DNA of 64,000 nucleotides from Eukaryota sp. TZLM1-RC (Eukaryota > Protista > Metamonada: BaSk clade). A program made the position numbers and the translations under genes. Shown here in pieces: positions 1 through 64,000 of this stretch; within the stretch, counting starts at the first letter, position 1, and each line of letters opens with the position of its first letter. The stretch is taken from positions 310,001 through 374,000 of the forward strand of contig JAUPSS010000009.1 of the NCBI GenBank assembly GCA_040285825.1, given 5' to 3'. The notes below the pieces were generated by a model that was given only the letters and a program-made list of their open reading frames with translations, was not told where the DNA came from and searched no databases.

Positions 1-266
1 TGGTATTTTTTGATTAGAACACAAAAACCGATAACAAAAAAAAATAAAAGCATAAAAAGATAAAAAAAAGATAAAAAGATAAAAGATAAAAAGCATGAAA
101 CCTATACTGTGTTATATGTATAGAATCTATAATAAACACATCTCCATTCTCAACGCTCTGCTGCCTATCATAGTGGCTTTACCTTTCTGTCCCAGAAGAG
201 GAAAAAATAAGGTTGATGTACTGCAAGTAGACCCTCAAAACTCGTTTGCCTCAAAGCAAATCTTCT

Positions 267-1280
267 ATGACCCTTAGATCTATACAAGACCTTTTACTCT
301 TTTGCTCTGACTTATCGTGTTCCAACTTTCTCCATTTCCTCAAATCAACACCATTCACTTATCAGTCCGATACATGCTTATCGAATCTTTTACTATGGGG
401 GCCTCAATTCAAAATACGTACCCTCATCCATGACGATCACATGTTTTTGGTCTCCAATTCTTCCAGTCCTTTCATTCTTGGTGCTCCCCTCGGCCCAGAA
501 CCTTGGAAGGCGTCTCTCTCCTTATTGTCACATACTTCCTTCTTTAATCCCCCACTCGTTTTTGAACGGTTTCCTGTTTCCATTATACCTCCTTTTTCTA
601 CGTTCTCTTTACCTGTTGAGGTCAGTTTGCAGCGAGAACACTTTGATTATGTCTATGAACTACAGAAACTTTCTCAGATATCTCTATGGAAAAGAAAAAA
701 ACGTCAACGGCTCAACAAGGTTCTTACCAAGTACATTGTCTATGTTCAATACTTTACTGACTTAAATTCCATTTTTCATCAAGGAGCAAAAGACTTTCAG
801 AAACAATGGATTCATGGTAAACCAAATTCGACCGGGCTTCATTCAGAATCTAGCAATCTAGATCTTTTATTTTCTGGACAAATAAACTTAGTAAATACTA
901 TAGGAGTTTTAATGTTCCTTCACGAACCTAATAATGGCCATCAGTCTCCAACTCTCACTGTTTCTGACGATCCTCCTCCTCCTGGGTTTAATTTAAATGG
1001 TTTTGCTTTATTTGAAAGGTTACCCCGTCCTTTTAGGGATTCATTTATGGCAGTAGTCCATGTAGAAAAGGCCAATTCTCTGGTTCAAGGTTGTTATCAA
1101 GCGCTTTGTTATGCAGAGGCTTTGGTCATGAAAAAGCTGTTTAAGGATGTAGGTTATGTCAATCGGGAACAGGATTTGGGGTTAGAGTCTTTGAGAGTCT
1201 CCAAGACTGAACTAGGACCATCATTTATGATTGAAAAAGGTAGGTTAAAGGCAAGTAATAAAACAGCTTTAAATTGTTGA
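267..1280 (+). CDS. Stand-alone DUF2156 / phosphatidylglycerol lysyltransferase C-terminal domain protein (aa-tRNA-dependent GNAT-like transferase), bacterial type
   Basis: First ATG at 267 (track start is TTG). Motifs 'DYVYELQKL', 'VHVEKAN..VQGCYQAL' and 'YVNREQDLGLESLRVSK' match the bacterial DUF2156 pattern (HIEKA...YINREEDLGxEGLRxAK). No introns. Confidence 0.8.
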   Translation: MTLRSIQDLLLFCSDLSCSNFLHFLKSTPFTYQSDTCLSNLLLWGPQFKIRTLIHDDHMFLVSNSSSPFILGAPLGPEPWKASLSLLSHTSFFNPPLVFERFPVSIIPPFSTFSLPVEVSLQREHFDYVYELQKLSQISLWKRKKRQRLNKVLTKYIVYVQYFTDLNSIFHQGAKDFQKQWIHGKPNSTGLHSESSNLDLLFSGQINLVNTIGVLMFLHEPNNGHQSPTLTVSDDPPPPGFNLNGFALFERLPRPFRDSFMAVVHVEKANSLVQGCYQALCYAEALVMKKLFKDVGYVNREQDLGLESLRVSKTELGPSFMIEKGRLKASNKTALNC

Positions 1281-1706
1281 TCTTTTAATTTCATATTGTT
1301 TTCCTTCTTTAATCAAAATTGATAGTAAACACCAACACACTGACTCCAAAGTAGAGCAAACATAATCTTAACAGAAGAGTTTTCTGCTTCGTTCTTACCT
1401 AAATGCCACAGTGGAGAAGAAGAGCTAAGAATGACACGTCACGCCAGCCATGAATAGGTTTTGGACAAAAATTAGTTAAAAATTGATTAACTAAATACGT
1501 GCATTAGTTGTGGATAATGGTTTGGAATGTTTGTGTTTCAACTAGAAGCACTATTTTTGTACATTAATTTACAAATACTCATAGTTTAGGTTCAGGTCAA
1601 CTAAAGCTTTTGCAGCTCAAATGTTATTGTAGTTTGATTTCAATCTATCTTGGTTTTTGTTAATGTGTCAGCCAAATATAATATTATTAAATAATATATT
1701 CACTCA

Positions 1707-2135
1707 ACCACAGAGGATCTATGCAAGACAAATGCTTTAAAAAATGCACAATCCGAAGTATCCTGCCTTGATGATTCAGAAATATACAAACAGAAGTTAT
1801 ATGGAAATCCTTTGAAAGAATTGAAACATGTTCTTCATTTTGACTACCAATTTTCCGCATTTGCTATATCTTTGTATGGTCGTCTGGGCAAGGTTGTCAT
1901 AAATTTTATTGATAATTTTGAAAATCTTGTAAAAAGAAAAATGAATAAGCGTTTTGATCGTCGTTTATGGTTAAATCGTATTGTTTTTACTATTTTCAAT
2001 ACACTTCCTAAAATGATTTCGAAAGCTTTGATGTCTGTCAGTGCACGTTGCGAAAAAATTGCTGTTGTACGGTTTGGTGGTGTGGAAGCTTGTTTTGGAG
2101 ATATTGATTTCTAAATTGTCTTTGTGAAAATAAAT
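1707..2135 (+). mobile_element. 5'-truncated CRE-like non-LTR retrotransposon remnant (RLE C-terminus, family B)
   Basis: Reads 'EDLCKTNA..KQKLY..FSAFAISLYGRLG..LWLNRIVFTIF..DIDF*' followed by AATAAA. Homologous to ORFs at 36461-36950 and 54294-54875. Confidence 0.75.
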
Positions 2136-2192
2136 TTAATTGTTTTACAAAAAATTAATTGCGAAGTCGTCATTAAAAACATTTCTAATAAT

Positions 2193-2976
2193 TTATTTAC
2201 AAGTAAATTCAGAAATTCCCAAAATTCTCTTATGCTTAGTAAACTGTATACAAGCAGACCCTTCACATCTTTCAAATATTTGTCCATTAATGCTGCACCA
2301 TGAACTGTCACCGTCTTCGTAAACGACGCACTTACGTTTCCCAATTAGTGCTGGTACTGATTTTTTTGTGGATGATCGCACTGCGTTGTCTGGAATTTCG
2401 GGAACAAGATATTCAATCAAGTCTTGGCAAGATACCCATGTAAAATAGTCAGGAATCTCTTGGCATTTACCAAATAACTTGGTGGACAGTTCATCGTTTG
2501 AACACCAAATCTGAATATCGAAATCTTGTATGCCAGCTTCTGCCCAAAATCTGTTTGTCAAAGTGTCCACAGCATACATTCCCGCTGTCACACCTAAACC
2601 AGGGCTGACTTCCACACTGTACAGGTGCCATAAGTTGATACCAAAATCGATGTAGTAAGTGCCCACCAGACACAGTGCTACCACTGCGAAAAATGAGAAA
2701 ACTATGATAAACATGGTGATGTGACATACATATGATTTTCTTTTTGGAGCGACGTTTCTTTGACTTGGCAGGATTTGCAGAGTCTGAGCACAATAATGGC
2801 ATTTCTTTACTTTCAGGACCCTCGGCCTTTAGACATAGAAGACAGACACAACAACAGCAACATAAAAGCAGCAAGATTACAACTGATCCAACAACAGTAA
2901 GTAAACAGAGATCTCCGATCCTACCTCCAACACAGTTGCAACCACTTCCTCCAAGACATATAGAAGAATCGATCAT
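2193..2976 (-). CDS. Predicted two-TM membrane protein with Cys-rich juxtamembrane stretch; exons 2976-2730 and 2701-2193 joined by a 28-nt intron (2729-2702)
   Basis: The overlapping track ORFs 2491..3048 and 2193..2714 join in frame on removing GTATGT...TTTATCATAG. The product reads TM1-CCCCCVC...KKRRSKKK-TM2 (IIFFSFFAVVALCLV). ATG at 2976 is tentative. Confidence 0.55.
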
Positions 2977-3136
2977 TTGAGAAGAAAACTCGTTTTCGAA
3001 TTTTTGTAAAATGTGAAGTTCTACATCATTGAACGTATTGAAATACAAGCCAAGTAATATTCAACTGATGCTACTCGTCATTTGGCTTCGCTTTTAGGAA
3101 ATTATGATGAAGTTATCAATGAATTATATCATTTTA

Positions 3137-3277
3137 TTTATTGAATTTGCACACTTAATTAATAACTCAATACTAATGGGACGACTATCATTGAATCAAG
3201 ATTTCCTCTACAAAATCTTGATCTGCTTGCTGTCTAGCTAAAGCTTCTCTTATTCGATTGAAAAACCGTGGTAATCA
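3137..3277 (-). mobile_element. 3'-terminal fragment of CRE-like element family A
   Basis: Reverse complement of the family A tail seen at about 49690-49829 and 4600-4740, ending in TTCAATAAA. Confidence 0.8.
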
Positions 3278-4745
3278 ATGAATTGTTTGATAAGTTGAGT
3301 TTTATTTCCGAGAGAATTAACCAAATATTGAAATTGGATGTACAGAATTATATCAAATTTAATCATTATAAGACTTTGTTTCAATTCCATTTTTAATCTT
3401 ATATTTCGATCTACAAATCCTCTCGTCACTAGGAGTTTGGCACAGAAGTTGAATGAATTACGTGCAAAAGTTTTGTCAAAATTACAAGGATGTAAAATGT
3501 TCCAAATTCCTAATCATGCATTTCTTAGTCCACAATATGGCGGTTTAGGTTGGAAATATGTCTCAATTCTTACTTCCTGTGCTTTTATCAGTAGATGCTG
3601 AAATGCAATTTTTGAATTGTCTAAAAGATTTGCAGATTGGGATGATTTATTATTGACAACACAAAGTTCTACTATTTTTGCATTAAATGAAGAAATTTCA
3701 AAAATTGATGTAGAAAAATGGAGTCAATGCTTTCCCCAATAATTCAACGGCAATAATGCAGAAAAGAATTATTTCAATTTAAAAAACACTCTTTGAACAT
3801 TACAAAAACGATTGACTGGAATTTATGAAAATGATCTTTATAAAAATATGTGCATCTCGGCTGTTTTAAATCAAGATCTTCATTCATTGTTATTGAAAAA
3901 AAATGTTTGTGAAAACAAGTCATCAGATTCTTCATTTTTTGTAACCATTGTACCACCAAGATTTTGGATTGTGTGCTTTTAATGACGCATTTGTAACAAA
4001 AATGAGCTTATATTTGAATATCTATCATTAATCAATTATTATTAAAAGAAAAATGTATTTGTTCGAATTCACCTCAGCTCACTTTGAGTCATGCTCTGAA
4101 TTGTTCGAAGTTGACAACTTATCGTTCTTCATTACATGATGCTGTTAGAGACACTGTTTTCAATATGGCACAAACTGAAAGAGTCTCGAGAATTGAAGAG
4201 CTTCTGCTGAGAGAAACACTTTCTCTGAATAATTTTTGTTCTGATGATAGAGGTGATGTATATTGTGGTTGGATTGAGAACTCTGAAGCTGTTGTTGACT
4301 TTGTATCATCTAATGTTGCAAATGACACTTTGGCTCAAAGAAGAAAACTTAATCCTGTAGATGCTCTCGAATTTAAGGCCCAAGAAAAACATAGAAAATA
4401 TGACAAAGATATCGAAGAAGCTAATGCTGATAGAAATAGACCACTTGTTTTTATTGCTTTTCCATTTTCTATAAACGTAAGACTATCAGTAGAAGCAGGA
4501 ACTCTTTTGAATAATGTCCAAAAACTGCTGCAAGAAAAAACAATGAAAGTATTTGGTATCTTTTTATGGTGCTCTCAAATTCAATTTGCCATTATTGATA
4601 GATTGTTTCAATTTTAATCGAATTAGAAAAGCTTTAGCTAGACATCAAGCAGATCAAAATTTGGTAGAGGAAATCTTTGTTCAATCAATTTCGTCCCATT
4701 AGTTATGAGTTTATTTTGTTAAGTTCGCAAGTTCAATAAATTTTA
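3278..4745 (+). mobile_element. Decayed CRE-like non-LTR retrotransposon (RT thumb region, CCHC knuckle, RLE endonuclease), family A
   Basis: Motifs 'LSPQYGGLG' (post-RT), 'CICSNSPQLTLSHALNC', 'LHDAVRD', 'DDRGDV', 'VVDFV', 'KAQEKHRKY' and 'FPFSINVRL'. Contains stops and frameshifts; ends in AATAAA. Confidence 0.8.
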
Positions 4746-6154
4746 ATATTTATCATTAAACAAATAGTTCAACCATACACAGTTTTTAGAAACAGATAAT
4801 ATAAAAAAACAATAGAACAACAACAAGTAACTTATAATGTCCTTACTGTGTCATTGAACAATCATGATTAAGCAGAAGACGACATAATTTCATGACTTTT
4901 TGAAAGCTTTAACGGACATGTTATGAAAGAAAGAAGAACATATACTACATCAACATTCACAAAAACTAGACAAACTGATATTGGTGAAAGTGTCCAGATC
5001 AGTCAGTTACTTCTTCAAAAGTAAATGTACGTTTTTGTGATAATTCTGTGTTTATCTCTATTTAATTTTCATAACATGATTCTATTCAGTAGTATGGTGG
5101 GCAAATATAGCAACCAATAACAGCTCATTAATCTTGACTGCAATCGTTGTATTGACGATTTGATCAATTGAGCAGTTTATTATTACAAAGTTATTTAACA
5201 AACAAACCATTTGACTACATTTACTAATTTCTAGGACTCAAGGGAAACTTTTAATGAAAAAACTTTTAAAGTTCAACTTTGTTTTCAAATTCAGTGTCTG
5301 TTTCAAAAGGCTCTCAACGAGCAGAAAAAATTGAATTACAATTAATAGTTGATTTTATTTAACCAAAAAGAAGAGTTGAATTGCTTACGAGACCTGTTTT
5401 GCAAAACTGTTCAAAAGTTGTCAAAACCCAGAAAATAAATGTGACGTTAGAGATCGTGATAAACCAGTGGAAACATATGTACAACCTACTTTTTTACGAG
5501 ACGTTTTAGGAGCAGAATGTCTGTAGAAGTAGGAGCAGAACGCAATCATCAAACTACAATATGAAAAAAAGGGAACTTATCATACTCTTTCAAACCTTAT
5601 TAGTGGAAGAGCCGTAGGTTCAATTTGTTTTTCTTAAACTAAAATTAGAGGGAAAGCGTGGTGGTATGTTTCCGAAAGTATGGGTGACCCTTCACAGAAG
5701 CACCTCTTCGCCTAGAAAATTCCAATACCATTATCTAGTACTTGATCAGTCCCCTGTTGATGGCTGCGCTGTGTAAAACAATATAAGCGGCATCATTATA
5801 ACAGGGTTCATTTCCGAGTTCTACCGTTTTAGATGGAAGTGTCTATATAGTGTTTTGTTTTAGCATCAAGAAAGAAGTATTAGATTTGATTCCTTGGACC
5901 AGTACCCGTACTAACGGTACAAGAGAAAACTCAACTGGATAGGTATAATCTAGATACATCTATATAAACAACGTGAAGATCAAGTTGTTGAATCATTTTG
6001 TTAATGTTTACCATAGATAATGAATTTATCATGGATTCAATCAAACAAAATTCAAAGATTGAACACAGAGAGTTCCTGATCGATTGCTCTTGTGCAATAT
6101 CCCAGAAAACGTCAAATTAAACTGAATAATAATACTTAAACACTCAAACTGTAT

Positions 6155-6564
6155 TCATTCTTCCTCAACAGGCAATATTTCTTGCAAAAACCTATACTTG
6201 TCAGGGTGCTTTTCTATACATTCTCTACTGGAGTTAAAATCGAAAGGAGGATAAAGACAAACAGGTGGTTGTTCTTCAATATACGAGCACCATGTACTTG
6301 TGCCAGGGATGCAGCTTCTTTCACTAGCCCAGTTATAAATAGATTAACAGAAGTTGCTGGGGTGAAATTAATGTTTCACAAACCAACAGCAGTCGGTACT
6401 GCTGAGTTCATTTTACCAATGTCTTCATTCGATTGAATGATCTTTTTTATGCGAGCAAGAGGAAAGACTGAATCTGATTTTCTAGAAGATCGTTTAGCTG
6501 AGAAGGAACCTGTGGATGGGAGTGGAGCTGTTCCTGTTTCTGTCTCTTGAGGTTGAGAGGACAT
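6155..6564 (-). CDS. DRAP1: NC2 alpha / Dr1-associated corepressor-like histone-fold protein; introns 6383-6357 (27 nt) and 6262-6228 (35 nt)
   Basis: Reads 'FPLARIKKIIQSNEDIGKMNSAVP', then after splicing 'ATSVNLFITGLVKEAA...HLRECIEKHPDKYRFLQEILPVEEE*'. Both introns are GTTTGT...CAG and restore the frame. Confidence 0.8.
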
Positions 6565-6643
6565 TGCGGTTATTATCGAAGAATTCTCCGTCAATCCATT
6601 TGTAACATTCACCAACCATCCTCTTCTTCTCTTTTACGAGCTG

Positions 6644-9490
6644 ATGGCTACCATCAATGTTTCTGTTCCCACAAGCAAATCTCTCAATTTACAGTCTTCT
6701 TCCTTACTGGGCGTTTCACTTGGTGGTTCTGAGGAAATTTTTTCTGAAAACCATCCTGCTTCTGATGCTCCCGAGTATTTTTTTGAACACCAATTTGCAT
6801 TTAATCAAGTTGATCAGTACCTTCTCAATACCCTCGTCTCTCAGTGTCTAAGGCTTCGAGTTTTGTCGAACGAAACACAGTCTAAATCTAAGGGAGGCAA
6901 ATCAACACCACTTCGCTCTCTCTACGAGACATCTATCAGCTTATCTTCTCTTATTAACAATGTCCCAATCTCTCAATGGGTAGAGCTTGACGGAGAAGCT
7001 GGTCTATTTGTTGAGGTTTCCCTTATTGAGCCGGACAATCTAGATCCTAACCATGGTCAATGGAAGTCTGTTGAAATGACAACATGTCACGTCACCAATT
7101 TGCCTGCACGTGTTTCTGATGACCAAAAAGATGGGTCATTTGTCTATTCACTTGAATTCTCTCTACCAATTAATGCCAATCAAGAACTTTCTTATGATTT
7201 CCCATTGGTTTATTCAAAGGAAACTCAATCACTTGAGCTTCCATCTAGTCAATCATTTTACATGTCAGAAGAAGCTTTTGACTGCTTGCTGACGTCAGCA
7301 GTCAGAAACTCTCAGTGGCCTGTTACTATTAATAGAAACAATTCACTCAAGAAGGGATCTGGCGAAGATCCAATGTCTATAATTTATAAAGGTAAAGCTA
7401 TCATTGACCTTTCAAGACTGGTCAAGCCTGGTCAAGATCTTTTTGAGCTTTCTGCCACATTCTCAACTGATAATGACGATCCACAATCTCTTTTATTTAA
7501 TATTAAATCAAGCAATAAAAAAATTAATTTATTAAACGATGAAAATGAAGGTAATCCTTATCGAGAATGTGACACCACATTAATTTTAACCTTCAAATTT
7601 TCTGAACCTTTTGTTCCGGAAAAGTTAGAACTACCCCCACCCAATAAATCTGTTTCTGATCTTTTAGGCTTGAAAGTATCAGAAAGTGAAGTCATGAAGT
7701 CAGAATTAAATGAATTGGAACTTGAGTTTAAGTCTTTGATTAAAGAAGTGATCAATTTTACTATGAACGAAATCGCTTCTGTTGATTCAGGTGAAATTTC
7801 TGATGAGGAATCATTCCAAGAGCTTCGGTCAGCGGTTCTTTATAATATTAACTCATCTGGAAAGATCTTACCAATCATGAATCAATTGATTGAATCTGCA
7901 ACGTCACTTGCAGTCAAAAATAACCTGACTAAGGAACCAATTGCAATCAATGTTTATGAGTATCTTCTGAATTTAGCCAATGCTCAACTAAATGTGCTCA
8001 GTTCAAGAAAAGAAGAAAACGATGCAAATGTTTTTGAATTGTATAAGAATATAATATTTGATTTCATTTTTCTTGAAGATTTTTCAAAGGCGATCCATTT
8101 CAATGAAAAACTTTGTGGTTTTCAGGATAACTCACTTTCTTTTCTTTTGCTTTCAATTGCCCATTCTTTGAATCAAAACCTTCCAGATTCTCAAGAAATG
8201 TTAAATAAATCATTAGAATTAAATATTTCCCACGCCGGCCTAGCGCTTAATTCTTTATTTGCCTTAAATAAGTCTGATTTTTCCCACGCAGAAACTTGGT
8301 TACTCCATCTATTTAATGATTCAGTTACAGTCAGTAAGGAAGTTAAAGTTAATGTGGATTGTGATTCTTGGAATTTAATCCCTTTCGTCTTTACTAACTC
8401 TAAGGAAATCATTCCTTTATTGTGTGTTTCTTTGTTAATAATAACATGTGAACTCTGTGGTAATTCGAAGAAAATGGCTCAATACCAAATTTTGTACAAC
8501 CAACTTTGCCCTAATTACACTCTTATTCCGACTTTGAATACAGTTTCAAAAGATGTTTCCCTTTTGAGTAGCCCTCATTTAGTTGTTTCTTTGTTTGCTT
8601 GTTCAATGGGATTTTATAACTTTGCTGAATTAATAGTAAAAGGAGAATTAAATTTACGAGGTCCTACTTCTGTGAGTCTTTCTTTACTAGGGTTTATTTA
8701 CTTTAACTTGGATTCTATTTCTGAAGCAGAAGATCAACTGAATTTGGCTAGTGAAATTGATTCCGAAAAATCATTTATCTATCATTACATGTGTGCTTTA
8801 ATTCAAATGAAAAAATCCATAAAGGAGGAGTCTCTAATCTCTGATACAATTCATAGTTTTAAACAATGTTTGAAGTATGAAGATGCTGTCTTAAACCCTT
8901 ATATATTTCATTCCTTGTCAAGCATTTTCTTGGATGAATCTAGTAATGAAACTTGGTCGCCGTACGATGCTTGTACAATTTTGACGGAGGCAGTTCAAAT
9001 TTTCCCGCATTTTCCATCTTTTTGGTCTAGTCTTGCTTGGTCTTGGCTCTGTCTCGAGAAACCTGAAGACGCTGAGCTGGCGGTCAGGAAAGCGATTGAA
9101 ATGTTTCCCTTTGATCCGAATTCATATGCCATTTACGCCAAAATCTGCATTGTTGATTCTAGTGCTGCCAAACAGTCACTAGCAATGCAACTCACCAATG
9201 AAGCTTTAAGACTTGAATTAAACAATATTAAACTCTTAAGATCCCTAGGGGACTCTTTTTTGGAGAATGGTAATTTTGACTATGCTCTTCCTCTCCTTCG
9301 AAGAGCCTTTTCAATGGAAGCTACCTCTACATTAAGCTTTTCTATAGGAAAATGTTTTTCTGCACTTGGTCGTTTTGAAGATGCTTTGACTTATTTCGAA
9401 AAGGCGCTTCAGCTTGGGTGCTCTGATGACAATTTGGCTAAGCAAATTCATGAAGAAAGTCACAATGTAAAGGAGCTTTTGGGTATTTAA
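6644..9490 (+). CDS. TPR-repeat protein with N-terminal C2-like region, CFAP70/TTC18-like ciliary protein
   Basis: 948-aa ORF with clear C-terminal TPRs ('IGKCFSALGRFEDALTYFEKALQL') and a beta-rich N-terminus ('YKGKAIIDLSRLVKPG'). The CFAP70 assignment rests on domain architecture. Confidence 0.6.
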   Translation: MATINVSVPTSKSLNLQSSSLLGVSLGGSEEIFSENHPASDAPEYFFEHQFAFNQVDQYLLNTLVSQCLRLRVLSNETQSKSKGGKSTPLRSLYETSISLSSLINNVPISQWVELDGEAGLFVEVSLIEPDNLDPNHGQWKSVEMTTCHVTNLPARVSDDQKDGSFVYSLEFSLPINANQELSYDFPLVYSKETQSLELPSSQSFYMSEEAFDCLLTSAVRNSQWPVTINRNNSLKKGSGEDPMSIIYKGKAIIDLSRLVKPGQDLFELSATFSTDNDDPQSLLFNIKSSNKKINLLNDENEGNPYRECDTTLILTFKFSEPFVPEKLELPPPNKSVSDLLGLKVSESEVMKSELNELELEFKSLIKEVINFTMNEIASVDSGEISDEESFQELRSAVLYNINSSGKILPIMNQLIESATSLAVKNNLTKEPIAINVYEYLLNLANAQLNVLSSRKEENDANVFELYKNIIFDFIFLEDFSKAIHFNEKLCGFQDNSLSFLLLSIAHSLNQNLPDSQEMLNKSLELNISHAGLALNSLFALNKSDFSHAETWLLHLFNDSVTVSKEVKVNVDCDSWNLIPFVFTNSKEIIPLLCVSLLIITCELCGNSKKMAQYQILYNQLCPNYTLIPTLNTVSKDVSLLSSPHLVVSLFACSMGFYNFAELIVKGELNLRGPTSVSLSLLGFIYFNLDSISEAEDQLNLASEIDSEKSFIYHYMCALIQMKKSIKEESLISDTIHSFKQCLKYEDAVLNPYIFHSLSSIFLDESSNETWSPYDACTILTEAVQIFPHFPSFWSSLAWSWLCLEKPEDAELAVRKAIEMFPFDPNSYAIYAKICIVDSSAAKQSLAMQLTNEALRLELNNIKLLRSLGDSFLENGNFDYALPLLRRAFSMEATSTLSFSIGKCFSALGRFEDALTYFEKALQLGCSDDNLAKQIHEESHNVKELLGI

Positions 9491-9764
9491 TTTTGTATTT
9501 TATTTAATAAATTTTAATTTAACAATGTTCAATGATTAATGCAAGAAGATTTCATTACTGACTCTCACTATTTGAAGTTCATGAAAGAAAAAGTTTGGAA
9601 CTAATTAATATTGGAAGGCCGTGAATTAATTAAGACCGTTTTCAACAAGCTTGCTTGTAGTGACGAAAAAGACAAAAACAAAAAGAACAAAACAAACTTA
9701 CATTATATTGATAACCATTTTACTCATGCTTCCTAAACAAAAGTAACCAAAAAAACATGAACAA

Positions 9765-9905
9765 TTTTATTTTTAAGGGGATGTTGAAGATGGTTTCTGA
9801 TGCTTTGCTTTCTCTTGGATCTCACTATGAGAGAGTTGCATCTAGTGTTTTTGTTTTGGGAGAGATGGATTTTTTAGATGTTGATTTATAGGTTTAGAAT
9901 AAAAT
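9765..9905 (+). mobile_element. Short 3'-end remnant of CRE-like family B
   Basis: 'KGMLKMVSDALLSLGSHYERVA...DFLDVDL*' followed by AATAAA resembles the C-terminus at 2000-2114. Confidence 0.6.
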
Positions 9906-10250
9906 TAAATTTTAAAAAAAAACATGAACAATGATTTTTTACAAGCAAAAAAGAAGAACAGCTACTATGATGCCATACTGTGGAATTGTGTTAGAAACTT
10001 TCAAGGTTCTACTTTTTTGTTGTTTAGTCCCACAACACTTATAGATACAGTGTCATTGGATTTTAATTTATATCTGACTAAACATTTCATAAAAATCAAT
10101 TCGCGCCAGATAAAGCAACTCGAAAAGGTGAATCTCTGGTTTTCTCTCGAAAAGCTATCTCGTATCTTCGAAATTCCAGTCGAAGATTGTCAGGAAATTG
10201 CCACAAAAGAAATACAAACAAAAGGCCATTCTTAAACAAACGTTTGCTTT

Positions 10251-11060
10251 ATGGTCACATTCCCAGATCATCAGCAGCTCCTAAATGCTATTCCTCAACG
10301 TCATTCCCGTCGATCTTTTGATCCAGCGAAACCTGTATCTCTTGAGATGATCGATAAACTCAAGACCTTTGCCACAGAATTTAGACCCTTTGATGGAATA
10401 CGCACAGAAGTCAAAGAATGTCTTCCTGAACTCCCAATTTTCAAGGGGATCGTAGGTGGTCTAGGTAAAGCTTCAGGTGCTCCCATATTTGCAGCAGTAA
10501 TCGTTGATACTCAGCAGCAAGCTCATGCTGCTAAAGCCGGTATAATATTCGAATCATTTGTACTGAAATGTACCGAACTAGGACTGGGGACATGTTGGAT
10601 TGCAGGCACTTATAACAAGGCCAATGCCAACCAATATTTTAGCTTAAAACCTAACGAGAAGATTCTTTCTGTCACCCCAATCGGCTATCCGGTAGAACGT
10701 AAGGGCTTTGGGGAGAAAATGCTTTCCACGTTGTCTGGAAGCCATAAGAGAAGATCTTTGTCAGATATTGTTCTCTCGGACATTCCTGACCAAACTTGGG
10801 TCCATTCTGCACTTGAAAACGTCCGTATTGCTCCATCGGCAGTGAATCGTCAACCCTGGCTTATCTCCTATGAAAATAACACTTATTCGTTCTTTTTTAA
10901 TGGTTCTGATACCCCTAATTATTCAAAGGCCATGGATGTTGGTATTGCCATTGCACATTTCTTGCTAACCATTCCCGTTGGTAAGAATTACGAATTGAAC
11001 TTTCATTCCATTGACTTCCAACAAGAATTATCTCTTGTAGCTTCTGTTAGAATTCTTTAG
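10251..11060 (+). CDS. Nitroreductase family flavoprotein (bacterial type)
   Basis: Motifs 'AIPQRHSRRSF', 'LKCTELGLGTCWIAG', 'IGYP', 'RIAPSAVNRQPW' and 'DVGIAIAHF'. No introns. Confidence 0.9.
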   Translation: MVTFPDHQQLLNAIPQRHSRRSFDPAKPVSLEMIDKLKTFATEFRPFDGIRTEVKECLPELPIFKGIVGGLGKASGAPIFAAVIVDTQQQAHAAKAGIIFESFVLKCTELGLGTCWIAGTYNKANANQYFSLKPNEKILSVTPIGYPVERKGFGEKMLSTLSGSHKRRSLSDIVLSDIPDQTWVHSALENVRIAPSAVNRQPWLISYENNTYSFFFNGSDTPNYSKAMDVGIAIAHFLLTIPVGKNYELNFHSIDFQQELSLVASVRIL

Positions 11061-11172
11061 GTATTTGTTGTAAATGAATTTATTGTGTTTTATTTCTAAA
11101 CAATTTAAATTACAATTTCCAAGTAGAAAAATAATCAAATACCACTTCTAAAATAGCTGGAAAAAACTATTC

Positions 11173-12911
11173 TCAAAATCCAAACATTTTACACTCATTG
11201 CAAACAAAATTTTCTTCTTTTGGGGAAGAATTTACACATTTTGAATGGTATTGAGTTAAACATTTACAACAGGACACTATTGGTGAAGATTGAGTTCCCA
11301 TACAAATACAAAGAACTCCATTTGAAAGTAAATCTAAAGATCTTTTCAGCTTTGTTGGTTTCTCTACTGGTTTTATCTTTGGCGATGTCCTCTTCCTGTT
11401 CTTTTCCACTATTTGTTCACTATTCGATTCAACTTGATCTACTTGAGTTCCAATTTCATGTGTGACGAATATGTCATTGGAACATGTCTCAACACTAACA
11501 ACATCAATTCTTGTTTCAAGTGATTGAACTTCACAATCAATCAAACCAACATCTGGTCGATCAAAATTATTGATTGATTGCCGCAAACGATGACATTCTT
11601 CACTGCTTTTCTTTATCTGTTCTTGCAGTGACTGATTTCTCTCCATCAGAATTGATTTTTCTTTGTCATGCTCCTGTCTATGTTGTTTTAAAATAGCATT
11701 TTCACTTTTGCAATGTTGAATCGTCGCAGACATTTCAGCCTTCCTGCTATTTAAATCTTCTCTTGTAAGTTTGTAAGTACTTTTAATCATTTCCAGCTCT
11801 TTTTCAATAAAAGCCTTTTGATTTGCACTCTTAACAGACTCTTCTGAACACAACATTAATTGAGTATTCAACGACTCTATTTCTCGTTCTTGATTAGCAA
11901 TTACTGAAGTATTTTCTATATTAATTGAGTCTCCGAGTTTGGTTGTGAGTTGTCTTAGGCTACAATTATCATCTTTGAGAATCTTCAAATCATGCTCTAA
12001 CTGATCAATGGTGTTTAAAAGTTCCTTTTCTTTTCTTGCAGAATCACTACATTGATTGCTTAATTTCTGGAAAGATTCTGAAGCGAAAAGTTCTCTCTTC
12101 TCCAAATCAATGATTTGATCTGATTTACTTTGGGAAATTCTTTTTAAACTTGCAATTGTATCTCTTTGTTTTGAAATTATATCTTCCATTTTTGTTATCT
12201 TTTCCTTTGCAAAGTCAACGTCTCTTTCTAGTTCAGAGATTTGTGTTGTAGCGGTCTGTTTGCTCTTAACTACACTGTCAATAGATTCCTCAAGTTCATT
12301 GGACAGCCTTTGAGAGTTTGTCAGCTCTTTTTTTAATTTCTCTACAATGCCAGCTTGATCATCCAATTTGGTTTGCTTTTCATACATTTCCACTCCCAAT
12401 TGTTCAAGTTTTTGATTCAGACTGTCAATAAATTCTTGCTTTTTAGCCAAAGCTTGTTCAAAACGGAATTTCTGTTTTTCTAGTTCACCATTGTGGTTTT
12501 CATATTGTTGTTCTAATTGTTCTTTTAGTTCTGGAGTTAAAAGGATGAAGAAGCCAAACCTTCATTGTTTTGTGTGAGTTTTTCATTTGCAACCACTGTT
12601 TCAGATAGTTGGCGTTCTATCGCCAGAGATTTAGTATTACACTGTGCAGCTGCCTTGCTCTTGGTGATGCAGTCACTTTTTAGAGTTTGATTTTCAGAGA
12701 GTAGTGTTTGAACCTTGTTTGTGAGACGCTCCAGCATATTAAGCGCAAAAGTGGTGTTGAGATTGTCGGTAGAGATAAAGGAAGATGGATCAACATCATT
12801 AGTGTTGTTTGATGTTGGATTATGGGTACCAAGCTCGGTGGTGTAGGATTGAGAGGTATCATTAGCAGAGGTATCGGAAGTTTCCGGGCAATGGGCAGAG
12901 GACAGATCCAT
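11173..12911 (-). CDS. Long coiled-coil protein with C-terminal PHD finger; intron 12559-12531 (29 nt)
   Basis: Track ORFs 12537..12971 and 11173..12450 join in frame via GTTTGG...TTTTAACTCCAG. C-terminal 'CIC..IVSCCKCLTQYHSKCV..FVCNEC' is a C4HC3 PHD. First ATG at 12911. Confidence 0.75.
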
Positions 12912-13188
12912 AACAGGTTCTGTTTGTTCCAGGAAGAGAATAACCTGGAATAAAGGATCTGCAGGCAACACAAAGTTTTTTTTGGCCTTTATCTGAACTT
13001 TTTTTCAATTTCAGAAGAGGATTCTAGTTAATCACAAGCAAGTACCATTTACCCGAATGTGTACTCATATACGTAGCGCGTAAAGAATTTACCATATGAT
13101 CCTTTATGTGAAAACAAATGGTTGGTAACAACTGAAACTCTATGTACATAATCAATAATAAAAACTATATGAAACTAAATGAAAAACC

Positions 13189-14142
13189 TTAAAGAACCGT
13201 AACAGAGATTGTGCCTTCAACAGAATTTAAAGTGACTGAATCCTCGCCCTTCCCAACCCTACCTTCAATGTTTCTTTTTTCCTTCTTTAAATCGGACACT
13301 TTCTCCTTATTGTCAGTCAACGACAGGGCACCAAACCGACTGCTCATCTCAAACAACCCCTGCCATGATTCACTGAGTAGCACAGAGATGGAACCTCCAG
13401 TAGAGGAAAGGGTAGCTTTCCCATTGTGTAAAGGACCAAGAACAAGAAACTCGTTGAATGACTTGATAATCAAATCAGCAATAGGAATCCCAAACAACTC
13501 AACCAGCTCAACCCTTCCTAATTGCACTCCAGAATTAATATTTATTCTTGAGGCAAATAGGCCTTGTGGAGCAGCAACAATTCCTTCATTGATAGTAATG
13601 TCCACAATCCCACTAGTGATTAAGGGTAATAAAACTGCAGTATCTCCATGACCTCTATTTATATCAACGTTGAGTAATTGGAATTCGTAATCTTTGGGCA
13701 AATAAATCTTGACATCAAAAAGAAAACAATCCAAAAGTTTGGAGAAGAAAGAAGGCGAGTAATGCATTGTTAAAACCTCCAATGGACCCAGAATTTCGTG
13801 GTTAATGGAACGTAGATCTACTGGAGGCTTGTTTGAGGGCTGTCTACTATTTTTTCGAATCATAGTAATGTTGATATAATCCGAATTATGGTAAAAGAAA
13901 TGTACTTGTGCATGTGGTAGATCAACAGAAATTCCTTGAATTTTAGATTTAGAAAAGGAAAAAACTGATCTTTGGGAGTGATCTAAAGTGCTACACAACA
14001 CTGAGTGCAGGAAAATTGACAGAAGAAAGATAATAGCGAGTGCCAAAACCAGGAAAAAGAAAATACATAGAAATCTGCGTCCCAGAGGCAGTCGAGAAGG
14101 TTGTGGGTTATCGAGAAGGTGCTCAACGTCGAGTTCCAGCAT
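13189..14142 (-). CDS. Type II membrane protein with DUF4097/putative adhesin-like beta-strand repeats
   Basis: N-terminal TM segment followed by repeated 'LSSTGGSISV', 'SSRFGALSL' and 'LNSVEGTISV' strands. Confidence 0.55.
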   Translation of the reverse strand: MLELDVEHLLDNPQPSRLPLGRRFLCIFFFLVLALAIIFLLSIFLHSVLCSTLDHSQRSVFSFSKSKIQGISVDLPHAQVHFFYHNSDYINITMIRKNSRQPSNKPPVDLRSINHEILGPLEVLTMHYSPSFFSKLLDCFLFDVKIYLPKDYEFQLLNVDINRGHGDTAVLLPLITSGIVDITINEGIVAAPQGLFASRININSGVQLGRVELVELFGIPIADLIIKSFNEFLVLGPLHNGKATLSSTGGSISVLLSESWQGLFEMSSRFGALSLTDNKEKVSDLKKEKRNIEGRVGKGEDSVTLNSVEGTISVTVL

Positions 14143-14243
14143 TGAAGTATGGTTGTGAGATTTTTGAGTTTCAAACTATTTGGGCGTCTTCTGTTGAAGT
14201 GTCCTATCCTTCTTACTATCTCTTCTCATCTTGTCCTTCTTAC

Positions 14244-17200
14244 ATGAACCTTTCAGTCACTTACTCTCCTCTTGAAGATGTTGGTCAGTTTAAAACTATT
14301 GACAATATACAGTTCGGCGTTCTCTCTCCCGAGGAAATAGTATGTTTTCTCTCCTTCTTCGTCGAACTGACTTTAGCGTAACATGGCAGTTTGTGAAGTA
14401 GATACAGAAATCCTTTATGACGATAAGAACACTCCCCGAAAAGGTGGTCCGCATGACACCCGTATGGGTGTAGTCGACTCTTCTCAACACTGTGCTCACT
14501 GCTTTGGGAAAATGGACTCTTGTCCTGGTCACTTTGGCTATATTAATCTCGTAGTCCCGGTATTTCACATGGGCTTCCTCACTACCATCCTCAAGATCCT
14601 CCGTTGTGTCTGTCCCAAATGCTCCCGTCTTCGCATCTCTCCCGACGACCCCAAACTCGCTGCGATCAAACTCAAGACCAGACCACGAGTGCGGTTGACT
14701 GAGCTATCCAAGCTTTGTGCCAAGGCTGCCCAGTGTACGGGGGGAGCTGCAGGCAAGAAAGCCGTTGGTGTTGAAGATGAAGGAATAAAGGGCTGCGGTT
14801 GTGTTCTCCCCAGTGTCAAGGTTGAAACTACCGAAACTTTTGTTAAGAAGTCGTTGAAGTTTGAATATAAGGATAAGCAAACCCAAAACGTCAGAGAAGA
14901 AGAACTTCCCGCCAAAAGAGTTCGGGAAATTCTTGCCAAGATTTCTGATGAGGATTCAAAGCTTCTAGGATTGGACCCTCAATACGTAAGACCCGAATGG
15001 CTAGTCCTTACCGTCTTCCCCGTTCCTCCCCCCTCTTCAAGACCCCCTGTCAATATGGAGAGTAATCTTCGCAGTGAGGATGATATAACCTATAAGATTG
15101 TTGATATTATCAAATCAAACTCTAATCTCCGTGACTTGAATCGCAAAGGTTCTCCTGCCCATGTACTCAACGAAGCCGCTCTCATGCTACAGTATCATGT
15201 TGGAACTCTGATGGATAATACAGGAAGGGATTTTTACCCAGCAACCCACCAAGGAAGAAAGAGTTTGAAATCAATTAGTGAACGGTTAAAATCAAAAGAA
15301 GGAAGAGTTCGGCAACATTTGATGGGAAAACGTGTTGATTTTTCTGCCAGAACTGTCATTACGGGTGATCCCATTATTGGAATTGACGAGGTTGGTGTTC
15401 CTGATGCCATCGCCAAGCATCTAACCGTTCCCGAAGTCGTTACCCCCTTCAATAGAGAGAAACTCAAACAGTTAGTTGCTAACGGCCCAGACATTCACCC
15501 AGGCGCACTCTACATTGAAAGAGATGGTCAGCGTATTGATCTGAGGTACGTTCCTTCAACTGCAGATTACCATTTAAACTTTGGTTACACAGTTCATCGC
15601 CACTTGATCAATGGTGATACTGTTTTATTTAACAGGCAGCCCACTCTTCACAAGATGTCTATCATGGGACATCGAGTTCGTATCATGCCACATTCAACAT
15701 TTAGACTGAATCTTTCCGTTACAACTCCTTATAATGCAGATTTTGATGGAGACGAAATGAACTTGCACGTTCCCCAATCTCTAGAAGCTATTGCCGAAGT
15801 CCGAGAAATGATGATGGTACCTACTCAAATTATATCTCCTCAGGCAAACAAACCCGTCATTGGTCTAGTCCAGGATGCCCTTTTGGCCTGTCGTCTGCTT
15901 ACTCAACGAGATGTTTTCCTCACTGAGTCACAAACCATGCAGTGTGCAATGTGGTTGGATCAGTTTGAAGGAAAAGAATCTCTACCAAAACCTGCTATCC
16001 TAAAACCAAAGAAACTGTATACTGGTAAACAAATTTTCTCAATGTCCATTCCAGCAAATGCCCATGTATCTTTGGAACGATTCTCTTCTTCAGCCCCTGA
16101 AGTTCCTGAAAAAGAATTCGCTTCTGTTACTGATACAAGGGTCATTATACATGATGGACATTTGTTAATGGGAATGGTTGACAAAAACACCGTGGGGAGA
16201 AGTGATGGATCTTTAATTCATGTGCTGGTTCGAGACTATGGTCATGATGCGGGAAGAATATTCCTTTCGCAAATTCAAAAAGTATTGCAAATGTTTATGC
16301 AGACGAGAGCTTTTTCTATTGGTATTTCTGATATTATTGCTGATGACGCCACCATGGACACTATTAATAGATCAATTGATGATGCTAAATTCAAGGTGGA
16401 AAACCTTCAAGAAGATAGGAAGAGTGGTAATATTAAAACAAGGCCAGGACAAACCCTGGATGACGCATTCGAAGCTGAGGTGTCTTCTGCTCTGAACAAA
16501 GCAAGAGATGATTCAGGTAAAACCGCCCAAAACTCTTTGAAAGCGTCCAATGCTTTGAAAATGATGGCTGATGCAGGTTCTAAGGGATCTTTTATTAATA
16601 TTTCTCAAATCATTGCTTGCGTTGGACAGCAGAATCTCGAAGGAAAGCGGATTCCTTTTGGTTTCTACCATCGAACTCTTCCTCACTTTGAGTATGATGA
16701 CCTAGGTCCAGCTAGTAAAGGTTTTGTTGAACATTCGTATTTTGAAGGTCTCTTACCTGATGAGTTCTTTTTCCATGCAATGTGTGGAAGGGAAGGCCTT
16801 ATTGATACTGCCGTCAAAACTTCTACCTCTGGGTACATTCAACGTCGCCTTATCAAAGCTATGGAAGATGTCATGGTTCATTATGACGGCACCGCTAGGA
16901 ATTCCACTGGAATGGTTGTGCAGTTCCTTTACGGAGAAGATGGACTCGATGCAACGTTTTTGGAAAAGCAAAAGCTTTCTATTATTAAATTAACTGATGA
17001 TGCTTTACTTGCCAAATATGTCCATAATCTATCTGATCCTAATTACGGAAAAGACGTTTTTACCCAAGAAGCATTGATTGATGTACGCCAACCAGAAAGT
17101 GAATCCATTCTTGATGCAGAACTTTTCCAATTACACGACGATAGAAATTATCTTCGTGAAAAGATTTCTCCTCACGGTGATGACAGGTGGCCGTTGCCAG

Positions 17201-19389
17201 TCCATCTAGACAGACTCATAACCAAGGCTAAGCTATCTTACCAAATAGACGCTCGGCAGCCTACTGATTTATCCCCTGTCTATGTTATTCAATTAGTTAA
17301 GCAATTGGTGGAAGACCTCCGTGTCATCGCCCCGCAATCTGAAAAACCCTTTCCCGAAGAAGTTGATGCTACGACGTTTTTCGCTATTCATGTACGGTCC
17401 GCTCTAGCTTCCAAGCCTATTACCCATGAGCACCGCCTTTCTAGAGAAGCTTTTGACTATTTAATAGCCACAATTAAGGATAGATTTAATCAATCTTTAA
17501 TTAATCCTGGTGAGATGGTTGGTATTATTGCTGCACAGTCCATTGGAGAACCTGCCACCCAAATGACCCTTAACACTTTTCATTATGCAGGTGTTTCTTC
17601 AAAGAATGTCACTCTTGGTGTCCCTCGTCTTCAAGAGCTTATCAATGTAGCAAAGAACATTAAAACCCCATCAATGTCAATCTATTTAGATCCCTCTATC
17701 TCTGGAAGTGACGATGAAGCCAATAGGATAAAGAGTAAAGTGGAATACACAACAGTGCAGTCAGTCACCAAAAGAACTGAAATTTGGTTTGATCCTCTTG
17801 AAACTAGAACAGAACCAGATACGGTTGTTGCTGATGATAAGGAAATTGTTTCAACTTATTGGGAATTACCTGAAGATGTTCGTCCTGATGAACTCTCCCC
17901 TTGGCTATTGAGGGTTGAGTTGGACAAGGAGTTGATGATTGATAAGAAGTTGACCGTTGCTGACGTGGCGTCTTGTGTCTCTAGAACTTTTGGAGCTGAT
18001 GTTCACGTCATCTTTAGTCATGAGTTTGCTGAAAAACTTGTCATTCGAATTCGCCAAGTCATTCCCCAAGAGCAGAAAGAAGAAGTGTTTTCTACCGAAG
18101 ACAATCTTCAGTTTTTGAGAACATTGGAGCACGAAATTCTCTACAAGACAAAACTTCGAGGCTACGAAGGTATTACCAAAGTCTATCTTCGCGAAGTCAA
18201 GACCCAATCTGTCGACTCTAATACTGGTGGTTTTGTTCAGAAGAGAGAGTGGATTCTTGATACGGAAGGTGTTGCGTTGAGAGCAGTGCTTTCTGTCCCA
18301 GGCGTGGATTATAAAAGAACAATATCTAACCATATTCACGAAATTTATGATGTATTGGGCATTGAAGCGACAAGACTCGCTCTACTCAATGAGTTACGAC
18401 ATGTCATTTCGTTTGATGGTTCTTATATCAACTATCGACATTTGTCTATGCTTGTGGACATCATGACGGTTAGAGGCCAGCTCATGGCTGTCTCGCGGCA
18501 AGGAATCAACAGAACCGAATTACCTGCACTTACAAGAAGTTCCTTTGAAGAAACTGTGGATATGCTGTTCGACGCAGCTGTTTTCGCCCAAAAGGACCCT
18601 GTTTTGGGACCCACACCCTCAATTATGCTTGGTCAGGACTCTCGACTAGGTTCGGGTATTACTGATTGTATTATCAATCCTGAACTATTATCAGAAGCCG
18701 TCCCTGCATTTATTGATGCTAGGTCCATGGCTGAGAGCACGACGAAACTAACCGAGGAAACCATCACCATGAGTCCAACGGTTGAAACCATGGAGTTAAA
18801 TGTTCCTCATGATGCCTTTGATGGAACTCAAGATATGGGCTTGGCTTGGTCTCCAATGCATTCACCTACTGTAACTTCAATGGAGCACCCAATGTCCCCT
18901 GGTATCGCTGCTTCTCCTTTCATCCAGTCGCCACACTTGAAAAGCCCTGGTTATTCAATGGGCGAGTCTAGTTGGGCACCTCAATCTCCTTTCATTCCAA
19001 CACAATCTCCCTTCATTACTGGTGGTTCAGGGTCATTTAGTCCCACATCCCCAGCATTGAGTGGAAGTCCTGGTTCTGAACCTTATTCGCTTTCTTATTC
19101 GTCAACGTACCAGCCTGCCTCATATAGTTTGGGTTATTCACCAACTTCTCCACAGTATCAAAATTTGATGCAAACACCTGGTTATTCAATGAGTTACTCA
19201 CCAACGTCGCCTCAATACATGACCGCTACTAGTCCAAATTATTCAATGAGTTACTCTCCCAGTAGTCCCAATTACTCTCCTACAAGTTATTCACCCTCCA
19301 GTCCAGGGATGGGAGGACCGAGCTATAGTCCAACAACATACTCTCCTGCCAGCTATTCACCTGATTCTGTTTCACCTTATTCAAGATAG
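14244..19389 (+). CDS. RPB1: RNA polymerase II largest subunit; exon 1 14244-14339, 37-nt intron 14340-14376
   Basis: 'IQFGVLSPEEI|RNMAV' after splicing GTATGT...CTGACTTTAG. Has zinc sites, catalytic NADFDGD, 'GEPATQMTLNTFH' and a YSPTSP-type CTD. Confidence 0.98.
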
Positions 19390-19559
19390 GTTTTGAATTA
19401 ATAAAATAGAATTTTCGGTTCGTTTTGTGGAATTATTTTAAACTTAATCTTTATTTTGATTTTGATTTTAGATTTTGTAATAAATTTTTTTGAATTTTAT
19501 TATGTCAACGTCAAAAATGCATATTTCTATCCCTGATAATTAATTCAATAAAACTCTGA

Positions 19560-20695
19560 ATATTTACTCACTCTTTGACCTTCGCTATACCTTCGTCTCA
19601 GTGGGTAATTTGAATCATGTTCATATAATTTTCCCAATTAATGACACCAAAATATCCAAACAAAAGTTGATAGTCAGCTCAGTTTCTGATCCTTGGATTT
19701 CAAAAATTTCCAAAAATGATAATCCTGATTTCGGAAATTTTTGTTGACACCCAAAACAGTTCCTCTTCGTGTTTTGTTACTCAAATTCCTTAAATTTATG
19801 GCCTTCTTTTAAATGATACCGAATTTTCTTGTACACTGCGCCTTCGATGTTTTATTGGGCCTATCAACGTGCCTCATAATTTGATTCGCAAATGTTGATC
19901 AAAAATTTCTCCAAATCATCCCTTTTAATTGTAAACACGTTATTACTTTCCGATCAAAAGTTCATGATGTAGTTATAAATCAACTTTTATGTTAAAGTCA
20001 CACAGAATTGTTTTCTATTTGGAACTTTTACTCTCTCGTTTGGTTGATGAAGATACATTGAATTCTTTTGGTCGAAATTCTTGAAGGATTTAACAAGCGA
20101 GTTGTTATCCGAGTGAATAGCGAAAATCTCCCGTCGTTCAATTGAAGGGACTTGAGTAGGTAAAAGCTGTATGTTAAGGTTTGTTGTTTAGTTTTAAGAT
20201 GTGTCTGTTTCCGGAATAAATTCTTGAAGGTTTTCAAGGGACGACTATTATTATTGATGTGAGATCCACTAATTTGTGTAACTTGTTTTTACCCTTGGCA
20301 TAGTCGAAACATCAATTCCCCTTATTCTGTTGCCGAAAATACTAAAATTGATAAACATAAAGCAAAGTTACTTCTTTCTGAATCTCACACTCATAATGTC
20401 CTCTGTCCATTTGCTTTTTCCCTACATGGCTTGCTTGGACCTCTTGCTTTATCTTTCTTGGATAATTTTGATGAAATTGTGAAAGAGAGTACTGGAAGAG
20501 TTTTGACTAAATGTTTTGTCAGAACAGAATTGTTTTATCAATTTTTACAGGTGTTATCCCGTTATTATCTTTTGCTTTATTATCTCTTGATCGCTTTTAT
20601 GAAGGAAAAGCTTCCAGTCAATTTTTGTTGGCTGATTTGTGGTAAGAAGATTTAGAACTCTAATTTTGTTGTTTTGCATTGCGTTGGAATAAATA
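19560..20695 (+). mobile_element. Decayed CRE-like element (family D, related to B), interrupted by a family C fragment
   Basis: Reads 'QIP*IYGLLLND..LRLRC..NHPFNCKHVITFRSKVHDVV', resuming at about 20226 with 'GTTIIIDVRST...CPFAFSLHGLLGP', ending at AATAAA near 20693. Homologous to 57530-57916 and 49850-50030. Left boundary approximate. Confidence 0.7.
20088..20220 (+). mobile_element. 5'-truncated 3' end of CRE-like family C with target-site duplication
   Basis: Matches about 50290-50420 (GTGAATAGCGAAAATCTCCCGTC...GGAATAAA). Flanked by the direct repeat AAATTCTTGAAGG at 20075-20087 and 20218-20230. Confidence 0.75.
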
Positions 20696-21033
20696 TCTGA
20701 ACAAATTTCTGGCTATTGGTAAAGAAGTGGGAAAACATGTTAGTGTCCTCATTTTATTATGGTTTTGATGTTACGTATTGTACCATTTTATGGGGGAATT
20801 GGAAAAGGAAATGATTCTTATATTTTCTCCTTTCTTAACATCTCACTGAATTAGGAAAAAAATGATTAGAATAATGGATGATACTTTTCAATTTTCCTCA
20901 TAAGGTGTTCGACAATTATTCTTTCAATCACTTTTTCAATCATTTTTTTATTGTTTTTTATTGTTTTTTATTGTTTGTTTTATTTTTCTATCGCTATTAT
21001 TATTACATAATTACTTTATAATACAAGAAAGAA

Positions 21034-23688
21034 CTAATCATCCTCTTCAGATTCACTACGTTCACCATCAGTAACAATTTCTTCCACCGTAAGATCATCA
21101 ACATCACTATTAGCCTTGGGAATTAAATCTTCAGGATCTTTTTCAATTTCCTCTATTTTTACCAGATTAATTTCTGGCTTCTCATTAAAAATATTTTTTG
21201 GAATAGAATAAACGTCTGGAAAAACTGGAATTTCAGGAACAGCAATCCCTGTAGGATTCCAGTAGTCAGCATTTCCAATTCTATAAATAATGATAAAGGG
21301 AGCAATCTCAGGTGGCACTCTTTTGGTAGAACTCCATTGGTACATCTTTGGAATACAGATATCATCAGTGTAGACACAGCGATCTTCTCTTATATCTCCT
21401 CCTTTTTTGATAAATAGCTTGACAGTCATCTCACTAGGAACAAGGCCATTTCTAGATTTAAGTTTCTTTTGAGGAGGTGCAGGGAAAAGGGGATTTGTGG
21501 AGCCTTGTACAACAGCAGATTTGAAGACCTGAGCACCATCCACTGTAATTGTGTAAAACAAAGAATGTTCAGAGATTGTTACATTTTTGAAGGTAACGCG
21601 TTGAAAATGAATATTTAAAATAGAATTAATTAATGAATTCGATAAAATTGCCCTTGCTGCCTCATGTCTACATTTTTGGGTAAGTAACGAATCACTGGCT
21701 TTTGGGTGCCATTTCTGCATTTGGGACAAATACTGCTGAATCTGCCGTAATAATGAAAGCAATTCTTCAACAAACAGATCAAATTTGGATATCAAATCTT
21801 CAGCGTGAGCATAAGCTAATTTGAGTTTGTTAAATTTAAATTCTAATATATCGAACTTCTTCTTGTATTCATCTCTCTCAGCAGCAACCTCACGTGACGA
21901 GTCAACGTTATTCTGAGCTATAGACGACACCTCTTCAGTCATTTTATCTACCATTTGCGCTCTAATTTGGGTTAATTCAGAGAGCTTCTCTTCAAGCTCA
22001 GCTCGCTCTTTTCTGACCATTTCTTTAACTATATTCTTTGCCTTTCCTTGAAGATTTTGAGCTGCTTCCTGTAATTTATGAGCTGCTTCGACAGTTCGGT
22101 CCTGTAAAGTCTTGTTTTTTCCAATCAAATCATCTATAATTGACTGTTTTTCTGCAATCACTTTCTTGATTTCAGCGACTTCGTTATTATGATCTTTTTG
22201 AAGAGTGACCACGGTTTCTTTACCAACATTGGAAAGTTCTTCAATAGATGTTTCCAGGGATTCCTGCATTGCTTTTTTCATTTCTTCTTGCTGTTCAAAG
22301 AGTCGTTGACGTTCTTTTTCAAAAGATGCCAAAAGATCACGCTTTTCTTCCATCAATTTTGATTGATTGACCTCCATTTGTTTAATTGTGTCTTCGAGAT
22401 CGTTGATCTGTTCTTGCTTGTGCTCAATCAACATCATTAAAGATTCATTTTCATTCTTTAATTTCTGATTTTCAGAGCCCAAAGACTCAATTAATTCTTC
22501 ATTTTGATTCACAGTGGAATTCAATTGTTGAATCTGGCCATGAAAATCAATTCTTAGGGATCGAACAGTGTCATTCTGCTCAAATAAAAGTCCTTCAAGC
22601 TCCTTGTATTTGGCAGTCAATTCGGAAACTTCAGTCACTTTTTGAGCTAATCGATCATTTAATGATTGAATGGCTTCATCTTTTTCAATCAATTTCCGTT
22701 CTTTGATGTTCAATGCAACTGTCAACTGCTCATTTGACACGTTTGACTGGCTCAAAATTTTGATTTTTGACTGCAACTGTCTAATCAAGTCCTCTTTTTG
22801 GTCCAAATGATTGTCTTTTTCAGCAATAACTCTTTCAAGTCTCACAATTTCAACTGATTGACGATCAAAATTGCCAGAATTCACAAGACTTGCAGAATCA
22901 CCTTTTGATTGGCAATCGCAATTTGATTGATTTAAACTAACCGGACTACTTTCCAGAATAGGCAACTCCTCAACAAAAGGAACATTACACCCTTCAGAAC
23001 TGCATACGCTCACACTAAACATCACTGCCAGCAAAGCAAACGCTGTACAATACCCCTTCTCCTCCCCCTTGAGTTCATAAAGAACGTGTCGTCGTAGAAT
23101 TCTGGTTGAATCACGTAAAAGAGACCTGCTGAGGAGTTCACCGAGACTAGACAAAAGAATTGACCTCCATTCAGAAGAGGGGACGTGGAGAGAGGAGAGA
23201 AGAATATAGGTTTGTTCAATAGAGATGGAGGGATCAGAAAGGTAAACGTGATGGATCACGTGTGGTCTTCTGCGGTCAAGCTCAGAGCAATAAAGATGAC
23301 GAAGTTCGACAAAGGAGTTGAAATGAGAAAGGGGAATGGACTCATTGAGAAAGGAACCAAAAAGAGCAACTTCTGGATGTGAAGCTGAGAATCGTTTGAT
23401 GGAAGATAGTAACTCTCTACCAGTCTTTGCCAAAGAAGAGGAGAGGAGCTTACGGCAGAGCTGAGGGACTGATGTATCAGGGCTGTCTCCATTGTGGCTT
23501 CCTGATGGAGAGGTAAGAGAGAATCTACGGGTGTCGTAAACCTTTTGCACAAACGAGAGAAGCCAGCCAAGAGGTTTAGGTGTGATTGAGGAAGAAAAAG
23601 GGGGAAGTGAAGAAGAAAAGTTGGAGGAAGGAGCTGCAACATGTGGAATGTAGGAATAGTAATGGTGATCTCGTAGAGATTCTGACAT
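21034..23688 (-). CDS. Large coiled-coil protein with C-terminal C2-like beta domain, function unknown
   Basis: First ATG at 23688 (MSESL). Central heptad-rich region; C-terminal 'FYTITVDGAQVFKSAVVQGSTNPLF' resembles a C2 domain; acidic tail. Confidence 0.7.
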   Translation of the reverse strand: MSESLRDHHYYSYIPHVAAPSSNFSSSLPPFSSSITPKPLGWLLSFVQKVYDTRRFSLTSPSGSHNGDSPDTSVPQLCRKLLSSSLAKTGRELLSSIKRFSASHPEVALFGSFLNESIPLSHFNSFVELRHLYCSELDRRRPHVIHHVYLSDPSISIEQTYILLSSLHVPSSEWRSILLSSLGELLSRSLLRDSTRILRRHVLYELKGEEKGYCTAFALLAVMFSVSVCSSEGCNVPFVEELPILESSPVSLNQSNCDCQSKGDSASLVNSGNFDRQSVEIVRLERVIAEKDNHLDQKEDLIRQLQSKIKILSQSNVSNEQLTVALNIKERKLIEKDEAIQSLNDRLAQKVTEVSELTAKYKELEGLLFEQNDTVRSLRIDFHGQIQQLNSTVNQNEELIESLGSENQKLKNENESLMMLIEHKQEQINDLEDTIKQMEVNQSKLMEEKRDLLASFEKERQRLFEQQEEMKKAMQESLETSIEELSNVGKETVVTLQKDHNNEVAEIKKVIAEKQSIIDDLIGKNKTLQDRTVEAAHKLQEAAQNLQGKAKNIVKEMVRKERAELEEKLSELTQIRAQMVDKMTEEVSSIAQNNVDSSREVAAERDEYKKKFDILEFKFNKLKLAYAHAEDLISKFDLFVEELLSLLRQIQQYLSQMQKWHPKASDSLLTQKCRHEAARAILSNSLINSILNIHFQRVTFKNVTISEHSLFYTITVDGAQVFKSAVVQGSTNPLFPAPPQKKLKSRNGLVPSEMTVKLFIKKGGDIREDRCVYTDDICIPKMYQWSSTKRVPPEIAPFIIIYRIGNADYWNPTGIAVPEIPVFPDVYSIPKNIFNEKPEINLVKIEEIEKDPEDLIPKANSDVDDLTVEEIVTDGERSESEEDD

Positions 23689-23811
23689 CTTCTTACTGCA
23701 AAATAATGTCAAATAGTGGCAACCTGTTCAGATTATTGGATGATGGAGATGATGGGAAATTCCTACTAGTATATGCACACGATCAATTTTCGTGCAGAAT
23801 AATCACAAAAA

Positions 23812-25490
23812 CTATCTACAACACAGATACTGAAGCCTTTCATTACCACTCATTCTGGCTTCAGCAATTGCAAATATATTCAGACAAGCCAGCTTATTTC
23901 TATTGAAAAACTTTGATGAGCCTTTGTTACTGAGTTTGCAACTCTGACTATTACAAGCTAATAAACCATGACATGTAGTATCAGGAGTCTTTTCTCTTCT
24001 AAAATATTTGGGATTTAACACTCTCAAAAACGTAGCAATTTCTTCAAAACAAACAGGACACTTTACTGAAGTAGAGACTTCATTAATCATCAATACTTCA
24101 AATGCATTTCTTTTCAGAAAATGAATCCATCCAATGTCTCGAGTAACGCTATGATGTTCCAAATTCTTAGCACTTTTTTACCATAATCACCCATTGGTTT
24201 TAAAGTGTCTTTTGGAATGCCAAAATTCTGAACATGGTTTTTAAGACCAACTTTCGGTCTTTTGCTTGTGAATAAAAACTTGCTTTTTATGAATGCTCCA
24301 CAAGTCAATATTGTCAAAGTCAATTGTTAAAAAAATTGCCGAAGTTTGGCAACCACAAAATTGGAAAAATCTATAAAAGTTGCTGAATTGACAGCAAACG
24401 CGGATAATTCGGTGTTTGCATCTTCAATTGTCATTTCGTTAGACTCTATCATTTGGCTTCTGTCGTAATCTACCTCAGTATACCTCCCATCGTTTGTGCT
24501 TTTCATTCATCCCACTTTTCAAAGACCAGAACATCTGAGTCATTCTCAACCATTTATACTTCTTGTCTTGATTCATCACCCGACTATTTCTTTGCTGTTC
24601 AGTTTCATGTTCAGGCACCATGGTTAATTCTTGATCAGTCTTTTTACTCCCAAAATACAATAAATCACGTTTTCCAGGATCACAAACAACAATTCGTTTG
24701 CCTTGAAAAGTATCAACATCAACATCATCAATATATAAATCCGAAATTCTGGCCTTGTTGTCTGGCTTACATTTCTGACCTTGTAAATCCTGACGAACAA
24801 ATTCTACTGCAATATTAAATCCATCTGTGTGGATAATGTTGTTGAATATATAAATCTTTTGTTTAAACATTGGTTGGTTAAAATCGTCAGTATTAGACCA
24901 TAAGGCTAATTGTTCAGGTGGTTTGAATCTATAAACTTGATCTTGAGTAGTGACCGATTTTAATCTCTGTTTGGGCAACAAATCGTCCATCAATGTTTGT
25001 GTAATAATTATCCATAGTGTTCATGTATCAATAAGAAAATATCCAGGGTCGACAGTGGTTGAAACAGGAGAAATATGATAAGGTTTCCCCTCTCTACTGG
25101 AGATATATTGGGCAATTGAAATTGCCGGTTTTAAGAATATTTGATGATCTTTTTCAACAGCGTCTGCAAGAAATTGTATATCCACTGGAAAAATGTTGTA
25201 AACCAGACTTTCATCCGTGACTAAATCCTCAATTTGCTCAGTAAAGGGTGTTACAAGACAAAAAAAGATTTCATCACGTGTATTGTTTCTTATATCATGA
25301 TGTTGACACAAGTCTAAATACTCATCATCAAGAAGGTCTGAAATATTTTCAGGTGTAAGTCTTCAAGAACTCAAGTAATCTCTATCATCAACTAACAACA
25401 TGTTTTTGAATTGTCGAAGTCTAAATATGTATAATGAAATCACAGTAGACAGTGGTGTTTCATACGCACCTAGTTCGTGCAATTCTGTTA
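23812..25490 (-). pseudogene. Fanzor (Fanzor1-like, TnpB-derived RuvC nuclease) pseudogene A
   Basis: Collinear fragments: 'IHTDGFNIAVEF', RuvC-I 'IVVCDPGKRDLL' (D at 24681-24679), 'MGDYG', RuvC-II 'VLMINEVSTSVKCPVC' (E at 24081-24079), Zn 'CHGLLACNSQSC' and RuvC-III 'FNRNKLACLNI' (N where D is expected). Multiple stops and frameshifts; 5' truncated. Confidence 0.85.
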
Positions 25491-25530
25491 ACAACTAACT
25501 GAAAAATAATTTAATTTGATAACCGTAGAC

Positions 25531-25960
25531 GAAAAGAGACAATTCCGAGAGAACCTCAACAAATTTCAAAAGCTTGCTGGACATCCAGAAAAACTCTACC
25601 TTGCTGTGGGTTCTGCTAATTTCCTTTCTCATTGCCGAAAAGTCAATTGATATGGATCAGCGGGGGCTTTCAGAAAATGGTTGTGTTATCAAAAGGATGC
25701 GAAGCACTTGTCAACCAGTGAATTTAATACAAGCAAACTTTCCAGTTGTTGCGAGGCCGAGAATATTCAAGCAAGTTCATGGCAGAATGCGTATTTCTAC
25801 TGAGTGTCAAATAGTATATGACGGAGATATTTCCGCTGCAAAAAATATTCAAATGAAGATGAAAGCGGAATTGTGGCCGGAAAGATACATTTGCCCAGAA
25901 GCTCTGTTGAGGAGACGAATGAGGAGCCTGAGCATACAGAAAAAAAACTACAACCTTTGA
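25531..25960 (+). pseudogene. Second, distinct Fanzor pseudogene B (C-terminal part only)
   Basis: A frame absent from the track reads 'LYLAVGSANF..*..AFRKWL..STSEFNTSKLSSCC' (RuvC-II E at 25720, TGA at 25648). It then shifts into the track ORF 'VHG..TECQIVYDGDISAAKNI' (RuvC-III DRDxxAAxNI). Confidence 0.75.
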
Positions 25961-26018
25961 AAAACTTATATTTTATTTTGATTTTTTGTATTTTAGTTTT
26001 AATCTTTTAAAAACTTTT

Positions 26019-26125
26019 GAGACCGATCTGCAAATGCCTTAGTAGCATTTGATAGATCCACTTAGATACATCAAGTCGCCAGGCCTTATTGTGTGAAAGC
26101 AGCAGGTGTATTTAAGTGAGGTAGC
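26019..26125 (+). ncRNA. Putative Fanzor omegaRNA scaffold (structured RNA)
   Basis: Stem 1: 26025-26037 pairs with 26045-26058 (GATCT-G-CAAATGC / GCATTTG-AT-AGATC). Stem 2: 26059-26072 pairs with 26105-26118, 14 bp including two G-U pairs. Internal TGT-GAAA-GCA hairpin. Lies about 60 nt after the Fanzor B stop. Confidence 0.5.
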
Positions 26126-26332
26126 CCATTGATGAAGATCATGATTGTCTTTGTCAAATGACGTCACATGTCTCTTACAGCATGTGAGTAGACATTGAGA
26201 AAGTTGAAAACAGGAGTGAATTTCCCATGGGAATGCCTGACAAGTGAAATTCACAGTAGAGATGACATTTGCATCGATATTTGATGTCTTTTTTTCTGTA
26301 CACTTACACATCGACTACCTTGAGCAGCTCTC

Positions 26333-26878
26333 ATGAACGAACAAGCTCTTACGGAAGAACAGTTAGATAAGCTCCAACTTGAAACTACTCTGACTCAGGA
26401 AGAGATCCAAATACTTTTCAGTCGCTTCATTACACTTGATAAGGACAACAGTGGTGGCCTGGACGAAGCTGAAATAGAGAACTTAACTGACTTCACTCTA
26501 ACACCCCTTAGACGCCATTTACTTGCAGTTCTGGACACAAATGATGACAAGACCATTGACTTTGATGAGTTTCTTGCTGCTTTTTCTGCTTTTTCTTCTA
26601 ATGGAAACCAGCAGGAACGTGTTTCTTTCCTTTTCAAAGTCTACGACACTAACAATGATGGTTTTATCTGTAAGGACGATCTCTATTATGCTCTTAAACT
26701 TATGGTACAAGATAATCTGACGGAGCATCAACTTCAGCACGTTGTGGGGAAGTCTATTGTATTGTTGGATAAGGACGGGGATGGCAAAATTAGTTTTCCA
26801 GAGTTTTCAAGTTTTTTAGAAGGAGTGGAGTTGGATCTGCAAGGAAATTCTTTTTCTATAGGAATTCCGACCGAATAA
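26333..26878 (+). CDS. CNB1: Calcineurin B-like EF-hand protein
   Basis: Four EF-hands (DKDNSGGLD, DTNDDKTIDFDE, DTNNDGFICKDD, DKDGDGKISFPE) and 'LKLMVQDNLTEHQLQHVV'. Confidence 0.85.
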   Translation: MNEQALTEEQLDKLQLETTLTQEEIQILFSRFITLDKDNSGGLDEAEIENLTDFTLTPLRRHLLAVLDTNDDKTIDFDEFLAAFSAFSSNGNQQERVSFLFKVYDTNNDGFICKDDLYYALKLMVQDNLTEHQLQHVVGKSIVLLDKDGDGKISFPEFSSFLEGVELDLQGNSFSIGIPTE

Positions 26879-27275
26879 GTGATAGTTTGTTAAAGTTTAC
26901 AAGTTGGTTTTCTCCTATGCTATTTGATTAATTAATTTTTTTGTATATGTTGATAGTTTGATCTTTTTTTGTTATTTTTTGTTTTTTAGCACATAGTAAA
27001 TTTATTAATAATTTACTCATTCTTTCACTAATCATGAAGAGGAAACGCTCTTTCATTAGGCTATAAATTTTCGTTCCCCAGTATTCTCTCTTGTACGTTT
27101 TGTCTTGAACAATTTGTACTATATCTTGAGCATTGTGGGGATGTTACATCTTCGTTGTTTATTCTTTATTTGATCATTTTCAATTGTGCGGTAGAGGGAA
27201 AATTACATTGATTAATTCATCAGGCATAGACTGCCCAATTTTTTTTTCAAATTCAAAACCTTTTCATCAGGCAAG

Positions 27276-29783
27276 ATGTCACTGCCTGATAAAGTTCATG
27301 ACACCCTCAGTATCCTAGAAAGGTCACTACATCAACGCCATGACCCAACTATATTATCTGCACTTCAAACTGGTTGTCAGCTTTTTATTCCCACTGTACA
27401 GTACATAGCTAATTATTCATTGGCCGATCACACCATTGCATCAACCTTTAGATATCTTGGTAGAATCAAATATCATGCATCTCAACTATACAACCAGCAC
27501 CACAGTGAAGCTATTCAATCTCAATCTTGCAAGTTTCTAGAACTAGTTCTGCTCACCTTTTCTTTCAGTGATTCCCTCTTCTCTCTTTACAACATTCCCC
27601 CCAATCACCATACTCTTAAGCATGAACTGCTTGTTAGAGAAGCTTCCGCTACTCTGAACATCTTTCTAGACAGACTCTCTGTCACTGATATGGCTCTGCT
27701 CAATACCTCTTTTGTGACCACACTTCAATGTGCTACCAAGATTATCATGACCTGTGAATCACATCAACAATTGTTAGTTGATAGGTTCTCTACGTTTGCA
27801 ACAGACAATTATAAACGTTTAGTCAAGGATATTCAGTCAAAAACCCTCAAAAATTCTATCACCCATATGATTTTACTGTCTTGCTGGAGAATTTTGACAT
27901 CCAGGATAACCAGTGATCATGTCATCGATGCTGTGGTTGCCGTTGCTCGTAGTTACAATCAGGGTCACACAGTCAACAATCTCTTAAAATGGAGACAAGA
28001 CCAAAAACTTCGGTTGTTGGAAGTTCAAAAGGCTGCTACCCAACCGATGGAGACAGTCAAAACAAAGGAAATTGAATCTAAAAGAATGATCGAAGTTAAA
28101 GAAGAACCCCCGTTGAAAATTGTTAGAAAAGGGGAAGAAGAAGAGGAAGAAATCGAAAAAGCAGAAGAAATGGAAGAAGAAGAGGAAACTTTCGATGCAA
28201 TCATTAATGATTGTTTCCTTCGAATTCTGACCCTGGATGATGTGATATTGAAAGAAGGAACTATGGCGGTGGTCTTGAGAAGCGAATTGATTGCCTTTTT
28301 TGGACCTTTACTGATTGATTCTCCATGTCTTTCGGATTTGGTTGCCTTTTTATCCCATCATTTATCAACCTCAAATGAGCTGTTCTTGAAAATTTTACAA
28401 CGTCTGACACTTTTGGATCAAAATTTGGCAGCTGGTCTCTTCGTCGGAGTATTGGACCATTATTTCGACTCAACTCCATCATTTTCTCAATCAAATCATT
28501 CAATCATTGTTGATCTTTTCTTGTCGTCTCCTATTTTAACATCTCCAATATTTGAATTTCTAGAAAAGAGATCACTTTCTGAAAATGAGTCACACAGACT
28601 GGTTTCCTTACTATCACTAAGGGAAATTGTCCTGAATAAGCCTGAAGAGTCTTTACTTGCTTTAGACTATATTATCAAAATCTCTACAAATAATTCTTTT
28701 ATTATTTCTAAAAGTGCAATCGAATTGCTTTCTTTTCAACTATACCCCCTTGAAGAGCTTCAATCTCAAATTCTTACTTGTGCAACTGAAAATGCTTATG
28801 AATTAGTCTCTCTACAAGAGGAAAGTGGTCTTGAAGAGTCAACAGTGCTAGCCAAGACTGGTCTTTTGTTTTCTTTGGCCAGTCAAACTTCTTCTTTATT
28901 GACCTTTATTTATGAGCTCTACTCTCAACTTTTACCCGCTGTCAGACGTCATTTAGACGAACCAATCAAATCCTTAATCTCATCACATCATCAGTCAGAA
29001 GAAGTCCTGCAACTTTTGACCAGTTGTGACTCTGATGAGTTTGGCACTCTTATCACACAGTCTCTAGCAGAATTGTACCAAAATGAGCTCCCAGCAGAAA
29101 TCATTGAGGCAGCCACCACATGTACGGAGAATGGAACTTCTATGGTTATTCTGGTTCCTTTCTTGCCATTAATGCCATCTGCGGATCTTATTGACCTTTT
29201 GCCTCGTATTTTGATTGATCTGGTCAATGATATTGACACCTTATCACGTTTACTTCATGATATTCTTTCCAAATCGACCTTGACAGTTGCTGAGTTGCTC
29301 ATAATTGCACATGATCTTGAAACTGATGCTACCATTGGTTCATTAAATCATCGTGTGTTAGTCACCAGCAGAGTAACTGATTTTGTATTAAAAAGCAAGC
29401 AACAGGTCAATTCAACAACTTTGTCGGTAGTCTTGTCACGGTTGGCTTACGGTTTCAAACTACCCAAGAATTTAATGTTAACAAGTATTCGTTCGTTGTT
29501 ACTTTTTCCTCAACTTTCTGATTATTTAGTCTCTCATTTTCTTCCAGTCTTGATTAGTCGTGATTTTTGGTCTGATGACGTGCTTTGGGAAGGCTTTACA
29601 AGACTTTTGCTACTAATAGGATCTGATTGTGCACCAATTTTGATTACCATACCAATTGAAAAACTAGAAAAACTCCTTTCCATATCGAGTCTTTTCAAAG
29701 AATATGGGCGAAAACATATTCAAGAAAACTATTTGAAAAAAGGAAAATGGATTTCTGAGCTAATTAAAAGTGTTTTTAGGTAA
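27276..29783 (+). CDS. SYMPK: Symplekin-like mRNA 3'-processing scaffold
   Basis: Helical-repeat protein; C-terminal 'LPKNLMLTSIRSLLLFPQL...LISRDFWSDDVLWEGF' resembles Symplekin_C. Confidence 0.7.
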   Translation: MSLPDKVHDTLSILERSLHQRHDPTILSALQTGCQLFIPTVQYIANYSLADHTIASTFRYLGRIKYHASQLYNQHHSEAIQSQSCKFLELVLLTFSFSDSLFSLYNIPPNHHTLKHELLVREASATLNIFLDRLSVTDMALLNTSFVTTLQCATKIIMTCESHQQLLVDRFSTFATDNYKRLVKDIQSKTLKNSITHMILLSCWRILTSRITSDHVIDAVVAVARSYNQGHTVNNLLKWRQDQKLRLLEVQKAATQPMETVKTKEIESKRMIEVKEEPPLKIVRKGEEEEEEIEKAEEMEEEEETFDAIINDCFLRILTLDDVILKEGTMAVVLRSELIAFFGPLLIDSPCLSDLVAFLSHHLSTSNELFLKILQRLTLLDQNLAAGLFVGVLDHYFDSTPSFSQSNHSIIVDLFLSSPILTSPIFEFLEKRSLSENESHRLVSLLSLREIVLNKPEESLLALDYIIKISTNNSFIISKSAIELLSFQLYPLEELQSQILTCATENAYELVSLQEESGLEESTVLAKTGLLFSLASQTSSLLTFIYELYSQLLPAVRRHLDEPIKSLISSHHQSEEVLQLLTSCDSDEFGTLITQSLAELYQNELPAEIIEAATTCTENGTSMVILVPFLPLMPSADLIDLLPRILIDLVNDIDTLSRLLHDILSKSTLTVAELLIIAHDLETDATIGSLNHRVLVTSRVTDFVLKSKQQVNSTTLSVVLSRLAYGFKLPKNLMLTSIRSLLLFPQLSDYLVSHFLPVLISRDFWSDDVLWEGFTRLLLLIGSDCAPILITIPIEKLEKLLSISSLFKEYGRKHIQENYLKKGKWISELIKSVFR

Positions 29784-29927
29784 TTAGATGATTTTTATTT
29801 CTTATTTATATAATTCATTTGCTCAATTGTATTCAGCACTTCATCTTTACACAATTTATTGTTTAAAAAAACAATTCAAATAAATTTATTTTTAAAATCT
29901 CAATTTTTAATAAACACTCCACAAAAC

Positions 29928-30410
29928 TCAAAACACATATTCAAAAATACAATTCCCATTAGGACAAAGACCATTATTTACAAGAATTATCATATCTATT
30001 AACCACCAAACACCCAGACCACCGAGAGAAACCAACTTAAGAACCCCAAGTCCAATTTGTCCCAAATAAAACCTATCAGCACCAAATATGCCGGCTAGAG
30101 TTGAGAGAAACACTAGAGTAGGATATCGTTTACCATTCGTCTTGATACATGGTAGTGAAGATGACCAAACACGAGGTCCTTCACAACGAATGTCAGGGGG
30201 AACATGACAAGTTGATGTACCCGCGATGGGTTTGGAAGTATAGCTTTCCATCCAATCTATACAAGAATCCTGTTCCAAGAAACAATGATGAAATCTTTCA
30301 GGAAGTTGTTGACACAAAATATCTGTGGGAGAATTTGGGTCCCAGTCTGGAGGCACTGATGATGAAGAAGCAATGAGGAGAACTGATAGGAACAGAAGCG
30401 ATTTGAACAT
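29928..30410 (-). CDS. TM2 domain-containing protein (TM2D family)
   Basis: Signal peptide, Cys-rich ectodomain and 'FGADRFYLGQIGLGVLKLVSLGGLGVWWLIDMI'. Confidence 0.9.
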   Translation of the reverse strand: MFKSLLFLSVLLIASSSSVPPDWDPNSPTDILCQQLPERFHHCFLEQDSCIDWMESYTSKPIAGTSTCHVPPDIRCEGPRVWSSSLPCIKTNGKRYPTLVFLSTLAGIFGADRFYLGQIGLGVLKLVSLGGLGVWWLIDMIILVNNGLCPNGNCIFEYVF

Positions 30411-30453
30411 TGGGAGTGTGGATGGTCAACTTTCTTTAATTAATTTACATCAC

Positions 30454-33400
30454 ATGTTGCCTCCTAAACTTACAGGAGAAAAGCGCCGTGAGCGCGACGC
30501 CCTGATTACTCCTCCAGAGAAGCGGGTACGACGCCCACCGTCCCCTGAACCCTCTTTTGCGTCTCCTCCTTCAAACTCAACCAATCCCTGGGCTGTGCTC
30601 ATTTCTCTGAACCACAGTTTTAAAGATATTACTATTTCTGATACATCTCTCCATCTTGGTTCTGGTAAGCAGTGCTCTGTCACCTTCCCTGCTACACTTC
30701 CTCCTGTCACTTGTTCTCTCTACCCACTCCCTGAAGACGGCTGCTTAGGTCTCTCCGTCTCTAAACGTGCCTTGGAAGCCAACATTGTCTCCGTAAATGC
30801 TAATCCTGTAGAAGGACCTTTGCTTCTACGTAACGGTGACGTTCTCTCCCTGCATTCCCAGTATGCATTTTGTTTATGTGTGGCTTGGCCTCTTGCCTCT
30901 CCAGAAGGAAGTCAACGTATTTCCAAGAAACTTTCACCAGAGTTTACTGTGGAGCTGGAAAACCTTTTGAAGGAAACTGATGACGTGACTGATGACGTGA
31001 TTGCTGACGTCATCAAACAGACCCCTCCCCGTGCCTTTGTAGAACTGGAAACTCAGATTAAATCTATTCTAACTTCTCATTCCACCCACTCCAAAACTCT
31101 CGTAGATGGAAACTCTGTCCTCCTTGAAGGTCCCATTGGCAGTGGTCTCAACCACGAGCTATTGTGCCACTCTTTTGCTAAACAATTGGGAGTTGGCTTT
31201 ATCACTATTCCACCAAGCTTTTTCGTCACGAGGGATGGTAAACGTCTCTCCAAAGAATCTCTTCTTAATCTCACATCCAAGAAGAATCCTTTTAAAGGCA
31301 ATGTTGGCTTTGCTGATGGTTATGATGACGAGTTTGATGAAGGAAACGATGAAGATGACATCACCATTGAGGAAATTGTTGAGGATGATGAAGATGAAGA
31401 AGGAAAGAATGTTATTAATATGGTACTCAAAGATGGTTCCATTTCAGAGACCTTCCGTAATGCTCTTCGTAAAGGTGATTCAAAGAGTAGCGAGCCAAGC
31501 TATGAAAAAACTGAAGGGGAAGAAGATGAACCGATTGAAGAAGTTGAGATTGGAGTGTTTAAGGAGATGGTAGGTCAAAATGGTGACGTCAGTGGTGAAA
31601 ATGATGACGTGATGAGCACAGAGTATGAAGATAAAACATGTCCTTTCAAGCTTGGGGATAGGGTTGTGTATGTTTCCAATCCTGATTCATCCAACTTTTC
31701 CTTACCTTATCTCTATTCTTCTGGCACAGTCGTTCACGTCATCTCTTCAAGTCTTGTCTGCGTGGATTTTGATGTCCCCTTCCGCAATGCCGTCTCTCTT
31801 GGAGGTCTTTCCCCAAGCCCAGTAGCTGGTGCTGTATGTATGGTTGAGTCTTTGGAGATTGAGGATAGAAGCAAGATTATGGTGAAGCCCAGTGATTTAC
31901 TTGAATTTGTTGGGGAATATTTATCCAAAATTAAAGAAAAATGCATTGTCTTTTGTCATGACCCTGAGAATTCTTTTGTTGGCTATAGCTGGTCTTTTAA
32001 CAAGTTTATTAAGCAAATCTCAAGTCAAAACATGGTTTTTATCATCTCTATACCCCGCCATTCAGAAGATTCCCAATCGTCAAACAACGCCAATCGTACC
32101 CTTGGAATTCTTGAACTTGTTAGTGGTAATAGGGAACGTCCCTCATTCCCAGGGAGTGCAAGTGATGAGCTACCATCCCCTATTGACAAGTTTTATCACA
32201 AACATGTTAAAAATAGGGTTGTTACAACTCTGCCTTTGGATAATGGTCAGTTGAAGCTTGAAATGGAAAAGAATTTGGATTTGGATTTGAAGAAATTGAA
32301 TTTCAAGGCCAATCTAACCCTAATAAGAATGTCGATGGTTTCCCTTAGCCTTGAATTACCTGCTGATTTCACTGCAACGGTTCAAAATGATTCAGACTTG
32401 GTCAATCTTTTACGTAAGAATCGTCTTGACTCTCGTGATATTTCACGTATTTTGGCCCTTTGCTTTGTTGAATCTTCAATTCCAACATTTGAAACTGTTC
32501 GAAGATCACTCTTCAAATGGATTGATAATAAGTCCAAAAACCATCCAATTGTAGAGTCGAATGATGACGTGGCACAGTCTGTTTCTCAGCTCTTCTCGTC
32601 AGCTACTAAGCGGTTACGGGACTATTCACCTAAAGATGAGCATGAGGAGCAAATCTTTACTGATGCATTAGCTCCTGGGAAAATCAAACTTTCTTTTGAT
32701 GACATTGGTTCTTTGGATGACATCAAAAACGATCTAGTCCAACACCTAATCCTCCCTTTACGACGTCCAGAACTCTTCCAAGCCAGTCATTTGAGTAAGT
32801 CAAGTAAGGGAGTCTTGTTGTTTGGTCCTCCGGGAACAGGGAAAACCATGCTAGCAAAGGCTGTTGCTGCTGAGAGTGGCGCTGTTTTTATCCCTGTCTC
32901 CTCTGCTACTTTGGGATCAAGGTACTTTGGGGAATCTGAAAGATTGGCAAAGTCGTTGTTTTCTCTGGCAAGACAGGTTGCTCCCTGTATTATCTTTTTA
33001 GACGAAGCTGATGCTATTTTGGGAGCCAGGAATGGAGGGAACGAGCATGAAGCTAACCGCAAGATTAAGAATGTTTTGTTGGAGATGTGGGATGGTTTAT
33101 CTTCTGCTTTGGATCCTTCAAAACCAGTTGTTGTTCTTGCCTCTACGAATAGACCACATGATCTTGATGAAGCCGTGTTAAGAAGACTGCCTTTGAGATT
33201 GTTGGTAGACTTGCCAACTGAGAGTGATAGAGTTGCAATTTTAAGGACTATTATAGGAAGTGAAACAATTGAAGGAATAACTATTGAAGAATTAGCTACA
33301 AAGACTGTTGGGTTCTCTGGCTCAGATCTGAACTCTCTTTGTCAGCAAGCCGCTTTCGCCAGAATTTCTTCATTTTTAAAGCAGGAAAATACTGATACTT

Positions 33401-33633
33401 CCCAACCATTGTGGAAAACTGTTTTGTCCAATATGGCTGTAACCAAGTCTGAAGAATCAAATTCAGTTTCTATGAGGCCTTTAAACAAGGAGGATTTCGA
33501 ATCTGCCTTGAAGAATGTTTCTGCTTCTGTTTCTGATGATACCACGGTAAGTCAAGCCATCAAGAAATGGAATGAGACATTTGGCACACGAGGCGGACAA
33601 AAATCGAAAACTAGCTTATCTTATTTCACGTAA
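30454..33633 (+). CDS. AAA+ ATPase, Msp1/ATAD1-related long form with N-terminal FHA-like domain
   Basis: Likely ATG at 30454; the track start overlaps the TM2D gene. Walker A GPPGTGKT, Walker B IIFLDEAD, SRH 'STNRPHDLDEAVLRR', FHA-like 'PWAVLIS...LLRNGDVL'. Confidence 0.88.
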   Translation: MLPPKLTGEKRRERDALITPPEKRVRRPPSPEPSFASPPSNSTNPWAVLISLNHSFKDITISDTSLHLGSGKQCSVTFPATLPPVTCSLYPLPEDGCLGLSVSKRALEANIVSVNANPVEGPLLLRNGDVLSLHSQYAFCLCVAWPLASPEGSQRISKKLSPEFTVELENLLKETDDVTDDVIADVIKQTPPRAFVELETQIKSILTSHSTHSKTLVDGNSVLLEGPIGSGLNHELLCHSFAKQLGVGFITIPPSFFVTRDGKRLSKESLLNLTSKKNPFKGNVGFADGYDDEFDEGNDEDDITIEEIVEDDEDEEGKNVINMVLKDGSISETFRNALRKGDSKSSEPSYEKTEGEEDEPIEEVEIGVFKEMVGQNGDVSGENDDVMSTEYEDKTCPFKLGDRVVYVSNPDSSNFSLPYLYSSGTVVHVISSSLVCVDFDVPFRNAVSLGGLSPSPVAGAVCMVESLEIEDRSKIMVKPSDLLEFVGEYLSKIKEKCIVFCHDPENSFVGYSWSFNKFIKQISSQNMVFIISIPRHSEDSQSSNNANRTLGILELVSGNRERPSFPGSASDELPSPIDKFYHKHVKNRVVTTLPLDNGQLKLEMEKNLDLDLKKLNFKANLTLIRMSMVSLSLELPADFTATVQNDSDLVNLLRKNRLDSRDISRILALCFVESSIPTFETVRRSLFKWIDNKSKNHPIVESNDDVAQSVSQLFSSATKRLRDYSPKDEHEEQIFTDALAPGKIKLSFDDIGSLDDIKNDLVQHLILPLRRPELFQASHLSKSSKGVLLFGPPGTGKTMLAKAVAAESGAVFIPVSSATLGSRYFGESERLAKSLFSLARQVAPCIIFLDEADAILGARNGGNEHEANRKIKNVLLEMWDGLSSALDPSKPVVVLASTNRPHDLDEAVLRRLPLRLLVDLPTESDRVAILRTIIGSETIEGITIEELATKTVGFSGSDLNSLCQQAAFARISSFLKQENTDTSQPLWKTVLSNMAVTKSEESNSVSMRPLNKEDFESALKNVSASVSDDTTVSQAIKKWNETFGTRGGQKSKTSLSYFT

Positions 33634-33866
33634 CAAGGGAAACATTTTATTATTCTTTGGAATCAAATTGTTTCCATTAATAGATTTTAAGTTTTAATAG
33701 TTTTCAGTTCTTTATTTTCTTTTTTGTGTTTAGTTTTGTTTACATAAATTGTTTGTTTTTATTTGAATGTTCAAAAAAGAAAGTTTCAAGAACAAAAACT
33801 TGGCTCTCTCCAGTGTAAAGGACACCTACTCCACTCACAATTTGTTAAACAAACACCTTATCCATA

Positions 33867-35003
33867 ATGAAACGCAATTGTGTATGTGTACTAGGGCCCA
33901 CTGCCTCGGGAAAGTCAGATCTTGCGATTTCTATTGCACAGCACCTTAATGGCTGTGTTGTCAATTGTGACATAATGCAGACCTACAATGGATGTCCTAT
34001 TGCTACCAATCACCCTTCTCATGAAGACTTTCTCACCGTTCAACACCAGCTTTTTGGTGTGGCACCACCATTCGACAACTGGGACATTCACAATTACAAA
34101 CATCATTTCTTTGACATTCTGAACAGCACAGACTCTCTTCCTGTCGTTACTGGAGGTTCATTTTACTACTTGGAAGCTGTTCTATTTCAGCAAGATCTCA
34201 ATGTCGACCTCAAGTCTTCTGCTAATCTTCCCTCATGGCGACATTCTGATGGAGACTGTTACTCTTTTCTTTGCAAGGTAGACCCTGACTTTGCGAAAAC
34301 AGTTCATCCAAAAGATACTAGGAAAGTATTATCAGCAATCAACCATATAAACAAAGGAATTCTGCCTTCCAAGCTTGAACAAAGCCGTCGGGAGAGGGTT
34401 TTACGAATGAATCCTGTTATTATATGGCTGGATTGTAGTGATGAAGTTTTATTTGAACGAATAAGAAATAGAGTGGATTTGATGTTAGAAAAAGGCATAG
34501 TTGAAGAAGCTCTTGAAATCGCCAGAGTTGCCCAGGATCATTTTGGAGAACTTTCACCAAATATATTTGAATCTGGAATTCTTCAGTCCATTGGGGTAAA
34601 AGAGTTGGTGAATGGATTTAGAGAACTTGGAATCAATCTAGATGATCCACCTGGTAATTTAAGAGAGCTCACAAGACCTTATCTGGAAGAAATAAAAACA
34701 TCCACAATTAGATATGTTAAAAGACAACGTGTTTGGTTTAATTCAAGACTTGCCAATTGTGGATTACCTGTTTTCTGTGTTCATAGTGATGTTGATGTAA
34801 AGTTATTATGTGCCTCTATTCAAGAGACATTTGCTAGTTTTGAATTTCCTTTTTCTTGTCCTTTGAGAAAAGAGAAGGTTTGTTATTGTGAAATTTGTGA
34901 TGTTTTTGTGCATACTGAAGCACAAATGCAAATTCACGTGAAATCAAAGGTTCATTATAAGAGACAACGTTCTAAACGTCGCCTTGAGAGTAAATTAAAT
35001 TGA
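33867..35003 (+). CDS. TRIT1: tRNA dimethylallyltransferase (isopentenyltransferase) with C-terminal zinc finger
   Basis: Motifs 'GPTASGKS', 'NCDIMQTY', 'VVTGGSFYY', 'QSIGVKE', 'YVKRQRVW' and the eukaryote-type finger 'CEIC..HVKSKVH'. Confidence 0.92.
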   Translation: MKRNCVCVLGPTASGKSDLAISIAQHLNGCVVNCDIMQTYNGCPIATNHPSHEDFLTVQHQLFGVAPPFDNWDIHNYKHHFFDILNSTDSLPVVTGGSFYYLEAVLFQQDLNVDLKSSANLPSWRHSDGDCYSFLCKVDPDFAKTVHPKDTRKVLSAINHINKGILPSKLEQSRRERVLRMNPVIIWLDCSDEVLFERIRNRVDLMLEKGIVEEALEIARVAQDHFGELSPNIFESGILQSIGVKELVNGFRELGINLDDPPGNLRELTRPYLEEIKTSTIRYVKRQRVWFNSRLANCGLPVFCVHSDVDVKLLCASIQETFASFEFPFSCPLRKEKVCYCEICDVFVHTEAQMQIHVKSKVHYKRQRSKRRLESKLN

Positions 35004-35007
35004 TTTT

Positions 35008-35041
35008 CTCTATTTATCTATTTATCTATTTATCTATTTAT
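35008..35041. repeat. 8-bp microsatellite (TCTATTTA) x about 4 between convergent genes
   Basis: Directly visible; overlaps the stop codon of the minus-strand gene. Confidence 0.75.
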
Positions 35042-35594
35042 GCTGGCGTTTTCTTGGTTCCACAGATATCCCCGATGCTTCAGTCTGCTCTGTAGTATCA
35101 TATCCTTGTATGTGCTTTCGATTACTATGAGCCAACAATCTGTGAAACTCTTCTTTCATGGAACGACTGATAATAACATTTGGTACTATCTTTTTGTCAG
35201 CTGCTTCTTGTACAGAGGGTACATCTTTTGAGTCTATACTTTCTGGGAAAAACCAAACTGACTGACAATTGTTCATTGCTGCTGTGGACAGGATTGAAGT
35301 AGGAGATTCATCAGTGTTTAGCACATAGATGATTGATGATCTCCCCAGCTGGGGTCGTTTAGCAAGAAGAGCTCTCAATGAAGGCTGTACCTCTTCATCA
35401 AAAACAGGATAGCGTTCTCCGCTTTTGTTGATTGGCCATATCTTGAATCTGCCTGTCTCATGGAGGTATCTTGGTTCAGTACCGAAAGGTTTTTCTTCAG
35501 GATTGTTTGAGCAACCTAAGACAATGATGTTCTTGCAATTTTCAAATAGTTCAATGATCCAGGCATCACTCTTACCATCTAATGCAACCGACAT
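35034..35594 (-). CDS. CoA-binding protein (YccU/CoA_binding_2-like Rossmann fold)
   Basis: 'KNIIVLGCSNNPEEK..RYLHETG.FKIWPIN' and 'SVWF', with a size typical of prokaryotic YccU proteins. Confidence 0.7.
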   Translation of the reverse strand: MSVALDGKSDAWIIELFENCKNIIVLGCSNNPEEKPFGTEPRYLHETGRFKIWPINKSGERYPVFDEEVQPSLRALLAKRPQLGRSSIIYVLNTDESPTSILSTAAMNNCQSVWFFPESIDSKDVPSVQEAADKKIVPNVIISRSMKEEFHRLLAHSNRKHIQGYDTTEQTEASGISVEPRKRQHK

Positions 35595-35876
35595 TGTGAT
35601 TTGTCGTTATTTTTTTGAAAGTTTAGCTTGCAGATCGTACTGTAAATGATGAAGAAATCCTCAGTTAATTGTTAGAATTTGTATTACACTGTTCCTTTCA
35701 TCTCACACCAGATCTATTCAGTAAACCAGTCTCTCTGAACAGTCACAATTCAAGAACATTGCAGATGTGATTTCTCTTGCATTACAAACTATTACATAGA
35801 TGTACCTTTTAAAATCAAAAAAAGGTTATAAAAACAATTTATAAAACCATTCTAAAATTACAATTCAATCTAATAA

Positions 35877-36393
35877 TTACGACAATGACCAAAAGTCAGT
35901 TACTCTGGGAGCCTTTGAAAACGTTCCTCCAAGACTGCTAGGGGACTGAGGCTTGACTTTAGTTGGGCTATACTTGGCAGGGCCCGGACTGCATGATTGA
36001 TGTTGCAGATAACGCCTACAATGAGTTATAGTGGAAAATAACATACATTCTATCGTCTTGAGAGAAGGAGGCAGTGCGGGTGGGGCTTAGATCTTGGGGT
36101 TTGTACTTGGGACCAGGAGAGCGCATGTTCTTCTCGATCATACGTTGTCGGAGTTCCTCGCTGGAAAGAGCTGGCACACGGGTGCCGCCAGGAGTACGAG
36201 GAGTCTTGGGTGATGTGGAGGAGTTGAGAGCGGAGTGAGGACTGCGTGGACTATAGCGAGGGGAAGTGGGTTTAGTGTCTATCGAGATCTTGCGATGGGG
36301 ACTCTTCTGTGGTGTTTGAAGGTTTAAAGAGTGGCCTCCCTCAACCAACTGACTGAACTGACCATATATAGGAGAAGGAACGTTTGTATTCAT
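35877..36393 (-). CDS. Small Ser/Pro-rich protein with SHIPPO/ODF3-like PGP repeats; 31-nt intron 36046-36016
   Basis: 'SPGPKY' and, after splicing GTATGT...CTCATTGTAG, 'SPGPAKY...TFSKAPR' to TAA at 35877. Confidence 0.7.
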
Positions 36394-37050
36394 AATAAAT
36401 GTTGAGAAATATCTTTTTTTTTTCTAAAACTGGAATATTTATTGAGATAAAAAAACCCATCTAGAATTCAATATCCTCCAAACAAGCGTCACTATTACTG
36501 AACCTACTCACAGCATTACGTTCATATTCTACACCAATAGCTAAAAGTGCCTTTGAAATCATTGTTGGAATAGACTTGAAAATGCAAAAAACAATTCTAT
36601 TTATCCAGAAAGTGGAGTTCATTGTTTTACCAGACCTATTCAGTAACACTTTTTTAAAATTTTCAAAAAAGTGCAACCCTGAAGGTCCAATATTGCCAAA
36701 CAGAGAAATTGCAAACAGCACAAACTGATATTTCACATGTGTCCACTCTACCTAACTGTGCCAAAGGTTCTTCATATTTTTTTATCTTCTTTTTTTCGGC
36801 GTTAGATAACGGCGAATCAGCGGAATACACTAGACGAGCAGCAGAATTTTTGCAAACATCAACTGAGACAACATCTACAACATTGAGAACACCATCGATC
36901 CCTGGAGCTACTAAATCTGCCCTTCTTTTACCAAAGGAATAAGGAATCATCCGTTTGATCTGAAGACAGCTTACGTACTAGTGGCTCAATAAATGCCTCT
37001 ATATTGAAACTTTTGCACATGGCATATAATTGATCACGAACTGAGTCATG

Positions 37051-37171
37051 TGTAGGTATCTCACTAGTGAGTACCTAAGTATATAGAATAACATTAAATA
37101 AAATTATCTTTATCTTAACCCGCCTTAACTAACCCATACATACACAGCTAGCATAATGCCTAACGGCAACA
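37051..37171 (+). repeat. 5' LTR
   Basis: Matches 43819-43939 apart from one A/C difference that I could see. Confidence 0.95.
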
Positions 37172-37308
37172 ATAATTATTGTGCGTCACAGGCACACCAC
37201 ACACCAAACAGCAACAGCGCTGTAAACAACAAAAAGATGTCTGGGGTATGTCAGACATCTCTCAGAGGAGACCTTTCTAACCCTCCTCTTTACATAATTT
37301 CGAGTACA

Positions 37309-40110
37309 ATGAGTGCTCCAACAAAGGAAACGAGTACCCCTCCTTCCTCAACGAGTTCGGATGTAGTTCATCCCACTCCTGGTCAAACGAGTTCGAGTTT
37401 TTCACACTCCACTCATAGTACGACAAGTTCGGGTGGAAACCCCACTACCATTCACACGAGCGGAGATCCTCGACTCCCTCCTCCAAATCCGAGTTCGGGT
37501 CAAAACCCCACTCCTAACCAAACTCTTTCGGAGGTAACCCCTCCCACCCAAAACGCCCATTCAACGGCTACCACAGCCCTGACTACGGCCAAGGTCTCGC
37601 AGGATAAACCTCCTGCCACTGACCCAGAATTAGAAGCGCTACTTGCCACTTTCTCAAAAGAAGAAAGTGAGAAACAAGAGCCAACAGACTTTGTGGAGTC
37701 TCTCCCTTCAGATACGTCCCTGTACCCAGACTTAGAAAACTGTGTTTCGGTACAAACGTTAAACGAGACTTTAGAAGGATTCAGGGAAGTTCCCCTCACC
37801 TCACAAGTCCTTAAAGACTCTGTAGAGCTTCTTGACCAAGAAAGCAAGGAGTTGACGGGTTGACCTGCTGAACGCAGAATACGACTATCCCCACTAGACT
37901 TTTCCTATAGATCCATCATGTCCAAGCCTCGCGCCGACAGATTCGATTTTATTGGAAGAAAGGCCACCCTCGATGTATATGATTTTAGAATACGGTGGTT
38001 GGAGGTCATGGAGTATGGTCGAGACTTCTCTAACAATTTGGATGGACCCGAGAACATACACCTCCTGCCAGACTGGTTTAGGCCAGGTCTGGACAAAATT
38101 TATGAAGTCAACAGCGTATCTGGAATGGATTATACGGTAGTAAGAGAGGTTTACGAATGCTACCCATCGTCATCAAACCCTGATCTCGTTGAGATGAGAC
38201 CCGCATCTCAGCCGTTCAGGCTAATTTTCGTCGAACAAGGAGTCACCTTCAAACGAGATCATGCCAACATGAAAACGGCAGTCATCTCCACCTATAGGTC
38301 TCCCCCCCCCCCCAACCACCACAATGTACAAATTGGGGACACTTGGGTCAATAACAAGGCTTTCGCCTTCACCCCAATATTAGGTATAGAGGATACGCCT
38401 TTCCAAAGCATTAGACCTTTCAGGCCATCCATTCAACTCAACATTCAAGAGGAACCGAAACCTCTTCAGAAACTACAAATTGACCAACTACCGCAGCCTG
38501 GTAATCAGGACATTTCTATGGAAGTCCTCACCATCCAACCATCGGACACATCTGTCCCAATGGAAGAATCGACCTCACGTCAAACAGGTCCAGGATTGAG
38601 CAGACAAGATCTCTCTTCATCTCGGTCAGATACATCATCTGGAATTCATGACCCTCGACAAGTCCTAGATTTAAACTTACAATCCCACGTTGGATACCAT
38701 TATAGAACAAAGGCTGTAGAACACGAAACGCTCCATGAGCCCCCCAGACTCGAGTTCCCAGAAACTCAAATGAAAATAGTACATTTCCTACTGGAATTCG
38801 CTCTCTGGGACAATACAGGCAGAGGAGGAACGACAAACGTCGATACAATAGAAATGCCTCAAACAAGTTCAGCTCAGCAACAGAAACAAATAGCTGACAT
38901 GGTCAACAGTCTATCTCAGTTACTAGCAATACAGGGAGGCGCTACAACCGAGATACAACAACAAATAGATTCGTTAAAGTCTCAGCTCGAGTCGCTTCGG
39001 ACGCCCAAAATTTACAGAATAGACCCCAACTTCATTCAGAAAATAGGGCCACCTATTCACGCATACGACCTCTTCAGGTCCATCTTAGCGACAACCAACC
39101 CCGTGGGAATTTCGGGTTGCATTAGCGCAAGGATAATTTCCTTTTGGAAACAGCAACAGATCCTTAGCATGGAACCTACAGACGCAGAAATTCTACTGCT
39201 TCTTTGTAGGAGGAGCCAATTCAACTCGCTCCACGACGCCAAACTAGCTCTCCACAAACCCCAATTCAATTGGCGTAAAGTCAATTCAATCGAAGACGCG
39301 GAAAGGGAGTTCGCTATATACATGGAAAATTTTGGAGACATCCTGAGAATGTCGACATACATCACTGATGTATCAGCCAGGATCGAAGATGTGGTTCACT
39401 CGAGCGGAGTATTCACTCTTCCAATGTCAACAGTGGCTCATGCCTTTTTAACAGGCATTAACAACTTGGCCTTCACTGAGCCACTGTTCGAAGAATTTTG
39501 CAAAGAGAGCTACTGGAAGGACAAGCTAGTGAGCTTCCCCAAATTAACAAGGAAGGTAAGAAATGACCTATTAACTTGGATGAAGGTTGCACAAAATAGG
39601 GAAACGGTCCAGCTATTGAGGAAAGCTGCGTCCAGACCCAAGATAGAAACAGGTGATTTCCACACCTCAGCAGGAAAAAAGAGAACAAGCCAACCAGACT
39701 CATCCATCCCAAATCTAAAAAAAGAGAAACATTACAGAGGGGGCCACAAATTCTGCACCTTCTGTCAGAAGGCTGGTCATGTAATTACAGAATGTGAAGA
39801 CCCCGGATGTACCAGATCTCTGGTCCCATTAGACCAACGAAGAAGCGCCGGCAGAAGTAGAGGCCGAGGAAAACCATTTAGAGGTAGTTATGATAGTTTC
39901 AAAAATAGTCAAAGAGGCCATAGCAGAGGCCAAGGTAGATTTAGGGGCCGAGGTGGCCGTGGTACGAGAGGAAATAAACATCGTGCATATATGTTTCATA
40001 TACACCAATCATCGCACGCTACAGCTCCCGAATTGAGCCATACTTATACAACCAGCCAATCGGAACATCCAGCTCAAGCATCCCTCTTAAATCCACTCTC
40101 TTTCAAATAA
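37309..40110 (+). CDS. gag: Gag polyprotein, interrupted by one in-frame TGA at 37861
   Basis: Track ORFs 37156..37863 and 37918..40110 share a frame with an open spacer. CCHC knuckle 'CTFCQKAGHVITEC' and an RG-rich tail. Start codon tentative. Confidence 0.75.
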
Positions 40111-43100
40111 TGATAATAAAGTAGATAAATATTTGAGTTTAAACAGTTTAGAAAGAGATTTATGCAATCGAGCAGATGAATCTGCACCTTGTATGAACCA
40201 CAACAGATCCAAGCAGCCTCAGTTCTTAGAGCTTCAGGTTAGAATCAACGATACGGTCATAAAAGGCATGATAGACACAGCTGCATTTTGTTCTGTCATT
40301 TCCCTCGACCTAGCAAATCGGTGTTCAATGTCCATAAATGAAAACGATATAACACAATTCATCCCTGCTAGCAATGTATCAACGAATTCGCTTGGAAGTG
40401 CACAAGGCATTCTGACGTTCAATGTTGGCAGCATCGCGAACCAAGTATCAATAAATCATACTCTCCCCATTATACCAGGTTCGAACAAATTTTTAATTGG
40501 GGTAGACATGTTACAACAACTTGGGCTACTGACATCTGACCGTTTAGTTATTTTACTAGACGAAGAGCGCCGCACCCTGCTAAATGCTGAAGCCATTTTT
40601 GATAACAGAATTAAAACTCACCAAACTGGCCACGTAGAATCAACTTCTTGCAGTGAAGAAGACTTTACTCAGCAATTAGATAGATCTGGATGTGAGATTA
40701 ATTTAGATGATAGTGAGTATAATAAGAGTTTGTCTGATATATTAGCTCAATACAAAGACGTATTCAGCGAAAAGCCCAATAAAGATGGAATCGATTGTCC
40801 ACCCATGACGATCCCCTTCTACAATACTAATACAATTGTACATAAACCAGCTCGGGGCCTCAACCCAAAGAAATTACAAATAGCCAATCAGATTTTTGAT
40901 GAATTGATTGAAATGGGCTATGCAATTGAATCGAACTACAAGTTCAGTTCCCCAATAGTACTAGTGATATACCCTGATGATCGAAAACCCAGGTTGACGG
41001 GCGATTTCAGTGGTAAAGATGGAGTTAACGCTCATACAATTCCGGTCGAGTCTAACTTACCATTAATTTCAGATGTTTTGGAATTTCTGAGTCAGGCCAA
41101 TTTTATTGCCACTTTGGATCTTCCAAAAGCTTTTTGGCAAATGAAAGTAGCCGACGAAGATGTTGAAAAGACATCTATCTCTATTCCTGGCAGATCTATT
41201 ATGTTTAAAAGGGCATGCTTCGGACTAAAGAATATCCCAGCAATTTTTCAAAATGTAATGATGGAAATCTTCCAAATAGAAGGAGTATTTATTTACATCG
41301 ACGACATAATCATAATAGGATCAACCCTTCAAGAATTCTTTGACAGAATACAGAGGGTACTGCAATGCGCAAGGGATAGAAGAGTCAACATTGGATTGAG
41401 AAAATGTAAATTCGTTACTGACAAACAACCAATTGACATTTTAGGCAGCACTTTCCAATTCAAACAAAGAACAATTAGCAAAAAAACGAGTAGATGCTTT
41501 AATAAACATACCTGCTCCAAAAACAATCAAGGAAGTACGGTCATTAGTTGGCTCAGTCAATTTCATAAGAGATTGGCTCCCAAATATTTCACAACTAATA
41601 GCACCCATAAATGAGTTAATTAAGCACAAACAACGTCGTGTAAATTGGGAAGCCAAACACGATCACCTATTAGATCAAATAAAACAACTGATTATTAATC
41701 ACATGCCTCTGGAATTACCTTCACCAGACAAACGCATTCTGATTAGCACCGATGCATCTGACATCGCAGTAGGAGGAGTCATTTGGCAAGAAGTCGCACC
41801 TTATGCACCCATTGGAACTGCATTAAAAGATAGGAAAGTAACACCAATCTCCTTTTATAGTAGGATTTTAACCGATACTCAAAAGCGTTGGTCTACTTTA
41901 CAAAAAGAACTATATGCGATACTATTAATACTAACAGAAAGTCATCTGGAAAGCTTTCTCATTACCAGACATCTGACCATTTTCACAGATCATAGGAATA
42001 TTGCATTCCTCGCCACGGCTCCTGAAAAGAACAGAATCGTCAAAAGATGGTTACCTATCTTATCAGAATTTGACTTTGATATCGTACACGAAAAAGGAGA
42101 AGATAATCACTGGGCTGACATGATGTCAAGAAACATAGATACAAATTTAGAAAACCCGGAAATAAATCACATCAACTACCCACATGATCCCTTTTGGCAC
42201 GGTGAAATACCACCCCCCGACGACGATTCTGATTACGAAGATCCAGATCCAATCCACATTTTCGAATTAGCAAAGCACCCAGATTTACCCATTTTTTCAA
42301 ATTGGCTCTCAAAAGTTAGATCAGAGCAACAACTAGCCATTAGCAATAATGATCCATTATTCAAAAACGATACACTATGCAAAAACACAGAAATATGGTT
42401 AAATAATAATAATAAAATGATAATCCCGACCAAACTAAGAAAAACGGCACTCAACCTAATACACGGTTTAACCCAATCAGGCCACCCTAGCAAAAACGAA
42501 AGTCTTCATAAACTTTCCAAAAGCGATTTCTACTGGCCAAACATGAGAAAAGATCTCATCAAACATATAGAACGTTGTCCCACTTGCCAGAAAACAGCAC
42601 CAGTAAAGCAATCAAAAACTCCCTCAACTGGTTCCCTGTGGGCTAATCGCCCTTTCGCAAGATTAAATGTGGATACAATTGGACCACTCAATAAAGACAA
42701 CAACGATAATAAATATTTACTAGTTTTCGTCGATTCATTTACAAGGTATACAATACTCGTACCTTTAAAAGAACTTAATGCCTTAGAGGTAGCAGATGCT
42801 TTGATATGGAACGTCTGCGCTATTTTTGGCATACCTATGTCTATACATAGTGACAATGGCCCTGAGTTCGCCAACGAAATATTTAAATTGCTTTGCCAAA
42901 GAATGTCAATTGAAATGTCTAAATCAATTCCTTACCATTCTGAAAGCAATGGATTGGTTGAAAGAAAACATCGAGATGTGATACAATGTATAAGGAAATT
43001 ATTAATAGATTACAACGACTATGATTCATGGTCCACATCTGTACCAATAACTCAACTATTAATAAATTCAACCAAAAGTAGGATAACAAATCACACTCCT

Positions 43101-43790
43101 TACGAACTGATGTTTGGGTCAACTATCAGCCCAAGATCAGATCCTGCTAACATCCTAGGAGGCATTTTCGATTTTGAATCCAATGTACCACTTTTGCAAG
43201 ACCTCAAATTTAAGAATAAACGTCTTCAAAAGAGATGGGAAGAAGCAGAGCATCACCAACTATTAAATACACCCAGTCACACGAAAAACATTGATGAAAA
43301 TACATTTAATATTGGTGACTATATCCTTCGAAAGACTAAACAGCCTAATAAATTGCATGGATCTTGGTTAGGCCCATATCTGGTTTTAGAAACCCCTTCC
43401 AACTCCACTTTATTAATAAAGAACCTGACGACTGGTGAACAAACAAAAGTATCTAAGAGGGACTGTAAAATTTATAACGCTGACGATCCTAACGATGTTG
43501 ATCTACTTAGGGCAATCGCAGCCACAGATTCAGGTAAACATGTCATCGAAGAAATCCTTGACGAGTATAATACTGCTCAAGGACCCTTCTGTACTGTGAG
43601 ATGGTTTGGTGGAAGTACTACCGAGGAACCACTCCATTCTATCAGATATTCAGAAGCGTATCAACGATTTAATAAGAAACCAAATAAGAGAAAACGTAAA
43701 TCTATTAAATCCAACAACGCAGCTCGGGCTCTCCCCGTGCCTCAGCAAAAGCGTTATCCGCAGAGGAAGCGGAAGAACAATTGTACATAA
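40091..43790 (+). CDS. pol: Pol polyprotein (protease, RT, RNase H, integrase, chromodomain), with one frameshift at the A7 run 41480-41486
   Basis: PR 'MIDTAA', RT 'LDLPKAFWQ' and 'YIDD', RH 'TDASD..KELYAI..TDH', IN 'H..GH..CPTC' and 'SDNGPEF..NGLVER', chromodomain 'HVIEEILD..FCTVRWFGG.TTEEP'. Confidence 0.92.
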
Positions 43791-43818
43791 TTTTAATTAA
43801 GAAAACGGGAGAAGGTAG

Positions 43819-43939
43819 TGTAGGTATCTCACTAGTGAGTACCTAAGTATATAGAATAACATTAAATACAATTATCTTTATCTTAACCCGCCTTAACTAA
43901 CCCATACATACACAGCTAGCATAATGCCTAACGGCAACA
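43819..43939 (+). repeat. 3' LTR
   Basis: TG...CA, preceded by a polypurine tract and followed by the TSD CATG. Confidence 0.95.
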
Positions 43940-44137
43940 CATGAACAATTGAGCGATAAGTTATAAAATACTTACAGTTAAAAATATGGGAAAGCGTAAC
44001 AACACTCTTGCAGCGACAAATTAAATCATTTGGTAAAGATTCATTGAATTTCGTCCCATTAATTATGAATTAATTTTGTAGGAAGTTCAATAAAAGTTCA
44101 CTAACAACATCTAACTGCATCAAAGTTTACCTCACGG

Positions 44138-45505
44138 ATGCACCATCAATGCCTTGTTGATCAGCTCTGCAACGTCACACATAGCTTTAGACTCTATCTT
44201 CGTGTTCAAAATCCCTCATTAATCAAAATACTCTTTCATAGATTCCTTTTCCTGGCAGCTCTTTACTATTTCATCTCTATGTCTACATCTGCTTATCATT
44301 CTTCTACGTGTACCTTTCATGTACCTGACCTAGAATACTTGTTAGCCACGAACAATATTGTTGAGGTCGACTTTCATGTTCCCTCGTCAAGACCCTCATC
44401 TTCTACCATGGAACTTCTTTTCACATGGCTTCAATCTTTAAAGAATTTCACTCCGTTAGCAGAACTCAAATACTTCCGAAGTTTATTTGCTTCTGTGTTA
44501 CAATTGACAGCACCAAATACTTTTCATAAGAGATTAAATTTTAAAGATTCCAAGTTTTTGTTTGCCAGTGATATTCTGTCTTTACAATTATTTAAAAGGA
44601 ATATTAGCTCATCATTTTCTATTTTAAATCCTATTAATTTCAATTTAACCACAACCAAACTTGATTTCTCAGTTCCGGATTCTTGTACTTCTTTAATTCT
44701 GAGTTCAAAGCTTAATCTTTTATTTGCCTTATCAAACAACATCAAGTCAGGTTTTGTTTTAGACAATTCTGGTTATATTTTGAATGTAGCATTTTATAAT
44801 TCAAAAATTAAGATGATTTTGTTATTTTATTTTAGATTTCAATTTCTGTTTTTACTAGTTTCTTTTCTTTTTCACAAGTTGTATTTTAGATTCTTTGCCC
44901 AAAAAAAGCTATTGATGATACTCAAGGATGCTACAGTACACAATATCGAAATTGATGACTTTGCACAATTGTTTGAATTTTTTAGAAAAGGGTTTAATTT
45001 TATAGATCCTTTTGGACTTCAATTTGGAATTTGCCTAGTTATTTCAAAGTTTTTTGATAATTATTTTTCTGGAATTACCATGAAAGTTTTAATTTCTGCT
45101 ATTCAATTTGCACCTTTTTATTCTATCCTGAGTAGCTGTGGATTTTTCAGCAGGAAATTAAAACATGTTTACACTGCCTTCTTAGTATTCATTGTGCCTC
45201 TACTATCCACTATTTATTTGTTTTTTCCTATCAAAATGAACGTTAATTGTGGTCTTTTTGCACTTTTGCTGTCTATTTCTCTTTATCACTTGTTGTTTTA
45301 CACTTTCGAAGTGACTAGGAAAGAATTAGTTGATCATAATACTGTCATTGATTGCTCTCAACCTTTGCTCATGAATTTGTTTTGTTACAGTTGTAAACAT
45401 CGTTATTTTGAAGGCTCAGTAGAAACATTATCAAATCAGATTGAATTGTATTTCGATTGGATACGTTCTTGTATAGAAGAGGTTGAAAGTGATAGAGAGT
45501 TATGA
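44138..45505 (+). CDS. Hypothetical multi-pass membrane protein
   Basis: 455-aa ORF with several hydrophobic segments; no recognised motif. Confidence 0.55.
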   Translation: MHHQCLVDQLCNVTHSFRLYLRVQNPSLIKILFHRFLFLAALYYFISMSTSAYHSSTCTFHVPDLEYLLATNNIVEVDFHVPSSRPSSSTMELLFTWLQSLKNFTPLAELKYFRSLFASVLQLTAPNTFHKRLNFKDSKFLFASDILSLQLFKRNISSSFSILNPINFNLTTTKLDFSVPDSCTSLILSSKLNLLFALSNNIKSGFVLDNSGYILNVAFYNSKIKMILLFYFRFQFLFLLVSFLFHKLYFRFFAQKKLLMILKDATVHNIEIDDFAQLFEFFRKGFNFIDPFGLQFGICLVISKFFDNYFSGITMKVLISAIQFAPFYSILSSCGFFSRKLKHVYTAFLVFIVPLLSTIYLFFPIKMNVNCGLFALLLSISLYHLLFYTFEVTRKELVDHNTVIDCSQPLLMNLFCYSCKHRYFEGSVETLSNQIELYFDWIRSCIEEVESDREL

Positions 45506-45716
45506 TTTCTTACAATTTATTGTTTTCAGGGTGGTTTGAAATACTATATGAAACAATGACTTATTTCATGGTGAGTTTGCAATAAATCTCATCATTTAAA
45601 CTTTTTTAATGCTTTGCAATTGGAAAAATAGGTTGAAATTATTGAACAGGCAAATTTGAAACTTTGGAACTCTCTCCACCCATCCTCCTCTACTTTTCTC
45701 ACAAGTGACGTTACAT

Positions 45717-46919
45717 ATGTCGCTTGTGAGTCCTCCTACCATCACGTCTCCGTCTACAACAACTAAAATAAGTTGTAGATGGAGAGATGGTAAGTACTAT
45801 ATGGCTGAAATACTAGCAACTGACTCACGAGATGGCAAACCAGTTTACTATGTACATTTTATCAACTTCAATAGGCGTCTGGACCAATGGGTCGACGACT
45901 CCTACATAGATTACACTGGGTCACAAGTGGTATCATCTGCTCCTGATGAGTCTCTGTCAAGTTCTCATGGACCATCAACACGTGCTTCGCGCCGTGAGAC
46001 GGATGATTCTTTTTTGGTGGATACTCCTGCAGTCGCTCCTGAACTCTCCCTTTACGAGAAGGAGAGAATTGAACGAACTAAGTTCAAGAACGTCCAACAG
46101 GTGCAGCTTGGTATGTATGTCATTGACACATGGTATTTTTCTCCATATCCGCCGGTCTTCACGCCAACAGATTGTCTCTACATATGTGAATACTGTCTCA
46201 AGTATTTACGGTGTAAGTTATCACTGCAAAGACACTCTCGGAAATGTCGTTTCATGCATCCTCCAGGAGAGGAAATCTATCGATCACAAGATGGAAAGAT
46301 ATCAATGTTTGAACTCAATGGTTGTCTACAAAGGCTCTACTGTCAGAATTTATGCCTTTTAGCAAAACTATTTTTAGATCACAAAACTCTTCATTTTGAT
46401 GTCGACCCGTTTCTTTTTTATGTCCTGTGTGAGAATGATGAGTCTGGAAGTCATATTGTGGGTTATTTTTCTAAGGAAAAGTTTTCGAAAGATAATTACA
46501 ATCTGGCTTGCATTCTGACATTACCTCCCTACCAAAAGAAAGGCTATGGTTCCTTTCTGATTCAATTTTCCTATGAATTGACCAAAATAGAAGGGAAAAC
46601 TGGATCTCCAGAAAAGCCTCTCTCTGATCTGGGATACGTTTCATACAGGTCTTATTGGAAATATGTCTTATTGAACGTATTGATTAGACGAACCGATCCT
46701 GTATCCATTCATGATTTGGCAAAACTCACAGGGATAGCAGAAGATGATGTGACGAAGACCTTGCAGTCACTCAACCTTGTAAAGTATTATAAGGGAAGTC
46801 ACATGTTACTGCTTAGTCCAGATCTTGTTGAACGGCACTTGGCGACAGTTAAGACTCCTAAGTTGTTAGTTGATTCCTCAAGGATAAGAGGATTTACTGG
46901 TTACCCAGGTGCAAAATGA
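45717..46919 (+). CDS. MYST-family histone acetyltransferase (Esa1/KAT5/KAT8-like) with Tudor-knot chromodomain
   Basis: Motifs 'YYVHFINFNRRLDQWV', 'TWYFSPYP', 'CEYCLKY', 'LACILTLPPYQKKGYG' and 'GSPEKPLSDLG'. ATG at 45717. Confidence 0.95.
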   Translation: MSLVSPPTITSPSTTTKISCRWRDGKYYMAEILATDSRDGKPVYYVHFINFNRRLDQWVDDSYIDYTGSQVVSSAPDESLSSSHGPSTRASRRETDDSFLVDTPAVAPELSLYEKERIERTKFKNVQQVQLGMYVIDTWYFSPYPPVFTPTDCLYICEYCLKYLRCKLSLQRHSRKCRFMHPPGEEIYRSQDGKISMFELNGCLQRLYCQNLCLLAKLFLDHKTLHFDVDPFLFYVLCENDESGSHIVGYFSKEKFSKDNYNLACILTLPPYQKKGYGSFLIQFSYELTKIEGKTGSPEKPLSDLGYVSYRSYWKYVLLNVLIRRTDPVSIHDLAKLTGIAEDDVTKTLQSLNLVKYYKGSHMLLLSPDLVERHLATVKTPKLLVDSSRIRGFTGYPGAK

Positions 46920-48159
46920 TTCGGTTGTGTTCTGTGTTTATTGTAATTATTATTTTTTTGATTTAATTGTATTATTAGCATTATTATTTGTATTTCTATT
47001 CTTACAGTGTCTACTTCTATTAGCATAGCAGTACTGCTATTCATTGAATAAAGTCTATGAACATAAACAACTGCATCAAGCCGCTGATTTGCATCAAAGT
47101 AACACGTCGATCATGACACACGAACATTAACAAGCTCCCACTGTTGGAACTATCCCTGCTCTTCTACAGTGTTGTATAGAAATCGTCTTGATGAGGGTTG
47201 TTGTTAGATGCAGTATTACGACTGTAATGATAGCGAACAGCTTACACAAATAGATTCACCAGTTGTTGACCACAAAACATGCAAATTTTGGAGAGAAAAT
47301 CCATTAGAAAAAGTGGACAGAAGTGTTCATTTGATCTATGAACAAATCACAAAAATTATTCAAAAATATCAAAAAAGGCAACTTTTTCTATTACAAATCA
47401 GATGGGTATTTTTTTCTCCCTTCTTCCATATGCCATTTTTCTTTTTCCTTCTAGGGCCTTGAACTATTGTCCAGTAAGGAAGCGGAGGTTATGGAGACTC
47501 TACAAGATCATTCTCCTTTCATCTCTCGCTTTTCTTTACCTGGCCGATCATTTTCCTTCAACCTTAACCAAGCAATTTTTGTAGATTGTGTCAATGTTGG
47601 TAACAATCCTGGTCCAATAGTTCTAGATCCCCAAGATATGGTGGGAAATTCAGTAGGATATTCAGGAAATATATCCTTTTTTTGATGCCCTCCTGATACA
47701 TTTAGAACCTATGTCTGCCACAAAACTGCAAACCTTGATTAATACTGTACTTCATAAAGCCACTATTGCTATTATAAAATCTATTATCCGATTTTTGAAC
47801 AGTTTTGACTAAAGAACAAACTGTTATTTTCAGGAAACGCAGCATGTATTCGAACGAGGCTACAGTAATATTGGGTGGATGAAGATTTTTTTCCTTGTCT
47901 CACAGACCTCTGGATTTTTTGTTTAATTCCTTTCAAGATGAATCAGTTTCCTTAATTAAAATCCTTTTTTATATCCACTAAGATGTCCTGTTAAAGGAAA
48001 ACCTATGCCCAAACCTCGAGAAGGCTTCAATTCAAGCTGATATTTATCCTGTTTGGAATTATTTCCAAACTTTTACAAAGGTATCCCATCAGAACAACAG
48101 CAACTACGAATTAGAATCTATTTCATTTATTTGTAGGATATTTGACAAATTTTTCTAGA

Positions 48160-49829
48160 TTGTAGCCACAGATTGGATGATGTTTCCTTAAGAGGTCCTT
48201 CTCCTATAGTTCAAGAAGCAACAAATATGTTTGGAATTTTAGCTTCTCGTATTGGTGTTGATTTCAATCCTTCCAAATGCCAAATTCTTGGTAGACAAAA
48301 TGACTTTATCTCTTTTGAGGGAGTCGAATTGCCATTTGTGAATTATGATGATGATTGTAATGAGTTGTTGGGAACATTGATAGGTTATGAGGAATGTATT
48401 GCTCAGTCACTTAAACAAAAAGTTGAAAAAGCTTCTTCTGAACTCGCACAAATTCAAAATTTACCTTTGAAGAAACATATCAATTTTCATGTTGACAGAT
48501 TACGATTTAGTTCAAAAATTAACCACCTAATTGGTTCAATTTTTCCAACGTTGACTGCGCGCTTTGTCAAACAGTATTTGAATAAAAGAACTCAATTATA
48601 TTTTTAAAAAAAAACTTATTTTATTCAACAGAAGTTGTTAAAAATTAAAAATCAATTTCCCCAAACTCCACATCTACCATTGAAAATTTACCTAGAGCAG
48701 TTTCTTCATAAAATCTTCCTAGTGATAACAACGAGCTAGAAACAAGGCTATGCATTCCTTCAAAAATAGAAAATACAATTCTGTTTTGCCAAACGGTTCG
48801 GTCAAGTATTCATCCAGTTCTGTCTTTGACAATAGATGAAAAATCGTCTAAAAAACATAACACTGTTTTACCCAAGGTTCCAAAGAAAGAAAAAGCAAAA
48901 GGACAAGAAGGTATTGAGTGTGTGAGTTGGAATTCAGATTATTGACTTTTTCAGTATACTTGATAATTTTCGCTTCTACAGCATTACGTTATTGGAAAAG
49001 GGTGTTTGTGAAAACCAGTCACTGTTTGTAACCATTGTACCACGAAGATTTGATCTGTGTACTGCTGGTGTAGCGTTTGTAACAAAAATGAGATTACATT
49101 TGAATATCCCCATTAATCAATTATTATCAAAAGAAAAATGTATTTGTTCGAATTCACCTCAACTCACTTTGCGTCATGCTCTAAATTGCGCTAATTTGAT
49201 AACTTATCGTTCTTCATTACATGATGCTGATAGAGACACTGTTTTCAATTTGGCACAAACTGCAAGAATATCGTGTATCAAAGAGCCCCTGCTGAAGGAA
49301 ACACTTTCTCTGAATAATTTTGGTTCTGATGATAGAGGTGATGTATACTGTGATTGGATTGATAATTTTTGAAGCTATTGTTGACTTTGTCTCATGTAAT
49401 GTTGCAAATGATACTTTGGTTCACAGAAGAAAACTTAATCCTGTGACTGCTCTTGATTTTAAAGCAAAAGAGAAACATAGAAAATATGGTAAAGATATTG
49501 AAGAGGCTAATGTCGATAGAAATACACAGCTGGTTTTTATTGCTTTCCCATTTTCGATAAATGGAAGATTATCAGATGAAGCAGAAACTTTTTTGAATGA
49601 CTTCCAAAAAATGGTGCAAGAAAAAACAATGAAAAGATTTGATATTTTTTTATGGCGTTCACGGATTCAATTTGTCATTATTAATAGATTACCTCGGTTT
49701 TTCAATCGAATAAGAGAAGCTTTAGCTAGACAGCAAGCAGATCAATATTTTGTAGGGAAAATCTTGGTTCAATGATAGTCGTCCTATTAGTTATGAGTTA
49801 ATTTAATTAAGTGTGCAAATTCAATAAAT
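48160..49829 (+). mobile_element. Longest CRE-like family A remnant (RT fragment plus RLE)
   Basis: RT 'QLDDVSL..IGVDFNPSKCQIL..LLGTLIG', CCHC 'CICSNSPQLTLRHALNC', RLE 'KEPLL..DDRGDV..DFVSCNV..KEKHRKY..SINGRL'. Ends in AATAAA. Confidence 0.8.
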
Positions 49830-49849
49830 ATACCATTTAGCTCAACGTA

Positions 49850-50030
49850 TAGGTGAATAAAAGATGGTGCCAATTTTTCATTTGAGCTGTTTGATACATC
49901 AGTAGATCTGACGTCAATAATGATCATTGATCCATCAAGACCGGGAATCAACACATCGCCGAGGCTATTACCAAAAGAATTTCTGTCAGCTTCATCAGCC
50001 AAATTTGAAAGCAAAGGTTCTAAAATTACT
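49850..50030 (-). mobile_element. CRE-like family D fragment
   Basis: 'EPLLSNL..SFGNSLGDVLIPGLDGSMIIIDVRSTDV' is the RLE core. Confidence 0.65.
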
Positions 50031-50039
50031 GGGTTCAGT

Positions 50040-50420
50040 ACTGAACAACAATAATTTCAACATCTCAATGGAGCAAAAGGCAGACACATCAAATTTCTCC
50101 TAATTGCTATTTCAATTTTTGGTACCATTGGAAGTGAAGGTCTCAATTTTTGAGATGATTTAGAAAGACTTCTCAAAGAAAGTGGTTGTGTATTTGATTT
50201 TTTCATTTGGAAGAACAGAATCGTATTTTCGTTTTTGAAAGCCCTTCCTCGTTATATTAACTCAATTTTGAATAGCATTACCGAGTTTTGTAACAAGCTA
50301 GTTGCTATTCAAGTGAATAGCGAAAATCTCCCGTCATTTCCACTGATGGGATTTGAGTAGATAAAAGCTTTAGTTCAGGTATATAGTTGAGTTTAGAACA
50401 GTAATAAGTTATGGAATAAA
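50040..50420 (+). mobile_element. CRE-like family C 3' fragment
   Basis: 'IAISIFGTIGSEGL..IWKNRIVFSFLKALPR', with a tail shared with 20088-20220. Confidence 0.65.
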
Positions 50421-50541
50421 CCTTTATAAAAAAAACTTTGTCAGAAATGAAAAATGATTCGCATTTACAAAATCCTATACATCACTCAACTGAGAGCAAT
50501 CACATCCAGCAGTGCAGATAGTCGATTGGCTACTTTTGTCA

Positions 50542-52095
50542 ATGCTGATTACTAACACTAATTTCGTTGAGAACCTTCCCCTCATCAAAAACGCAGTATC
50601 TTCTGCAGACGCTATTGCCATAGACTTTGAGTTCTCTGGTAGTTTGAAAAGACACACTCACAATCCCTTTGATTCAGTTAGTGAAAGATTCTCTAAAGAA
50701 GTTGACAATCTAGACCCCTCATGTATTTTCGAACTTGGAATTTGTTGCCTTTCGGTCCAACCTGATCAATCGATTCAGCTTACACCTTTTGACATGTACG
50801 TCTTCCAACAATACTCAAAGCACCTCAAAAATGATCAATTTCTTCAATTTTCTACAGCAACCCTGGCTTTTCTCCAAGAACACGGCCTGGATCTCCAAAA
50901 ATGGACCCAAGAAGGAGTGAGCTTCCTGACCCCTCAGCAAGAAGAGTCCCTCAGATCCACACTGGTGAAGAAGGTGCGTGAGAAGAAAAGAGAACCTTCT
51001 CTTTTCAATTCCACAGACGCCCAGTTTGTTGAAGAACTTAAGCAAAAGCTGATCAAGCTTGCTAATGATGATTCTCAAGAAGTTCTTTCATTTGAGAATC
51101 TTTCTCCCTTCCACCGATTCCTGGTTCACAACACTGTCTCGAGTTGTTATCCTCATTGGAGGACAGCTACCGAAGACAAGAACTTGCTGGTATATAAGCT
51201 TGATGCCAATGAAGCAGAACAGTATGATGCAAGAATGGAGGAATCAAGAAACAATCAAATCAACAGTTTGGTTGGGGTTCGATTAATTTTTGACCTAATC
51301 AGCCGGTACAAGAAGCCACTGGTCATTCATGGTGGATTAGCTGATTTATTGCTTATTTGCAAGGTTTTTTACGGAATTAATTCACCTGATTTGGATACAT
51401 TTAAAAAGTTTATTCATTCTAATTTTCCTATTGTTTATGACACTGCTTTTATTGCTCAATCTTTGGGTATTTTTCCAAGACTGTCTTTATCTGAAGTATT
51501 TAAGAAAAGCTGCACGTTGAATGATGGTTATAGGTTTTCAATTGATGGTATCCACGGGTTCACTTCCCTAATCAATGTTGTTAATGGTGACTCTTCAGAC
51601 TTTGTCATGTTGAATCTTCACCGTCCTGATACTGATGCTTTGTTGGCAGTTGTTAGTTGCTTCATCTTATCAAAAGTATTTGAAAACAAGTTTGACACTT
51701 TTAAGAACTTTATCTACTGCCACAAGCTTCTAAGTAAGATGAATGTAGGTGGTGATGATATAGTGGTTAATAAAGATGATGTCTTTGGACTCCGATCGCG
51801 AAGTTTTATGAATATTGCTGATGTACGTACTGCTTTAAAAGAACATCTTTGTTGTGATGTTGAAGTCTACCATTTTTTTAGGTCGGATTTCATTTTTATT
51901 GTTGAAGATCCTCAAGTTTACAAACGTGTTTGCAAATTGGTTGAAGAACGGGCACAATTGACTGATGATATTCAATTCACATCTCTTAATGGCCTCGATA
52001 GCTTTGATCAAGCAGCTGGTACAAAGAGACTTAGTTCTGTCAGTGAAGGTGAACAATCAACAGTGCCAAGACAAACAGGATGTTTTCTTATGTAG
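50542..52095 (+). CDS. PARN: Poly(A)-specific ribonuclease PARN-like (CAF1/DEDD family with R3H insert)
   Basis: Motifs 'ITNTNF..AIAIDFEFSG', R3H 'FHRFLVH', 'KKPLVIHGGLADL', 'FPIVYDT' and 'LHRPDTDA'. ATG at 50542. Confidence 0.85.
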   Translation: MLITNTNFVENLPLIKNAVSSADAIAIDFEFSGSLKRHTHNPFDSVSERFSKEVDNLDPSCIFELGICCLSVQPDQSIQLTPFDMYVFQQYSKHLKNDQFLQFSTATLAFLQEHGLDLQKWTQEGVSFLTPQQEESLRSTLVKKVREKKREPSLFNSTDAQFVEELKQKLIKLANDDSQEVLSFENLSPFHRFLVHNTVSSCYPHWRTATEDKNLLVYKLDANEAEQYDARMEESRNNQINSLVGVRLIFDLISRYKKPLVIHGGLADLLLICKVFYGINSPDLDTFKKFIHSNFPIVYDTAFIAQSLGIFPRLSLSEVFKKSCTLNDGYRFSIDGIHGFTSLINVVNGDSSDFVMLNLHRPDTDALLAVVSCFILSKVFENKFDTFKNFIYCHKLLSKMNVGGDDIVVNKDDVFGLRSRSFMNIADVRTALKEHLCCDVEVYHFFRSDFIFIVEDPQVYKRVCKLVEERAQLTDDIQFTSLNGLDSFDQAAGTKRLSSVSEGEQSTVPRQTGCFLM

Positions 52096-52565
52096 TTAAT
52101 TTTTTTGCATTATATTAAATGATTTATTTGTATGTTCTATTTTCTTTGGAATGAACCCTGAATTTCTGGGTGTACTATCCCATAACTGAATTTGAACAAT
52201 TGGTTATTGGTTAATTGGCCTTAAAATCAGCTTCTTTGAACCAAATCCACAAACATCTTTCTGACCTAATTGGAGCAATATTCCAAAGAACTGATTACTT
52301 CAACATCACCTACTGGAGAATGACTCAACGATATCATCCCTTTTATTAAAAATAACGAAAACCAGTGAGACAGTCAACGTATAGCATCTGAAAACAAATG
52401 AACTTCTTTGAATACTTGTCTAATGGAGAAAACTTTGTATCACATCAATGTTCAAGAAACAGTGAACAATGTGGTACAATTTGTGTTTAATGTGGATTTG
52501 TGATTATTTCACGTTGGTAAAAAGCAGAATTACTAACCACACGATCTTGTACTCTTCATTTGTCC

Positions 52566-52790
52566 ATGTCCCTACTTTCATTCTCTGATATGTTACTCTT
52601 TTGTACTTTGATTGCCAATGCGTTTGCTGTGTTCGACTACTCTGGTTTAAAGAAGAAGAAGTACCAGCTCGATTATTCTCCTCCTCCAAGTGACACATCC
52701 AACATCGGGAAGCTTTTCCACTCATTCGCATCTTTCAGATTAGCATTAGTTCTATGGAACTCTTTAATGACCATCATTATTATCTTGTAA
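52566..52790 (+). CDS. SMIM7: Small integral membrane protein 7-like
   Basis: 'FSDMLLFCTLIANAFAVF..LKKKK...FRLALVLWNSLM' parallels SMIM7 (DILLFGTLLMNAGAVL..KKK..FRIFIALWNIFM). Confidence 0.7.
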   Translation: MSLLSFSDMLLFCTLIANAFAVFDYSGLKKKKYQLDYSPPPSDTSNIGKLFHSFASFRLALVLWNSLMTIIIIL

Positions 52791-52830
52791 AGTAAAGATT
52801 TCCTTCAAAACTGTTTATTTCTATCACCTC

Positions 52831-53838
52831 TTAATGTCGTATGAGTGAGAGCACAATGATGAGAACGATCAATGGGAAAAACAACCACACAGAGACTTGA
52901 GCGAATATCATTACAAAAGACAACAAAACCATACAAAGCAGAGTAAAACTTATAGGCTTTGCCAGAAATTGTTCTACCAATAGAGAGAACAACACTAAAA
53001 CACCTGGAATTACGAACAGGCAACTTAGTATTGAGTGTCTTGAGAAGTAGCTGGGAACTAAAAATACGATGGCGAATAGATAGTGATGTCTACTCAGCAG
53101 AGGATGATTAGAGTCTTTTTGGGTAAAGAAAGAAAAAAAAGAACATAGAAAATTTGTAAATTGAAAAAATATTTTTTGATAAAAATGCCAATTAAAAGTG
53201 GGGAAAAAAGTGGGTGGTACATAATAACTTGTGACATCTAAACTTATACTATTAATAGATGAAGTAAATGAAAATCTTTCGAAAATGTTAAACATGCTCA
53301 AGAGTAACAAAATGAAATGGAAAAGTAAATGTGCAGCAGTTGATTTTAAACTTGAGAAAAAACTAACTATAAAGTAGCAAACTATAATACAATTAAAAAA
53401 AACATTGAACCCATTCACAATAACAAAGATAATAGAACAACTAAGTAGAATGAGGGGTCCTAAATAATTTGAAAAAACAGGACAAACAGGACTTAAACTA
53501 AATACAGAGGGAGATTTTGTGAAAAGTGAGGAAGGAAATAACAAAAATCCGTAAAAAAAGTAAGCTAAAACGTAGACAACAGCCAACAGGACAGAACTGT
53601 TGAAAAGTTTCCTTTGTGGATGGTGATGAGAAGAAGTCAAAGTTTGATGTAGGCCTGATCCCAACCATACAGAAATGGAATCACGGCAAATGTCACAGAA
53701 ATTGTATGTTGGGTTGTTTAGAATGTAGGATCGGTGTGCTGAAAAATCTGTTGTAGACATTGACTTCGACAAGGTTGCTTTAATATCAATCAACAAGGGG
53801 GCACAGTTGAGGCAGAGTCTGGGGCAGAGGTCTGCCAT
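52831..53838 (-). CDS. Hypothetical multi-pass membrane protein with N-terminal CxxC pairs
   Basis: 335-aa ORF with 'CLNC' and 'CDIC' followed by several TM-like segments. Confidence 0.6.
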   Translation of the reverse strand: MADLCPRLCLNCAPLLIDIKATLSKSMSTTDFSAHRSYILNNPTYNFCDICRDSISVWLGSGLHQTLTSSHHHPQRKLFNSSVLLAVVYVLAYFFYGFLLFPSSLFTKSPSVFSLSPVCPVFSNYLGPLILLSCSIIFVIVNGFNVFFNCIIVCYFIVSFFSSLKSTAAHLLFHFILLLLSMFNIFERFSFTSSINSISLDVTSYYVPPTFFPTFNWHFYQKIFFQFTNFLCSFFSFFTQKDSNHPLLSRHHYLFAIVFLVPSYFSRHSILSCLFVIPGVLVLFSLLVEQFLAKPISFTLLCMVLLSFVMIFAQVSVWLFFPLIVLIIVLSLIRH

Positions 53839-54062
53839 TCTAACTGATGTTGTCTACAACAAAGTTATGGTGGTATAAAAGAATCAAGTTTTGTGTAGAA
53901 TTGGTGCAATCAATCAAGCCTATAGCACCTCTATAGTTGTTCCTTTCCAAAACTGGCCACTATGAGGAGGGGGCTACTAATACGTGGAGGAGCTTATCCA
54001 CCCTCAACAATAATGTAAGTACAATACGATGATTTCTGATTAACCATGATTTTAATATTTAT

Positions 54063-54231
54063 TTCCTCCACAAAATCTTGATCTGCTTGCTGTCTCGCTA
54101 AAGCTTCTCTAATTCGATTGAAAAACTGAGGCAATCTATTTTTTATGGAAAATTGAATTCGAGAGCGTCATGAAAAGATTTTAAATCTTTTCATTGTTAT
54201 TTCATAAACCATTTTTTGGAAATCATTCGAA
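54063..54231 (-). mobile_element. CRE-like family A 3' fragment
   Basis: Encodes 'FNRIREALARQQADQ', as at 49700-49745. Confidence 0.7.
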
Positions 54232-55393
54232 AAACTGCTTTTTTTGAAAAGAAAGTTTGTATATCCAACTCTAACAAAACATTCAACAAACAACTAGAAT
54301 TCAATATGCTCAATACGCGCATCAACTTCATCAATTCTCTTAAGCGCGCGATTTTCATACTCTATTCCTAATTGTAACAATGTTGTGGTCAACATTTCTG
54401 CAATTGCTTTGAGAATACTGAAAACAATTCTATTGTGCCATAAATTGAAATTCAGTTCTTTTCCTGCTCTTTCTTTTATTAAACTTCTGAAACCTTGGAG
54501 AAATTTAATGCCAGATGATGCAATGTTCCAAAAAAGAGAAACAGCAAATGGAAACAGCTCATACTTTACATGCTCAACACGTTTTAGCTGAGATAAGGGT
54601 TCATTGTACCTTTGCATTCTGCTCTATTCAGCAAAGCAAAGCGGAGTTTCATCTTTTTTAGCAAAATCAATTGCTGAGTCTTTACAAACATCAACAGTGA
54701 CAACATCAACAACTTTGATGATACCATCAGACCCAGGGGTAATTAAATCAGCACAGCATTTCATAAAAGGGTTGCTTTTCAAATCAAGGAAAAATAAATA
54801 TAAAATACAATACAAACTGCTTTTTTTGAAAAGAAAGTTTTTATATCCAACTCTAACAAAACATTCAACAAACAACTAGAATTCAATATGCTCAATACGC
54901 GCATCAACTTCATCAATTCTCTTAAGCGCGCGATTTTCATACTCTATTCCTAATTGTAACAATGTTGTGGTCAACATTTCTGCAATTGCTTTGAGAATAC
55001 TGAAAACAATTCTATTGTGCCATAAATTGAAGTTCAGTTCTTTTCCTGCTCTTTCTTTTATTACACTTCTGAAACCTTGGAGAAATTAAATGCCAGATGA
55101 TGCAATGTTCCAAAAAAGAGAAACAGCAAATGGAAACAGCTCATACTTTACATGCTCAACACGTTTTAGCTGAGATAAGAGTTCATTGTACCTTTGCATT
55201 CTGCTTAATTCAGCAAAGCAAAGCGGAGTTTCATCTTTTTTAGCAAAATCAATTGCTGAGTCTTTACAAACATCAACAATGACAACATCAACAACTTTGA
55301 TGATACCATCAGACCCAGGGGTAATTAAATCAGCACAGCATTTCATAAAAGGGTTGCTTTTCAAATCAAGGAAAAATAAATATAAAATACAAT
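54232..55393. repeat. Tandem duplication of a unit of about 582 bp (family B RLE 3' end plus part of an LTR)
   Basis: 54232-54813 and 54814-55393 are near-identical. Confidence 0.9.
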
Positions 55394-57545
55394 TTAAACT
55401 CAAGATGACGTGATCCACCTTCCTAAAGGGGAAAATCACGTTTAGCCACAGCTAACACTGCCTTCGCTTTTTTTTCGGTGGGATTTGGGAGGATCGGCGG
55501 CAAGCTTGATGTATCTAAAGTACGCGGCAGTGTTCTGAATAGAAGAAACAGGCTGAACAGTGGTTGTCCCATCGGACCAGAGCACGGTGGCGGACTCATC
55601 AGTGATATCGATAATAGCGTCAAGCATCAGCTCGCCTGAATCGGCAGCTGCATAAGCGTCGAGTATCTCCGGGGGTAACGAGGACAGGCAGGGCTTTACG
55701 AGGTGGCTGGCTGTTTTGAAAGATGAGCCCGAGACAGGGTTCTGAACCAGGAGAGAGCTAGGGAGGAGGACTTTGAGGACGACATAGGGGCCTACAAAGT
55801 GACCGTGGAGTTTGTCTGGCTTCTCGCACAGAACAAAAACTCGATCATCGGCCTAAGGGCAATATGCAGGTTCGGGCACGTCAGTGGGGAGCAGAACAGG
55901 GGACAGGATTACGGCTTCCCATGAGGCTAGAAATTTCTTCGTTAAGGTCAGAAGGTTTCAATGAACTCGGGTTTGTCTGGAGGGAGAAGGTGAGTGGACA
56001 ATAAATTCAAAAGCTGGTTGGGCAATAAATGGGGAGAGGTGTCGGGCCCAAAAATGAGACAATACGGGGATGTGTTCAAACCTTTCTTTCCTGAGAATTC
56101 AAAAGCATTTGGCACAGGGGAACATAGTCTGACCAGTTATGGTAGTCAGAGAAATCGAGTAACATTCGGCGGATTACCTGGAGGAAACTACGGTGTTGGC
56201 GCTCGACAAGGTCATTGGACTGATGGTAGTGGGGTAGGGATTGGGAATGTTCTATGTTCAAGAATTGGCATAACAAACTGAATATCTTGTTGGAAAAATC
56301 AGGGCCGTTATCAGAATGGATTCGACGAGGAGAGCCGAAGACAGAGTAGACTGAGGAAATCAAAACATAGGTAGTGGCCTTAAGGTCCTTGGTGGGAACA
56401 AGGATGCTAAAATTAGAAAAAGCATCGACGAAGTGGACTATATACTTATAGCAATCTGTATCGGCTGAGAGTGGACCGATAGAATCACAATGTAAACTCT
56501 CAAAAGGGCGACGAACAGAATTTAGAGATCCAGTAAAGGAGACAGCGGTCTTGATCACCATCTTGAGTTTGTCGGGGCGGATTCCGTTAGAGAAAAACTT
56601 CATCCTTGCAGATTCAGGGAGAAGAGAGGGGCAGATTCGGACTAGTTTGAGAAACTGAGTAATATAAGATGTGACAGCTTCATCAGCTGTGGGAACGGAG
56701 AGAGAGACGGAGGGACTGGAATCGTTGATATACGCTGGCAGGGTCCTCGAACTGACACATTGACATGAGATGGGTCAGTATGGTGGAATGACTTCTGGTA
56801 TCTATTCCATAGCAGATTTCAAATGTCTCCAAAACAATTGGAGCGATTGTATATGGAACATAAGACAACATGGCTTCAAAGAGGCGGTCTTCTTCAGAGC
56901 TGTTACGGAGCTCGAATGAAGCTAATCCGGGAAGGTTCGGGGAATCAGAGGGGTAAGAGTCAGCGTCTTCAGCAGGATCATCGGGAGGACGAAAGCAAAC
57001 GGGAGTAGAGCATCGAATGGCTTGAATGGGCTCAGTGTCGGAGTCGGAGGCTTCAGCGAAAGCTTGGGAATGGGAAGAAACTTGAGAGAGTCTACTTCTC
57101 CGGTCTTCAATCTCCTTGGACATAGCAGAGATATTGGGTTCAGTGTCGGAAACGGAGGGAGAACGGGAGGCATCTTTGGTGGATGATGACTGGGAGTGAG
57201 TAGCAGGAGGGTATCTTGTCACATCTGTCATGACATGACAAGACATACGTTGCGCGTTAACCTTCAATGCTTCTACATAGCGGGAGACGGACTCTCAACC
57301 GGTATGACTCAAATACGGAGCAATCAGGTTCGCGGGGTTCTAGGCGGGGACATGAGGCAGGACGTATTCCTTACAGGCTCCAATAATTACTGTAGTTTTT
57401 CGTGCACATAACAAAAACATAAACAAAAACAGAAGTTTATGGACAGAATATAAGAAATCAAGGAAAAATAAATATAAACTACAATTTAAACTCAAGATGA
57501 CGTGATCCACCTTTCTAAAAACGTCATGTTTAGCCACAGCTAACA
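55352..57545 (-). mobile_element. Internally deleted Ty3/gypsy chromodomain element (second family)
   Basis: 5' LTR 57545-57391 (TGTTAG...CTACA); partly deleted 3' LTR 55457-55352 after PPT AAAAAAAAGCGAAGGCAG; candidate TSD CTTT (plus AAAG at 55348-55351 and 57546-57549). Contains a gag fragment, integrase 'HCDSIGP..HSDNGPDF..LVER' and chromodomain 'DAIIDI..ATVLWSDG.TTVQP'; RT absent. Confidence 0.82.
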
Positions 57546-57930
57546 AAAGTATCTTCATCTTCATTTTGAGGTGACAACTTACGTACAAGTGGTTCAACAA
57601 AAGCTTCAATGTGATGATTTTTGCACATAGCATATAGTTGGTCTCTGACAGCATCGTGAACAACTGAGCGATATGTAATATTAAATTTGCAATTAAACAA
57701 ATGATTCAGATTGATCAGCTGACCACAACGACAAATCAAATCATTTGGCACACTGCATGGCCAACAAAAACACGTCAATCTTAAAGCAGTTGTCCATTGA
57801 TGATCATTTAACAATAAACCATAAGCATTTGGAATCTGGGAAATGAGACAACTTGAGCTTCTTTCCTTAAGATCAATTAAAAAGTTCGCAAAAACGGGAT
57901 TCTTTTCCTTAGCCAAGCTAAGACGAACAG
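57546..57930 (-). mobile_element. CRE-like family B host segment, continuing at 55351-54232 beyond the gypsy element
   Basis: 'CRCGQLINLNHLFNC..VHDAVRDQL..EPLV..EDEDT' resumes as 'F..ADLITPG..VVDVV'. Confidence 0.8.
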
Positions 57931-58620
57931 TAAATCCATGTTTTCAAAAACTTTTAATGTCTTTTTCTCCAATTTTCAAAAAAGTTCCTGCTTCTGCTGA
58001 TAGTCTTACGTTTATAGAAAATGGGATAGCAATAAAAACAAGTGGTCTATTCTATCAGCATTAGCTTCTTCGATATCTTTGTCATATTTTATATGTTTTT
58101 CTTGGGCCATAAATTCAAGAGCATCTACAGGATTAAGATTTCTTCTTTGAACCAAAGTATCATTTGCAACACTACAGGTGACAAAGTCAACAACAGCTCG
58201 AGAGTTCTCAATCCAACCGCAGTATACATCACCTCTGTCATAGGAACCAAAATTATTCAGAGAAAGTGTTTCCTTCAGCAAAAGCTCTTTAATACACGAG
58301 ATTCTTGCAGTTTGTGTCATATTGAAAACAGTCTCTCTAACAGCATCATGCAATGAAGAACGTTGAGTTATCAATTTCGAACAATTAAGAGTCAGAGAAT
58401 GACGCAAAGTGAGCTGTGGTGAATTCGAACAATCTCATTTTTGTTTTAATAACAATTGATCAATGGGGATATTCAAAAATGATCTATAAAAATAATATAA
58501 TATATTTTTGTTACAAACGCATCATTATTAGCACACAGTCCAAATCTTCGTGGTACAATGGTCACAAACAGGAAAGAATTTGATGACCGATTTTCACAAA
58601 CACCATTGTGAAATAACAAA
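57931..58620 (-). mobile_element. CRE-like family A remnant
   Basis: 'LNCSKLITQRSSLHDAVRE..DRGDV..EKHIKY', homologous to 4084-4617. Confidence 0.8.
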
Positions 58621-59289
58621 GAGTGAAGAGCTTGATTAACCCACAATTTAAATCATGGCTGGTCATGATGTCCTGATAATCAACTCTCCTGAATTTTATT
58701 CAATAAAAACGAATAGAATATTGTTGTTGCCATGCACAAATATGGATTTTGTTCAACCGATTCATCAATAGCTTCGACGTCAGACTCAACTATTTTATGT
58801 TTCATAGCTACATCTTCACAGTGTTGTTTACTTTAGGTCCAAATAATTGACCACTATATATTGATCATGCAATGTTCGGATTCCATAATTTAAGTCTCAA
58901 ACTCATGGTTTTTATTATAAAATCATAAGCATCTCATGGATACAGAAATTATTACCAACATTACCCCAAAGGGTCACTACTATGAGGAGGAGCTTCAACT
59001 TGGTATTTTGCTTTATGAAATCACCGCCTAATAATTCAACGCAGCTATTGCTAATAAAATAAGGTCACTCTTTCAATGTCATCTGTACAAAAACATTTAG
59101 AAAAGCAATGTGTGACAAATACACCTTGAATCACTATTAACAAGATTTGGATATATTTACAGCAACTTTTCACTCCTTTTGGAGAAACTTGTTTGTGCTT
59201 TCTTTCAACTTTTCCAAGTTGACGACAATATTAAATTTATAACAAAACCTGAAAAAACTTTTAGACTAACACAAAAAAACTAAAATCTC

Positions 59290-61812
59290 CTAAATATCCA
59301 AGTGTTTCTTGACTTCTTGAACCAACTTGACCACATCTGGTGTAAGTTCTTCTCTAAATGAAGCCTTCAAAGCATCAATAGAACTTCTTGTCAGCCTAGA
59401 ATAGAGGTAATCAGATTCAACAAAATGACGACCCACACAACGGGAAGGTTGGCCTGGGAAGTTTTGAATTCGGACAGCAACCTCTTGTCCAGTAGAAGCA
59501 ACATTGATACTCTTATGATTGTTTTCAATAGAAGTCACTCGTCCCAAGGTAAGATTGGACCTATTAGGTACAAAGATTGGTGTTCCGATTCTTAAGGTTC
59601 CAACCTCAACTTTAACACCAACAATAATTGGATCCTTGTTATTAAATACACAATCCTTGACGATAGATAACTTTGTAGGGAACACCACAGCATGTTCGGC
59701 TTTTTCTCTATCAGCGCGTCGGACTTCTTCTGTATAGCGAGTAAACGCATCGGTCAAATGGTAAATGATATCAGCAGTAATGACCTTGACTCCTGTATCC
59801 TCGGCCATCTTGTGGGCTTCTGGGGTAACTTTAACATCAAAGGCTAAAATGACACCATATTGAGGTAATCCTCTTTCAATCATAATGCTAGCTCTCATAA
59901 CATCCTTCTTATGAAGAGGACCAATGCCTATACAAGAGACGGGGATCTTTTCAGTTTTCAAAAACGAGAGCAGGGCTTCTAATGATCCAAGAGTAGAAGC
60001 TTGGACATACACGCCCTTATCAACAGTCTTGACAGAGTCCAAAAGTTGAGTCAAATCTTTCATTGCCTCTTCTTCTAGTTCTTCAATGTCATCTTCAGGA
60101 CCTGCTACAAGAACGTGAGACCCAGCAATCGTTCCTTCCAGTTCAGTGGCATAAATCTTCAATCCCATTGCAGCCCTTACTTCTTCATTCTTAACATATG
60201 GAGTCTTTACTCGAAGTTCTTTCATTGGTTGAGGGGTAAGTAAGGCTCTGATAGTGGTAACAATGGGACCATTCATTCCGCACAGGACAATGGTATCACC
60301 TACTCTTAACACTCCATTTGATAGTATGACATCAATCGTGACACCCAACCCTTCAACAGATTTTACCTCTAGTACTGTGCATTGGAGATCAGCCAAGAGA
60401 GTTAACTTGGTGCTCATTCTAAGCTGTGTGAGACGTACAATGGTGTAGAGCAAATCAGGTATTCCTTCACCAGTTACAGCAGATGTAGGGACAACATTGA
60501 CAAAGCGTCGATCATCTTCATTATCGTAATACAAAGCAGAATTGATACCTTCTCCAGCAATTAAAGCTCTAATTTCAGTCCACCTATTCTCAAACTCAGT
60601 TAGCACTTGCTGATTTTGCTGAGCTAGGGTTTGCTGGATTGGAGCATTTGGATGAGTCTTCCAGGTATAAAGTCTATCAATTTTGTTGAGGGCAATAACA
60701 AAAGGAGTTTTTCTTTGTTTAAGCAAACCAATAGATTCCCTTGTCTGAGGTTCAAGTCCGTGCATAAGATCCACAACCAGAATAGCGATGTCACAAAGAG
60801 AACTGCCTCGGGATCTCAGATTGGTAAAAGACTCGTGACCGGGGGTATCAATAATCAAAAGTCCTGGCAAGTCTGATTGAAGTTCTTTGAAACCAGGAAC
60901 TTCTAAGCACTTATCAGCAACTCTCTCCATTGGGAAGAAGGTTGCACCTATTTGCTGAGTAATACCACCAGCTTCCCCCTCCTGAACATTGGTTTGCCTA
61001 ATCTTATCCAAAATGAGAGTCTTACCACAGTCAACGTGACCCAGAATGCAGCAAATAGGAGATCTTTTGTTCTTTTCAATAGCCATTTTTTGGTTGTAAA
61101 GTTCTAGCAAGTTTTCATACTTAATCAGCTCTTCTCTTCCTTTTGTACCCTTTGCTTTTTGGAGTCGCTTGTACTGTTTGTCAGTGAGGGGTTCAAAGTC
61201 AGAAGGCAAAGTGAGTTCATTACTGTCGTGTGCTTCTTCCTCATCGTGACTTTCGGCTTCCTCCACTTCGCTCTCCCCTTCAGTTGAGCTGGCCATTGCC
61301 TCCCAGTCGTCTAGTTCTGATTCCTCAGTCGCGGATAGGGCTTGGGCTTTAGCTGCTTCCTGTTCAGCTTCTAACGCAGCTTCATGGGCTTCACGTTCTC
61401 TTTGTGCTGCTGCTTCTTCGGCTTTCTTTTGCAGCAATTGTTCAGCTTCTTGGCGAGCAGCGAGGAGGGCTTCTCTCCTAGCAGCAATAACCTTCTCCTT
61501 TTCGAGTTGACGTTGCGATTTATAAAGACCCTTGTCCTTGAGGTCCTTGATGCGAGCTTTTTTGGCTTCCTTTTTACGTTGTTTGTCAGCTTCAGCCTTA
61601 CGCTTGAGTTCTTCCTCTTTTTTACGAGCCTCCTCTTCCTCGCGTTCAGCTTCCTCTTGAAGGCGCTTTTCTTCTTCAGCTTGACGTTGGCGTTCCTGAA
61701 CAATGGCAAGCATCTGAGCTTTGCTAGGACCAGAAGGTTTGGGTTTGGGTTTGGCTCTAGCAGCACCGCGACCGCGAGCAGGCATTCCTCTTCCTCGACC
61801 ACGTGAAGACAT
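59290..61812 (-). CDS. EIF5B: Eukaryotic translation initiation factor 5B
   Basis: Charged N-terminus, 'RSPICCILGHVDCGKT', 'GEAGGITQQIGAT', 'IDTPGHESF', 'NKID' and 'QASTLGSLEAL'. Confidence 0.97.
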   Translation of the reverse strand: MSSRGRGRGMPARGRGAARAKPKPKPSGPSKAQMLAIVQERQRQAEEEKRLQEEAEREEEEARKKEEELKRKAEADKQRKKEAKKARIKDLKDKGLYKSQRQLEKEKVIAARREALLAARQEAEQLLQKKAEEAAAQREREAHEAALEAEQEAAKAQALSATEESELDDWEAMASSTEGESEVEEAESHDEEEAHDSNELTLPSDFEPLTDKQYKRLQKAKGTKGREELIKYENLLELYNQKMAIEKNKRSPICCILGHVDCGKTLILDKIRQTNVQEGEAGGITQQIGATFFPMERVADKCLEVPGFKELQSDLPGLLIIDTPGHESFTNLRSRGSSLCDIAILVVDLMHGLEPQTRESIGLLKQRKTPFVIALNKIDRLYTWKTHPNAPIQQTLAQQNQQVLTEFENRWTEIRALIAGEGINSALYYDNEDDRRFVNVVPTSAVTGEGIPDLLYTIVRLTQLRMSTKLTLLADLQCTVLEVKSVEGLGVTIDVILSNGVLRVGDTIVLCGMNGPIVTTIRALLTPQPMKELRVKTPYVKNEEVRAAMGLKIYATELEGTIAGSHVLVAGPEDDIEELEEEAMKDLTQLLDSVKTVDKGVYVQASTLGSLEALLSFLKTEKIPVSCIGIGPLHKKDVMRASIMIERGLPQYGVILAFDVKVTPEAHKMAEDTGVKVITADIIYHLTDAFTRYTEEVRRADREKAEHAVVFPTKLSIVKDCVFNNKDPIIVGVKVEVGTLRIGTPIFVPNRSNLTLGRVTSIENNHKSINVASTGQEVAVRIQNFPGQPSRCVGRHFVESDYLYSRLTRSSIDALKASFREELTPDVVKLVQEVKKHLDI

Positions 61813-61934
61813 GTAGCATAAAGGTTAAAAGAAGGTTGTAAACGTTCAAAATCAGGTGAAAGAACGGATGTAGGATGTGAAAAAGTGGCTGAATTTATCT
61901 TTCAATTGTGCCTCCATTTGTCTCATCTCCAGAC

Positions 61935-64000
61935 ATGTCGATCCTTCTGGACGGCAAACAGACAGGTTGTCTTTGGCCTACTTTAAAAAAACCGTCTGGA
62001 GAAAATATTCTTACAATTCAATCCTCTCATGAGATAATCGATTGTGCCTTCTCTTATTCTGGTGATGCGGTCACTTGTCTTCTTTCAAATAACCATATCT
62101 ATCTTGTAAATTTACAAAGAAACTCTTTTTATCGTACTGTACCACCAGCTTCCAGTCCTATTTGTTTACTTGCAATAAGTAAACTGTATCGCAAGAATCG
62201 ACACTACATATTGGCTAGCACATCCTCTGAAGTTTACCTTTTGGATCCATGTGCCACTCCAAATGAAGAAGTTCTCACTGTTATCCCGACATCGTCCCCT
62301 ACTTTATGTATCTCTTTTCATCCCTCTCAACCCTATTTTGGGGTTCTTTCATCCACATCACTTGATGTTTACAACATTTTTTCATGTACATTGGTTCAAG
62401 CCATTTCAAGTTCTCTAACTTCTTCTATAAGATCTCCTTTTCTAAACTTTTGTTTTACTAATAACTTTACCTACATCATTAATAACCAAGGTATTGTTAC
62501 CTTAATTACCCCCTCTTTTTCTTTGTTTGCACACCTTTCTCTCCTTGAATCACCCCCTGCTTCCCTTCGTTTACTCTGTGAACCAAGTACTTCCTTACTT
62601 GTTACCTTTGTTAGCAACACTTTATATCTTTCCGATACTTCTTCTCTGTCCTCAACCTTCACTATTATTAAATCAGTAACATTTCCTTCTCTTATTACTT
62701 CTTGTTGCTTTGTTTCTGGTTCCTTGGTTGTTGTTGCTTGTCAAGACGGGTTTCGTCTGCTTTCGTTTACAAATGGTAAATTCGAACTGATTTCTTTTCG
62801 TGGCATTGCTCCCAAAATTGTCACTGGGGGTGGTTGCAAATTAGGAATCATTGTGGACCCTTTCTCAAGCACTGGAAATGAGTTTTATAGTTTGTATTTA
62901 GTTGATGTTTTCAATTTAGTCGAAAATGATAAGAAATTTCCGACTAAAAATACCCTAAAGTCTACTCAAATTATTGGTAGCGATACTATAGAAGTTCAGG
63001 TTGATAGACCAGAATTATCAAAAAGTCAACCATTTTCTTCCACCAGTCGTCGGGTTTCTGAGCTTGGTCGTGATGTTTCTGATACTGTTGGTTCAGGTAG
63101 ACCAGAATTATCAAAAAGTCAACCATTTTCTTCCACCAGTCGTCGGGTTTCTGAGCTTGGTCGTGATGTTTCTGATACTGTTGGTTCAGGTAGACCAGAA
63201 TTATCAAAAAGTCAACCATTTTCTTCCACCAGTCGTCGGGTTTCTGAGCTTGGTCGTGATGTTTCTGATACTGTTGGTTCAGGTAGACCAGAATTATCAA
63301 AAAGTCAACCATTTTCTTCCACCAGTCGTCGGGTTTCTGAGCTTGGTCGTGATGTTTCTGATACTGTTGGTTCAGGTAGACCAGAATTATCAAAAAGTCA
63401 ACCATTTTCTTCCACCAGTCGTCGGGTTTCTGAGCTTGGTCGTGATGTTTCTGATACTCCCTCTGTTCTTCACCATTATGATGATTTATTAAATTACCTT
63501 TCTAGGAACCATCAATTTCCTGCAGACCAGCGTTCCTTTGTCTATAAGTATTTGTGTTGCTTACCACTCAATGGAGAAGCTTTTGAATCTTTGTATTCCA
63601 AAGTCGGTGCGTCCTTTGGTGGTTTACGAAAGTGCCAAAAATTAGTAAAGTTATTAGAAGCTCTCAACCCAGAACTTATCAAAATTTCTGCAGTTTTTGA
63701 TTTTTCAAAACTTTTTTCTGTTTTTAGCATCATTTTCAAGCAAGAAATAGAGTTATTTGAATTCACTCTGTTTCTTTTGTTTAACTACTGTAGAGGATTT
63801 TTCGATTACCGACCTCATATTCCAATTCATTTACTTGGATCATGCTCTTCTTTATTATTCAAAGTTAATCCTCAAGTATTTAATTTTTTGACTGAAAAAG
63901 AATTCAATGTGGCGTATTTATTTTGGAAACCTTTTTCAACTTTCTTTTCTTGTTGGTTCAATACTGATGAGGTCTTGAGAATTCTTGACCACATCTTGAC
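61935..64000 (+). CDS. TBC1D31: TBC1D31/WDR67-like protein (WD40 plus Rab-GAP TBC domain), running off the window and absent from the ORF track
   Basis: From ATG 61935: 'GCLWP..DCAFSYSGD..NHIYLVNLQRNSF' (WD40). Later, in the same frame, 'LLNYLSRNHQFPADQRSFVYKYLCCLPLNGEAFESL' (TBC1D31-type TBC start). Confidence 0.75.
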   Translation, partial: MSILLDGKQTGCLWPTLKKPSGENILTIQSSHEIIDCAFSYSGDAVTCLLSNNHIYLVNLQRNSFYRTVPPASSPICLLAISKLYRKNRHYILASTSSEVYLLDPCATPNEEVLTVIPTSSPTLCISFHPSQPYFGVLSSTSLDVYNIFSCTLVQAISSSLTSSIRSPFLNFCFTNNFTYIINNQGIVTLITPSFSLFAHLSLLESPPASLRLLCEPSTSLLVTFVSNTLYLSDTSSLSSTFTIIKSVTFPSLITSCCFVSGSLVVVACQDGFRLLSFTNGKFELISFRGIAPKIVTGGGCKLGIIVDPFSSTGNEFYSLYLVDVFNLVENDKKFPTKNTLKSTQIIGSDTIEVQVDRPELSKSQPFSSTSRRVSELGRDVSDTVGSGRPELSKSQPFSSTSRRVSELGRDVSDTVGSGRPELSKSQPFSSTSRRVSELGRDVSDTVGSGRPELSKSQPFSSTSRRVSELGRDVSDTVGSGRPELSKSQPFSSTSRRVSELGRDVSDTPSVLHHYDDLLNYLSRNHQFPADQRSFVYKYLCCLPLNGEAFESLYSKVGASFGGLRKCQKLVKLLEALNPELIKISAVFDFSKLFSVFSIIFKQEIELFEFTLFLLFNYCRGFFDYRPHIPIHLLGSCSSLLFKVNPQVFNFLTEKEFNVAYLFWKPFSTFFSCWFNTDEVLRILDHIL
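63006..63458 (+). repeat. 93-bp coding tandem repeat, about 4.9 copies (RPELSKSQPFSSTSRRVSELGRDVSDTVGSG)
   Basis: Units start at 63006, 63099, 63192, 63285 and 63378 and appear identical. Confidence 0.95.

Follow-up and report, generated by a model that had tools for sequence, protein, structure and literature searches.

A 2.6-kb gap between two host genes of Eukaryota sp. TZLM1-RC is taken up by the remains of two Fanzor-type elements, which raises the question of what these elements were, whether anything at the site can still work as a nuclease, and how two such relics came to lie against each other. Fanzors are derived from TnpB and are under development as compact genome editors. That eukaryotes have RNA-guided nucleases of two types, Fanzor1 and Fanzor2, is established (PMC10432273, PMC10530073). 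The organism is Skoliomonas litria, a haloalkaliphilic anaerobe of the Metamonada (PMC11603281). It is a free-living flagellate.

Layout of the locus

The two host genes that flank the Fanzor pair, encoding a coiled-coil protein and an EF-hand protein, are divergently transcribed. Between them, we refer to the minus-strand remnant as copy A (of family A) and to the plus-strand remnant as copy B (of family B). The original prediction had described the pair as back-to-back and had placed it at 23766-26125; comparison with other copies moves the element limits to about 23751 and 26258, and the two copies prove to be arranged head-to-head, with both 5' parts lost and the 3' ends pointing outward, each facing a host gene (Table 1). 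The end of family A lies about 60 nt before the coiled-coil ATG, and that of family B 75 nt before the EF-hand ATG. From 23751 to 26258 there is no long ORF, only short ORFs in several frames. The host genes of the window (the whole 64-kb stretch of DNA analysed here) are long unbroken ORFs, among them those for RPB1, symplekin and the EF-hand protein.

No further Fanzor copies were found in the window beyond copies A and B, and no DNA transposase was found beside the pair. The sole transposase-class domains in the window are the integrase of an unrelated LTR retrotransposon, situated 14-18 kb away, and an integrase fragment. The earlier statement that the window holds no transposase is borne out as regards DNA transposases beside the pair. 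An orthologue with 33% identity is present in the sister strain TZLM3-RCL; it has different neighbours, and its region is not syntenic with the locus of the pair.

Table 1. Coordinates of the features of the Fanzor pair and its surroundings (positions are those of the window)
Feature	Position	Strand	Basis or remark
Host coiled-coil gene, 884 aa	ATG 23688	-	Left neighbour of copy A
Family A element remnant, Fanzor1-type, 5'-truncated	23751-25494 (left end about 23751)	-	blastn to paralogous copies elsewhere in this genome
Family A 3' non-coding tail, ~60 nt	23751-23811	-	Alignment of four copies
Fanzor1 coding remnant of copy A	23815-25461	-	PDB matches, P0011 tblastn, frame switches versus P0001, three-frame translation
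Junction, ~5 nt (CTAAC), belonging to neither family	25495-25499	.	Comparison with L002/L003 (A) and L005/L007/L008 (B)
Family B element remnant, TnpB-like Fanzor, 5'-truncated	about 25500-26258	+	blastn to paralogous copies
Family B coding remnant, equivalent to P0185 residues 43-180	25503-25915	+	tblastn with P0185, three frames, 84-86% identity, E 3e-58
AT-rich spacer after the ORF, ~60 nt	25950-26008	+	Present in the window, L007 and L008; shortened in L006; absent from L005 and L009
Structured conserved 3' tail of family B	26009-26258	+	Copy alignment and folding
Host EF-hand gene	ATG 26333	+	Right neighbour of copy B
Ty3-type LTR retrotransposon, protease-RT	40133-41614		Within the window
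Ty3-type LTR retrotransposon, RNase H-integrase	41703-43790		Within the window
Separate integrase fragment	56076-56603		Within the window

Copy A is a decayed Fanzor1

Comparison by blastn revealed three paralogous copies of copy A in the same genome at 83-86% identity: L003 (82.7% over 1767 nt, running from 25494 to 23752), L002 (86%) and L004 (83%). On the 5' side, L002 and L003 reach at least 150 nt beyond the limit of copy A, which is therefore 5'-truncated at 25494.

The coding remnant retains the hallmarks of the nuclease. The RuvC-I motif reads VVCDPGKRD and lies in the ORF at 24475-24993, while the ORF at 23812-24162, which contains MINEVSTSVKCPVC, carries, in this order, RuvC-II (MINEVSTS), the zinc motifs (CPVC, CHGLLAC) and RuvC-III (FNRNKLACLN); the RuvC-II glutamate, the zinc ribbon and the NRN of RuvC-III together occupy 23815-24162. 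All of the minus-strand motifs named beforehand (DPG, NE.STS, CPVC/CHGLLAC and NRN) are therefore present in these two ORFs, and the Fanzor1 catalytic positions are kept as the D of CDPGK, the E of MINEVSTS and the N of FNRNKLA.

Searches of the PDB with the 116-aa C-terminal piece of copy A returned the Fanzor1 of Parasitella (9CF0, E 6.9e-15) and that of Spizellomyces (8GKH, E 4.7e-7), and the RuvC-I piece matched GtFz1 of Guillardia (9CER, E 0.0066). In a tblastn search, residues 71-602 of the 603-aa Skoliomonas protein P0011 align to 25461-23824 with an E-value of 2e-67. HMMER searches of a library of 1.84 billion proteins yielded 255 relatives of copy A at E<=1e-3, the best of which are proteins of the three Skoliomonas strains. 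Pfam and NCBIfam gave no match to the ORF pieces of copies A and B themselves, and since these databases were silent, the identity of both copies was drawn solely from PDB sequences and relatives.

The reading frame is, however, thoroughly broken. At least two premature stops (25365-25363 and 25023-25021) precede the natural stop codon at 23814-23812, and at least four frameshifts fall between ~24500 and ~24170, where the frames alternate relative to P0001. Together with the 5' truncation, these lesions leave copy A without an intact nuclease ORF; it is a member of the Fanzor1 family by descent, but a pseudogene. Elsewhere, the Skoliomonas Fanzor1 proteins include long ORFs, such as P0044 (648 aa) and P0196 (1233 aa).

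The non-coding tail of family A holds a small hairpin at 23775-23795 and, at 23754-23763, the palindrome GGGAAATTCC, and the likeness among the four copies of this family ends about 60 nt past the stop codon, just beyond these two features. No unusual folding was found for the last 246 nt of the family A copy (z = -0.39 versus shuffles).

An asparagine at the third catalytic position

The third RuvC position of copy A is an Asn rather than an Asp. In the C-terminal alignment, a Glu occupies the RuvC-II column in 143 of 161 rows, and RuvC-III reads NRN in 27 rows versus NRD in 76. Asn stands in place of the third RuvC Asp in all Skoliomonas relatives and also in some fungal (Coemansia) Fanzor1s. 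A quick IQ-TREE search gave a maximum-likelihood tree of 40 proteins from the library or the clusters, each at least 430 aa long and with D or N at the RuvC-III column; shorter fragments were excluded, and the final 420 residues were used. In this tree, the 13 Skoliomonas rows, all of which bear Asn, form one clade with 100% support; the Coemansia Asn sequences are placed elsewhere, and the tree requires at least four changes between D and N.

It was considered whether NRN might be the mark of a nuclease-dead family, and this idea was rejected: GtFz1 has Asn at the third catalytic position and cleaves DNA, and the D606N variant of SpuFz1 is more active than the wild type, the reverse change in GtFz1 (N658D) making that enzyme less active (PMC11423790). 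On account of these active Asn variants and the fixation of Asn in the Skoliomonas clade, NRN is a lineage trait and not a lesion. Copy A is a member of a Skoliomonas-specific Fanzor1 clade in which Asn replaces the third RuvC Asp.

Copy B belongs to a divergent TnpB-like family

A Fanzor1 C-terminal profile run over six-frame pieces of the window ranked a plus-strand piece second, at an E-value of 0.06. As this value was insufficient by itself, the identity of copy B was decided by a search for paralogues. At the DNA level, copy B is homologous to five other copies at 83-91% identity; the homology starts at 25497-25503 and ends at the same point each time. The individual blastn matches include L005 (91%, over 25497-25949 and 26009-26257), L007 (87.6%, 25497-26258), L008 (87%) and L006 (83%), and all family B copies diverge after the same position (26258 in the window). 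What survives in copy B is the last third of the ORF plus the complete 3' tail, which reaches the right end of the family (...TTCACAGTA).

The coding part of copy B amounts to the last ~140 codons, which are broken by two stops (25512-14 and 25648-50) and two frameshifts (near 25528 and 25785). In addition, a mutation has hit the family stop codon (25916-18), a Ser replaces one of the zinc-ligand Cys residues, and DRD has become DGD. The plus-strand motifs of the original prediction were found in two different frames, EFNTSKLSSCC at 25717-25749 and YDGDISAAKNI at about 25811-25843; copy B keeps only RuvC positions II and III.

A search with the 128-aa ORF of copy B (25574-25957) retrieved P0185 and relatives at E 6.8e-15, every one of them a TZLM1-RC protein. 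With the Pfam model of the Cas12f1-like TNB domain (PF07282), P0185 reaches 31.8 bits, above the cut-off of 26.3. Against the NCBIfam guided_TnpB model NF040570, the match of P0185 (E 1.2e-6) is confined to the C-terminus and reaches 28 bits versus a cut-off of 100. Over the whole protein, family B matched neither NF040570 nor any solved TnpB or Fanzor2; its sole match in the PDB, profile searches included, is a weak, motif-level one to Cas12m (E 0.005-0.04), and P0204 of this family gave no PDB match. The neighbours of family B in the ESM Atlas are TNB-domain proteins of giant viruses (Nucleocytoviricota).

The RuvC triad is collinear in the relatives of family B, with D in LIGVDLG (P0207, P0206 and P0214), E in SEFNTSK and D in YDRDISAAKNI, and the longer members have a short CC...CxxC zinc ribbon. 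P0207, P0206 and P0214 also share an internal basic stretch, PPKKKRR, which may be a nuclear localisation signal. The family comprises at least 18 protein clusters and at least 47 member fragments, all in the TZLM1-RC genome, where its long ORFs reach 284-294 aa. Among its open 180-aa ORFs, differences are distributed over the three codon positions as 10/8/9, 11/9/12 and 13/13/10, and this equal spread points to copies that are drifting neutrally. The left end of the family lies at or to the left of L006:2206. In the unit of ~2.8 kb, no convincing terminal inverted repeats were found, and neither TnpA nor any other transposase was seen.

Identity between copies A and B is a mere 20% across 84 collinear residues, which agrees with the expectation that the genome hosts at least two different Fanzor-type families. 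Both match paralogous copies at 83-91% DNA identity; together with the PDB matches and the P0011 and P0185 alignments, this goes well past anything attributable to chance. The suggestion that intact copies may exist elsewhere holds in part: there are many more copies, some of them with long ORFs, but no fully intact copy of either family was seen.

The 3' tail of family B is a candidate guide RNA scaffold

The last ~340 nt of copy B are non-coding. They include a spacer whose presence or absence among the copies is an indel polymorphism (Table 1), followed by a conserved tail of ~250 nt with a mean pairwise identity of 91.6% among five copies (versus 92.7% for the ORF). This tail is predicted to adopt a multi-hairpin fold with a minimum free energy of -76.4 kcal/mol (z = -4.11), and none of 200 dinucleotide shuffles was as stable. 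The arms of a terminal hairpin (26216-26224 and 26246-26254) sit just inside the element boundary. The consensus fold contains 85 pairs, of which one is compensatory, the copies being too alike for covariation. Rfam returned no match to the tail. Its position and predicted folding make the tail the likely candidate for an omegaRNA scaffold. In intact relatives, a RuvC nuclease would be guided by an omegaRNA from the 3' end of the element, as described for Fanzors, and the guide would be read from the flank just beyond the right end.

Origin and fate of the pair

Likeness to family A ends at 25494 and likeness to family B begins at ~25500, which locates the homology break at 25495-25499 and fits the meeting point originally put at about 25500-25530. 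At this junction neither copy is at a terminus of its family: compared with L002 and L003, copy A is short of at least 150 nt, more than 1.3 kb is gone from copy B, and the missing halves are absent from the far sides. Since neither end is a terminus and the missing halves do not lie beyond, two insertions and a deletion provide the simplest account, and we consider it highly probable that the pair represents relics of two unrelated, non-autonomous Fanzor-carrying elements whose 5' ends are joined via ~5 nt of filler. Judging from the anatomy of the locus, two independent head-to-head insertions would have come first, and one deletion or break-repair event would then have taken away both 5' portions. 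Further neutral decay of both copies would have followed through stops and frameshifts.

Nested transposable elements are common, and one element might instead have jumped into the other, which would make 25495-25499 an insertion boundary rather than a deletion scar. The two copies do abut with almost no filler, and the family B copy at L009 is also cut short beside family A-like DNA; however, the truncation of both copies at the junction speaks against such an event, and the other half of an interrupted element is absent, as only ~60 nt separate copy A from the host ATG on the left and the element stops at its normal right end to the right of copy B. A nested insertion is thus clearly improbable, and less likely than two insertions with one deletion. 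The outward 3' ends could also have been kept because the host genes beside them draw promoter or 5'-UTR sequence from them. Seven of nine inspected loci have a same-strand host gene ~60-230 nt downstream of a Fanzor 3' end (the window, counted twice, L002, L003, L004, L006 and L008, but not L005 and L007). This proportion is not significant (one-sided binomial p ~0.09), intergenic promoters in a compact genome are where insertions are tolerated, and conservation of the family B tail does not exceed that of the dead ORF; hence, we regard such co-option as very unlikely.

It is scarcely credible that the two copies are intact genes in which errors of assembly or consensus, or short introns, mimic stops and frameshifts. 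Indel errors are possible in long-read assemblies, and splicing is annotated for one family B gene model (P0186), but the lesions include substitution-type stops, a lost stop codon and a zinc-ligand Cys-to-Ser change, as well as large 5' truncations common to no other copy. Moreover, different copies are broken at different places, the longer family B ORFs P0207 and P0204 read through without introns, and neighbouring host ORFs in the same assembly are unbroken at 1668, 892 and 835 aa. The stops, frameshifts and 5' truncations uphold the view that both copies are dead. The locus of the pair is dead as well: nothing at the site can still work as a nuclease, and it has no function of its own.

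Relation to known systems and significance

The layout of copy A is that of Fanzor1 as represented by PpFz1 (9CF0), SpuFz1 (8GKH) and GtFz1 (9CER), with E-x-TS, CxxC, a long insert (NPxxxRRE...CHGLLxC) and NR[D/N], and its RuvC-I motif CDPGKRD is likewise of this type; the Asn at the third catalytic position is common to copy A and GtFz1. Unlike these enzymes, copy A is a pseudogene and falls in a Skoliomonas-only clade that is 30-50% identical to the nearest full-length relatives; no structured 3' RNA was detected for it. In the sister strain, a PolB-type 3'-5' exonuclease domain is joined to some of its relatives (P0004).

Family B, in turn, resembles Fanzor2 and TnpB (of IS200/IS605 and IS607) in its compact end (E-F-N-TSK, CC...CxxC and DRDxxAAKNI), in the GVDLG at RuvC-I and in a TNB domain above the Pfam threshold. 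Its nearest feature-space neighbours are giant-virus TNB proteins, a lead towards Fanzor2, for which such neighbours are typical. The boundary of the element coincides with the end of its long, conserved, non-coding 3' tail, as would be expected of an omegaRNA gene. It differs from Fanzor2 and TnpB in that it has no significant match to any solved member of either, is found in one protist genome only, and has the internal PPKKKRR, with no TnpA, other transposase or terminal inverted repeats seen.

In the text searched of two surveys from 2023 (PMC10432273, PMC10530073) and of a bioRxiv preprint (10.1101/2023.08.09.552727), we found no mention of metamonads, and the literature search returned no paper pairing Fanzor with Skoliomonas or metamonads. 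No description of either multi-copy family was found in the literature searched. The original observation is thus confirmed and its interpretation supported. What is new is a host lineage and a divergent family for an element type already known. The locus adds a further example of how such elements decay in a compact genome, and its value lies in directing attention to families in which a search for intact copies would be worthwhile.

A free-living metamonad thus carries two distinct multi-copy families: a private, Asn-fixed Fanzor1 clade and a very divergent TnpB-like family. It is conceivable, though rather unlikely, that family B represents a third independent eukaryotic TnpB-derived lineage, neither Fanzor1 nor Fanzor2, confined to Skoliomonas litria and equipped with an omegaRNA of ~250 nt, a nuclear localisation signal and still-active master copies. 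If this were true, family B and the Asn-type Fanzor1 clade would make Skoliomonas litria a source of new compact RNA-guided nucleases.

Other repeats in the window

The window also holds a Ty3/gypsy-type LTR retrotransposon whose ORFs remain open, together with copies of several other repeats (Table). The dispersed repeats show 73-90% identity to segments lying near family B (TnpB-like Fanzor) copies at loci L005, L006 and L008 elsewhere in the TZLM1-RC genome, where the position and orientation of the matching segments vary; these are separate repeat families, outside the Fanzor elements. The three copies of a repeated ORF, which has no Pfam match, share 75-88% protein identity with the N-terminal part of the TZLM1-RC protein P0037. 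The gene model of P0037 appears to be a chimera of the repeated ORF and the C-terminal tail of a family A (Fanzor1-type) protein.

Table. Further features of the window
Feature	Position	Strand
Ty3/gypsy-type LTR retrotransposon	37156-43790	+
Its aspartyl protease and RT ORF	40133-41614	+
Its RNase H and integrase ORF	41703-43790	+
Integrase fragment, apart from it	56076-56603	-
Dispersed repeat	20039-20695	-
Dispersed repeat	9795-9919	-
Dispersed repeat	48705-48833	+
P0037-like ORF	4159-4515	+
P0037-like ORF	49244-49595	+
P0037-like ORF	58326-57977	-
Fanzor 3' end to host gene	23688-23751	
Fanzor 3' end to host gene	26258-26333	

Related Fanzors and their genomic setting

At the paralogous locus L002, the family A copy is split by an insertion of ~2 kb (L002:1066-3032) bearing, on the opposite strand, a 548-aa ORF of unknown function. 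The PolB-type exonuclease-Fanzor1 fusions of the sister strain TZLM3-RCL are gene models, among them P0004 (1281 aa), with a 3'-5' exonuclease domain (PF03104, E 2.3e-13). In TZLM1-RC, family A-like DNA adjoins a DNA_pol_B_exo1 gene (L009:4663-5439), and the family B copy beside them is 3'-truncated. The RuvC-III Asn also occurs in Kickxellomycotina Fanzor1s (P0050, P0066, P0071, P0077, P0125 and P0143, Coemansia spp.), and the tree indicates that its origin there is independent of the Skoliomonas clade.

The Fanzor 3' end lies ~60-230 nt upstream of a same-strand host gene in seven of the nine loci inspected (the window, with both intervals, L002, L003, L004, L006 and L008). The count hints at a bias in insertion or retention but falls short of significance (p about 0.09).
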